DNA of 62,279 nucleotides, counting the filler, from Dugesia japonica (taxonomy: Eukaryota), in the NCBI GenBank assembly GCA_001938525.1. It is 5 parts of 5 records of this genome, joined end to end, with 100 filler letters (N's around TTAATTAATTAA, not from the genome) between each part and the next. Parts side by side here need not be neighbours in the genome. Positions count along the whole stretch, not along the records: positions 14,159 to 26,360 come from MQRL01626615.1; 4 more parts are not named here. The stretch is one strand, 5' to 3'. The first letter of the stretch is position 1. Each line of letters starts with the position of its first letter. This document shows positions 1-62,279 of this stretch, one piece after another. The position numbers were made by a program, and so were the translations under genes. The notes below the pieces were generated by a model. It searched no databases. It was not told where the DNA came from and saw nothing but the letters and a program-made list of their open reading frames with translations.

Positions 1-18
1 TTATTATTAATTTAAATA

Positions 19-1489
19 TAGGCAATATCGAAAAAAGTGATCGTTTTTAAATTTTAAATATTTAAAAATATTTCTAATTAAAATTGTGTTTAATTAATTG
101 AATAGGTAAGCGTAACTTTAAATCTGTTTTATAAATTAATTTAAGATTATTATGAAATACACAAAAGATTAAATGTATTTCTTAATTGAAACTCTTCATT
201 GAAACGTAACAACATGACGGCTTGTGAGGTTTTTGAGATCCTTCATAAAGCATGGTCTCAAAAATATATAAGTGTTTTTAAAATGAGAAGACTTAGAAGA
301 CAATTTCGTACTGGAGAAAGTCAGAGCCAGAAAGGAAGTGGAAGAAGAAAAAGCGAGGAACGTTTACTTATCATTGATAATGTTAAAAGGTGTATAGAAG
401 AATATGGTAATATGACTATTGACGAAATATTTGAATTTTTGCAAAAAACTCGTTCAATGGTTCAACATGTAATTCAAGGAAATCTAGAGGTTCTATAGTA
501 ACACACAAAATGGGTACGTCATGTTCTTACAGATGGTAACAAAGCTCTTCGTGTTGGTCGATGAAATGAATTAATTGATTTATTTCAAAAAACGTTTTGG
601 TGACTAAATCTTGTAACTGTTAATGAAAAGTGTTTTTATTGCCGAAGAATTAAAGCAACTAACTAAATTGGTACTTAGTTAAACGAAGAAGCTGTTGCTT
701 GTGGATATGGTCTTTCCCAGACTCCTGTAAGATCAACGATGGAAAAGAAGTACATGGTCATTATTGCTATTTCACAAATAGGTTACTTTGAAATATTAGA
801 ACGGAATGAAACGATATATATATATATATATATATATTTCGTTTCTTAAATTAATTCGCAAATCAACAACAAAGCTTAATATTTAAGAAAATATGCTTTT
901 TTAAATATTAATAATTTCTTATTAATTTCTAAAATTGGAAACTTAAAATATTTCTTGACAATTAGTATTATTATTATTGTTAGACTTGGAAATCGAATTA
1001 AGCACGAATTATATTTATTATATCAACGATGACACTGTAAGAAATATACATACACACACACATATATATATATATANNNNNNCATTAATTTTCTTCAAAA
1101 AGGACATCAAAGTTTTCTCCCACAAAGTATGTATCTTATGCGTGACAACGCTCGATCACATATTCTATTACATATATTATTGAATTCTTAGACTCTAAAA
1201 ATGTAAAACTTATTCTTCAATCTCCGTATTCATCAGATATAAATATCTGTGACAATCATCTTTTTTAAAGACTGGAGTGCGGTACCAAAATTCACAAATT
1301 TTCGTATGCATTTATTGAAACAATGAAGAAAATTATTGAGGCCGATGACTGCTATGTATAAAAATCAATTTACAGCGATTATTTTTTTATAATATATATT
1401 TATATTTATCTTTTGAATTAATTAGACAAATACATTTAATTTAAAATATTTTAAAATTTATAACGATCACATTTTTCGATATAGCCTGC
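19..1489 (+). mobile_element. Decayed mariner-like DNA transposon with both TIRs
   Basis: Imperfect TIRs: aggcaatatcgaaaaaagtgatcgttt at about 20 versus acgatcacatttttcgatatagcctg at about 1463-1488. Broken transposase: N-terminal ORF 199-498, then KWVRHVLT (WVPHEL-like), LVTVNEK, DNARSH and SPYSSDINICD (YSPDLAPxD-like), with stops, frameshifts and (TA)n insertions. Confidence 0.85.
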
Positions 1490-2259
1490 AATATGTTGTT
1501 TGAAATAGTTTAAGTTTATTACAATTAATTGTTTGTAATAATCCAGTTTAGACATGTTATTATTGTTTTCATTTTATGCTTATTTGTCATTACTTTATTT
1601 TCAATTTTATCTAAAATACGCAACATTATTAAATATTAATTTAGTAAATATGAACTAATTTTCATTAGATTTATTAAATTTTTTAAAGAATTTTTATTTA
1701 TAAATTTATTAAAAAATTCTATTTATGTTGCAGTAGAATGTGTGTTGAGGTATTGTGGTTTTTCACATTCTTAGAAGCTTTATTAATTATTACTAAGAAA
1801 TTTGAGCTTTTTATGAATGTACTCTTGACCGGAAATGGGTTAATAATTTAAGATTTAGTAACACTTAAAAATTTTTTATGTGGATTATATAATTATATGT
1901 GAAATCATAATTTTTGTTGATGGTCAATATTTTTGTTAATGTTTAAAAATAAATGTATTTGTGATTATAACAAATCTTAAGAAATTTATTCTGAATTTTC
2001 ACTTTACAAGATTTTCGTTTATTAAAAAAACTTTCTAAAATTTTCAATAATAAATGGTTAATAGTTAATATTTTTATTTTATTTTGTGTTAACTATTCAA
2101 TTCTACACATGTGGGTCATTATCGCTTCGAAAGTCAAATAACGCCTTGCTACGGGTAAAAATCATCAGAAAAGTGTTTTATTTCTCAATTCGAAAATGTG
2201 AAACTTGAAAATTTAAAATATTTTCACTAGTAATTTGTAGTGTTGGATTTTCGGAAAAG

Positions 2260-3060
2260 TCAACGCATTTTTCCATGTTTTAAAAAGTATATTTATTTAA
2301 ATAAAGAACATAGGTCAATAATTAATATATTGTCCATTTCTCTCAAATCACTTTTTGCCATCTTTTAGCGAGATTCATAATTCTTCAATCATAGAAGAAC
2401 TTGTCTTTATTAACAAAAAACTGAACAAGCTGCTGATCATATGCTCATCTGAATTGAAAGTTACACCACGTAANNNNNNNNNNNNNNNNNNNNNNNNNNN
2501 NNNNNNNNNNNNNNNNNNNNNNNNNNNNNNNNNNNNNNNNNNNNNNNNNNNNNNNNNNNNNNNNNNNNNNNNNNNNNNNNNNNNNNNNNNNNNNNNNNAA
2601 CGTTGTTTTGATGCAAAACAACTTCTTTACAACGAGCTCTGAACGTTTTTGGATAATGGATTTGTTCAAACTGTTCAATTGTCGACAGTACGTTTGTGAA
2701 TTGATTGTTTGTTTCCTTGCTAATAGCTCAAAAAACAGGAAATCTTTAAAATCCGATCGCACTAATATCATAGGCTCTTTTCTGATGAGTCTCAGCTTTT
2801 GACTTCATTTGACTTGGAGCTTCGCGCTGGGACCAAGACCGTTTGCATGCTGAATTATTGTAAACGATCCACTTCTCATCACCAATTACTAATTACTTCA
2901 AGAAAGTATCGTTTTTCTTACGATTAATGAAAATGTGACAGTTGTTTATGCGTGACGTCAAATAAATTTCCTTGAGTTCATGAAGAACTCAAATATATAG
3001 GTTGTTTATGTATCCCAGCCTCTTCAAGAAGTCATGAACGGTTGAATGTAGATATATAAA
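2260..3060 (-). mobile_element. Mariner transposase pseudogene
   Basis: Minus-strand VLHELKE, LVIGDEKWIVYNN, FFELLARKQTINSQTYCRQL and RIMNLAKRWQKVI; interrupted by an N gap. Confidence 0.9.
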
Positions 3061-4206
3061 ATCTTTTAAATGCTATAATTACAAATTTTTCAAAAATTTT
3101 AAATTATCTATTTAAATTATAACATTATTTTTTTTTATTACAAATCATATAAAAAATTATATAAAAATCATATTAAATCATATTAAATCATATTCAAAAA
3201 TCATATTATAAAATCATTTATACAAATCATATTAAAATAATATTAAATTATTTAGTTGATTTTAAATTATCTTTTCAAATTATGTAACATATATTTTAAT
3301 ACTAATAAAAATTATAATTAACTATTTTTTTTAAAAAATTTCAATAAATTATTTATTTAGACGTTTATTTATTCATTATTTAAATTATCAAATTTAATTA
3401 TAAAATTTTGAAATTAATACACTATTTTATCAAATTAATTAATTTTCAAATTTTTAAATTTTCGACCTTTATTTTATGAAGTTAAGTAAATTATTTATTT
3501 ATGTAATTATTTTCGTTAACAACTTTAAAATTTAACTGTCTCAAACTATACTTACAATAATTATTTAAAACGTTTGAAAAACTTAAATTTTCAATATTTA
3601 TTGTTCAACATAATTGTTAAAAATAAAATTATTAATAAATTAATGTTTTTATTATATTTTTTAAAAAATAATTTCAAGTTATCAGTCGTTTTTTTAATCT
3701 CTAAACGGTATTTTCTTTGTAATTACCAATCGTCGATTTTTTTAAATTAAAATTCATATTCCGCTATTTTATCTGATAATTCCAATGAAATATTTCAATT
3801 AATAATTTATTTTTTGAAAATTATTTGTGAGACTATTTCGGTTTATTTCTTTAATATAAATAAAATAAACTATTTAACGAGTATGTTTGAAGAAAAATTA
3901 AAAAGTATATTAGTTTCCATTTAGAACTGTATATCGACACTTTATTGCACTTTTTCAAATGTCAAATTTTCGTTTTTAGTCGGCAAATATGTTTTCATGT
4001 AAGTTATCATGTTTGGATATTATTATGTTCATATTGCGACAGATTTTCAATCTAATTACATTCTCCAGGATTCTGGAATTCTATGTAACAAATAAAAGCA
4101 TAAATTTCTCCAAAAAAATTTTTTATGAAAATATTTCTGTGTAAAACAAATTTCTATTGGAATTAATCAAATTTTTGTGTAGCTTTCTCATTTCTAACTT
4201 TTATAG

Positions 4207-7200
4207 GTCTTTACTTGACGGATTTGACGTACATTAATGTTGCTCATTCTAAACTAAGCGAATTTGAATCGCAAACAAAAACAGATCAAATTAATAATAT
4301 TTTAAGAACAGTATCGGAATTTCAACAGTCTGAATATGGTAAAGCTGAATGTTTTGATTTTGCAATGAATTCTATTAATATAGAAATTCCACAAAATCCT
4401 ACATTATTTCGTTATTTTGATAATCAGCGATATATTGAAGAATTACAGAAAATCATTGAAGAAAATAATTATCGAACTAGTGTGTCACTTGAACCAAATA
4501 TTGCCGATTCATCAATTGTGTCATCTCGTCAGCAGCCAGACTATCCCGTAATCAGTTCACTCAGTCCTCAGAAAACACCGCCATCGTATGCGTGTAAACA
4601 TCCAGCTAGTATAATATTTTTATACGCCCAAATTTTGTAACGGCTATATTAATCATAGATTCCGGTTATCTACAATCTCCTATTGCACCAAAACCAATGT
4701 CATCAACATTATTGAACGAATCCATAAAAGAAGTGTCAGAACAACTTACCAGTCTAGTTATTAGAAACGATAATCAAAATACAATCACATCTGATGATAC
4801 TATGCATATTTCAAGTTTGGATGATGGAGAAAAAGTAGTTGTAAACTCTACTCAACCGTCTGCTAGGGAGTCCAACAATCAAGACATACTTAAAGTTCAA
4901 AAGTACGATATGAAATCTTCAAATAAATATTCGGTGAGAATAATCGATTGTTGATAGTTATTACATTGAAAATATATATATTTAGATTATTAAATTCATT
5001 TTTACACTGAATAAAATATTTCCTAATTTTAATCATGTAAATATTTTAATATCTGGAATATAGAATATAATTGTCCGTAATTTCATCAATTATTTTATAA
5101 ATTTTTATATTTTATAGATGGGAAAATATTACTGGAATTGGAATATATTTGAATACATTGAACTGTAGATCACCACCAAAGTCCTTTCAAAGCCCCTTTT
5201 TTTCTGCACCCGACGTACTGTCGTTTTTATAGTGGTATTTTTAAATCTTTTCTGGTTCTGCCGATTTAAAATTTTTTTCCATTTTTCCTTCAACGTCTCT
5301 TTTTTCTTATAATCAAATGTTTCTAACTCTTTCTTTATTGTCTCTACCTTCATTTTTACGACAGAACTCTTCGTGCTTTTCAAACAGTTTTCATATTTCT
5401 AATTATATATATTTTCTTATTTCTCGTGGTTTCGTTACATATGTTTATTTATCTCATAATTTTTCCTTGCTTTGTACTTTCTCTTCTTATTTTCTCCTGC
5501 GGCTTATCTTGTTTGTTTCCTGTTTTCCGTCATTTCTTAATATTTCCTTTCTTTTTTGTATTAGTATTTTTATTTCTTCTTGGTCGCTTTCGTTTTCTTT
5601 CTCTACTGTTAATTTGATATATTTCTTATCTTTCACAACATTTGTATGTTTCTCCCGCTGATTTTGGTTCCCACCTAAACTGCGTTTCAATACTTTTAAC
5701 AATATCCAATCATTTTCTATTTTAATAAAATAATAATATTAGTTTAGTATTTTCAGTTATACAGTGTTTTCGGTCATTTTAATAAATTTTTCAAATGATT
5801 TTAATAATTTTCATTTCAACCATTTATCAAAATTTTTTTTTAAAATAAAAATCTAAAACATTTTATTGAAGTGAAATTTTATTATGTCTCCAATCTTCAT
5901 CCTTTTCTTCAGGGATTATTTCTCTGATTCATTTCGATTAAGTAATAATTTGTATTTGTAGTCAAAGATTTGTTGTCTAAAATACATAATTCAATAAAAT
6001 GTTACTCATGAAATAACATACCTCTGCAAAAATCGATGTGTATAAAAATGGATTAATAAAAGGTTAAGTTCATTGAGTGTGGTGTATATCATCAAGCTTT
6101 GGGATTGCTGATAATGGTATTAGCAGATTAGATTTGTAGTCTTCCAGCTAATGGATATAACCAAGAAACTATTTATAATAATATACGGAGTACTTTAAAC
6201 AAACTGTGCTTAGCATCAAATAATGACCAAGAAGAAAACATCAATAATCAAATAAAAATTTCTATAAAACTACTTTTCTCGGAAGGAGCTAAATCATTGA
6301 AATGCTCACTTATGAAATAATTTGATGATAATACATTTAGATTAATTTTCACTTCATAAACAACTTCCAGTTATATAAGTAACAAATCTACAAATAACAA
6401 AAGCTTTGTTCACTAACCTAGTTTATCAATTTAATTGTAACTGGTGTGATACCACGTGAATTGGAGAGCCAAAACGCCATCTTCTCACACGTGCTAGCGA
6501 GTATATGCAACTGAGTAGAAAAAGTTCCGGTTTAGATCATGTCTGTTGCTGCAAAAGTAAAAAATAAAAACCATCAATGAGTTTACAGTTTTGAACAGTG
6601 ATTTTAGTAATTACTTTGAAAAAGTTGCGTGCGAGGCCTTGAATATTAGGTCTCATAACCCGATTCATAAAACTCAGATTGAGGCGTATTCACTTTTAAA
6701 TTTATTTTAACATTATTGTATGGGATTGATTACACAAGTTTTATTATCCAATATATAAACACTTTCCTTTATTATTTTACAACAGTAATTAATAATGGGC
6801 ACAGAGTTGTTCAAAACATGTCTTGCAAATAAAAATTTTGAAAAATTGCGTCTATTTATTTATGTATATTTGGTTTTAATTAATTTCCGCTATTTATTGA
6901 TCAAAATAACTTTCTTTTACAACATTCACAGTATTTATCTACATTATTTATTACTTTTAGCATCTTTCTGACAAAAGTTGGATTTTTCTGAGGCAAAACG
7001 CCCTATCTTTGGAACTAATCCAACTTAGCAATCAATTTTTTACCTCGTCGTAAATATAGAAGCATGTTGCATTGATTTGAAAAAGTATTAATGAGAAGGG
7101 GCCAAGTATGTGAGTAAGCTGGGTAGAAAATCCCAACAACGTTTCTTTTACACATTTTGCGACACGTGGACGAGTATTGTCGTGCAAAAAATGTCTTTAC

Positions 7201-10200
7201 GCCTATTACTGACTATTGCAGCTAGTTTTTGCTTGATTTCCGTTTTCAATTTGTTTGTACGAATTTCCTGTGATGGTTTCATTCGACGATAAAATTTCGT
7301 AATGAATGACATCCTCTTTCCCCAGCCAAATACAGAGCATCGATTTGTTTCTATGAATAATGCGTTTTGAGATAAAGGCTACTGGTTGACCTAGATTCAC
7401 CCACGACCTTTAAATTTTGGCTTGTCGAAGTAGATCCATTTTTCATCCTAAGTTATTATCTATCACAGTAAACGTTTCTTTTAGTGTCTGGCAAGCAATG
7501 GCCAAAGGTGTTGAAAAGGTTCTCGATTGTACATTTTATGCAATAATGTGGAACCGATATTCTTTCCTTTTGAATCTTCCCTATCTCCTGCAAACGAGTT
7601 AAAATTGTTCCAAGGCAGATATATACATATTCACTGAGAGTTAGTAGAGTCTACATTCAATAATCCTTCCAAAACGGCATCGTCAACTTTGTAGTCTGAT
7701 ATCAATCCATTAGTATTTCTATTGAATAAAAGCATTTGAAAGTTTTGGCAAAATGATTGAAAAACCCTGTAATAAATAATATAATTAGCGTATGTTTTGC
7801 GTTCCTTAGAAATTATTAATTTGTAATCTACTGCCAAAGCTATTTTTTTAATAATGGCTCTTAACAATTACAATGTTAATTATTTAGAGTAAAGGTAAAT
7901 CAATTCAGAAAAATAAAACTGTTTTAATGGAGAAATTGTTNNNNNNNNNNNNNNNNNNNNNNNNNNNNNNNNNNNNNNNNNNNNNNNNNNNNNNNNNNNN
8001 NNNNNNNNNNNNNNNNCCACAATACTTCTTCCACACATTGCCTATTTTCTTATTTTTTACCGTTCCATAATAGGAACATTCGTACTTGGAAAAGTAAACG
8101 TTTCCTTCAACATAAGACTTATCGTGGATAATTTTGTGTCTCGAGAGATTCAACGCGATTAAAAAAATTTTTATGTTTAATTTATTCATCATTTTAAATA
8201 TTGTAATACAGAGAAATGTCCATAATAATAAAATATAATTATTTGTTGTTTTCATTCCAAAATTTTACATATACGTGCGGCCCATAGGATTATAATGCGT
8301 TTTAAAAGTGTTTCGCTAAATAATTTATGTTGGACGGGCCTGTTCAACACTTTTTCTTTATTCTAACCTTTAATTTAACACAATATAGTTTCTATTTTTG
8401 TCACTATATAAAAATTTCATTGATTTAATTAAACCAATTTAACCAAAATTGAAAGTTTTTACATTCTATACTTACTTTTTATAATACAATCAACTTACAA
8501 TAATCAGAATCCGTTAACGTCAAAAAATTTCGTGGTCACAACACGTGGAGCATGTGAAAGTTAGTCATAAAAATTCAATCGATGTCAACCCTGTTAACAT
8601 AACTTCTCTAACATCAAGGCACTTTGTTACCCTTAGAAAGAATTTTACGATATTAACATCACGTCACTATCACAACATGTACACATCACGAACACGAATC
8701 GTTTAGATGAAAACAATCGCACGTAAATACAAATACACATACATTCATGCGTAGGTAATTTATATATAGCGTGTACATAGATAAGGAACTTGCTTCATAA
8801 ATGTTAGGGTTGCGTTATCATTGTTACATATGGACATTTCAAATTTCTTTACCAATCAGTTTGTAGTATCCAAGCTGATAATATAAGCAGTAATGAGTGT
8901 CTGCGTATATTGTGTAAAATTTTTGTGTAATTGCACTTGGAAATATGTACTATTGCTACTTGCAAACATAATATGCATCTCTGTTCGAAAACTAGATTAA
9001 GAGAAAACCGGACTAACATCAAAATATTTTGCAATACCTTATTTTTTATGTTAAACGAATTTAATTGTCGTCAGAATATGCAATCCACTATGTCTTGGAC
9101 TATGAATGTCAGTAATTGAAAGATTCTTATCCAAACTATTAAAATCAAACAAAACGAAAATATTAGATAACTGTTATTTTGAACATGTAACTTTTTCCCG
9201 CTTTTTAATTTCAATAATTTTTATAATTAACAAATTAAAATTAAAAAAACAATGAAAAGTTCTCTATTTTAAATTTCTCAACACAAAATAAAATTCAATA
9301 TTGAATAACGATTAATCAACTAAAACTATTAGGAAATGAATTGTCAATTAGTCTTTAACAACGTGATTCAATGACTCACATTTATATTTTATTTTAATAT
9401 GAATATGCTTTGCTTTGGAAAAAAACAAAATTAATTAGTAAAAACAATNNNNNNNNNNNNNNNNNNNTTTCCATACTTTTATAAAATTGTGAAAACGTTT
9501 TATATTCTATTAATTTTGAACAAAATAAATTATATTTAATATGTTACGTATTGCCATTATTGTAGTATTTATTTTAATAAAAAATATTGTGCTGATACTT
9601 ATTCAGAACTGTGAAACAATAAATAATATTTTCAATTTAATTGATATTTTCTTATTATTGTTCTCACAAGTAAATCTTTTGATAAATATCGATTATGATT
9701 TTAAAATTTAAGTATTTCACATAATTTGTTTTCAATTTAATTATCTTTAAAGAACAAATTAATTGATAATTGAATTTTTAATGAGTGTCATTGTCAATCA
9801 GTTTTTAGAACTCGTTTTGATGTCATAGTTTTAGTAAACTTGTAGTTTATTGATTTTATATTAGATTATTAATTTTTTTATTGATTAAATTCCATTACAG
9901 TTCACTATTGATTCTTTACAGTTGAATTATTACAGTTTACAAAATTTACAGCATATAATTTTTCTTTCTTTTTTATTTTGAAAAATTTATGTAATTATGT
10001 CATTTTATTAGCTTATTATTAACCCATTGTTCTAATATCTCAATATGCTCATGGTTGGTTTTACTACATTCGAATCTAAATTAATTACGAAATATTTTCT
10101 AAATACCCTTTATTTTATTTTGACTTTCAGTTATTATAAAATCTATATTTAAAGATTTGGCTTTTTACCTTAATATTAATAATTAACTTAAAAATATAAA

Positions 10201-13200
10201 CGTGTTTTATTAATAATTTAAATTTTATTGGCCAGACAATTGACTAATTGGAAAACCATGTAAATTATCATTACAGTACAACATTATTTTGTTTGTTATT
10301 TGATTTTTTTAATCTTATTTAGTTTTACTTTCAAAATATTTCTTAGTGATGACGAAAAAATTTATAGTAAATTAAGTCAAACAGCCATCTCATCGAAAGT
10401 CAATACCAATAAACAAAACATTTTATAAATAAACTTGCTTAACTTTAAAAAAATCAAAAGTCGTTAAATAATTGTTTTTTCTAGAATTATACACTGATAT
10501 AATTTCAAAAGGCTTACCGAATAGTTAATATACATGAACATTATAAAATTATTATATTTACTACAGAAATGGAAAATTTTGTTTATTTAATACAATCTTA
10601 TTCAGGCCTGGCCAAACCAAATGGTTTTGCGGTCCATTTTTAAAATGACTTATAATTCCATGAGCCGCATGTATACAGGGTGTGGAAGATATTTGAGAAC
10701 ATACATTTTATGTTACTTTTGTATATTATTTCTTAATGTATAACTTATAAAATATGTTTTATTGAAATAGTTGTAAACAGACTAATGGCAGACATTCAAA
10801 TTACTAAAGAAATGAAAAGAAAATGAAAATGTAATTGTGACTTTGCAAGCTGATCATAGCGATTTAGAAGTAGCACGACTTTTTAAAAGTCTCCATATCT
10901 TTTGTTTTTAATATTCGTAAAGTGCTAGAAAACAAAAATGAAAATTTATCAACGAAAGGTAGAAATCATACCAAATGCTTTGACATCGGCAGAAAAGCTG
11001 ATTTTATCCATAAATTTAAGCACACCAATGATGACAATCTCTTAATATCCTTGAGATCACACAAAATCTCAGAAGAAACAATCATAAATACTCTCCATCA
11101 GATATAAAAGACAATTTCTGTCTGAAAAAACAAAAGAAAATCAGTTAATCAGATCAAAAATAAAAAATCAGCAGAAAAAGATTCAATTTGGTTTTTCTCA
11201 GATGAAAAAATTTTGACCAAGATCCGAAGGCTAACAAGAGAAATGATTGTTGGTTATGTAGAGACTCTAGTGAAGTTCGGAGAGTAATGCATAACAAATT
11301 TACTGCAAATGTTATGGTTTTAGGGGTAGTCAGCAATGAAGAACATATGATTCATCCTCGCTTCTTTCCAAAAGACCTTAAAGTGAACTTTGCTGCTTAT
11401 ATTGAGGTCTTGCAAAAAGTTATTATCCTTGAATAGACTCAGTGCGAAATGGAAGACCTTCTATTTTTCAAGGAATAGATAACTGAAAATATTTTTGATC
11501 ACATCGCTTCTGATATTTGGCATCCTAACTCCCCAGACCTTAATCTAATGAATTACTACATATGGAGCATTACAATGAGCTTTCTCACAACACTATAGAT
11601 TCTTTGAAAGCCACTATAGTTAAAGTAATTTCGAATATGAACCAGGGCCATTTATTTGAAACTTGTAAACTATTTCGATCTTGTGTAGAAGTAGTTATTG
11701 AAGCATATGATGGCTTCTTTGAAAAAAACTAATAAACAGTTAATAGATTTTCATGCTTGTAGAATTTTTCATTAATAAAGTTATTATGTGTCATATAAAC
11801 AGCATATATGTTCTCTGATACCTTACTCACTCTACTTAAAATAAATCATTATTGTTTTTTATTATTTATATGTATCTGTGTTACAATATTAATTACAATA
11901 CTGAAAACAAAAATAATATACAAATTAAACATTTTTAAAACTTCTCTTGCATCTCGCGGGCCGCAAAATTTTACACAACGGGCTGGTGGTCACCCTTGAT
12001 TCAAATTCATGTTTATTTATTATTTTAAATTTTCATATGATTTTATTGTAAATTCTAAATTTATCGAATTATTGTTTTTTTTTGTTAAAGGAAGATGATT
12101 CTGTCCACGCATCTCTTTTATGTGGTGGTGGTAGAAAATCAAATTATAAAAAAAAGTGAGTAAAATCTATTTTTTTTTGAGGGATAATTCGTTATTGTGG
12201 TAGGTCTGGAAACAAAAGTATTAGATTTAAGCGTGATTCATCATCTTCATCACACCAACAAGTGTCAAGTAAAACAGCAACCATTAGTTCTGGTAGTCAT
12301 ACTGCATCGATCGATAAAGATGCCACTGCTTTACATTCGATGTCATTATTGGATGATAGTTATCTAGATGCTACATTAACTGATCCTTGTTCGGTACCGG
12401 TGATTGTAACCGATGTCTCTGGTCAACAGTTGTCACGTCCCGATCCATGTAATCCTGGATTAACAGTAAAACAGAAAGAAATTTTATGTTCACCCCCTAT
12501 TTGTCGCTGCAAAATTAAAGGCGGTTTGTATTTATGATTTATTTGATTTCATTTAAGAATTTACATAGTTTTATAATTACAATTATTGTGAGAATAATTG
12601 TTGGACATAACCATTGATCGCATTTGAGATCTCATTAAAATAAAGAAAAAGCTTCGATTAAAATAAAATGTATTTTTAAAAAAATACAAATTTTCGACAC
12701 TAGTCTTCAGGAATATGATGATCACTTTTTGATAGATTCAAAACGATACAAAATTCTTTATATTTTATCAAAATGTTATTGGTCTATTTAAATTACAATT
12801 TTTTTATTTTAAAATTAAATCTTAAATTAAAATTTTTTTTTAATAAAATTAAATTGAAAATCTCAAAAATGTATTTTATTAACTTTAAAATTTCATTTAA
12901 CTTAGCTTTAATTTTTTACTCATTTTTTAAAAATTTTTAATTAATTTAATTATTGAAAATATTTGAAAAATTTTTATTTATTGAAAAATTTTAAATATTA
13001 ATAAATTAATAATTATATATTAATAATTATAATAAATAAAAAATTTTCAATTCAATTTAATTAAAAAAAATTTTAAAGATTTAATTTTAAGATAAAAAAA
13101 TTATAATTTAAATAGACCAATAAAATTTTGATAAATAATAACGATTTTTATAGTAAAGATCTTTATAGTCGTTTTGAATCTATCAAAAAGTCATCATATT

Positions 13201-13758
13201 CCTGAAGAAGACAAGTGTAGAAAATTCGACTTTTTTTAAAAATATATTTTATTTTGAGCGAAGCTTTTTTTTAATTTACTTAGTATTTATTTATTAAATA
13301 ATATTTCAGTTTTTTAGCAATAATTTTCTGCATTTCTCTAGATATTGTTGATTTAAAACCAAAGTCCTCTAGTAATCGTAAAACAGAAATGCGAAATCTA
13401 GTCAAAATTGCTCAGGCAGCAGAAACCGCGGCCCAATACAGTAAAAAATCCCCGAATTTTTATACAGACCCACATGTCTATTCAGAAAATGGCAATGACA
13501 ACAGTTATGACGACAGTCCCACTTCTGAACATCAGGATACAGTTAAATTGATTTGCCAAGTTCGTTGAAAATTCACTTAATTATTTAGTTAATCAATATT
13601 TTCAGGGTGTTTTATCGAGAAAAACTTGTTTTAAAAATAATAAAAAACCCCTCTTTCCATCATGGAATCGTTATTGGGTTGTTTTAATAATGTCTGGAAG
13701 TAATGCCTATTTTGTCTATTTCGAGAATTCACATTATCGAGCCTCTGAAAGAAAAGAT
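4207..13758 (+). CDS. RALGPS: RalGPS-type Ral guanine nucleotide exchange factor, partial. Exons about 4207-4608, 4659-4933, 12091-12155, 12204-12523, 13342-13559, 13606-13758
   Basis: GLYLTDLTYINVAH...INNILRTVSEFQ...RYIEELQKIIEENNYRTSVSLEP matches the RalGPS CDC25 C-terminus; SLLDDS motif; PH start QGVLSRKTCFKNNKKPLFPSWNRYWVVL...ASERKD. GT-AG boundaries join in compatible phases. The 5' and 3' exons were not found in the window. Confidence 0.88.
5130..5710 (-). repeat. Purine-biased LTR-like repeat in the RalGPS intron
   Basis: Same A-rich architecture and TATA-like segment as the repeats at 40.3-41.0 kb and 43.1-44.7 kb; the ORF calls here are compositional. Confidence 0.4.
5950..6720 (+). 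mobile_element. Highly decayed Penelope-like element (RT remnant plus GIY-YIG end)
   Basis: ECGVYHQAL.. RT-like segment; TNLVYQFNCNWCD and ACEALNIRSHNP resemble the PLE endonuclease start and end. Confidence 0.6.
6800..7830 (-). mobile_element. Mariner transposase pseudogene
   Basis: KSMLCIWLGKEDVIHYEIL..NETIT, FLHDNTRPRV and YLAPSH*YFFKSMQH motifs. Confidence 0.9.
10603..11999. mobile_element. hAT-like MITE split by a maT insertion
   Basis: Left end caggcctggccaaacc...gcggtcc...gagccgca and right end gcgggccgca...ggtggtcacccttg resemble hAT termini and subterminal GCGGGCCG motifs; no exact TSD found. Confidence 0.5.
10676..11833 (+). mobile_element. Tc1/mariner superfamily element (maT/DD37D-like), decayed
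   Basis: TA-cagggtgtggaagatatttgagaacata TIR with an imperfect inverse at about 11805-11833; VMVLGVVSNEE..FFPKDLKVNFAAYIEVL and WHPNSPDLNLMNYYIWS. Confidence 0.85.
12622..13268. repeat. Foldback inverted repeat (arms about 12650-12840 and 13060-13268) with hammerhead-like cores
   Basis: The arms are reverse complements (for example gatagattcaaaacga / tcgttttgaatctatc); a third partial copy lies at 14160-14236. Confidence 0.75.
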
Positions 13759-13967
13759 GTAAGTATCTAATATTCGATATTATGGATTGATTTTTGAATA
13801 ATTGAATCAATAACATTAAGTTTGTCCATAAGCATTTATTAAATTGAAAAGATAATTATTAAACAAATTAACTTATCTGTTTTTATCAATTTGAGAATTA
13901 ATTTTGAACATATTTAAAAAATTTAATTCTTTTTAAACTTTCTAACTAAAATTGATTAAATATTTTT

Positions 13968-13993
13968 AATTATTATTATTATTGTAATTATTA

Positions 13994-14058
<65 letters not shown>
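13968..14058. repeat. (ATT)n microsatellite
   Basis: Direct observation. Confidence 0.95.
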
Positions 14059-14257
14059 NNNNNNNNNNNNNNNNNNNNNNNNNNNNNNNNNNNNNNNNNN
14101 NNTTAATTAATTAANNNNNNNNNNNNNNNNNNNNNNNNNNNNNNNNNNNNNNNNNNNNATTGTCGAAAATTTGAACTTTTTTACAAATAAATTTGGTTTT
14201 GATCGAAGCTTTATCTTATTTTAATGAAATCTAAATTCATTAGAATTAAATTCCATT

Positions 14258-14316
14258 ACGTCACGGGGGGGTCACTGAATGTCTGCTGGTTATGTGCGCT
14301 ACTATCTCTCTACTCT
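14258..14316 (-). mobile_element. Isolated Polinton-type terminus
   Basis: Reverse complement reads AGAGTAGAGAGATAGTAGCGCAC, nearly identical to the terminus at 54944-54966. Confidence 0.55.
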
Positions 14317-15618
14317 AAATCTTTATTGAATATCTTTATTTAATTTGAATTTAATTCGGGCTGTTAAATAATTGATTGTATAAAACCGAATTTTAATATA
14401 AATACTCTATTCATAGTTTAAAACAGTTTGCCTGAAGATGACAGATATTTTATTATTTTATTTGTTTAATTTTAATATGATTTCATTTTTCGTATAAATA
14501 TATAAATATATATAGTTAAATACACACAACATGTATAATACGTCAATACAATATTGATATCATTTCAATTTTAAATAAATTACATAGCAGTCGGTGAAAT
14601 TTTACAAAAATTACTTAGAAGTCCTCAAAAGATTTCAAAAATTGGTAAACCAGATATGCTGAGATGAAATATAATATCACACTGGTACTTGCAGCGAAGT
14701 ATGTTAGTTTTATTTTATTATTATTATTTTTTATAGTCTGCTAGCCAGGGGAATATCAATGTTAATATTATATCTTGACGCTCTTGCTCCTTTTCCAGTT
14801 GTTTTCACTGATTTACTGTATCTATCGGACTCATACCAATCCTTCTGTTGTAATTTGCCACGAATAATTCCCAAGGGCTCGGAATATGTCCTAATGACTC
14901 CAAAAGAATCTCAAAGATTCGGCTTTTGATGGACCAATCTTGAGTTGTATGTCTATCTTTCACATAACATTCAATGATAATAGTTCAATAAGTTGATATC
15001 TATTTAAAATCCACAAATTTTCAGGGTAAAATTACATTTCACTGTTTGTTATTCTAATTTGGTTACACCATCAATACACGAAACTAGTCAAAATTGAGAT
15101 AAATTCGAGGAAATTAAGATGGTCACATAAAGCTAAATGGACTAAAACTAACTACGATAAAGACTTAGCTAATTATTCCAATTCAAAGTAAAATAAAATG
15201 TGGTGCATAAATACTAGGCTAACTATCTCGAAATAAAATTAATAAAATCGATAGATAAGGTAAATAATGAGTATTGAGTCAATCCTAAGCTAACTATTTC
15301 ATAAAAATAATAAAATTCTGAACTAAGAATATCATTAACATTATTTTTTCAAGCTATTATAATAATTACAATTTATAATATTATAATTTAAAGAATTCAA
15401 TATTATTTTTCAAAACAAATAAAATAAGTAAATCATAATCAATAAAATTAAATGAAATCAATAATATTTATCAAAAATTATTGTCAATGAAATTAACATT
15501 ATTTATCAATCTTTTTTAATCAACTGGTAATTATGTAAAAATGAATTCGTTATAACAATTATATNCAAGGAAATACAGTACAACTACTTAATATTATATT
15601 AAAATTAAAACAGCAAAA

Positions 15619-16207
15619 TTAAAATTGGCAACATCGCAACATTCCAGCCAGCAGAATCATCCATTCTTCCGGATCATCTTCTAGTTTCAAAAGTAATAAC
15701 CATAATTCCTTCGAGTTCGGAATCATTTCCAACGCTTTCCGGCCAACAATCTTCTTGGCTTTCACGGTTTCTTCGAGATTTGCTGCTGCCACCCAAAGCG
15801 AAACTGAATTCGGGATGTGTTTTATCGCTTTTGCTGCAATGCGTTTTGCTTGGGCGATATTATTATTATTTCCACGATATTGTTCCATAATTCGAATGGC
15901 TTCCAGCCACATTTCTTCGCTTTGTGGACAATTCTCACATCCCTTCAACACCAATTGTTTCGATGCGCNGATATTGAGATGCTCTTCAAATCCCACAATT
16001 CCTATCCAACCGCTGGCATTTTTCGGATGCGTTTTGATTATAGAATTCCACAGTAATCGACGTGTTTTAATATCCGGTAATATTTCAATACCACTCGGAG
16101 TCATCGATTGTAAACTAGTCAAATAACTCTTCCGATCGATAGATATTTGACCGGAAACACAGTCCGATATACGACTCAATTTATAGTCCATTAATAATCT
16201 TCTAACA
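15619..16207 (-). pseudogene. PRPF6: Pre-mRNA splicing factor PRP6 fragment (HAT repeats), diverged and truncated
   Basis: SYLTSLQSM..PDIKTRRLLWNSIIKTHPKNASGWI..KGCENCPQSEEMWLEAIR..AIKHIPNSVSLWVAAANLEE..RKALEMIPNSKELW..RCC is colinear with the PRP6 N-terminal HAT region; stops early and the 5' end is in a gap. Confidence 0.85.
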
Positions 16208-16669
16208 NNNNNNNNNNNNNNNNNNNNNNNNNNNNNNNNNNNNNNNNNNNNNNNNNNNNNNNNNNNNNNNNNNNNNNNNNNNNNNNNNNNNNNNNNNNNN
16301 NNNNNNNNNNNNNNNNNNNNNNNNNNNNNNNNNNNNNNNNNNNNNNNNNNNNNNNNNNNNNNNNNNNNNNNNNNNNNNNNNNNNNNNNNNNNNNNNNNNN
16401 NNNNNNNNNNTTAAGTTACATTTAATCTAAATAAGTATTATTTAAATTTAAATATTTAAAATAAGTCGTGTATTAATATTAACTTATTATAATATTTAAA
16501 CTTTATAGCATTATAACATTAACATACTAAAATAAATTTATTTTCTTTTATCAACTTTTAAAAAAGATTTACAAGCTTCTCCCAATTCATATTAAAAACA
16601 TTTTAAGATTTAATTAATTGATACATATTTTTATAAAAAATTTTAATTATGGTAATTATGGAAAATCAC

Positions 16670-17060
16670 GTTAATCTTAGGTTTATCCTCTTTAATTAGT
16701 ATTGGTTCATGTTTTTTCTGTAAATTGCAGAAATGTAGCCTGTTCCTAATGTTTTCCATGTAATATGATGTTTTCTGGTAAAATATTATGTTTCTGTTGA
16801 AAGTGTTTGAAGACTTCACTTTCTTTATGTTTGAGATGTTCTTTAATTCTTGTACGGATGGTTCTGCATATGTTGCCTATATATGTATCCTTAAATAAGG
16901 TGCATGTTATTTTGTAAGTGATATTTTTTATTGCATAAATTTCTACCATCACAAATGCATTTGGGACCACAAAAATTTTGTCTTGGTTTCAGTAATTGGA
17001 TACCCAAAGGTTCTTGGGTTTCATATATATAATTGTGTAGTTAATATTTCACCAGGTTTC
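16670..17060 (-). mobile_element. Penelope-like GIY-YIG endonuclease remnant
   Basis: NITYKITCTLFKDTYIGNICRTIRTRIKEHLKHKESEVFKHFQQKH. Confidence 0.85.
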
Positions 17061-17139
17061 GTTTTTTATAAAAGAAAAGAAATCCGAAAGTCAATTGATT
17101 TCTCTAAAAAGGATTTAATGTTAACATGTATACTGTTGG

Positions 17140-17370
17140 CTGGTGAAATATTAACTACTCAATTTTAATGAAACCATTTCACAGTGGACATATATTATCT
17201 TGGAGTAGTAATACTAACATCAGCAAAAAATTGGTATAATTAAAGGTGAAAGAATTCGAGTTGATAGACTATTTTCAAATGAAGAAATGAAATTGATTTC
17301 CCTCAAGTTGATAAAAAACAAATTTCTAAACAAAGGCAACTTAAGTCAAATTATATCAAAATATTTATTT
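17140..17370 (+). mobile_element. Penelope-like RT C-terminal (thumb) fragment
   Basis: MKPFHSGHILSWSSNTNISKK; near-identical copy at the window end (about 62208-62279). Confidence 0.65.
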
Positions 17371-17514
17371 TTAAATACATAACATAATAAAATCAAACTA
17401 AAAACATACTAAAAACAAAAATTATTTTTTATTAATGAGAAATGTAGCCAAATCATGCAAAATATAATAAAAATTCTAAACTCTATTTTCTATTTGGTTT
17501 TAATGTATATTTTA

Positions 17515-17720
17515 ACTTTATATTTTCATAGACCTTACTTCACTAATCTTTAAAGAGTGTAATATATTGATAAAAGAAGATAATACGACTGAGTGATAGT
17601 GAGTAAGAGTTGATATGACATGCTTCTTATTTAAAATAATATAACTATTTCAATATATTTTAATCGTCTGATTATCATTCTGCTTCTTTGCTTGCTCCTT
17701 AGTCCAGTCGCTAGTGCTTT
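17515..17720 (-). repeat. Dispersed repeat, same family as 30.7-31.6 kb and 55.0-55.9 kb
   Basis: Shared actgagtgatagtgagtaagagtt and aataatataactatttca with about 55453-55517. Confidence 0.7.
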
Positions 17721-19268
17721 GTTTGCTTGAATTAAAATAAATCGGAAGTCATCAACAAAATCCATCCCAAGTCAGACAAAGACTTTGCTTAGTGATAACC
17801 GAAATTAAACAGAGGTCACGCGAGGTGATCGACAGAAAATTTAGTGCATGTCGGTATGTACGAAATCACTGTCAAAGTTAGAAGGAGAAGATGAATATGC
17901 ATCAAGAAGTTATCAGGTGGCACCCAATCAGAAGAGGTAATNTTCAAATAAAACCATATAACTGGCTAGCTAATAATCATCGACAAATTTCTCTCTCACT
18001 TGGAACGATATAACCAAGCTGAACGAGAGCGAACAACACTTGTTATTTGAAAAATTTATAAAAAAATTTTACTTCATTAAATCAACACAAATTCCAAAAC
18101 AAATTATTTTGTCACTTAGTTTAAAAGCAATTTAAGTTTCATCAGATTCAAGAAATAGCAGGAAAGATTAAAAGTAATTTACAATATATTTTTTAAACCC
18201 ATTTTTAATTTTATTCCAAGTGACCTTTCTTCTAAAACAAATCAATGAATGGAATGAAAATATTGTAATTAAAAAGGAGAAAACTTATGAATTGAAGTGA
18301 GAACAATGTACAGTTCAAAATGAGAAAATAATGTAATTAAAAAGAGGCAAAATTGATAATTCGCAGTGAGTAAACATGCAATTCAAATTGAGAAAATGTT
18401 TAGCAATTTTGCGAACAAGTTTTAATTTAAAAAGTGCTAAAACGTCGCAGTTTTGTGAATCAATCGTCATCAAAAATATTGAAATGTTGTCAGCGTGTGG
18501 GAGAAAACTGAGAAAATTTAGACCACGTTTAGTAATTCAACAAATGAGAAAGTGTTGCAGCTTGATGAATGGAAATGAAAAAGACGGTATCATTGTTTTT
18601 GTAATTTCGCGATAACAAAAATGGGGTCGCGGTTTGATCAATAGAGATGAGGAAAAACAGAGTCGCGATTTCATAATTAAATATGAGGAAAGATGACGAA
18701 ATAAAATGAGAGATCTATGTGAATAAGAAGGAGAGAAGTTTGGTATCGCATAATTGTATAGAACAGAAAAAGAGAATGATAATATAATGGTTTTTCTGGG
18801 AGCTCGATTTCTATACTCCAAATAGTACAGATTTCTTAATTATGCTCTTGATTATGTCGTACACATTCTATTTATTAATCAGAAAATTTGAATAATATTA
18901 TTTTAAATTTAAGTTCATAAATGATATATTACTTATTTTGAAAATTTTAAATATAATTATTATAATTATACATTAGCCATTTTTCTTAACTTCTCAAATT
19001 TAAATGTTGAAATTAAATGAATTGTAAATTGAGTTATAAATGAATTATAAATTAAAGAAATTAAAACATTGAAGAGATAAATGACAACTTGTCCAGCGTT
19101 ACTTTTGTATCGCAAAGCGGTTATTATAAATATCAAATGGACCTTGTGGTCGAATCAAAATTAATTCACAATTCAAAGAACTTATTTTACTGTTTTACAT
19201 TATTATGAATTTAAATTTCTCTTATATAAATTGTTAAGGAGATTTCTGCTAGAGCTTCATACTACCAA

Positions 19269-19364
19269 GGACGAGGGAAGATGTCTGCTTTTAGTGGTCA
19301 TCTTTGCTGGTCCGTGTTAAAGAAGCGGGGATGAATAGATGATAGGCCGTAGGCCGAAGAATCG
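19269..19364 (+). ncRNA. Conserved structured RNA/DNA motif, copy A
   Basis: 21-bp hairpin plus a GATA-GGCC(GTA)GGCC-GAA hairpin; covaries with copy B. Confidence 0.55.
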
Positions 19365-19445
19365 ATATACGGTTTGATTGTTTATTCTATTAAATAAAGT
19401 TATTGGTTTTGCTTATAAAATTGTTAATCACTTGTAACATAGAAA

Positions 19446-19667
19446 ATGACAGAATACTATCGGCCGGAAATGACACTTGTACTCACCAACGACGGAGATG
19501 TGGGAACATTTTGGATTCCGTGGGGGTGTACGATGGAATTTTTAAAGCAGCGAACCAAGTACGAAAAGGAAAAAACGGACCTTTTGTATCGAGGTGGAAA
19601 ATTAGTTGAAAAGAGTAGGAGTGTAAAGCCACAGCTAGTCGAGTCACAGGCCATTCAGCAACGTTAA
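19446..19667 (+). CDS. Unknown ORF downstream of the structured leader (probably repeat-borne)
   Basis: Higher GC than the flanks; ATG just after a candidate acceptor (catag); no recognisable domain. Confidence 0.3.
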   Translation: MTEYYRPEMTLVLTNDGDVGTFWIPWGCTMEFLKQRTKYEKEKTDLLYRGGKLVEKSRSVKPQLVESQAIQQR

Positions 19668-21938
19668 GAGGACGAGACTGCACGGCTCCGTCAAGGAATG
19701 AGACTAATAAAGGAGAACACGATCGCGCTGATGGAACAGGGAGCTTTGTTGGGATAGCTTGAGGAGCAGGTTCTGGCACTGACATCAGCGGATGCCGTGG
19801 ATCAAGAGTTGGTTCCGACTCCTGTCATCGTAAAGGTTGAGTCTTTGCGAGACCAACGAATACATGTTGATTACAATATATTTTTTATTGTTCATTGTAA
19901 GTAGAATGTTAATTTAGTGTGATATGTATGTCACTTTGTTGGTTCATATTTATGATAATGGACTGCAGAGGTGGCAAATCGTCAGTTAATAAGAGTCGAT
20001 GCTAATTTCACTTTTTCCCTTTCCTAAGACTTTCATAATTATATCAATTGTATATGGTGGGTTCCTTGTGTTCTACAATTTTTATGACAAATATTGATTA
20101 CTAATGGATTATTGTATGTATTGTATGTATGTACTTTTGGGTTAGAAAACGAGAGCCCGTAAAATAATTGACAAACTGGGAAAAGAATTCCGAAGGAGAT
20201 ACAGAAAATAAAGTGTAAAGGACCAGAAAATTGATTATTATTATTAGTACTATTATTATTATTATCATTATTATTAGGTACTTGGTATTAGAAAAGAAAA
20301 TCGGGCATTACCTGTTATTAAGAATAACGAAATTTTATATTTTCATGAAAGTGTACTATATTATAATAAAAAATAACAATACAATACTATAATATAAGTA
20401 GAGGAGTCTCTGCGACTCTATTTTCTTTTAGTATAATATAAATAATTCATGGTTTCGATTATTTTTATTATATTGTTATTATCGTTATTATTAATTAAAA
20501 ACAAATAATCCCTGGTCCAAGTCCTATAGATAATCGTACGATGTGATGATTCAACGTAAAACTGGACAAAGAACAACTGCTTGACGACACGAATTGTGTT
20601 TCCCAAATTCGACGTCAATCATTGCTGTACACACAAGAAATCCTATCGGATGTATGAGTGGTCGATGTTAATTAGCCAAGAACCGAAAGTTTGAGCAATA
20701 TTAAGGACCAATGACTGACCAATGAGAGTGACGGATTCAAACAAAACGAGTGTTGATTGGAAGACCAACGAGAATGTATCCAATTCTCACCTGTTCGAAA
20801 TAATACAATTAGCTTACAAAGGAGAAAGAGATTCTCATATTTTAAAAAATTTTTATTGGAATTAACTGAAATAGTAACTAAAACTTAATAAAGATATTTT
20901 TTCTGGCTTATTTTTCTAAGATATTTGACATAAATTGGAAAAACTATTGCACGTGTGAGACTCTAGCAGGAATCAGTTGATCATTAAAAGTAAATTTTCA
21001 TTCCTTATGTTACAATATTATTCATAAAATTTGCATGAATCGAGTCCTAGAATATCGCATGATGATTGTGTTTCCCAAAAGATGAAAAGACAATTTAAAT
21101 CATTGTGAAGAATGAGAGTAAAATTATACTGAAGGGAACATCGAGAAGGTGATGGAGATTATCACGGGGAATGAGAGCAAAAGGTGGTCGAGTGAAGTCG
21201 AAAATACGATTGAAATTCTCATAAATATCGAGAGAGTAAATATGCTGGGAAAGTCGGAGATACCATTGAGTGTATTATAATGGTATAATGATCATAAACA
21301 AAATATTATGTCAAGGAATTTGGAATTCAGATTGAGATTATATCATAGAACTATCCAATCTTAAAATATGAACATGAAATAAATGTTTAATGTTGTTATC
21401 GAATTACGTTGCTTTATGAATGTGAAATGGAAATGTGGTATTTAATTTTTAATAGAAACTAGGTAGTGGTATATTTTCGGTCGTTTACAAGTGATAATCA
21501 ATAAAACATTTAATTTTCGTAATCTTGAATTATTAACTTTTAATTGTATGTTATTTTAAATTCTATAAGTAATTGAAAAGATTAGTTAATGATTTTATGC
21601 CAACTCGTAATTGCATCCAAGTAAAAGTATTAATTTTAAATATGGAAAANTATTCTTCTTCTTTTCTTAAAAAATTCATTTAAGTAATGAAATTTCTTCA
21701 AGGACTCGTTATACGTTATTTCTCTGCATTAATTTTAGTAGTTTATTATTCGTTATCTCAGTTACCCTGTCCTTGATTTGGTTATTTAATTTAATTTTTA
21801 TCCTCATTGCAGATTAATTTGTTATAGATGATAACATTTCTACAATAATGCTTTAACGCATTTTCATCGAAAAAAGTAATAATGACTTCATAATAATTTT
21901 ATTTAATATTTACTTGCAGTGGTTACTTGCACGATTGG

Positions 21939-22035
21939 GAACGAGGAAAGAGGACGGTTTATGACTGTCCTCTCCGCTGGTTCGTAATCTAGAAGGGGTG
22001 AACTAAACCGGATAGGCTGCAGGCCGAAAAAATCG
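21939..22035 (+). ncRNA. Conserved structured RNA/DNA motif, copy B
   Basis: 21-bp hairpin plus a GATA-GGCT(GCA)GGCC-GAA hairpin. Confidence 0.55.
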
Positions 22036-22100
22036 TGATTGTAATATTTCATTCTACCTAATCATTCTATACAAATTTCGTTAATAATTTTAATTAATAG

Positions 22101-22517
22101 ATGTTGAGAATGAGGAAACATCATAGAAAATGTGCAAGATATGTGTGGCCTTATATTGACGAAACAGGCCGATATTACATCGAGTGGTTGGAAGTTCAGA
22201 CAATGCTATTAAAAGAAAGAAAGGGGCGTAAATTAGAAAATCAGAATATAAGAACCTATCTGGACATTATGTCATTACAACTAGCCATTAAAGATAGTAA
22301 AATACAAGTATTAGAATTGCAGCTGGAGAAAATGTGGGAANNNNNNNNNNNNNNNNGGAAAGAAGAATTCTTGAGAAAAGGGGAGAATAATTGTAAAATT
22401 CCAGTTGTGAAGGACGAATTAGATGAGCAGCGAAAACGAGAACTGGAGCTCAAAATCTTGCGAGAGCTGATGGGCCTAAATATGATCTCATCGTTGGAAT
22501 TTGGAAACGATGTGTAA
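22101..22517 (+). CDS. Unknown coiled-coil ORF downstream of the structured leader
   Basis: 138-aa ORF with heptad-like LQLAIKDSKIQVLELQLEK; ATG directly after a candidate acceptor (aatag). Confidence 0.35.
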   Translation: MLRMRKHHRKCARYVWPYIDETGRYYIEWLEVQTMLLKERKGRKLENQNIRTYLDIMSLQLAIKDSKIQVLELQLEKMWEXXXXXXKEEFLRKGENNCKIPVVKDELDEQRKRELELKILRELMGLNMISSLEFGNDV

Positions 22518-23096
22518 ATAAACGTAGTTGTAATTAATTGATTTGGTGCTCAATTTTTTTTGTTGGGCTAAAGAAATTATATCTTTGTCTGAGTTTGAGA
22601 TCATTGTTAGGTGTTGTAGAGGCAGCTGTAGAGAAAATTGAATGCTTATTATTTTTATTTGTCTTTATGCCAACTTTTGGAATTAATTTTGGATTGTTAA
22701 GTTGTAAAGATAGAATATTCTTTGATCTAATTAATTTATTTTAAATTCTGTCTATATTCCTTTAATGAATAAACCAACCGAGTCACCAGTGACTAGAAAA
22801 GATGTTGTAGAAAAGCAAAAACGATGGAGCGAGAAGCGCTAAGAATTGTAAAATGAGGTGCTTAGACTGAAAGGCGCCAATATAAAAAATGGAATGAAAA
22901 TGNNNNNNNNNNNNNNNNNNNNNNNNNNNNNNNNNNNNNNNNNNNNNNNNNNNNNNNNNNNNNNNNNNNNTTACGCTGATAGGGAGGTTACAATGTTTAA
23001 CATCCTCAAGACATTGTGGTTGAACTATCGAACAACAAGTGAAGAGACAGACGCTTCTGCATCTACAGTGGATTTAGATGTCTGAGACAAAATAGC

Positions 23097-23560
23097 TGGG
23101 GAAAAAAAGAGGGAGTCTTAATTTATTTCGGTTATGTATGATTGTGATGGTGATATGGGTCGTTGCCTATAACAAATAAGTACTGAGCATAATGGTAAAG
23201 AGGTTCAGAAAATCAAAGAGTAAGTCGCAATTTCGAGCTGAACCCGAGAAACGTGCGGCATGTCACAAAGGTGACATAAATGCTTAAGATTTCTAGGTGT
23301 GCAGAATTATAAAATAAACTGAATGAAAGTTGAGAATGGAAATGAATCAAAATCCTATGAATATTACAATGTTTGCGAAATTTGTATATAGCTTTATCAA
23401 TCTTATTTAACTGAATTTTGAATCACTCAAACGTGTTTTTTGGTTGAGCCAATGTAATAACCCTTAAGACGAACCTGTACCTAAGAGCGAATTCGGATAT
23501 AAATATCTTGGGCTTTTTATTACATACAGGCTTTTTTTTATATAAATATTGTTGGGCTTT
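23097..23560 (+). repeat. Polypurine tract followed by LTR-like sequence
   Basis: ggggaaaaaaagagggag, then motifs shared with 59.95-60.2 kb (ggcatgtc, ttcgagc..aaccc, aattcgga..tataa). Confidence 0.4.
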
Positions 23561-24217
23561 TCAACAAGGTTATATGTTCCACGAAAATAAATTATTTATA
23601 TAAATCTAAATTTTAATTATGTTTCCATTCATTNCTTTCAATTATGTAAATACTTGTCATTATCGCTTTCGTTTTATTAATGATTAATATTGTATTCAAT
23701 ATTTACTGAACCATTTTTTCTTATATTATATTTTTCCACATTACACTCATAAAAATATAAAGATCCATTATTAATTGTTACAAATCTTCACAATCCAACT
23801 TCAGTTTTGGCTTTAAAATATCGATTTAAATACGAAATTAAATTCTTAAATAATCAATTAGAAATTTAAAACTGGTCTTGAAAATTTATTGCACTTAATA
23901 GAACATTTGTTTTAAACTGATGAAAATTAACAAAATATATTACCAACTCTCAACAATTTACAACACAAAGTAGCGTCGTAGTATAACAAACCATATCAAA
24001 AGTACTTTAAAAGATAATAACTCACACTGAAACAATTGAGCACAGTTGATTAGGAAAAAATAATACACAAATTTATTTATAGAAATATAATTATTATCAT
24101 AATGAAGTGAGCAATGAACAAAGCCGTTTAAGTAAAACTAAAGTATCTGTATAATTTACATGTATAAACTCATATGCAGTTATTAATTAAGAATCTTTAT
24201 ATAATAATTATTATAGC

Positions 24218-24252
<35 letters not shown>

Positions 24253-24267
24253 TAATAATAAAAATAA

Positions 24268-24672
24268 TCAAGAAGTTCCAGAATCTACATCGCCATGATA
24301 TTGAGCTAAATGGCTACTCATTTCTGATGGTTTATTTGTCAAAAACGCCTGACACCAAGGACAACGTTTAAACGTGTACTTCAAAGCTGTTTCAGAATTA
24401 GCAGAACTTTCTTTTGTAGTTGACATTAAATCTGTACCAACATCAACATCCAATTCTTCAGTAACATCTGAAATTGCTTCATATGCCGATTCAAAAGGTA
24501 TATCGATTTCTGAATTTTTAATATCAGGTTTTCTTTCAATTTCTACGCTTGTTGAAGATTGCTCTGGATTATGAAAACTCTCTTCATTTTCACTTTTAAT
24601 GCAAATCGATTTATTTAATGAACCAATATCTTTGATATTATATTCTTTCATAAATTGATAAAGAATGTCACC
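24268..24672 (-). CDS. Terminal exon of an unknown host protein with a C2H2-like finger
   Basis: ttcag acceptor, open S/E-rich reading frame, CPWC-x12-H-x4-H before the stop. Confidence 0.55.
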   Translation of the reverse strand, partial: GDILYQFMKEYNIKDIGSLNKSICIKSENEESFHNPEQSSTSVEIERKPDIKNSEIDIPFESAYEAISDVTEELDVDVGTDLMSTTKESSANSETALKYTFKRCPWCQAFLTNKPSEMSSHLAQYHGDVDSGTS

Positions 24673-25127
24673 CTGAATGAAAAATAATAATTCAAATATG
24701 TACACAACATAAAGTAGATTTTACGTAAAAGTTGAAAAATACACGAAAATTAACTTTAACTTCTATATATAGTTTTTTTTTAAATTATTATTCAACATTT
24801 AAAATTGTTTTAACTTATATATTTACATTCTGAACCTTTTTTAATGGTAATATAAATTCTCAAATTGGTGATAGTATCAATCCAAGAAGACGAAATGGTG
24901 AACTCTACAAAAGCGTAAAAAATCTAGTACTGCAAGATTTATAGTTGCAAAACTAAGGAATGATAATATAGAAGGTGAAGATTTTTGATTGGGTCCTCTG
25001 GTAAAAAATAAACAAGAAATTTATTCAAAAAATTGTCGAAAACAGGTCTGCAATGACATTTAAAAAATGAAAGTAAAAGTAATAACAGTAAAAAATATAT
25101 GCGTCTTTATTTCAAGCATACACATTA

Positions 25128-25335
25128 CTTTGTTGCAATCGCAAAAACCTTTTTCGAAGATTTCAAGATTAAACTTTTCATAGCTATGGACGAGCAGAGC
25201 AAAGCAATGATCTTCGTTGTTTATCAGTGGTTGTTCTGACTTACTTTGGTAAGTATCATACCACAGTTAGGTACTGTGATCATGGTCGTTGCCCTCGACA
25301 CGGTTATAATCACTACTTGCCCAGCCAATATAACA
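25128..25335 (-). pseudogene. Possible C-type lectin-like exon with one stop
   Basis: CYIGWASSDYNRVEG..*LWYDTYQSKSEQPLINNEDHCFALL..FCDC; the QP..E.HC spacing resembles a CTL domain. Confidence 0.3.
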
Positions 25336-26569
25336 GAGAAAAACAGTTCTTACATTTTTCATTATAGATAAAATTTACTGCCATGGTTCTCAAAAACAAT
25401 TTAATTTCACAAAATAATCATTAATTCTATTTGATTAAAGTTCTTAATTAACACATTATATTCTAAAAGATAATTTATAAGGCCGAAAGATTTTGTATTC
25501 TTAATTAGAAAAATAATAAAAATAGCAGTAACAAATGTGAATCTGATTTGTTTTTTAAAGATATTTTAACGAAACAAATTATAAATACACACTCACACAT
25601 ACATATATACTGAAACAAAATGGAATTTTGTAAATTTATAATTCGAAAATTGATTACATTTTAAATTTACTTTTTTAATTTTTGAAAATGAAAAACATAT
25701 TTTTTTGTTAAATTAAATTTGGAAAAATATTTTTGGTAATTATATTTCTACTAATATTTTTTCAAAGAAAATTAGAAACTTTTCTTAAACTATTTTAATC
25801 AAAAAATTCTTTTAAATTTAATATCAAAATATAATGACATTGATAAAACCAATCGATTTACGAACAAATCAATGTTACTATGCAATATTTTAGTTTCCAA
25901 ACTAGGAAGTGACGTCATACACTAANNNNNNNNNNNNNNNNNNNNNNNNNNNNNNNNNNNNNNNNNNNNNNNNNNNNNNNNAATTTGAATCGATTTGGCT
26001 TTAAAGTAAACTACAAAATGTATTACTGATAAATTAAATACCGATACATATATTGGCTAAATTTGGAAAAGAAAATATTTATTGATTTAAAATAGTAAAT
26101 TAAATTTATCACAATTTGATTAATTCTATTTTTACAAAATATAACTTTGATTTGTAACAATCATGATGAATTNNNNNNNNNNNNNNNNNNNNNNNNNNNN
26201 NNNNNNNNNNNNNNNNNNNNNNNNNNNNNNNNNNNNNNNNNNNNNNNNNNNNNNNNNNNNNNNNNNNNNNNNNNNNNNNNNNNNNNNNNNNNNNNNNNNN
26301 NNNNNNNNNNNNNNNNNNNNNNNNNNNNNNNNNNNNNNNNNNNNNNNNNNTTATTGTTATNNNNNNNNNNNNNNNNNNNNNNNNNNNNNNNNNNNNNNNN
26401 NNNNTTAATTAATTAANNNNNNNNNNNNNNNNNNNNNNNNNNNNNNNNNNNNNNNNNNNNTATTATTATTATTATTAATAATAATAAAAGTAATATTATT
26501 ATTGTCATCATTTTCGAAAATTCTAATTTGATCTTAAAAATATGTTAAGGTCCACATTATGTTTCTTAA

Positions 26570-26880
26570 CAATGGTGATTTCAAATTATTTGTGTGCGTT
26601 ACATAATGTAATGGTCAAATGTTTCCTCGGAATTGATAATTTTTGGGTGATTAAGGTAAAATTGGTCCAATATTTCCTCGTGATTGGTTAGTTCGGGTAA
26701 TTTTTGTGTGAATTGGTCAAATTTTTCCTCAGGAATGGTTAATTTGAGTAATTTTGAATGATTTGGTCGAATACTTTCTCAGGCTTAGTCAATTTGAGTA
26801 ATGTTTGTACGATTTGGTCAATTTTTGGGTGATTTGGTCGAATATTTTCTCGGGTTGGTCAGTTTGGGATGAATTTGTTT
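26570..26880. repeat. Degenerate tandem repeat, unit about 50 bp
   Basis: Recurring ttggtc(a/g)aatattt(c/t)ctc..g..tggt.a.tt.g.gtaatt. Confidence 0.7.
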
Positions 26881-26899
26881 AAATTTTCAAGTTTTTTAA

Positions 26900-28240
26900 A
26901 ATTACTTTAAACTTTTGTTGGTAAATTGGTGAAATTAAGTCATTTTTCTTTAAATTTTCAGATTTTAAAAATTTTTTAATCAAATTTTTATGGGAATCCC
27001 GGAGAACATCCGAAATTTCGAAAATTTTTGAAAAAATCTTTTATTGAGATTTTTACATCAATCGATAGAAAATCGATGAAGATTATTTTTCAAAAATAAA
27101 ATTTTTTCGAAAAAATTATTTCTCATCTTTACATAAAATAATCATAACTATTAGAGAAAATTTTGCTGATTCCAAATATGTTAATCTAAAATCGCCTAAG
27201 TTTATCCGGAATGAAATATTTAAAGTTTTGTGGTGAAAATCTCAAATTTTGATTTTTGGTGCTTGATTTTCTCTGCGTACATAACTCGTATGGTTTCAAA
27301 TTTAGTATTATTTTACTAAGGAGAAAAAATTGCCAATGTAAAGTTAAAATATCGTCTCGGTAAAAATGCTTCCTAACGACGATATTCAGCTGTCATCTCG
27401 GATTTGGTAACTTTTTTCGAAAATTGAAAAAGTATCCCCAAATTCGCCAAAAAGGTATCTTTTCGATAGAAAATCTTTCACTAATTTCAAATATGTAAAC
27501 CTAAAATTGTTAAACCTTATACATAAAAAGTTAAATTGAAAAAACATGTACTTCATTTTGGGAGTCCGGGAGGAAATTATGCATTTTAAAAAAGGTAACT
27601 GAAATCTAATAATAACATAGTCTATCCAATAGAGAGTTTAACGTTGATTAGGATTGGCCTTGTTAGAAATCACCAAATTTTGTCTGTGACTAAAAAAATG
27701 GGATAGACCCGAGAATTTTTGAAACTTTTTTATTCTCAAATCGTAACAAAACATACATTATTCGATAGAGAACTCTTTACTGATCAAGAAAAACATTACC
27801 TAAAATNNNNNNNNNNNNNNNNNNNNNNNNNNNNNNNNNNNNNNNNNNNNNNNNNNNNNNNNNNNNNNNNNNNNNNNNNNNNNNNNACGCTTAATCGACC
27901 CAAATAAAAAGTTATTTTTTATAATTTTCATCCAAATTTAATGATCCAAGTACTATTAAAGAGAGAATTCTTTACTGATCGAGAATATATGCTGTAGAAA
28001 TTTGTCAAATTAAATTACTTTGAAAAAGTTAAAATTTTTATTTCTCAATAATTAATTAAAAATAAAAAGTATCTCAAATTTAATTAAAAACTAGTTATTT
28101 GATAGATATTTCTGCACTGATTACAAATATATTAACCTAAAATCACCGCACCTTATAAATAAAAAGTTTTATTGAAAAACAAGTACTTAATTTTTTAGTC
28201 CTCAATGAATATAAAAATAGGATGATAATTTATTCGATAA
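26900..28240 (+). repeat. Dispersed repeat, inverted relative of 51.0-52.2 kb
   Basis: gggaatcccggagaacat..tttttacatcaatcgatagaaaat and cgtctcggtaaaaatgcttcctaacgacgatattca occur reverse-complemented at 51.2-51.7 kb. Confidence 0.75.
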
Positions 28241-30739
28241 GGCCAATTTTGAGTGGTATGGTATGAAATTTTACTCTTTACCTGACCTCAGTTATCAAAG
28301 CTCTGTGCACTAGTGCTCTGCAGACTGGATTTCTGTTATCAGTTCTCTGCTTACTGTTTACTGTTCTCTGATTTTTAGTTATCAATGGTTTTCTCACACT
28401 TACTCATCACTAAGGGTAAATTTACTGTTTAATTATTATTTAATTATTTATCCTGTTCTATATTTTCACTTGTAAATTTGATTAATTTAATTAATGTTTA
28501 ATTTACAATAAGAAATTGTCATTACGTATTGATAATTTTGAAAAATTTGTAATTATTTATTAGAAATATCTCCTATAATTGATTGAATAAATTGAGTATG
28601 ATGAATTGATTAATTTTCAATGTGTAATTTGACTAAAACTATACTTTTTTAAGTAGATGCTTAATTGTGTTTTGAAAATAAATTAGATTTCAATTATATA
28701 TTTTATGATTAAATTTAAAATTTTTTACGGTTAAATTAAAATTATAATAGAAAATGTTTATTAATTATTGATGAAACTTTGAAATATTTTAAAATCAAAT
28801 TAAATTTCGAATGTATTTTTTAAAATTAATGTTTTTAATGATTGTTTAATTAATAATAGAAAATTTTTATTAAGCATTAATTCATGAAAATAATTTCTAA
28901 AAAGTTATTTGAAATAACTCATATAATTGATAAAATAGATTAAGTATGATGGATTTAATAATTTTCAAATAATTGTCAGTAAAAGTACATACAACTTGAT
29001 TTTATGTGAAAACACATTAATTTTAGAAAAATATTTCAACTTATGCTTTTTAAACAAGAGTCGAGTGTTGATGAAAATAAAAACTTAACTCAAATTTAAG
29101 CATCAAAGTAGCTATAAGATAGAAAATTTAATACTAAGTAAGAAGAACATGGTTAAAAATCGCCAATCTTTAACCTTAATGAAAATAGTTCATTTCAAAC
29201 TTTAATTATAATAATTGAANNNNNNNNNNNNNNNNNNNNNNNNNNNNNNNNNNNNNNNNNNNNNNNNNNAATATTTATTGAAAGTGACTAAAATAATTGA
29301 TTGAATAAATAATTTTCAAATAATTATGCGAAAAATATCTAAAACATTAATTTGAAATTAAAAAAACCTTTACAATTTTTTATTTTCAATTACAATATTA
29401 CAATAAATAAGAAAAATTTTAAAATTAAATTCAACGAATCAAATTAGTTACTCAAATAGTTATTGATTTGATTATAATTTTTCTTTGAATAAAATTACTT
29501 CGAAGGTTTAACTAATTAATTTTTAAAAATATTCAAATGAATAAATTAATTGATTTTAAAGAATAATAATAAGTTTAATTGGATAAAAGTTTAATGATTG
29601 AATAAATTTATGTTCCAAGTATGTGATTAATTGATTAATAAACACATNAGAAATATATTGTTTAACAGATATTACTATATTAAGGTGAATAATTAATCGG
29701 TTTATTCAGGTTATTAGTTGTAAAGTATACATATATTTAGTGTGAATAATAGAGTTGACTATATGAAATAAGCGATGAACAGAATAAACCATTAACTGAA
29801 TAATTAATAGGTAAATAATGATAGAGAGTATTGTGTATGTTAACACTTGATTATAGTGAGAACTGCATATGTTAATAGAAGTTGATAGCGAATATTACGT
29901 ATGTTAAAACTATGTGATAGCGAGAGTTGTGTACTATGACTTAAATCTTATGAGAACTAATATTATACTAAGTATTATTAATAGGTGACTAATGTACATT
30001 AATTGGAATGAACCTATATTTTCAAAGGATTTTATTATATTAAGGTGGGAAATTTGCTAATGATTGACTGAATTATTTGGTTTGATTGATATTACAATCA
30101 AAGACCAATTGATTGAGTGAACCATTGGTAAATTTTATAGTCCCTTGTAAGTATTACAGTCATTATTACAGAAAGGTTTATGTAAATTTTAACCAGCTTT
30201 AGAAAAGTTTGTAGAAATTTTTTATGATGATTAAAAAGATTGTGAATATTTTGACTAGTTTTAAAAAAGTTTATGTAAATTTTCAATGATTTTTAAAAAG
30301 TTCATGTAAGTTTTAGAAAATTTTTCTCGCTCTTTTACATAGGATTTTTTGATTTTAGAAATGTTCCTGTAAATTTTGACTATTTTCCAAAATGTTGATG
30401 TAAATTTTGACTAGTTATAAAAGAGTTCTAGTAATTTTTAAACAATGTTTTAAAAGTTTGTNNNNNNNNNNNNNNNNNNNNNNNNNNNNNNNNNNNNNNN
30501 NNNNNNNNNNNNNNNNNNNNNNNNNNNNNNNNNNNNNNNNNNNNNNNNNNNNNNNNNNNNNNNNNNNNNNNNNNNNNNNNNNNNNNNNNNNNNNNNNNNN
30601 NNNNNNNNNNNNNNNNNNNNNNNNNNNNNNNNNNNNNNNNNNNNNNNNNNNNNNNNNNNNNNNNNNNNNNNNNNNNNNNNNNNNNNNNNNNNNNNNNNNN
30701 NNNNNNNNNNNNNNNNNNNNNNNNNNNNNNNNNNNNNNT

Positions 30740-32400
30740 AAGTATTATTTATTTGTCAATATGTTTTTCTAAATAATAAATTATAATGTAGTGGAGACTA
30801 CTTACAACAATCTCTTTAATAAATAAATCTTTTTAAATGGTCTTAAATTCAATGATAAAACCAATAGTTTCATTATAAAATCCATATTTTCTGCTTAAAA
30901 CCAATATTTTTATGATAAAATCCCAGTTTTTCATTAAACCTATATTTTTAATGTTGAATCAAGTATTTCTAATACTAAGACCCGTATTTTTTATGTTGAA
31001 CTCATATTTTCTAACTTTACTAATAATAAGGTATGTAAATAAAAATAAATCCATGAAAACCAAAGTGCAAGCAGAGTTGCCAAGGTGCACGGAGAGAACC
31101 AAGGAGAAATAGAAGGATAATAAGATGATGAAAATATACTGAAATAGTTATATTAATTTAACTAAAAAGCATATCATACTAGGTCTCACTGAGTCTTATT
31201 GTCTTCTTTTATTAATATATGACACATTTTAAAGATTAGTGAAGTGAGGTCTATGAAAATATGAAGTGAAAATATGCATTAAGACACAATAGAAAATAGA
31301 GAAAATATAGCTAAATAGTAGTAAATAACTGAAAGTGGTGGAAAATAAGAGGAAATATAACTAAATATCTCTAAATAGGGGTAAATCAGGCAAATAGGGG
31401 TAAATGTTGGTAAATGACTAAAAATATGGCAAAATATGGTAAAAAGTGACGAATTGTGTATAAATTAAACATATTAAATAACTATATAAATAATAAATGC
31501 AGTATAATTAGTGACTTGGTTTACTCTATTAAATATTTTATATGACCAAACCAGTATTTTCTANNNNNNNNNNNNNNNNNNNNNNNNNNNNNNNNNNNNN
31601 NNNNNNNNNNNNNTGACTTGGTTTACTCTATTAAATATTTTATATGACCAAACCAGTATTTTCTATGTTAAATTTTTATTTTCAATAGGTCAATAAATTT
31701 TCTATGATAAAGCTAGTACTTTCAGCGATGAACCATTATTTTCTAATGTTGAAATCATATTTTCAATAACGAAACCATATAATTATGTTTACGTTATAAT
31801 CAAATGACTGAGTTTACTGACTGATAGTTATGCATTTAAAGGATAAATAAATCCATAAAAAACCAAGGTGCATGCAGGTTTGCCAAGGTGCACGCAGGGA
31901 AACAATGAGCAAGCAAAGATGAAGGCTTTTATTGTAAAGATAAACCTATTATTTTCATTTTGAAACCATATTGATATGAAATTGTTATCTTTTATCCAAT
32001 AAAATAAATCATGTGTCATTATTGATATTCAAAACGTATTACATAAATATAAAAACAATAAAGTGAAATACGGCAAAATATTGGAAAATCCAGCAAAATT
32101 GAGTGAAATTTGGCAAAATAAACCAAATTAGTGTAAATAGACAAGGCAGGGCAAGGCAGCGTAAATACGATAAATTATGGTAAAAAACAGAGTTAAAACA
32201 ATGTAAAAACAGGGTACAAACATGGTAAACATGATAAATACATGGTAAACATGATAAATACGTGGTAATATTAGGTAGAAAATAGGGTACAAATTTGATA
32301 ATTAGAGTAAAATATAGCTAAATATGGTAAAATCAATGAAAAACAGGGCATAGAAGAGAAATTAACACTTTAAACAAACAATTAGTATAANNNNNNNNNA
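30740..32400 (+). repeat. Dispersed composite repeat with internal 10-20 bp tandem units
   Basis: 30740-31560 is the reverse complement of about 55060-55930; the GC-rich ttgccaaggtgcacg motif is duplicated at about 31077 and 31880. Confidence 0.75.
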
Positions 32401-32508
32401 AACCATTGAATCAAGTGACTTTCCGGAGGTATATTATACATTATATTCGATACTATATTAAGGTAACTATTTAATAATACATAATAACAACAAAGTAATG
32501 ACTAATAT

Positions 32509-32976
32509 TTATTTAAGGAAACTATTGATAATTCTTCTTAACTTTACTCGGGAACAACAGTCACATAATGATGTACAATTAAACGGTTCTTCCCAGTATA
32601 ATTTTATTATCGTACTCATATCAATCCTTATATATTGCATGATTTTGTACCAATATACTTCTGGTGTCCAGTATACTGGTCCATTCTTAAGATTTGGGAA
32701 TTCTTCTTCCAATATTTCAAGAATCATATCTTAAGAAAAATAATTAATTAATTATTATAATTTAAATAAAATACTACCTTTTTCTACAACATATTTGTCA
32801 GCAATATACTCCTCTATTTTTATTGAGCCTATATTAATTTCTTCTTATTCTATATCTTCTTCATCATCATCTATTTTGTTATTAAAACATGGTTTCATCC
32901 ATGAAGATTTATCGTTAGTATGAGACATATTTGATTCTTTCTGACTGTTAAAACTTTCTTCAGTGTAATCTGACAT
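32509..32976 (-). pseudogene. Spliced Polinton-associated gene (acidic N-terminus, Cys-containing C-terminal domain)
   Basis: ATG at 32976, 48-nt GT-AG intron 32730-32777 in frame, one internal stop; upstream CCAAT boxes; apparent homolog at 52.9 kb. Confidence 0.5.
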
Positions 32977-33379
32977 TTTCAATGAACCAATATTAATTTA
33001 ATTCATTTTTTATACGTTTCATATAGTTTGAATCAACCAATCGTATTTTATCTACATTTTTATTGGTATTTACTCACAGAAAAACTATTACATAAACTTG
33101 ATAATGTAATAATAATAAATCAATAATCATCTACAATCAACAAAAAATAAAATAATCAAATAATAATAATTTACAAAAACAAAAATCAAAATCAATTAGT
33201 TGAATCAAGAAATATTAAAGTAGTAAATCAATAATAGTACATTGTATTCAAGTCTTTTAATCAAAAATTTTTGAGACTGTCTTCTGCATTGAGGTTTCGA
33301 ATTGGGTGTGTGTGTCCATGCACTTCACCCCCCACATATGATTTTATATGTATATGCATTGTTTTGTTTTGATTTTTTT

Positions 33380-34945
33380 GTCTAATTTCAACAAAATGAT
33401 GTTTTATATGAAATTAGAAGTAATTATATTAGCAGATTTCTTTAAGAATTTAAGAGAAACATGTTTAAATAATTATCAAATAGACCCAAGTTATTGTTAC
33501 TCAGCCCCAGGTCTAACTTGGAATTCTGGAATGAAATTTACTAAATCAAAATTGAAATATGCTCAAAAGGAAACTTATGACAGATTTATTAAAATAGAAA
33601 GAGGAGTTAGAGGTGGATATTCAGGAGTATGTGGAGAAAGACGGGTCTTTGGAAATAGTAAAAGAAATAATAAAAAAAATAAATAATGCTCAATTAGATG
33701 ATTTATTAAATATATTTAGAAATCTTGAGCAATATCTTAAAAGATGATTATTTTGAAGAAACATTTTTAAAATATTTAGACGAAAATTCATTATATCATC
33801 TTGTATGACTAAACCCTTACCAACAGGTGAAATCTATGAATGTAAGGACTTAGAATATATTAAATCAACAGATAAAATTAATTATATTTATGAACTGAAT
33901 ATCCTCCAGAGATACATGAAAAGACAAAATACTCTCCATTAGCTCCAGATCCAATAAATATAACTAAAGATATGTTAGCTCCTTATCAATTATCATTTAA
34001 TAAGAAATTAAGTAAGAAAAATGTTAAATTAACTTTAAATCAATTACGTAAACAAAATTATATAGTTTTAGGTTCTACACCAGATTTTTATTTATTTCTA
34101 GAAATGAAAATTAAAAAAATACATTCAAAATATAGAATGCCAACAAAACCTTGGTTAAAAGATTATATACAATTTAATATTGAACAAAGAAATTAATCAA
34201 AAAGAAGTAACAATGTTTTTGGTGATTATTTATTTAAATTATTGAATAATGCTTTCTATGAAAAAACCTTAGAAAACATAAGAAATAGATGTAATGTTGA
34301 AATTGTAGATAATGATAAAGACTATCAGAAATTTGCTTCAAAGATAAATTTTAAATCAAGTAAAATATTTAGTTTTAAAGAAAATGGCGAAGCGAAATCA
34401 GCAGCAATTCATCTTTACAAAACTAATTTAAAATATAATAAATTTACTATTTTGGAATATGCAAAAGAAGTTTTATGTGATTTTATTTATAATCAATTAG
34501 ACAAAGAAATACCAAATAAATATAAAATTCATTACTGATTCTATATTTGTAGAAATAATTGGACAAGAGAATTTAAATAAAGTAACAAGTTTATTAGGAA
34601 ATAATTTATGAAATAGTTAAATGTAATTTCATAAAAACAAAAAGTTATATTATTCAGGATCACGTAGCTCAAGCCGGAGGCGATCAAAAAGCAGGTACTA
34701 TGAATATAAAAACTAAACAAAAAGGAGTTTCAGAAGTAAATAAAATAGGAATGGAAATTATGATAAAGTTTTAAGTAGTAAAGAAATAATTTATGGAACT
34801 AGTTATAGTTTAAAATCACATTAACATGAAATTGAATTAGTTGAACAAAAAAGGATTGCAGGGTTAGGGTTATCATCATTAACAGGTTATGATGATAAAA
34901 GATTGATTGAGGATAATAGAATAAGGACATGGTCATATGGAAATA
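33380..34945 (+). pseudogene. Polinton/Maverick protein-primed DNA polymerase B, copy 1 (C-terminal half)
   Basis: LADFFKNLRETC..DPSYCYSAPGLTW, ERGVRGGYSG, YLDENSLY (motif A), KLLNNAFYEKTLEN (motif B), TDSIF (motif C), YDDKR..YG; many frameshifts. Confidence 0.93.
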
Positions 34946-35004
34946 AGTTTAAATTTGAGAATTGTAGTGAGTAGCATTTAAGATTAGATAAATTATTAGA
35001 AAAA

Positions 35005-35215
35005 TTAAATTGTAGTTCGCTTGCGCTTACGACTGAAAAGAGTTTAATATAAATACGTTGTGACTGCAGTCACATTTATTAAAATTAAAATTGTAAATTC
35101 AAAATAATAAAGTGTCTTACGCATGAGACTATTTCTAAATATAAAAGTGGTTCATGTATGAACATTTATTGTAAAGTTAAAATATTTAAGTGGCGTCCAC
35201 GGACGCCAACTTTAT
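35005..35215. terminator. Array of short hairpins between convergent Polinton genes
   Basis: tgtgac-tgca-gtcaca, gtctta-cgca-tgagac, gttca-tgta-tgaac and tggcgtc-cacg-gacgcca, spaced about 35-55 bp apart. Confidence 0.45.
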
Positions 35216-35862
35216 TTCTTTAATTTACTAATTATTTTCTGTTGTTCAATAATTTGATTTTCAAGTTTCTTTAGTAAATCATTTTCAATTTTGACTTCTT
35301 TTTTATTTACATCTGAAATTAAATCTTTAACTTGTTTTACCACATTCTTGCTTATTGATATTTCTTCATCAGTTAAAATGTCATCTGATAAAGATTTTTG
35401 ATGAAATAAAAATAATTTGTTTTTAACAGTTTCTAATTCATGAATTAAATTTTTATACTTCTTCTTTTTTGATTTTATTAATGATAAATTTAAAATACCA
35501 ATTATGGGAATACAAGAAACTGTTGTTTTTAAAATAATTGGAAATAAACTTGCGCCAACACCAAAAGTACCTACAGAAATTAATATAGTTCCAGTTATTC
35601 CAACACAAGTTCCAATAAATATTTCTATAAATCTAATTTAAGTATCTAATCTTGACCATCTTTTATAAATCTTTTTATAATGGTTAATTTTATCATCAAT
35701 AAAATAAAGATCAGATTCAAAATCTGCAATTCTTAAATTTGATAATTTAGTTTTAAGATCTTGAATAGTATATTTTTGATCTTTGTAAATATATTTTTCT
35801 AAATCTGGATATAAATTATTTTCAATAATATTTAACTCATCCTCATTTAAATTATCACCCAT
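35211..35862 (-). pseudogene. Polinton-associated membrane protein (two hydrophobic segments plus coiled coil), one internal stop
   Basis: The ORF continues past the stop at 35638: FIGTCVGITGTILISVGTFGVGASLFPIIL..IPIIGILNLSLIKIKKKKY..SLSDDILTDEEI. Confidence 0.6.
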
Positions 35863-36779
35863 TTTATTTTAGTAACAATTTAAAGATTAATTTGAAATTG
35901 TTATGTTATTAATATAAATATTTGCTGGTAAAATTAAAGTAATTCTTTCTATTGATTTATGTTTCCCCGAACTTATTGAAAGATTAAAAATATCTTTTTT
36001 AGTAAAATTAAATTCATGTTCTTCTAGTTTATTATTAATTACTATATACGCTTAGATAAGTAATATCACAATAACTATTAAAAAAAAAATTTACATGTTC
36101 TAATGCTTCTTCAAGAAAATAATATTTATGGGATTTTTCTTTAATATGGGACCCGTTGGGATGTTTTGACAATCCATTTCTTTTTATTTTAAATGGAGTT
36201 ATTCCAGAATGATATGGTAATTCATTCTTTGTTAATAAAGTAGTTAATTTAAAAAGTATTTTTGGATTAATTATTTTTATTTTATTAGAATATGATAAAT
36301 AATTATCAATTATTTATTTATACTTATTTAATAACTCTTGTTTATAAAGTTTATTAGATTTGTTTTTATTTATTTTAATAATATAATCATTAATATCATT
36401 AACACGATCAACATGAAGATCTTGTTTTTTTTAAGAAATTCTTCTTTTAAAGAAATTAAAGGATTATTTAACGATTCGATTTATCCTGATAGTTTTTCCA
36501 ATTCTAAATTAATTTTATTCAATTTTTCAGGAGAACAATTACTAGATAAATTATTAATTAGTTGTGCGAACTCTGTGATTTCTTTTTTTAAATCTATTTT
36601 TTTATCATTAATATTTTTATCACTATTCACTTGTGAATTTTTTAAATTGCTCTTCGTTTATGTAAAAGTTATATAAAAATGAATTAAACTATTCAAGTGA
36701 AATTATTCAAATTCGAATTCTACTATAGATTTTAACAAAAAACTATTAGTAATTATAAAATAGAAAAAGCAAAAAAAAA

Positions 36780-37520
36780 GATTCTGATTATTTAAAAACA
36801 TATTTTCTACTATAAATTTTCATTATTGATTGCTTTTTATACTTAACAGTTTTTCTATAGGTATAAATATATAATATATTTACAAACAATCGATTTAGTA
36901 ACAAATCATTCAAATTAATTTATAATTATACAAATGCTAAACTGGCAAGAATAACACATTTTATTAGATTATAACAGACCTTTAATAATATGAATTATAT
37001 TTACATGGACATGAGATATAGATTGATTTGCATCGATTGAGTTCCAGTTAGCATTATAAGAATTATCTTTGATTAATTTAAGAAATTTTTCATGAACTTG
37101 TTTCTAAAATACATTTAACCAAGTATCTATAGTAAATAATAAATTACTAGAAATTCAATTTTCTCATAGATTTCATAACCAAATCTTTTACGTTTACTCA
37201 TCTCATCGTCCATGTAAAATAATATATCTGGTTTAAGAAGTAAAGAATCCACCCAAATACACTATTTAAAATCCATATTTTCTTTAGATGAAGAATACGC
37301 AATTGCAGAAAATATATATATAATATTTATTTAATAGTGTTTTTTTCATCTCCTGGCTCAGCAGTTGTAATAAAATTATTTTTCAGCAGCCTGCCTATTT
37401 GTTGCAAATAAACTAGAACTTCATGGTTTCTTTTAAATTCGGCATAAGAGTAGACTAAATTTGCAATTCGACCGTTGTTTATCAGATATTTTTTCTTAAT
37501 TGGATGTCTGATTTTTCTGT
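36780..37520 (-). pseudogene. Decayed Polinton ORF, possibly minor capsid (penton) protein
   Basis: SIDANQSISHVHVNIIHIIKG..VILASL..YIFIPI resembles minor-capsid C-terminal motifs; heavily broken. Confidence 0.3.
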
Positions 37521-40139
37521 GTCCACCATATAATTGTGATCCACAAACATTTGACATAAACCTTTTGACATATTTGTTGAGTTGTGCAGTTAACATAACA
37601 TACACACACAACACACATAGCATGCAAACATATATCCTCAGATTCAAATCCTCAATGAAAATCAAAATTCGAATATTCAAACAAATATCCTCAATTCCTC
37701 GAAACCCAAGCTGAGTCCTGAAACATCTAATACTGAAGTTTATGGATCGTGAACATTTGATTTTTATTTTTATTGTGAACATTTTAATGAACAATTTAAT
37801 TTATTCAATTATGAACATTTTATTATTTTATTTTATTGTGAACATTTTTTTATTTATTCAATTGTGAACATTTTATTATTTAATTATTTTATTATTTTAT
37901 TTTATTTTTATGAAATATTATTTAGGCTCATGAAACATTTGTAAAAAGTATGAATAAAATTGTGAAAAAAATAACGTATGTTGTTATGTAGGTGTAAAAG
38001 ACCTACTGATTGAAAACAGTATAAATACTGATAATCAATTGTAAATTGTTAGACATTNNNNNNNNNNNNNNNNNNNTCTTTTTGTAAGTGGCCTTGTCTT
38101 GTTTTCAATAATTTATTGCTTATAAGTAGGAGAATAAAAATTTGATAAAAGGTGTTATTCTTATTTTTTATTAAATAAGGTATCCACATAAATATCACTT
38201 ATTTATAATTTGCTTAAATATATTTCTATATATTATAGTATTAACATATACTTGTCACTAATAAAATCAGTGATACACAAATTAACGAACCAAAATATCT
38301 TTTTGTTGAGTCAAGTACCCAACATATTACTTATGTCAAAAATATTTTACATCAAAAAAATTTTATATTAAATAATTTTTATGTCAAAAAAAATTCATGT
38401 CAAATGTCTTTGCAAAACGGTAGCTTTTTTAACAAGAAATATCAAAAATTATCTCAAATAATTTTAATGTTTTTTATCAGTAAAAATGAAAAATTTCTTG
38501 TAAAAAAACTAAAATTAACAAAAATTTAACAGACCTTTCATGACAACGATTCATTATCAATATCAAATCTAGATAAAAAATTGTAAAACAAAACAAAGAA
38601 AATCAAAAAAAGACAAAAGAGAACTTTTATAATTACTTTTGTTTCTAAAATATTTATTTGATTTAACTACTGATCTGATTTTTCTATTTTCAATAATATT
38701 AAAATATTGTTGACATCAAATTTATCAAGATTAATTTGATATTTCAAAAAAAGAAATCATTTGCATCTAATTATTTAAAAAAATTAATTTAATTTGATAT
38801 TTTAAAGAAATGCCCCAAATATCAAACTATTCGAAATCAATTAAAAGCGTTAATTTTTACAAAAGTACTCAATTCAAAGCTTTACTAATTCAATTTTAAA
38901 ATTTTATAATTCAATTTTTCACAAAATGTCTAATCTACTCAAAATGAAAAATAATTATAATAAAAAAAATTAATTATTAATTAATCATTATAAATTAAAA
39001 CGATTCTAATTGTATAACTCATTTATAAAATTAAGTTCATATTAATGAATTAAAAATAGTTTATAATTTTTTGTAATATAAAAATAAAGGCACTAAGTAA
39101 AGAAAAAATTTTTAAAACTTTTTCTGTATATTTAATATTATACTACTGATATAATATTGTCTACAAATCATTGACTAAAAAATAGTTGATTTTTTTCTGG
39201 TGAAAGTATGATTGTTAGAATACTTTTTAACAACCACAATATTTATTAATGTCAGTCTACAAAAGAAGAAATAAATATAAGCGTAATTTTCATTTGCATT
39301 TGCTTCAAATTTATTAATTAATGTATTTCAAAATATTTTTCCTTAAATGTATTTTTCTTTTTTTCTAATTCAAATTAACGTAGGATTTTATTTAAATTCG
39401 TTAAAATCGTTATAACAACATTCAAAAATGATAGTTTGTTAATAACATTTTAATAGTCTAAAAATTCCATAATTCTCTGAAAGGATTAAAATATAAAAAT
39501 AAACTGAAAAAAAATTTTTAATTTTAAATTCATTAATAACAACATTTTTGATGAATGTGTGATTATCATTTAAAATTGTTCCTTGATAGTTTATTTGAGA
39601 ATTGCACTTTGATATTCTTTGATATTTTCAATTACTAATGTTTATTTTAAATAATGATGTCGGTTTCAAATTTTAACCAAGGTGAACTTTCTTTTTTCCT
39701 CAATATTGTCAACAGTATTGTCTTGGACCACACTCCAAAGCTTTTTCTCAAAACATCAAATTCAGAGAATTCAGGTATTTAAAAGTTATGAAAACAAAAA
39801 TACAAATTTGGAGAGTTAACATACAAGTGTATCAAGCTATACTCATTTAATCATAAATAAGAAAACTAAAAATATCATCAGTGGTAGCACCAACATTTGC
39901 TAATAGTTTTCAATCCACGATTCTCTTCTTTTTGAATTTCTCCAGGGCTTTCATATATACATCATTGGTAGCCTGTTGAAAATCATAAGGATTGAAAATA
40001 AAGTTATTCCTAACTAACTAATTTAAGGTTACTTCTACGGATCACTTAAAAGGGGAATGTAATCTAATTATTTCGTTAACCTTATAATTCAAAATCATGG
40101 ATGTAAAATAATTTACGTAAACCAATATATATATCGTTT

Positions 40140-41018
40140 TTGTAAAGCAAATCCCTGGACATCTGAAATTTTATCATCTAGCAAGGATAAAATACCATTT
40201 ACTGATANNNNNNNNNNNNNNNNNNNNNNNNNNNNNNNNNNNNNNNNNNNNTTAATTAATTAANNNNNNNNNNNNNNNNNNNNNNNNNNNNNNNNNNNNN
40301 NNNNNNNAAAATTGAAGGTATTTTCTTCTAAAATTCGGGGGGTTTATCTACCTTCTTCCATACAACTCGACTTGCCTCTAATTGGGTCTTTATTTTTAAC
40401 TTTCTTCGTAGATTTTTTATTGGCCTTTGGCTTGCCTTTTCAGATTTTTCTATGAATTGGGACAATTCTATTGGTGCCTATTTTAGGACACCTGGTGACT
40501 TTTAATTCTGTCTTTTGTTTATTTTCTGGCACCTCATTGACCGATTCTTTAAACCCTAGACTCTCCTGATAATGGTAGGCCTTTCTCGTTAGAAAATTCA
40601 ATTGACCCGTAACTTTAGCTTTCCAAATTTTCTTATTTGGATTCTCTGAGATCTTCAAGAGTAAAGATATTCCACTAAAACAGGTTTTTACACAATTAAA
40701 TTTCTTTTTTAGACTAAAATGAATTAATTTCCCGTGTTAGTTAATCATTATTTTTTTATGATAATTTTCTTGTTTTTAAATAATAAATTATAATTCCTTT
40801 AATTATTGGTATTGTTTAGAATTAATATTTTATTCAATCGGTATTTTCTTTCTTCCTTTTGCATTTTCTTTCGATTTTTTATTGATATAATCATTATATT
40901 TTTTATCCAAATGACAATTATTCCTAATTAATTTCTCTGACACCACTTCTTCGTTTTATTGTCTCCGATTTAGGCCCTTGGTTATAATTTCCTTTTTTAA
41001 AAACGGATGTTTCACCCC

Positions 41019-41022
<4 letters not shown>
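40140..41022 (-). repeat. Long LTR-like repeat
   Basis: Starts TATTGGGGTGAAACATCC, like TGTTGGGCTGAAACACC at 43133; crosses a contig linker. Confidence 0.45.
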
Positions 41023-41077
<55 letters not shown>

Positions 41078-41127
41078 NNNNNNNNNNNNNNNNNNNNNNN
41101 NNNNNNNNNNNNNNNNNNNNNNNNNNN

Positions 41128-41186
<59 letters not shown>

Positions 41187-41192
41187 TAATAA
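41019..41192. repeat. (AAT)n microsatellite with gap
   Basis: Direct observation. Confidence 0.95.
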
Positions 41193-42169
41193 TTGTTAGA
41201 TTTGGAAATCGAATTAAGCATAAAATATATATTAAATTTGCATTATTTAAATCCTTATTTAAAACTAAAACCTCATTAGAAATTAAAATATTATCTATTT
41301 ATAGTTTTGTTAAATAAATCATCAATCGACAAATATTTACATTCATTCAAGCAAACTAAATCATTCAATTTTTTATAAATTTTATTATTTACATTAAATT
41401 AATAAATTAATATGATGCGGTTTTCTGTAATTTATATTCCTTTAATTGAATTTAAGTCGAGTGTCCGTAATTTCAATAAATTTAGTTTCACATGCAGAAT
41501 TATTCAATGAATGGGAAAGTGTCTATATTTTGCATGGGATGGGGCAGTCTAAATACATATACTTAGGGTAGTTTAAATAAATATGCTCAAAGATAATTAA
41601 TTTAAGGTATTTAAAGAATAAGAAATTAATTAGTTTTTATAAGTTAATTAGTTTAAATAAATTATTAATTACTTTCATGCATAGTTTCAGTAACAGTCTT
41701 ATTTTCATTCCATACAATTACATTTACTCCTCCGCCCTGCAACAGTCCAACAGAACGCATCTATTAAGTTCAGGTAGCACACCAACGACTCTGTTCTAAA
41801 TGGAACTTATCAGCAAACTTGCGTAGTTTTAACTTGGCTAAGCTCGATTTACAGTATGTGCATCTCTGGTAGCAGTGCTTCTGACACTTGTAGAATTGAA
41901 GGTATAGATTTAATGAATATATCGGATGCATTGAATGTACAGGTTTATTGATTGTATTGGGTTAATGAATGCATCGGATTTTATAACTTTCATTGGTCTA
42001 GATATAAAATATACAAGTTTTGATACATTTTCCTTTGTAATATTGAATAATTTCTGAAAGATTTGACTTGTATAAACGTATAAATAATTTTCGAAATTTG
42101 AAAAGATTACTTTGTTTGCAAACAATAAATTTAAACAAAATATAAGTAATAGAATTGTGGTATGATTTA

Positions 42170-42830
42170 TTAAAGTTTGTATACCATTTCTTCTTTCAGG
42201 TAGCTCGCAAATTTTGGTATAGAAAAAGGATAAAGTTTTCGAATCTATGAAATTGAAGATTGATTATTGGGCATTATCAACCATTCTAAACTGCGAATTA
42301 GATATGTAATGCTGAATAAACCTGAATAAATAATGATTTGATGGTGCCTTATCAAGGGAGTAGGCCGCATGATGAAGAACTTCCCAACTCAAAGAGGAAT
42401 GATAGTGCACAATGATCTTTGATGTATGTGGTCAAGCATTGTCATGCAGAAGTATAACATGCCTTTTTCCAAGGTCAATAAATGGTCTATTTACTTCAAG
42501 CGCTTCTTTCAGGTGACTCAATTAGCTTATGGACTTTTCAGATGTGAGAGTTTCACTTGGTTTTAGAAACGCATAGTAAAGCACTCCTAAGTAGTCTCAC
42601 CAAATGCACAGGAAACTTTGACTACTTCGCTTCACAATAGCCGAAGATGGTCCAACTGAAAGAATCCTACATTTATTTGGTTTTCGGTTATCATAATATA
42701 TCTATTTTTATTCCCGTAACAATCTTGGGAAAAACTCCTCCTCAAATCTGGTTAGGAGAGATACTGCAGTTTTGTATAGCCTTTTTTTGTATTCTAGAGT
42801 AAGATTATAAGACACCAGTAGGTAGATAGG
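42170..42830 (-). mobile_element. Mariner transposase pseudogene
   Basis: VILLHDNA*PH..SWEVLHHAAYSLDKAPSNHYLFRFIQH. Confidence 0.88.
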
Positions 42831-43132
42831 TATATACTGGCTCAGATGATCAACAGCTCACGTCACACATCATTAATTTTAATTAACTGCGAAAATTAAT
42901 TGACAATGAATTAATGAAGCGCGAACGCCACTTACGAAAATTAATTATTGAGATAAGTAATATATGAACCCTGGTAATCACTTCCAGAAACTATTATCAA
43001 AAATTAGATTAATGAAGCGTGAGCATCACTTTGTTATTACACAAAAATTTATTTTTCTTATATAATTTAATTGAGTTTACAAGATATAGATAATAAATTT
43101 TATTAATCAAAATGTCAGACTATTGATACATA

Positions 43133-44725
43133 TGTTGGGCTGAAACACCTGGTACGAAAAATAAAATGGTGGTAGGTAAAGCCAAAAGTGAAGAGATATT
43201 CACCAAATGGGGAAACAAGGAATCCGGACAAACAAAAGTCACAATTCATGGAAGGAAAGAAATAATTAAAAGAAAAACTAACAACAAGAAACAACTCAGA
43301 AATAAGAAAGCCAAAAGGAATAAAATAAGTAATAGAAGCTATCAGTCAGATAAAGAAAATAATGAATAACAATTAGATCATTAGGCAAAACTAAGAAAAC
43401 CGTTCTTAACAAAAAATGGGAGAAAGAGAAAATAAATTAAAGGAATTAATTAAATTAATTAATGAAAGAAAAACGAAGAAATTAAATTAAGTTTAGATCA
43501 GAAAAACAAAGAAATGAACAAATAATTAAATTTTACGAAGAAAATAAAATTATTTATTTATTTAAATACAATAAATCATATGAATTAAAATGAGTTATTT
43601 TGAAGCAGAAAATAAGTTATTTGTCAAAAATAAGAAAAATGAAAGTTTCCGCTTGAGTTAAAATTGGCAGTTAAGAAAATTACGAACAAGAAAAAATCGG
43701 GAAAATCGTAACCAGATCCAGAAAGAAGTTAAGAAGGATGACCAAAAAAACTCCAGTAATTTTGGAATTACAAAATTCTACCCAATAAAAAGAACTCATG
43801 TGACGATCAATCCAATAAGAACGTCAGAAAAATCAAATGACTCCCAGTGACCAATAGAAAAAACGAGGGTGTATCTGAAAACCGGTATAAATACCGATGT
43901 AACGTTCTTTAAAAACCACTGGAAAAAAAACAAGCTTAATCAATCAAAACATTTTCGTACTCGTCAACAAATTTAATACTGGATCGCAATTTATCGTAAA
44001 AGATAATAATTGGTTTTTAAAAAATATATGTTATGCAACGGTTTCCGACCCCAAACCTTATGAAAAATGCACAAAGGTTAAGAAACCAATTCTATTGGAT
44101 TTCCAGGAAGATTTTCCGTGGCTCTGTGAACTTGTTCCGGAACGATTTGCGGCCCATGTAAGTACTGAGTACTATGCTGTATCCTATCTTAGCAATATAT
44201 ATTTTTATTAACCAAAATTTTGGTATTATTACTCAGTTGTCTAATTTTCAAAATTTTAGGAAGTATTTATTTTGTATTTAATTTATCAAAAGTAATAAAT
44301 GGCAATATGCCATTAATAAGATTTTCCNAACCCGCTAACTATTTAATAATTCCTTTTGTACTATCAACAAACCCGTAAAAGTTGTAATTAAGTAAGATTA
44401 AACCAGATCATAAAATAAATGCCGCATCAAATGGAATTATAATGAATTAAGGTGTCATAAGAAAATGACCAGTTAGAATTATGAATATAATGAAGATCAA
44501 GCAAGTATTATGAAATATGAACCCAAATCAAAGCAATGCGCGTCAGTACTCGGATTCCGAGTCAACGGCTCCATTCCAAAAATCTAGGTTTTGGGAACAC
44601 TAGATCAAATTCTTCGAGGGGTCTTATTAGGCCAACTACGCTAGACTTGTCTAATCACCTAGATAAAACCCCAACACGTATAAGAACCAAAAGCTTCACT
44701 TTTGGAAATTGTTATCAAACATAAA
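43133..44725 (+). repeat. Long solo-LTR-like repeat
   Basis: TGT start, A-rich U3-like part, gtataaatac TATA near 43885, possible AACA end near 44722; the 3' part resembles 15060-15340. Confidence 0.45.
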
Positions 44726-45249
44726 ATTAATGAAACATTATTTGACTTGGCAATTATGAGCCTCATTATAATTATTTTGTTAATTAATACTATTTTTCGA
44801 TTAGTCACAATTTTTACAGTATAATCAGGGTTTTATTTTTATTTAATGAAATGATTAAAAAAGCTATAAAAATCTTTATTTATACTTTAAATAATTATTT
44901 GTTATTAACATTATCATTTATATTCAATTTATTATTATTTTTAATTATTAAAAAAATAAAGACTATCATGTTAAAAATAATATTTGAATTTTAACATTAA
45001 TTTATTATAATTATTATTTGTACTTTTAATTATTATAAAATTCTAAGGATAAAATATATATGAATTTCAACCTAAAATATCATTAAACTTATATATGTAA
45101 TCAATAAAAAATAAATTGAAAATTTTTTTATAAACACATCACAATATCGTTGTTTATTGTTCACATCATATTATTTATCTTTGTCTCCATCTTCTGCATT
45201 TGGTAGTCTATCATAACCATTATATTATTTTTTTTACTTTGTTGAAAAT

Positions 45250-48232
45250 TTATTTATTTATTTTATAATGGCCATAGGCCAAACTTGTATTTTTATCATT
45301 CCAAAAACGCTTAGCATCTAAACATGATAATGCGCGTTTCCTAGTTACAATTGAGTATATCTGATGATTAATTGATCTGAAACTAGATTGATCAACAGTT
45401 GTTAATTCATCTGAAATTCCATTGTACACATTGACATAATTTTGATGCTGATTTTCTGTTTGCTTTAGACTGACTCCCTTTGCTTTCATCGCTGTTGTTG
45501 AATCTTTCTTCATTAGGCTATAGCATTTTGGTCTTAAAAATAGCCATTCTGCATATTCTTCTTCCTGGCCTTCATCTTTAAATAGCCCAATTTTAGCCCA
45601 AATAGCCCAGTTAGCTACTTTTCCAGAATAAAGTGGATAATCTTTCGGATAAATACTTGTATACAGAAAACCATCAGATTTTATTTGAGATAACAATTGG
45701 AATTTGTCCACGCCAGTACATGTGAGAAAGAAACTATCTGTTTCACAGGCAATAATATCAATCTTGCATCCAAAACGTTGACAATATTTTTCAAGTTCTT
45801 CATATTGCAATTGGTACATTCTCAACTTGCTTAGATTCAAGACTACTTGTCCGGCATAGCTTGGTCGATTTAAATAGATACTGTTTTTATTCAATAATAC
45901 AGCTTTTAAACCATCTGCAATATCCATCGTAACTTTGCTGTTATTAGTTACAATTTTTTTCTCATAATTGCAAAGCCGGAGATTCATTCTTTTTTTCAAA
46001 TTTTCTACAGTCTTTCCATATAGAGCATTGTTTAAAAGCTTGAAAAATCCTTTTCAAATTTTGCTTTTTGAAGCACCTCTTTTAGCTGAATTTGCATTTA
46101 TGTAATTTGCAAATATCTTCGTTTCCTTAAACTCTACTATTTTATGCACAATAGTAACACGAGCCCCTAATTTTATAAATAGTTTCAATAAACGTCAATG
46201 TATAACGTAATGTTGTTTTTTGCTCATGGGTCAGCAACAGTTTCTTCACTTTCGATCCCGGAGGACATTTTTCTGTTCTGGAGACAATGTTAACTGATCA
46301 AACCTATCATGAGTTTCAATAGGTATTTCCAAATCAATTTACAATAAATATCCGATATCTGAATTTACATCATTGCAAAGCATTTCTTGATATTTTTCTT
46401 CCACTTGATCTTCTTCTAAAAATTTGAAATCCTTATATGGCAAAAGCTCTGTAAATGCCCAACCATATAAATTATAGAGCAGTGAAGTATTCTCATCTGC
46501 TTGAACATGATAATGATTCACAATACGAATACCCAATTCAAATAATCAATGCATTTCTGAATTCTAAAGCAATTCCATTGGTCGATCCATTGTTTTGAGA
46601 GCACTTGATCAACTCAGTTCAGATAATGAGACAAATCGAAGCTCCTTTAATCCATGCTTGTCAAGTGATTTTTTGCAAAATGATTGAAATACATAAGCGA
46701 GTAAATAAATATCCAATTTCATATAATAAAGCATATATTCAAATAGATTCTTACAACCAGATTCAATCCATGCCACTCTCGCCATTTCATATTCTTGTTC
46801 AGTTATTTCAGGCCACTGTGGTAGAAATGTTGTTTGATTTATATACATTTCATATGATGTTGCGAATTTGTATGAGATGATATCTTTTGACAAATTTTTC
46901 GAAGGTAACTTGATGTTATTGGCCAGCTATCTAGATTTGCAGATAAATATGATAAAGATCCGCTCAGGAACTGATATGAGTCAATGAATAGATCTGTGAC
47001 ATCATCAACACGTGCAAACATGGCCAAAAATTTCTCTGTAGTTTGAGCGATTGGTTTGATGTCCCCATTTTTGAAGTGATTGAGCGCTTATTTGACTATA
47101 TGATGCGAATCATAACCTTTAAAGTTATGAAACAAAATAGGTAACTCTCTTTTGATTTAATGCAATAAGTTACATTGACTACATGCCGCTCCAAGATATT
47201 TTCAAGAATAATGACCATGATCACGAACTAACTTTGATTTCTTGTTTCCACAAAAAAACAATTTGTACTCTTTTTGAACGCTTCCTGTTTCAATGTTGTC
47301 AATTTCATATCTGTATGCATATTTGTACTGTACCATGGCACCACTGAATCTTTCAACAACTGATCAACACACTGCTAAAGTTCAACCATACAATTTTCAC
47401 CAGAATATGAATAGTATTTACATTTCATTGTTTTATCCAATAGTAGAATCAGCAAAAGTCCTACAGCCATAGGTACATGTTTCACCATTCCGCAATCCTC
47501 TGGTACTAAGATAGCTTCAATATCTGCATAAATCACAAAAGCTGGAGTAATGGTTTTTCCATAATCTTTGAACCTTAATTCCTTTTCCTCGGCCATTGTA
47601 TACAAGAATGCCTTTTCTGTTATTTGAGTGCACAAAGCTACATGACGATCGAATGTAGATTGTGTTTTGAATCCATATAGACATTTTGAGTACCACTTTT
47701 TATAATTTGAATTTTATAAGTCCGATTATGTAAATTTAACAATCTATCTAAATTTACTACGCCCGTGTAGTGAAATGCTCTATCATTTTTTAAAACTAGT
47801 AAATTCACTATGCGTCCATTAGGGTTTTTTGTACAAAAAACTATATCCACATGTGGATTTTTATATTAAATTTCATCATCCACGTCAATCAAATCATTGT
47901 ATTTGAATACTGTGATTGATAGATTATTTTTTCTTTCAAATTCTGGAATGTCGATGAGTTTCATCGGCATTTTCTGCTCATCATACATTAACCAATTTAA
48001 ATATGGTTCATATTTTTGTGGTCGATCTCGATTATCCTTGACTATATCATATTTTAGAATGGCAAGCACACTATATATAAAACAGAAGTTACCTTAATCA
48101 TGCACATTGACTGTGGCCTTTGATCTATTCAGTGCCATAGGACTCTTGATGAATGATCTGCGAGATAAATAGATTACTGGTGAAAATTTAACCAAAATAA
48201 ACCTGAGCTCTAATATTCTTTTAATCTTCCAT
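45250..48232 (-). pseudogene. Polinton/Maverick protein-primed DNA polymerase B, copy 2 (nearly full length)
   Basis: NFCFIYSVLAIL..FERKNNLSITVF, FVIYADIEAIL (ExoI), DHGHYS..LGAAC..C, LFHNFKGYDSH (ExoII), FIDSYQFLSGSL, YMKLDIYLLA (ExoIII), KLLNNALYGKTVEN, ETDSFF, LRPKCYS, KAKGV, LDAKRFW..LAYGH. Confidence 0.96.
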
Positions 48233-48378
48233 CTACTATATATATATATATATATTATATGATTATGAAAGTTATTACATTTAACCGCTAATATTTTTCA
48301 GTTGAGTTTAATTAAACTAGTTACTTGTAATGATGCAAGTTTTGTTTTATTTTTCAATAAATTTTTATTTTTATTTAG

Positions 48379-48652
48379 ATTGAACATTTGCAAATTCTTT
48401 ATGGAAAATAATTGCCCAAATATTAATTTTTGCAAATTAACTCATTCTCCTAATACAGTCAAAGTGGAAAATGGCACTGTTTCAGTATGCCATGATTATA
48501 TAAAAGTATATTTAGTCTTTTATCATAAATTTCATGATTTTTATATTAAGAAAAAGGATTGTAAATATGTAAATTGCAAATATTATCATCCACACGATGT
48601 CCTAATTTATGATATTTTGGGAAGAAGAGATGCTGATTTAAAAATTAACAAG
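48379..48652 (+). CDS. Muscleblind-like tandem CCCH zinc finger exons (48379-48505, 48551-48652)
   Basis: LNICKFFMENNCPNINFCKLTHSPNTVKVENGTVSVCHDYIK|KKDCKYVNCKYYHP; the VENG linker and spacing match MBNL ZnF1-2; 45-nt GT-AG intron. Confidence 0.75.
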
Positions 48653-49024
48653 GTAGTTAATTTTATTGATTTGAGTTTATTTTAGTATAAAATTTATTTT
48701 TACATTAAAATATATAAAGATTTACTTATAATATTTTAGAATCTTTTAATTATTTAATTATTGATTTAATAATTTGCAANNNNNNNNAAATAATCTCTAA
48801 ATATATTACAATTAATTTGTAATTAAAATGTCTTTTTATTTATTATAAATGAGATAGATAATTAGAATAATTCATAAATAATTATTTATAAGATTGTAAA
48901 ATCAGTAAGTAATCTTTAAATATATTGCAATAGATTGAACATATTTTAATTGTTTTTTAATAATGAAAAATCCATCAAACTAATAAAAAAATATGATATT
49001 TTGGTCATGATTAATTTCATTGAT

Positions 49025-49434
49025 TTAATCAATTTCCAATATATATTGTCTGATTTCATTTATGATCTCATGATAATCAAGTGATTTTAGTCCAATAATT
49101 ACAACTTTCCCACTAGCAAAAACATTAACACATAACGATTTATATTTATTGATACTTAATGCAGGAAATAATTCAGGTTCAAACCAACAATCATCATAAC
49201 CATTTAATCTATATAAATTCACTGGTTTTCCGAGATTCCATGTCACTGTAATTGATTGAATACAGTCTATTTAAAATTTGAGATTTTTGTAAGTAATTTC
49301 TTTATTCATAATCGGTTTCTTACAACCCACGATTTGACATTTACCAGATAATAAGATTTTTTCCAAGTATTAAATCGTAGAAGCTGAGATTTATAATTAA
49401 CCACACGAGCCCTGTAATAAATATTTGGTGGCAT
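49025..49434 (-). pseudogene. Compact intronless TATA-binding-protein-like gene within the Polinton
   Basis: Repeat 2: WFEPELFPALSI..VNVFASGKVVIIGLK (TBP YEPELFPGL..IFVSGKVVLTGAK). Repeat 1: LSGKCQIVGCKK. One frameshift and one stop; ATG at 49434. Confidence 0.8.
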
Positions 49435-49466
49435 TGTTTGAATGTTTTTAGAACAACAGCTATTGG

Positions 49467-49503
49467 CTTTTATACTCTCACATGCTTCATATAAACAAAA
49501 TCA
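49467..49503. promoter_or_regulatory. Back-to-back TATA elements between the TBP-like and ATPase genes
   Basis: TATAAAAG on the minus strand (49467-49474) 33 nt before the TBP-like ATG; TATAAACAAAATCA on the plus strand (49490-49503), repeated at 50125-50138. Confidence 0.5.
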
Positions 49504-49519
49504 TATATTGCTATTTACA

Positions 49520-50130
49520 TTAAAAAGATTTACTTCAAAACAATGCGGTTTTTCAAATATTTGGTCCAAGCGGAAGTGGAAAAACGTATTTTGTTTGTAA
49601 ATTACTGCAAAGCAAATTGTTTCAGACAAAGTTCAAACATATCTATTGGCATCAAAGTGGTGATGGTGAATCGGGATTGACTGGTGGAGAATTTTGTAAA
49701 TTGAAAAACATGATAGTAATCAATAGATTTGATGATGATTGGAACAAACGATTAAAGGTAGGTGATGTTATTGTAATCGACAACTTGTGACAAGAGGCAA
49801 ATAAACAAGTCGATTTTAATAATCTCTTTACAAAATCTGCTCCTCGTGGTAATGTAACTGCAATCTTCATCATCCAAAATCTTTTTCATCAAGGCGGGAT
49901 GCATCGTACTCGTACTCTTAATTTATTTTATTTGATTTATTCAAGAATCCTCGAGATCAAACCGTAGTTGATTATGTTTCTCGTCAAGCATTTCCTCATA
50001 ATAAAAGATTTTTATCCGATGCATTTAACGATGTTACCACAAAAGCATTGTAATTGTCCCGATGATGAACAAGTGATAACAGATATATTCAATATTCAAG
50101 GAAAACCCGTTTACAAGCCCGTGGTATAAA
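49520..50130 (+). pseudogene. Polinton A32/FtsK-like genome packaging ATPase
   Basis: FQIFGPSGSGKTYFV (Walker A, 49563-49586), VIVIDNL (Walker B), LFTKSAPRGNVTAIFIIQNLF, LFKNPRD, FLSDAFND. Confidence 0.92.
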
Positions 50131-50226
50131 CAAAATCAGTAAATATTAAAAATAATAAATGTATCAATATAAAAAATGGTTGTCATCAAACAAAAGGGTG
50201 GTGGTAAATCAGTTCATTGTTTGAGA

Positions 50227-50470
50227 TGATTTTCACGAAGCATATCATACTTTAAAGTGATTTTAAAAGCTCCATCAAGTTCTCGATTGCAAATGATGCA
50301 TTCGATGCCAGAAGTTGTATTTAATGATTTCATTAGTGTTGTGTAGATGTAGATGGTAGTAAAAATTATCGATTGAAAAAGTACCAAGAAGCTATTGTGG
50401 ATATGGCTAAAGCAAGCAATTTAGCAGCAAAGAAACGAATACTGGAAAAACATTTTTCAATACAAAATGA
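50227..50470 (+). pseudogene. Small basic Polinton protein downstream of the ATPase
   Basis: YFKVILKAPSSSRLQMM..RLKKYQEAIVDMAKASNLAAKKRILEK; position and pattern resemble the small post-ATPase Polinton gene. Confidence 0.45.
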
Positions 50471-50999
50471 AAAGTAGAAAAAAGGAAATAATCAAGTATA
50501 TTACGGTTCACCACAGCATGGAAATAGATTTGTTTAATTGCATTAAAATTTATCGAATATAATAGGTTTATTAGATTTATAGTGCTTATTAGAGTTCAGC
50601 AGTTGTAGTTACACAGTATACCATTGGTCATAGGATATCAGTAGCGTAGCCATGAATATATGAAGGAGGGTATGGATAAGTAAAATCAAAAGTTTACCAT
50701 ATGGACATTATAACAGTTTATTCCTAGATTATCATGATTCGAATAAAGAATAGTTACAAGTAATGATTTTATTTCGTTATTTCATAATAGTATAATTGCA
50801 ACATTTAGCAATTTCAATCAANATAGTAATCAATCGAGTTATTTATAAAATTGTTATTTATAAAAAATATCTTTGTATTGTTATTTTGTTATATACTTTG
50901 ATTTTTATAATAATATTGATATTGTTCAGTGAGTAATCCATAAAAAGTATTGTTTTTCAATTTATTTCATATATTTATGATTTGTAACTGTAATTTTAT

Positions 51000-52200
51000 T
51001 ACTTAACGTCAAATTCTCTATTAAATAGATACTTTGATGTTCAAATTCGAATTACTCTTTTTAAAGTTCATAATTTCCTCGGGCGATACTCTCAAAGAAG
51101 TCTTGTTTTTCTATATAACCTTTTATCTTGAAAGTTTGACTATTTTAAATAATGTTATTCTAAGTCACCGTAAAATTCTCTATTGAATAGACACCTCATT
51201 GACCAATTTCGAGATACCTTTTAATTTTTTCGAAAATGTTATCAAATCCGGAAGGACAGTTGAATATCTTCGTTAGGAAGCATTTTTCCAGAGACGATAT
51301 TTTAACTATGTATAGTCACGTTTTCCTCATAAGCAAAAGAAAATAGCAAATTTGAGTCGATAGCAGTTCTCTGTGCACAGAGGTCTGAGCGCTAAACTCT
51401 GAATTTTGAGAATTTTCAAGACAAAACACTATTTATTTCATCGCGGATAAACTTTGGAGATTTTAACTAAAACTATAATGATCAGCAAAGATTACACTAT
51501 TTAATAGACATGTTGATTACAAGTTTTGAAAAGACAAAAGTTTTTCAAAAAATCTTTATTTGTGAAAAATAATCTCCGTCAAATTTTCCATCGATTGATG
51601 TAAAAATGTCAAAAAAAAATTTCAAAAATATTCGAAAATTTTAAATGTTATCCCGGATTCCCAAAATTTTAATTATTTGAATTATTTAAACAAATTCGTT
51701 TATTTCCCACAAATTTCTGTAAAAACTTCAACCCAANNNNNNNNNNNNNNNNNNNNNNNNNNNNNNNNNNNNNNNNNNNNNNNNNNTTTGAGTCGATAGC
51801 AGTTCTCTGTGCACAGAGGTCTGAGCGCTAAACTCTGAATTTTGAGAATTTTCAAGACAACACACTATTTATTTCATCGCGGATAAACTTTGGAGATTTT
51901 TAACTACAACTATAATGATCAGCAAAGATTTCTCTATCTAATAGACATGTTGATTACAAGTTTTGAAAAGACAAAAGTTTTTCGAAAAATCTTTATTTGT
52001 GAAAAATAATCTCCGTCAAATTTTCCATCGATTGATGTAAAAATGTCAAAAAAAANNNNNNNNNNNNNNNNNNNNNNNNNNNNNNNNNNNNNNNNNNNNN
52101 NNNNNNNNNNNNNNNNNNNNNNNNNTAAACAAATTCGTTTATTTCCCACAAATTTCTGTAAAAACTTCAACCCAAACAGACCAACCTTAGAAAATAATTG
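51000..52200 (-). repeat. Dispersed repeat, tandemly duplicated across a gap
   Basis: 51351-51736 is nearly identical to 51788-52175; inverse of 26.9-27.8 kb. Confidence 0.8.
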
Positions 52201-52890
52201 TCTAAAATGATCCAACAAATAAACTTTCTCGAAGAATTTCATTATCAAATCATTCAAAAATTTGAAAATTTAAATAATTCTGCAACAGGAAGTCAATAAG
52301 CAATGTGATCTCTATTATAAAATCGTAATGAATTATAACTTGTGTTGATATTACTAATATAAGATAATAACTCTAAATTATTTTCAGTGTTAAATACAAA
52401 GAAACCAACCGACACCTCAATGGCAAACATCATGGAAAAATGGTGCTCGATGCAAAAGAAATTAAAGAGTGAAATCATGGAATTATAGCATTAAAATACA
52501 CAGCTCCGTGACAAAGTAAATAAACTGAAAGAACGAGATCTTGCATTGTCACAAACTTACCGCGCCATGGTNNNNNNNNNNNNNNNNNNNNNNNNNNNNN
52601 NNNNNNNNNNNNNNNTTAATTAATTAANNNNNNNNNNNNNNNNNNNNNNNNNNNNNNNNNNNNNNNNNNNNTTTCGAAAATAATGATTGATTACTACAAA
52701 TTAAACTTTATAAATGTTGGAGCATGCATGTGTATTCTTTGTTTATATGATTGGTTGTTTTTTTATGCGATACTGGTTGTTCTTTGTTTGAATACATTTA
52801 TGATTGGTTATTTTTACTTATCTTATTTTATTGGTTAATTAAATAATATAAATTGTAAATATTGTAATAATTTCATTTTTTTTCAAAGAA

Positions 52891-53410
52891 ATGTGTGAAG
52901 AAAAACTAATTGATTTTGAAGATAATCAACAAGAAGTTTCACAAGATGAAATGGAACAACAATTTTCTGAGGCTAAATGTAATTTCTTTATTTAAATAAC
53001 TTATAATATTGAATTAAGATAATAGTCAAGCAGATGTGAAAACTGATATAGATATGGAAAATGAGGTAGAAGAAAAATTATCAAATACAAAAGAAATTGA
53101 TTTATTGGAAAATTCAGCAAATGTTTTTGATGATGTTAATATTATTCTTATTATTTTCTTATTAATATTATTTTAAAACTGTTTATTGATATACTTGACA
53201 TGCTTTATCGAACAATCAAAGATGACATCAAATACTGTGCACCCGAATTGGTTGGGATAAAAATAAAGGAATAAATGGAGTGGATATCAATGATGTCATG
53301 AACATTTTTTACAAATATCATGACAATGAATACAATGATTGCAAAGAAACAAAAACTATTTTAAAAAGAAAATTTATTGATATAATGTATGGTATTAGTG
53401 ATAAATAATA
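52891..53410 (+). pseudogene. Spliced acidic Polinton-associated gene, apparent homolog of the 32.5 kb gene
   Basis: MCEEKLIDFEDNQQEVSQDEMEQ..; last exon DILDMLYRTIKDDIKYCAPE..VDINDVMNIFY..C..ILKRKF; three to four ATTGGTT boxes and a TATA upstream. Confidence 0.5.
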
Positions 53411-53559
53411 GACAGTGATTGTATTTTAATTGAATCTGATGTTGTATTGAGGTTAAATAAAAATTTTAATCTTGACTTGGTTTTTTAATATTTGTTTTAA
53501 ATAATGTGTTATAAAAAATTTTTTAAAAACAAAATTTAAAAAAATTTTTAAAAAAACAA

Positions 53560-54966
53560 ATTAAAGGAAAAAATTTTCTACCCCTCCCCCGGGGCAGGGT
53601 GATCTAGAAAACTTTTTCTTTGTTTGTTTGGACATTGAAAAAATTTCCAAAAAAATATGAGTCTTTTCTACAAAAATCTACAAAATTTTTCTTTGTTTGG
53701 GGAAGAGGAGGGTGTCTTTGTTTTGACTTGGAATATTTTTCGAAAAATATGTATGACTCATCCTAGGAGTCATTGTCTTTGTTCTACATGACCGATGACT
53801 CATCAGAATGAGTCATGGTCTTTGTTCTAACCGCCGATGATTCATCAGGATGACTCATTTCTTTGTTTCAAAAATGATGAGTCATACAAATTTTTCATAG
53901 TCTTTGAGGTATAGGTCATTAACTACTTTGCTGAATTACATATTCTCAGGTTTATTCTTTTCTTCAGATTTTCAACTGATTTGTCATACAAACTATTGTT
54001 CATCAGCTTACAGTAAATTTTATCTAATTCGTTCACACTTTAAGCTCTTGATTTGGTGTTTTCATCGATGTATTGCTTGAAAATGTGATCTTGTGAAAAT
54101 ATAACTGCTCCGTGAACATTTGTAACTTGCATTAGTCTTTTTCATTTGTCTTTTATATATTATTAATAATATTGTCTGAGAAGCATATAATCTTAATATT
54201 GCCCGGAGCGATTAGTATTGATGTTAATACTGCTCATGGAGATTCACTTCAACATTTGAAAATTTAAAAAAAATAAGTTTTTCTATCGATTGTCTTTAAA
54301 AAATCCACAAAAATCATTAAATCACTTAATTTAAATAAAAATCCCAAAAATCAGTAAATTTATACAAATCATAAAAAACAAATAATTTGAACAAAAATAA
54401 AATTAAACATTAAAAAAAAATATTACGTCTGCGCAGGAAATTTAAATATTAAATTTGCGCGGGAATTTTTAATATTAAGTCGGCACAAGGATTATTAATA
54501 TTAAGTCTTCCCGGAGATTAATAATATTAAATCTGCACGAGAATTAAGCATCTGATAGTTGATATTGACTTAAAAGTATTTGTCATGGAAATGACCTTTA
54601 TCTACTTTTATTCGACCTCGATATATTCCACCATACAGATTATTAGATACTATCTCATGTTGACCTTGAAATATTTCAACTAATCAGATCGAATAATACT
54701 ATGTCACTTTGACCATGAAACATATCAACCAATCAAAAGTCAGGATACTATATCACTTTGACCTTGAAAATATTTTGACGAGTCAGAATCTAATATACTG
54801 TATCAGTTTGACTTTAAAAATTCAACCTTTAAATTTTTCACCAATCAGAATTGAGTATATTAGATCACGGACCAATCTGAATCAAGAATTTTGTATCAGA
54901 GACTTTGAAAAAAATTTCTTTTCAGGGGAGGAGAGGCGATACAGTGCGCTACTATTTACCTACTCT
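53560..54966. mobile_element. Polinton terminal region/TIR with tandem motif arrays
   Basis: TGACTCA/TGAGTCA array 53753-53886; 27-bp units 54420-54545; about 49-bp TGACCTTG/CCAATCAG units 54590-54885; terminus reads AGAGTAGGTAAATAGTAGCGCAC on the minus strand. Confidence 0.65.
53900..54135 (-). pseudogene. Protein-primed PolB fragment, copy 3
   Basis: IFKQYIDENTKSRA*..KLMNNSLYDKSVENLKKRINLRICN (motif B). Confidence 0.85.
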
Positions 54967-54979
54967 TATACCTGATTAC

Positions 54980-55935
54980 AAGGGTTCGTTATTGAAAATA
55001 TGAGTTTCACATTTGGAAAATAATGGCCTTATCATAGAAAATTATGGACTATTCATAAAAAATACAAGTTTTACCATGAGAAAATATTTATTAGAGTAAA
55101 CTTAGTCACTAATTATACTGAATTTATTATATACATAGTTATTTAATATGTTTAATTTATACACAATTTGTCTCTTTTTGCCGTATTTTGCAATATTTTT
55201 AGTCATTTACCAACATTACCCCTATTTGCATGATTTTCCCATATTTAGCCACATTTAGCTATATTTACCCTTATTTTCTACCATTTCTCATCATCTACAG
55301 TTATTTAGCTACATTTAGCTATATTTAAAATATTTGGCCATATTTTCTCTATTTTTAATTGGGTTTATTGCATATTTTAACTTCATATTTTCAAAGACTT
55401 CACTTCAATAATTTTAAAAGATTGTCATAAAGTGAGAAAAGAAGATATGTAAACTGAGTGATAGTGAGTAAGAGTTTATATTAAATGCTTTTTATTAAAA
55501 ATAATATAACTATTTCAGCCTATTTTAATCATCTAGTTATTTTTTCTTCTTTACTTGCAACTAGGCAACCCTGCTTGCTGTTTCATTTTATGGGATTCTT
55601 TTTTCTTTGCATAGCCAATATTCAAATACATTGTTGAAGATAAGATTTTAACATAGAAAATACGGATCTTATCTATAGAAATATTGATCTCAACATTAAA
55701 AATATTAGTTCCAATAGATAAAGTTATGGTTTCATCATTGAAAAAATGGGGTTAATCATGAAAATATGAGATTTTTATAATGAAATACTGATTTCAATTT
55801 GAGAAATATATGTTTTTATAATTAAATATAAGACTATTAAACCAGATACTTTCAATAAACCAATTTTTGTAAGTAGTCTCACTACATTATAATTTATTAT
55901 TATTTAGAACAACATATTGACAAACAAGTCATACA
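54980..55935 (-). repeat. Dispersed repeat, inverse of 30.7-31.7 kb
   Basis: For example aagtagtctc(c)actacattataatttattatt and tatttaatatgtttaatttatacacaatt. Confidence 0.8.
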
Positions 55936-56264
55936 TATTCAATTAATTCTCATTCAAATCAGGTTTTACTTCATTCGTATTAAGTTTCTTTGTTTTAATT
56001 TTGAGAAATGAATAATAGTAAGATGAATCAAGTGACAAAGGGTAAGTGTAAGAAGCCAAGAATGCGAAGGTAAGAAATATCGAGATTGCATTATCTAATT
56101 TTCTTGAAGTCATGGAATTTAATCTGAAATTTACATGAACCTTTCTCAATTCGATGAAATAATACTTAATCTTTTTTACCATCACTGGAAAATGACAGAA
56201 ACTTTCAAAAAATGGTTTAAATTTATTGAAACCTTTTTAAAGCTGGTTAATATTTCCGCATTCT

Positions 56265-56480
56265 ATTTAATCATCGTTGAAAAATTAGATCAAATACACG
56301 AATAATATTTGGTTTGATATGAATAGCAATTCAATGCTCACCATCCAAATTCGATGTATGTGTATTGATTACATATTATTCGTTTTATAAAAAGTTCGGT
56401 AATCGTTCCAGTAGATACACTATATTGAATTGCCAGTGGCCCAAATCACAAATCAATCTTGTTTCAATCTGGAAAGAACT
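56265..56480 (-). pseudogene. Polinton adenain-type cysteine protease, N-terminal part
   Basis: YVINTHTSNLDGEH*IAIHIKPNIIRVFD (N.....GxHW...FD motif). Confidence 0.8.
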
Positions 56481-56567
56481 ATTAACCAATAAATTATCTT
56501 ATTAAAAAAAGAATAATAAATTCTTCATGTAAATTCATAATAAATTCATTAAATGTATGTATTGTTT

Positions 56568-57395
56568 ATACAACCACTACTCCATTCTTAGTGATTTGAA
56601 TTTCCAAATCAAAAACTCCACATCCATACTTTGTCACGGATTCCGTCAAGACTTTATGAAATCGCGCATCCAAATTGAGATTTCCTGTTTTTGGCAATTG
56701 AGGTTGATCAATTGCAAAGTCCAAAGACAATATAAAAGTGAAAAACTTATAGGACTCTTCAAATTCCTTAATTGTAATACCATTGTTTTAATCTACAATC
56801 AACAGACTCATATTACGAGTATCAAAGTCAGTAGTAAATGTTTCTCGATAATCGACATTTCTCGCCAAGCATATTGATTTTACACCAAAATTTGAGAATA
56901 TCGAACAAAGTGAATCATAATCATCATTTGCTTGTTTCGATGATTAAAAAGCAATCAAAACAAATTTCGGTAATTGTTCATCAGAGAAAAGATTATCTTT
57001 ATATTCCCCACGCAAGGTCTTTGGAATTTTAAAATCCATAATTTTTGTTTTCTGCAGTACTAATTTTACTTCGATAATATACGGTTAGGGATTCTTCTCA
57101 GCTGTTTCTTTAACGTCTTTAGTATGTTTGTAAATTACCAAACCCACATTTCTCGTCAATTTAACTGTCATATTGATTCCCGACAACAAATAATTTGGAT
57201 GGTCAAATAAATCCAGATTAAGTGCACCACAGAGCGTTAGCTTTGCAAATGTTTCAATCCCACTTTTTCTCTTGTCAAATTCTTTATGAAAACCAATAGC
57301 TTCAAGAAACGTGATTTTGTATCCTATCTAAAATTTAAAGCGGCTTTAATTACCGCTTTTTGCATATACTTGTCATTTTTATCTTATACCATTAC
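56568..57395 (-). pseudogene. Polinton major capsid protein (double jelly-roll), decayed
   Basis: KAVIKAALNF, LTLCGALNLD..YLLSGINMTVKLTR, FSDEQLPKFVLIAF, FSNFGVKSICL, NNGITIKEFEESYKFFTFIL, KTGNLNLDARF..FDLEIQITKNGVVV*. Confidence 0.85.
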
Positions 57396-57399
57396 ATTA

Positions 57400-57935
57400 T
57401 TTAGTGTTAATGATGCTTCTCTGAATAGAGTGTGAAGCAAATAATTGGAAGGAATCATGTTAGTAGTATCAGTTGATGCAAAGTCCGTTCCATTCGTTGA
57501 ATGAATTAAAAGTTATGACTAGAATAAAGATGATCAATTTGGTTCATTAGATGTAACAAATCTTTATGGATCAATTCCGATTGAAGGACAAGAAAATCTT
57601 ATCGATATTGTAAGTGATTTCTTTGAGAGATATAAAAAACATACAGATATCCATGAAATCACTAAAAATGATTTCAAATCTTTTATTAATTTGTGTCTAT
57701 TTTCTAACAGCATTTTTATCGGTGAACAGCTTTTTAAACAAAAAAGTGGTCTGGCAATGTGTAACAATTTGTCTTCTATTTTAGCGATAATTTTTATGAA
57801 CTTCATTGCAAATGAATTTATTTCCAAAGCTGGAAGGAAGATACATCTTTGGTTCAGATATATAGACAATATTACTAATTCTTCATTAGAAAATATTTTA
57901 GAACTAGCCAATAGTATTAATGATTTACTTCAGAG
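57400..57935 (+). mobile_element. Penelope-like reverse transcriptase fragment
   Basis: GSLDVTNLYGSIP, FKQKSGLAMCNNLSSILAIIFM, WFRYIDNI. Confidence 0.88.
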
Positions 57936-57939
57936 GGGA

Positions 57940-60430
57940 AACCGAATTATGAATTGTTATTATTACCAGATCACTTTCAACAAACAATAGCAAATGTAAT
58001 GAAGAAAATATTGGGTTGATTTATAGTTTTTGGACAAGCAATGAAATGACTATTGGGAATAATATCCATTATGCAAATAATCAAAGTACTACTTACTCAA
58101 TTATTAGCTTGTTTCGATTTATACAAAAAGGAAAGGAGAATGTCATAGACAATGATTATGGGATTGTTCCCAGCTTGGGCTAAATCAGTCGTACTGAACA
58201 CTCATTCAAACGATATCAGAGTCAGGTGGGCGCAAGCGATAGGCAAATAGTTGAACAAATTAGTGCAATATAAGATGACATACGAAAACCAAAGGCCAGA
58301 AAAACATCCTATTTTGATGTATTTAAACCATGAAAACGACAATATAGCAGTACTGATTATAGTGATAATGTTACTTGTGGTAAACGTCAAAGACGAGGAG
58401 TTGTCCCAAAATAGGGATACGGAAAGGACCAGAGAGTGGTCCCGAAAAATTATCAAAATCAGCAATCAGATGGGAATATCGCGGAAGATAATATCTACAA
58501 ATAAGAGGGCTGAAGTAAAATCAATTTTTATGGTTATCCACAAATGAGAATACAACAGTGTGAAAATAACAAGCATTTTAGTAGATATCGAAGTGACGAC
58601 GAAAGACAATCTAGGAATGGAGAGAAATTAAATGAATATCGGGGTCAAGAGGAGCGACATTACAGATCCGGAAACGGGAGGTTACGGAGAAACAGTAAAG
58701 CATGGAAGTGGTTATGGTATTTGAGTTATAGAGCAGGAAATTGAGAACTAATCTACTATCCGAATGATGAATTACAGCAAATCAGCAGACAACACGAATT
58801 CAAGCAGAGCATGAAGCTAAAAAGAAATCTTATGGAATAACGGATAACGAAATCATTGGAACAACACCACCCAAAGATACAGATTTTAATATATGATAGC
58901 AAAGAAATAAATGCAAGGATACCAGAACTTTGCGTCAATGACAATGCCAGGTGATCAAGTGTTACTCAAAAAGTTGACAATTAACGGTAGAGACATAGAT
59001 TTTATGATCGATACCGGAGCGTATAGATCAATAATTGATAAACTAGTATTATATGAAGTAGACAAATAAGTGAAATTAGAACGACAGATAAATAAAAACG
59101 ACCAAACAAAGGACTATATTTAGTGTTAGAGACAACTGTGACAAATTTAAAAATGAAGGAAGTGGGAAAAACACTCAAGAAGCCAAGTATTGCTCATTTG
59201 TTGCGATGTAAATTGTATGCAACTAAAGATGACAATGATAGAGAAAGCGATGATGAAACCGTTAAAAGAGTAAAAGGAGTCAAAGTCAATCCAAAAACGG
59301 AAGACAGTGATGAGGAGATCAAGCCAAAGATTAAACAGGCAAAATGAGTTGGCTTCCAAAAACTAAATTAATTGATGAGGAGAATCGATACCCGATTAGA
59401 TCCAGGCAGCAGCTAATGATGAATACTGAGAGGACGAGGGAAACAGAAAGTATAATAAACGATGTTCAAGGAACAAAAAGTAATAAACAAGAGGAATGGC
59501 GGATATGCTGCAAAAAAAAACCAACTTCAGTACTTTTAAACAAGGAGCTAATGGGAAAGCGTGTTTTCATTGTTTACCGGTTATGTGTGATGATTTAGCC
59601 GACTTAGTGAAAAATCTGAGTCGTGAGTCAACCCTGGAAGAAAGAGACAAGTTTTAAATCAAAGGATCATCGTACAAGCAATGTGCTTGAACATTGATTA
59701 AACTATCAAGTATAACAAGTGAGTATCAACAATAGTGCAGAGGTTGTCTGAATTGTGCTCAGATGGTCACTACAACAGAAATCAGATTTGTACACAAGTA
59801 CTTAAAGGGGTTAACAGTCGCAAATCTTATACGGCTGAGTATAGAACCAACTCCGAGCGAGATTGTGCCACAATGTGAGATAGATAATAATTTAGATATT
59901 TTTAAGAATGGTGGTACCATACTTAAACAGTATTACTAATCTATAAAGAAGGGAGTGGCTCAAGTAATAAAACTAGATGGGGATAGTCCGACGAGATGTC
60001 ACGTGCGTAATTTTGAGAAGCAGATATGCGAGGCATGTCTGTTAGCGATTCAAATAATTACCAGAAAAAGGCAAGAACAGTTGATCTTTAATAGCAGTGT
60101 TCGAGCGGAGAACCCAATCGTTCCACATGTGAGCAGTGTAATGAAATAGCGTTCATACTGAAAGTAAATTCGGACTTATATAAGCAATGGTGTAATTGCT
60201 GACTGTATAAAGCCAAAGGAATTATTGACAATGAATTGGAGTGTTTACATTTACATATAAGACATTTTTGCATTGCATGGGTAGTCTTGCATGGTATGAG
60301 CAGTCTTGAAATTTTGAACAAATATGGATTGTATAATTTACCTTTTATAATTTATTACATTGTTTATATTTGTTTTAACGGATCAATTAAATTAACTCCA
60401 TCAAAACCCCAATCTTTCTCATTAATTCAT
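57940..60430 (+). mobile_element. Decayed gypsy-like LTR element (gag/protease remnant, PPT, LTR)
   Basis: LTINGRDIDFMIDTGAYRSII retropepsin motif at about 58975-59040; aaagaagggag PPT at about 59945; LTR-like tail. Confidence 0.65.
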
Positions 60431-60818
60431 TAATTATGATAACCAATATTAATTCCAGAGGTGTCAATGAGTACATGGAGGCTGAATTTTGTGAACCTGA
60501 TTGTATCGCGTGCGCAGAGTTTAACCTATATGTCGCTATAAAAAGCATTTGATTAAGTTAAATGATTATAATGAATATTTTTGTTATTATTAATAAATGT
60601 ATTATTATTAAGTCTTTGTTTTTTTATTTATCTAGGTTTTTTATTTAGTTATTTATTTTGTTTTATTTAATTATTTATTTATCTAGTTTTATTTATTAAG
60701 GCGTTTTTTATTAAGGTGTTTTTTATTTAGGTTTTTTTTCAAAACAAAAATAAAATTAACAAGATTTTTTTTTATAAATATTTAATTCAATAAAAGAAAT
60801 AACATCAAGTAAACAAAT

Positions 60819-61180
60819 TTAGATAGTCTTTGCAATATTTTTAAGTTTCCAAATGACTTCTACTGAATTAATGGACTTCTTGAAACCTTTANTCTCCACT
60901 TGAATTATATATGTACTATCGTCTTCATATTGGTTCTCGTCCTTTTCTATAAAACCTATATAAATAACCTCATTGACCTCAATTTGTCTGCTTAATATTG
61001 CAAACATGACTTCCAGTACATTTTTATTCTTAAATAAAATTAATTACTTTGAAGTCATGGATAATTGGAGTCTTCAAAAAGAACAACTTGTAATTATGGA
61101 AATCTGTAATTTTTCCAAGTTCCACAGTTATTGTTGAGACGTTTTCTTTAGTAAGTTGATTTTCTTGCATTTTTGAAAAA
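60819..61180 (-). pseudogene. Unknown ORF remnant, possibly Polinton-derived
   Basis: Two consecutive ORF pieces divergent from the acidic ORF across a CCAAT-rich duplicated promoter. Confidence 0.3.
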
Positions 61181-61204
61181 GAGATTAATGTTATGAAATA
61201 CTTT

Positions 61205-61425
61205 GCTTTTATACTAGTTGCGATACACACATATTCGTTATTTGTGAGTTCTTATTGGTTATTATTTACTATAATTGATTTGATTTGTTAATATTTTTTT
61301 GAACAGTTATGATTGGTTACTGAGTTTATTTACTAGTTGCAATACATACATACTCGTTATTTGTGAGTTCCTATTGGTAATTATTTACTATAATTGATGT
61401 GATTGGTTATTAAGTTTATATAAAT
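61205..61425. promoter_or_regulatory. Tandemly duplicated (about 120 bp) ATTGGTT/CCAAT-rich promoter with TATA
   Basis: tactagttgc.atac..a.at..tcgttatttgtgagttc.tattggt.attatttactataattgat occurs twice; same style as 52740-52850. Confidence 0.55.
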
Positions 61426-61465
61426 AGGACTATTTTTTTTTAAAAATAAATTCACTTTTCACAAA

Positions 61466-61710
61466 ATGAATACTTGTGAAATTTTTTTTTGAAAACACTG
61501 TTCAAGGAGAGGAAGAGTTTGAAGATGACATTAACCAGGAAGAAATAGAAAATGTAATGAACGCTAATGATAACGGAAAAGTCAATATTAATGAAGAAAT
61601 AATTGAAGAAACAACTATTGAAGATGAAAATATGGAAGATACATGTCATGATGATGGTGACAATAGTGGTTATTTTGAAATTGAAGACGAAAATTATGAA
61701 AATGTTTTTT
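61466..61710 (+). CDS. Highly acidic ORF, possibly the first exon of the Polinton acidic gene family
   Basis: EEEFEDDINQEEIE..IEDENMEDTCHDDGD; promoter layout like the 52.9 kb gene. Confidence 0.4.
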
Positions 61711-62207
61711 TTATGAAAAAAAGTCTTTCTTTTTATCCTCTTGTAAAGAAAAGTTTTAATTTGAATATTGTATCATGTAAATATCACAAAGACTCGCCTC
61801 TTTGAATATTTTAATAAAAGTTATGTTTTATTATGAAATTATCACAAAGAGCCCTCTTTGAAGTTTTTTGATAGATACATTTTTATAAATGCAACTCAGA
61901 AGCATTACAGTTGCAATACACATAGAATTTTAATCACATGCCTGAGAATATTTTTATAATTAAATGCAATAGGTATGCGACTCATTTGGAACTTGAATGC
62001 AACACATTTACACTAAAAATCACAAGACGGAGTATTTTTAATAAATTTCTCACCAAAAAATAAGTTTTTAAAACTCAATATAGCCACTATTTTGATTTCT
62101 TTTAAATAAATGCAATAGATATTCAACTCAGATGCTAAAAATAGATGCTCCCTATGTAAAATTAGTGGCTCTCCATTCAAAATTGTTCGGATGGTTCTGC
62201 ATGTTTG

Positions 62208-62279
62208 AAATATTAACTACCCAATTATATATGAAACCATTTCACAGTGGACATATATTACCTTGGAATAGTAATACTA
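62208..62279 (+). mobile_element. Penelope-like fragment at the window edge
   Basis: LTTQLYMKPFHSGHILPWNSNT, matching 17146-17218. Confidence 0.6.

Follow-up and report, generated by a model that had tools for sequence, protein, structure and literature searches.

Planarian genomes carry Ty3-gypsy elements of the Burro/GYPSM1 type, which are large and multicopy and which, in the available parts of their description, have accessory ORFs and a Ubi2/SUMO-like motif (PMC6431247). The genome of Schmidtea mediterranea is more than 70% AT according to the accessible text of its source (PMC11410931). Likewise, the accessible passages of the literature report that packaging signals are conserved at the level of structure (PMC4558846) and that ribozymes are frequent in retroelements (PMC4209133, PMC6765202). 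Structured cis-elements of invertebrate mobile elements have barely been catalogued. The window considered here, a 62,279-nucleotide stretch of Dugesia japonica DNA, contains two copies of a motif that is a real, apparently uncatalogued structured RNA family in a dispersed repeat. The motif, about 100 bases long, consists of a 57-nt stem-loop (P1), a purine-rich linker and a small hairpin of the form GGCY-GYA-GGCC, and sits 70-80 nt before the acceptor-like AGs and start codons of two different ORFs. The features are as follows.

18250 to 23500, plus strand: G-skewed block of about 5 kb, drawn from cumulative G-C skew, with both units inside; candidate parent repeat
19263 to 19319, plus strand: P1 of copy 1, with 27 stem positions and a 3-nt loop; the upper part is 19269-19313
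19320 to 19344, plus strand: copy 1 linker, purine-rich and mostly single-stranded as predicted from unpaired probabilities, with an AUG at 19339
19345 to 19364, plus strand: copy 1 small hairpin, GGCC-GUA-GGCC, with its GAAGAAUCG tail; paralogue similarity mostly stops at 19361-19364
19365 to 19442, plus strand: copy 1 spacer, 22% GC, a candidate intron with acceptor-like TAACATAG at its end and a 3' part common to paralogues
19446 to 19904, plus strand: ORF1, 152 codons with two in-frame stops; paralogues in runs X8 and X13
21933 to 21989, plus strand: P1 of copy 2; the upper part is 21939-21983
21990 to 22034, plus strand: copy 2 linker, small hairpin (GGCU-GCA-GGCC) and tail, with no AUG where copy 1 has one
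22035 to 22100, plus strand: copy 2 spacer, 20% GC, a candidate intron
22101 to 22517, plus strand: ORF2, 138 codons, with a gap of 16 N; a basic N-terminus and a predicted helical structure; paralogues in X8, X13 and X16

On the plus strand, P1 folds at -25.7 kcal/mol in copy 1 (z -5.33) and at -29.7 kcal/mol in copy 2 (z -6.05), and for each copy none of 200 shuffles is equally stable; the minus strand folds more weakly, at -12.9 kcal/mol (z -2.53) and -19.9 kcal/mol (z -4.82), respectively. Among 8418 GC-filtered 57-nt folds of the window, -24 kcal/mol is reached at these two loci only. The window's third most stable 57-mer (-22.3 kcal/mol) lies at 53554-53629, in an inverted repeat that is long, imperfect and GC-rich at its centre. 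The GC content of the motif is 49-50%, that of its flanks 20-25% and that of the window 20-36% per 2-kb block. The first-pass annotation had described each stem as 21 bp with a 3-nt loop; the 21 positions and the loop stand, but pairing is incomplete, with 18 of 21 positions paired in copy 1, which has a U-U at stem position 16, and 17 of 21 in copy 2, where positions 9 and 10 are A-C, in both cases besides G-G mismatches at positions 5 and 8. P1 adds six further stem positions to these 45-mers; its basal five pairs diverge widely and are mostly still paired, and copy 2 has a G-G at the place of 19268:19314.

The linker and the GATA-GGCY-GYA-GGCC-GAA motif that had been reported after the stem are found in both copies; directly 3' of the small hairpin, copy 2 has GAAA (22026) and copy 1 GAAG. 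A switch in which the linker pairs with the 3' strand of P1 is equalled by 10 of 1000 shuffles in copy 1 and by 713 of 1000 in copy 2, and because it beats shuffles in copy 1 and fails to do so in copy 2, it is discarded as a property common to both. No linker pseudoknot common to both copies was found.

Comparison of the two copies reveals six double-sided and three one-sided pair-keeping changes among the 24 pairs of P1, and one further one-sided change that keeps pairing in the small hairpin. The four compensatory changes noted earlier (G-C/A-U, U-A/G-C, U-G/G-U, and C-G/U-A) are all present in the 21 positions. In the two-row alignment 92.9% of 56 cells are paired although stem identity is only 34/57, and the six double-sided changes of the true alignment compare with 0-1 in six slid controls. 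Shuffle controls match the percentage paired in 17 of 500 cases and the covariation count in 33 of 500; since 33 shuffles reach the same count, two sequences alone do not prove covariation. Read on the plus strand, the one-sided changes are G-U wobbles, a pattern that favours this strand as the RNA strand.

Relatives of the motif are found by searching the stretch 19215-19470 against public runs X1, X4, X7 and X19 at 80% identity or more, which matches 102, 95, 9 and 1 contigs, respectively, numbers that are not copy numbers; X7 carries a second species label, organism B. At 95% identity or more the matches are 1, 2, 0 and 0. The X19 contig is not counted as a family member, being 41 nt long with six differences and unrelated flanks. 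Contig depth is maximal over 19323-19358 in all four runs, and the linker and small hairpin are the best-conserved part of the motif, in organism B too. Depth falls after 19364 and climbs again at 19413-19466, over the acceptor-like site and the start of ORF1; single paralogue contigs bridge motif, spacer and ORF1 start (19287-19435 and 19342-19466), and upstream sequence from about 19224-19247 is also common to paralogue contigs. In paralogues that run past the core (11 contigs in X1, 9 in X4), a donor-like GT follows within a few bases. A stand-alone SINE or retroposed small RNA was considered and set aside because the paralogues share upstream sequence, acceptor and ORF1 start.

The variants within this family are unphased, and the counts that follow are based on the 40 of 104 variant rows listed. 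Eleven of these variants fall in P1: for 10 of the 11 the family contains a partner state with which they can pair, and 7 of the 11 pair with the window's own partner base, as against 43 of 162 possible substitutions. Positions 19280 and 19302 change at like shares (23% and 20% in X1, 22% and 20% in X4), as would a G-C to A-U swap. The family stem is imperfect, retaining a purine-G mismatch at 19268:19314; two of copy 1's mismatches can pair in at least half of paralogue depth, and A-C at stem position 9, judging from the shares of A (44-55%) and C (81-83%), must be common in the family. The G-G mismatches at positions 5 and 8 had been taken as kept features, and both copies have them; position 5 shows no variant among the 40 of 104 rows listed, but at position 8 the G at 19306 accounts for only about 7% (X1) and 3% (X4) of contig depth, the rest being mostly G-U, G-C, or A-U. 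No variant is listed between 19339 and 19366 among the same 40 of 104 rows. Unphased as they are, the family variants appear mostly to keep the stem, and the earlier proposal of a selected RNA structure is supported by the many paralogues, the second species, the mostly pair-keeping variants and the G-U pattern for the plus strand.

Outside this family, a covariance model built from the two copies (R1) recovers nothing in the window but the same two copies, on both strands; the next match has 10.7 bits. Metagenome loci with the 18-nt motif are chance matches; 49 of 49 have a GC content of 40-72% and no matching upstream stem, and 15 of the 49 score 16-24 bits with R1 because they were selected by the 18-mer. 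Some bacterial-looking metagenome loci (L004, L015, L035, and L045) have a GTCATCCTGAGGCCG...GGCCGAAGGATC repeat that resembles the REP type and is unrelated to the motif. Viral contigs give no motif match and no relatives of ORF1 or ORF2.

Both copies lie in repetitive DNA. The interval 19.2-22.3 kb is mostly matched by paralogues of 80-95% identity (20 of 30 bins in X8, 18 of 30 in X13), and because these match ORF1, ORF2 and several stretches between, the block is taken to belong to a dispersed repeat of several kilobases. In X13, six paralogue reads jump from 20121 into letters matching 23351-23380 (27 of 30, by eye), which suggests that some relatives are without 20122-23350, a 3.2-kb module of copy 2 and ORF2; no target-site duplication was found around this module. 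Further segments well covered by paralogous contigs and reads are 20029-20121 and 20456-20679, the latter with a predicted stem at about 20575-20624, and inverted repeats at 20360-20479 (z -3.4 on the plus and -4.9 on the minus strand) surround a short GAGTC..GACTC hairpin. Tandem duplications at 18256-18397 (68 nt, 2.1 units) and 18617-18695 (36 nt, 2.2 units) lie at the start of the block, an enhancer-like position, and decayed purine-rich frames on the plus strand, with no Pfam match, occupy 21064-21400 and 22770-23330.

Reading 17.6-23.6 kb in six frames, with X at stops, gives no Pfam domain, and no gag, protease, RT, RNase H or integrase; this method has limited sensitivity on decayed DNA, since from the remnant at 58-60.6 kb it recovers nothing but the protease, and the same genes would be missing from a solo LTR or an accessory region. 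TG...CA ends with target duplications of 4-6 bp form 62 candidate pairs, as against 34 and 55 in two control regions, with none prominent, and ARAGORN finds no tRNA genes in the window.

Elsewhere in the window, a PRP6 fragment at 15619-16410 (minus strand) of 193 codons is intronless and nearest to the human protein (E 8e-60, as against 6e-26 for the second PRP6 entry); it is possibly a retrocopy, and a GIY-YIG remnant at 16749-16988 (minus strand) adjoins it. An RT fragment (RVT_1, E 0.004) is found at 57523-57990 and a decayed gypsy-like region at 58200-60100, with an aspartyl-protease motif at about 59 kb (E 5e-4); neither remnant has a copy of the leader motif. Decayed ORFs at 33342-34538 (plus strand) and 45250-49790 (minus strand) look by eye like DNA polymerase B and a packaging ATPase, with no significant Pfam support, which suggests Polinton remnants. 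Mariner-like ORFs are also recognised by eye. Another dispersed repeat is present in three copies (17481-17695, 31105-32332, and 55081-55558), two of them with 10-nt tandem units.

Downstream of each motif, a spacer bounded by GT and AG measures 71 nt in copy 1 (19372-19442) and 66 or 60 nt in copy 2 (22035 or 22041 to 22100); a second acceptor-like site of copy 2, CATAG at 22126, aligns with the copy 1 acceptor. The two ORFs had been called unrelated, which holds for the proteins (1051 of 2000 shuffles score as well, so that protein homology between ORF1 and ORF2 is rejected) but not for the DNA, where homology continues past the motif and through the spacer: permissive blastn aligns 19271-19448 with 21941-22132 (62% over 193 columns, E 1.6e-9), as far as a common CATAGAAAATG. 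Upstream of the motif, the copies are identical at 33 of 100 positions. Protein searches with ORF1 give no Pfam family and no homologue. Four ORF1 matches to tandem-repeat proteins, with scores summed over 3-16 weak stretches, are dismissed as artefacts. Its N-terminal 73 aa are modelled as strand-strand-helix-strand-strand at low confidence (pLDDT 48); a ubiquitin-like fold lacks significance (the best Foldseek row of this kind has E 2.8, and the best VIA Z is 3.7) and serves as a lead only. For ORF2, the structure model (pLDDT 61) offers no confident fold, and protein searches give no Pfam family and no homologue (Atlas best 0.83).

RNA searches over 19000-22330 yield 1, 45, 8 and 39 records in X12, X13, X16 and X8, with 6-25% of the raw runs read. 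In that share of X12, X13 and X16, no raw read reaches 95% identity to the locus, and therefore the RNA reads are assigned to paralogues; one X8 contig matches 20840-21403 with five differences. Among the runs listed as containing this sequence none is recorded as RNA, which counts neither way. In X13, an oligo-dT library, four reads extend across P1 and 10 across the core, so motif paralogues are transcribed, whereas the locus itself, with two stops in ORF1 and no RNA read of at least 95% identity, looks decayed. Six of the X13 core reads enter from upstream letters resembling the 3' strand of P1, and 9 of the 10 depart from the window sequence at 19358 or 19361 and go on in AT-rich, intron-like letters; the latter look unspliced. 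Introns of 65-70 nt had been proposed and GT..AG spacers of about that length exist, but no splice joint at either is listed in eight runs, four of them over copy 1 only. No pile-up of read starts or ends was found at the motif, at low depth. All X13 depth over 19224-19447 is first-mate plus and the small X16 depth there first-mate minus, in libraries that are uncalibrated; the X13 signal would be RNA antisense to the plus reading if the library is of the commonest stranded type.

The motif is tentatively best explained as a cis-acting 5' leader, a protein-binding expression switch common to a mobile element's small genes, which are probably spliced. A cis-acting RNA common to several small genes is proposed because the structure is kept, varies by plus-strand wobbles and holds a fixed place 70-80 nt upstream. 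Transcription would start just upstream of P1, which would fold first and, by analogy to TAR or RRE, might bind a protein through its purine-purine mismatches; the linker and small hairpin would close a first exon, which splicing would join to the ORF, and different ORFs would thereby come under one common control. The parent would be a large LTR-type retroelement. Of the leader already envisaged in the first-pass annotation, the position makes it plausible, but neither a transcription start nor a splice junction emerged from the runs.

The main rival to the leader is a retroelement signal for replication or packaging, in which the GGCC hairpin dimerises genomes and G runs bind Gag or, alternatively, the linker AGAAG(C)GGGG is the polypurine tract preceding the TG of an LTR. 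The computed intermolecular duplex of the small hairpin (-15.9 and -13.9 kcal/mol) and the conservation of linker and small hairpin, in organism B as well, are consistent with packaging, as is the structure-level conservation of such signals noted above, and both copies have a polypurine run followed by TG. However, the T of this TG is variable in 18-27% of depth, the copy 2 hairpin is an imperfect palindrome, no retroelement gene is found in 17.6-23.6 kb, and the copies share motif and spacer only, unlike an LTR pair, which leaves packaging, dimerisation or a polypurine tract unlikely.

The core could instead be a short first coding exon or uORF that begins at AUG 19339 (MIGRRPKNR...), with initiation gated by the stem-loop. 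This AUG is in frame with ORF1 once the 71-nt candidate intron is removed, and in 95-96% of paralogue depth its position -3 holds a purine, which is little informative because the whole linker is purine-rich. The reading explains copy 1 but not copy 2, where the hairpin is kept without the AUG and an Arg codon becomes Cys, and the donor-like GT of the paralogues lies elsewhere than the donor needed for the ORF1 frame; it is improbable. Equally to be doubted is a conserved 5' UTR element of a lineage-specific multigene family of the host rather than of a mobile element: oligo-dT RNA contains paralogues, and the searches turned up neither a transposase nor RT or LTR ends, but the motif is common to two ORFs unrelated as proteins, most of the 3.3 kb examined is repetitive, and the decayed locus lies among mobile-element remnants.

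A self-cleaving ribozyme of a new class, freeing the RNA of each ORF from a longer transcript, is very unlikely. In its favour, the multicopy repeat has between its helices a single-stranded purine core that is conserved in sequence, and ribozymes are common in retroelements, as cited above; against it, no Rfam ribozyme matches near its gathering score, no pseudoknot of the linker occurs in both copies, and of the oligo-dT reads of X13, six carry the 3' strand of P1 and the core on one molecule and nine run past the core. The first-pass annotation had likened the small hairpin to hammerhead stem II while noting that CUGANGA is missing; the hammerhead core is indeed absent in both copies, and the atypical ribozyme that it entertained is not upheld. 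The last alternative, a DNA-level feature such as the terminal hairpin of a DNA element or a transcription-factor site, or a neutral inverted repeat copied with the repeat, draws on the good fold of the copy 2 minus strand (z -4.82) and on the GNA loop of the small hairpin, hairpins with such loops being stable in single-stranded DNA, but is made highly improbable by one-sided changes of the plus-strand G-U wobble type and by the 92.9% of pair cells kept at 34/57 stem identity.

If the motif is the shared leader favoured here, it would show co-regulation of several unrelated small genes by one large repeat, and an unannotated repeat family would gain a compact marker. Covariation analysis, probing and a cleavage assay are feasible, as at least two species offer many natural variants. 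A bolder extension, for which the chances are slim, is a TAR/RRE-like switch or self-processing RNA that would act as a modular leader for each small accessory gene in a giant retroelement of invertebrates, the candidate trans-activator being the basic, helical ORF2 product; whole modules of leader and ORF appear to come and go between copies.

No described family accounts for the motif as far as Rfam goes. Rfam 15, whose families include hammerhead, HDV-like, twister, pistol, hatchet and hairpin ribozymes, snRNAs, snoRNAs and retroviral leaders, gives no match for the whole window at E<=5, and local scans return three and two rows, all far below cut-off (the best has 17.2 bits, as against 40). 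The sole related row, HIV-1_SL3, scores 11.5 bits (E 8.8) where the cut-off is 33. In its arrangement the motif may be compared with HIV-1 TAR, RRE stem IIB and psi: a stem-loop some 57 nt long, carrying purine-purine mismatches, is followed by a small hairpin, a donor-like site and a start codon. We take this likeness to the HIV-1 stem-loops to be architectural only. Unlike retroviral leaders, the motif has no sequence or covariance match, is repeated before separate ORFs and lies between no convincing LTR ends. The literature searched leaves the 18-nt core and the motif topic undescribed; subscription papers, supplements and repeat libraries lie outside that search and could describe the parent repeat.

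The minimal hammerhead of Penelope elements, as presented in the accessible text, resembles the small hairpin in having a small helix closed by G-C pairs and followed by GAA, within a repeat and near the end of an intron (PMC4209133). It differs in that neither CUGANGA nor a variant with U3-A8 precedes the helix here, no RT/GIY-YIG adjoins (PMC4209133, available parts), and a long separate stem-loop lies upstream of the small hairpin. Neither strand of either copy has CUGANGA or UUGANAA ahead of the small hairpin; the one match, at 22104, is downstream in ORF2.

Burro elements differ from the block in their polyprotein, no domain of which is detected in 17.6-23.6 kb, and the available description of Burro names no structured leader (PMC6431247). 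The low-confidence model of ORF1 has a strand and helix order that would be ubiquitin-like, which may be compared, without significance, to the Ubi2/SUMO-like motif of Burro. By description, in the parts of the sources available, Burro elements are a plausible parent of the motif repeat (PMC6431247, PMC8532177).
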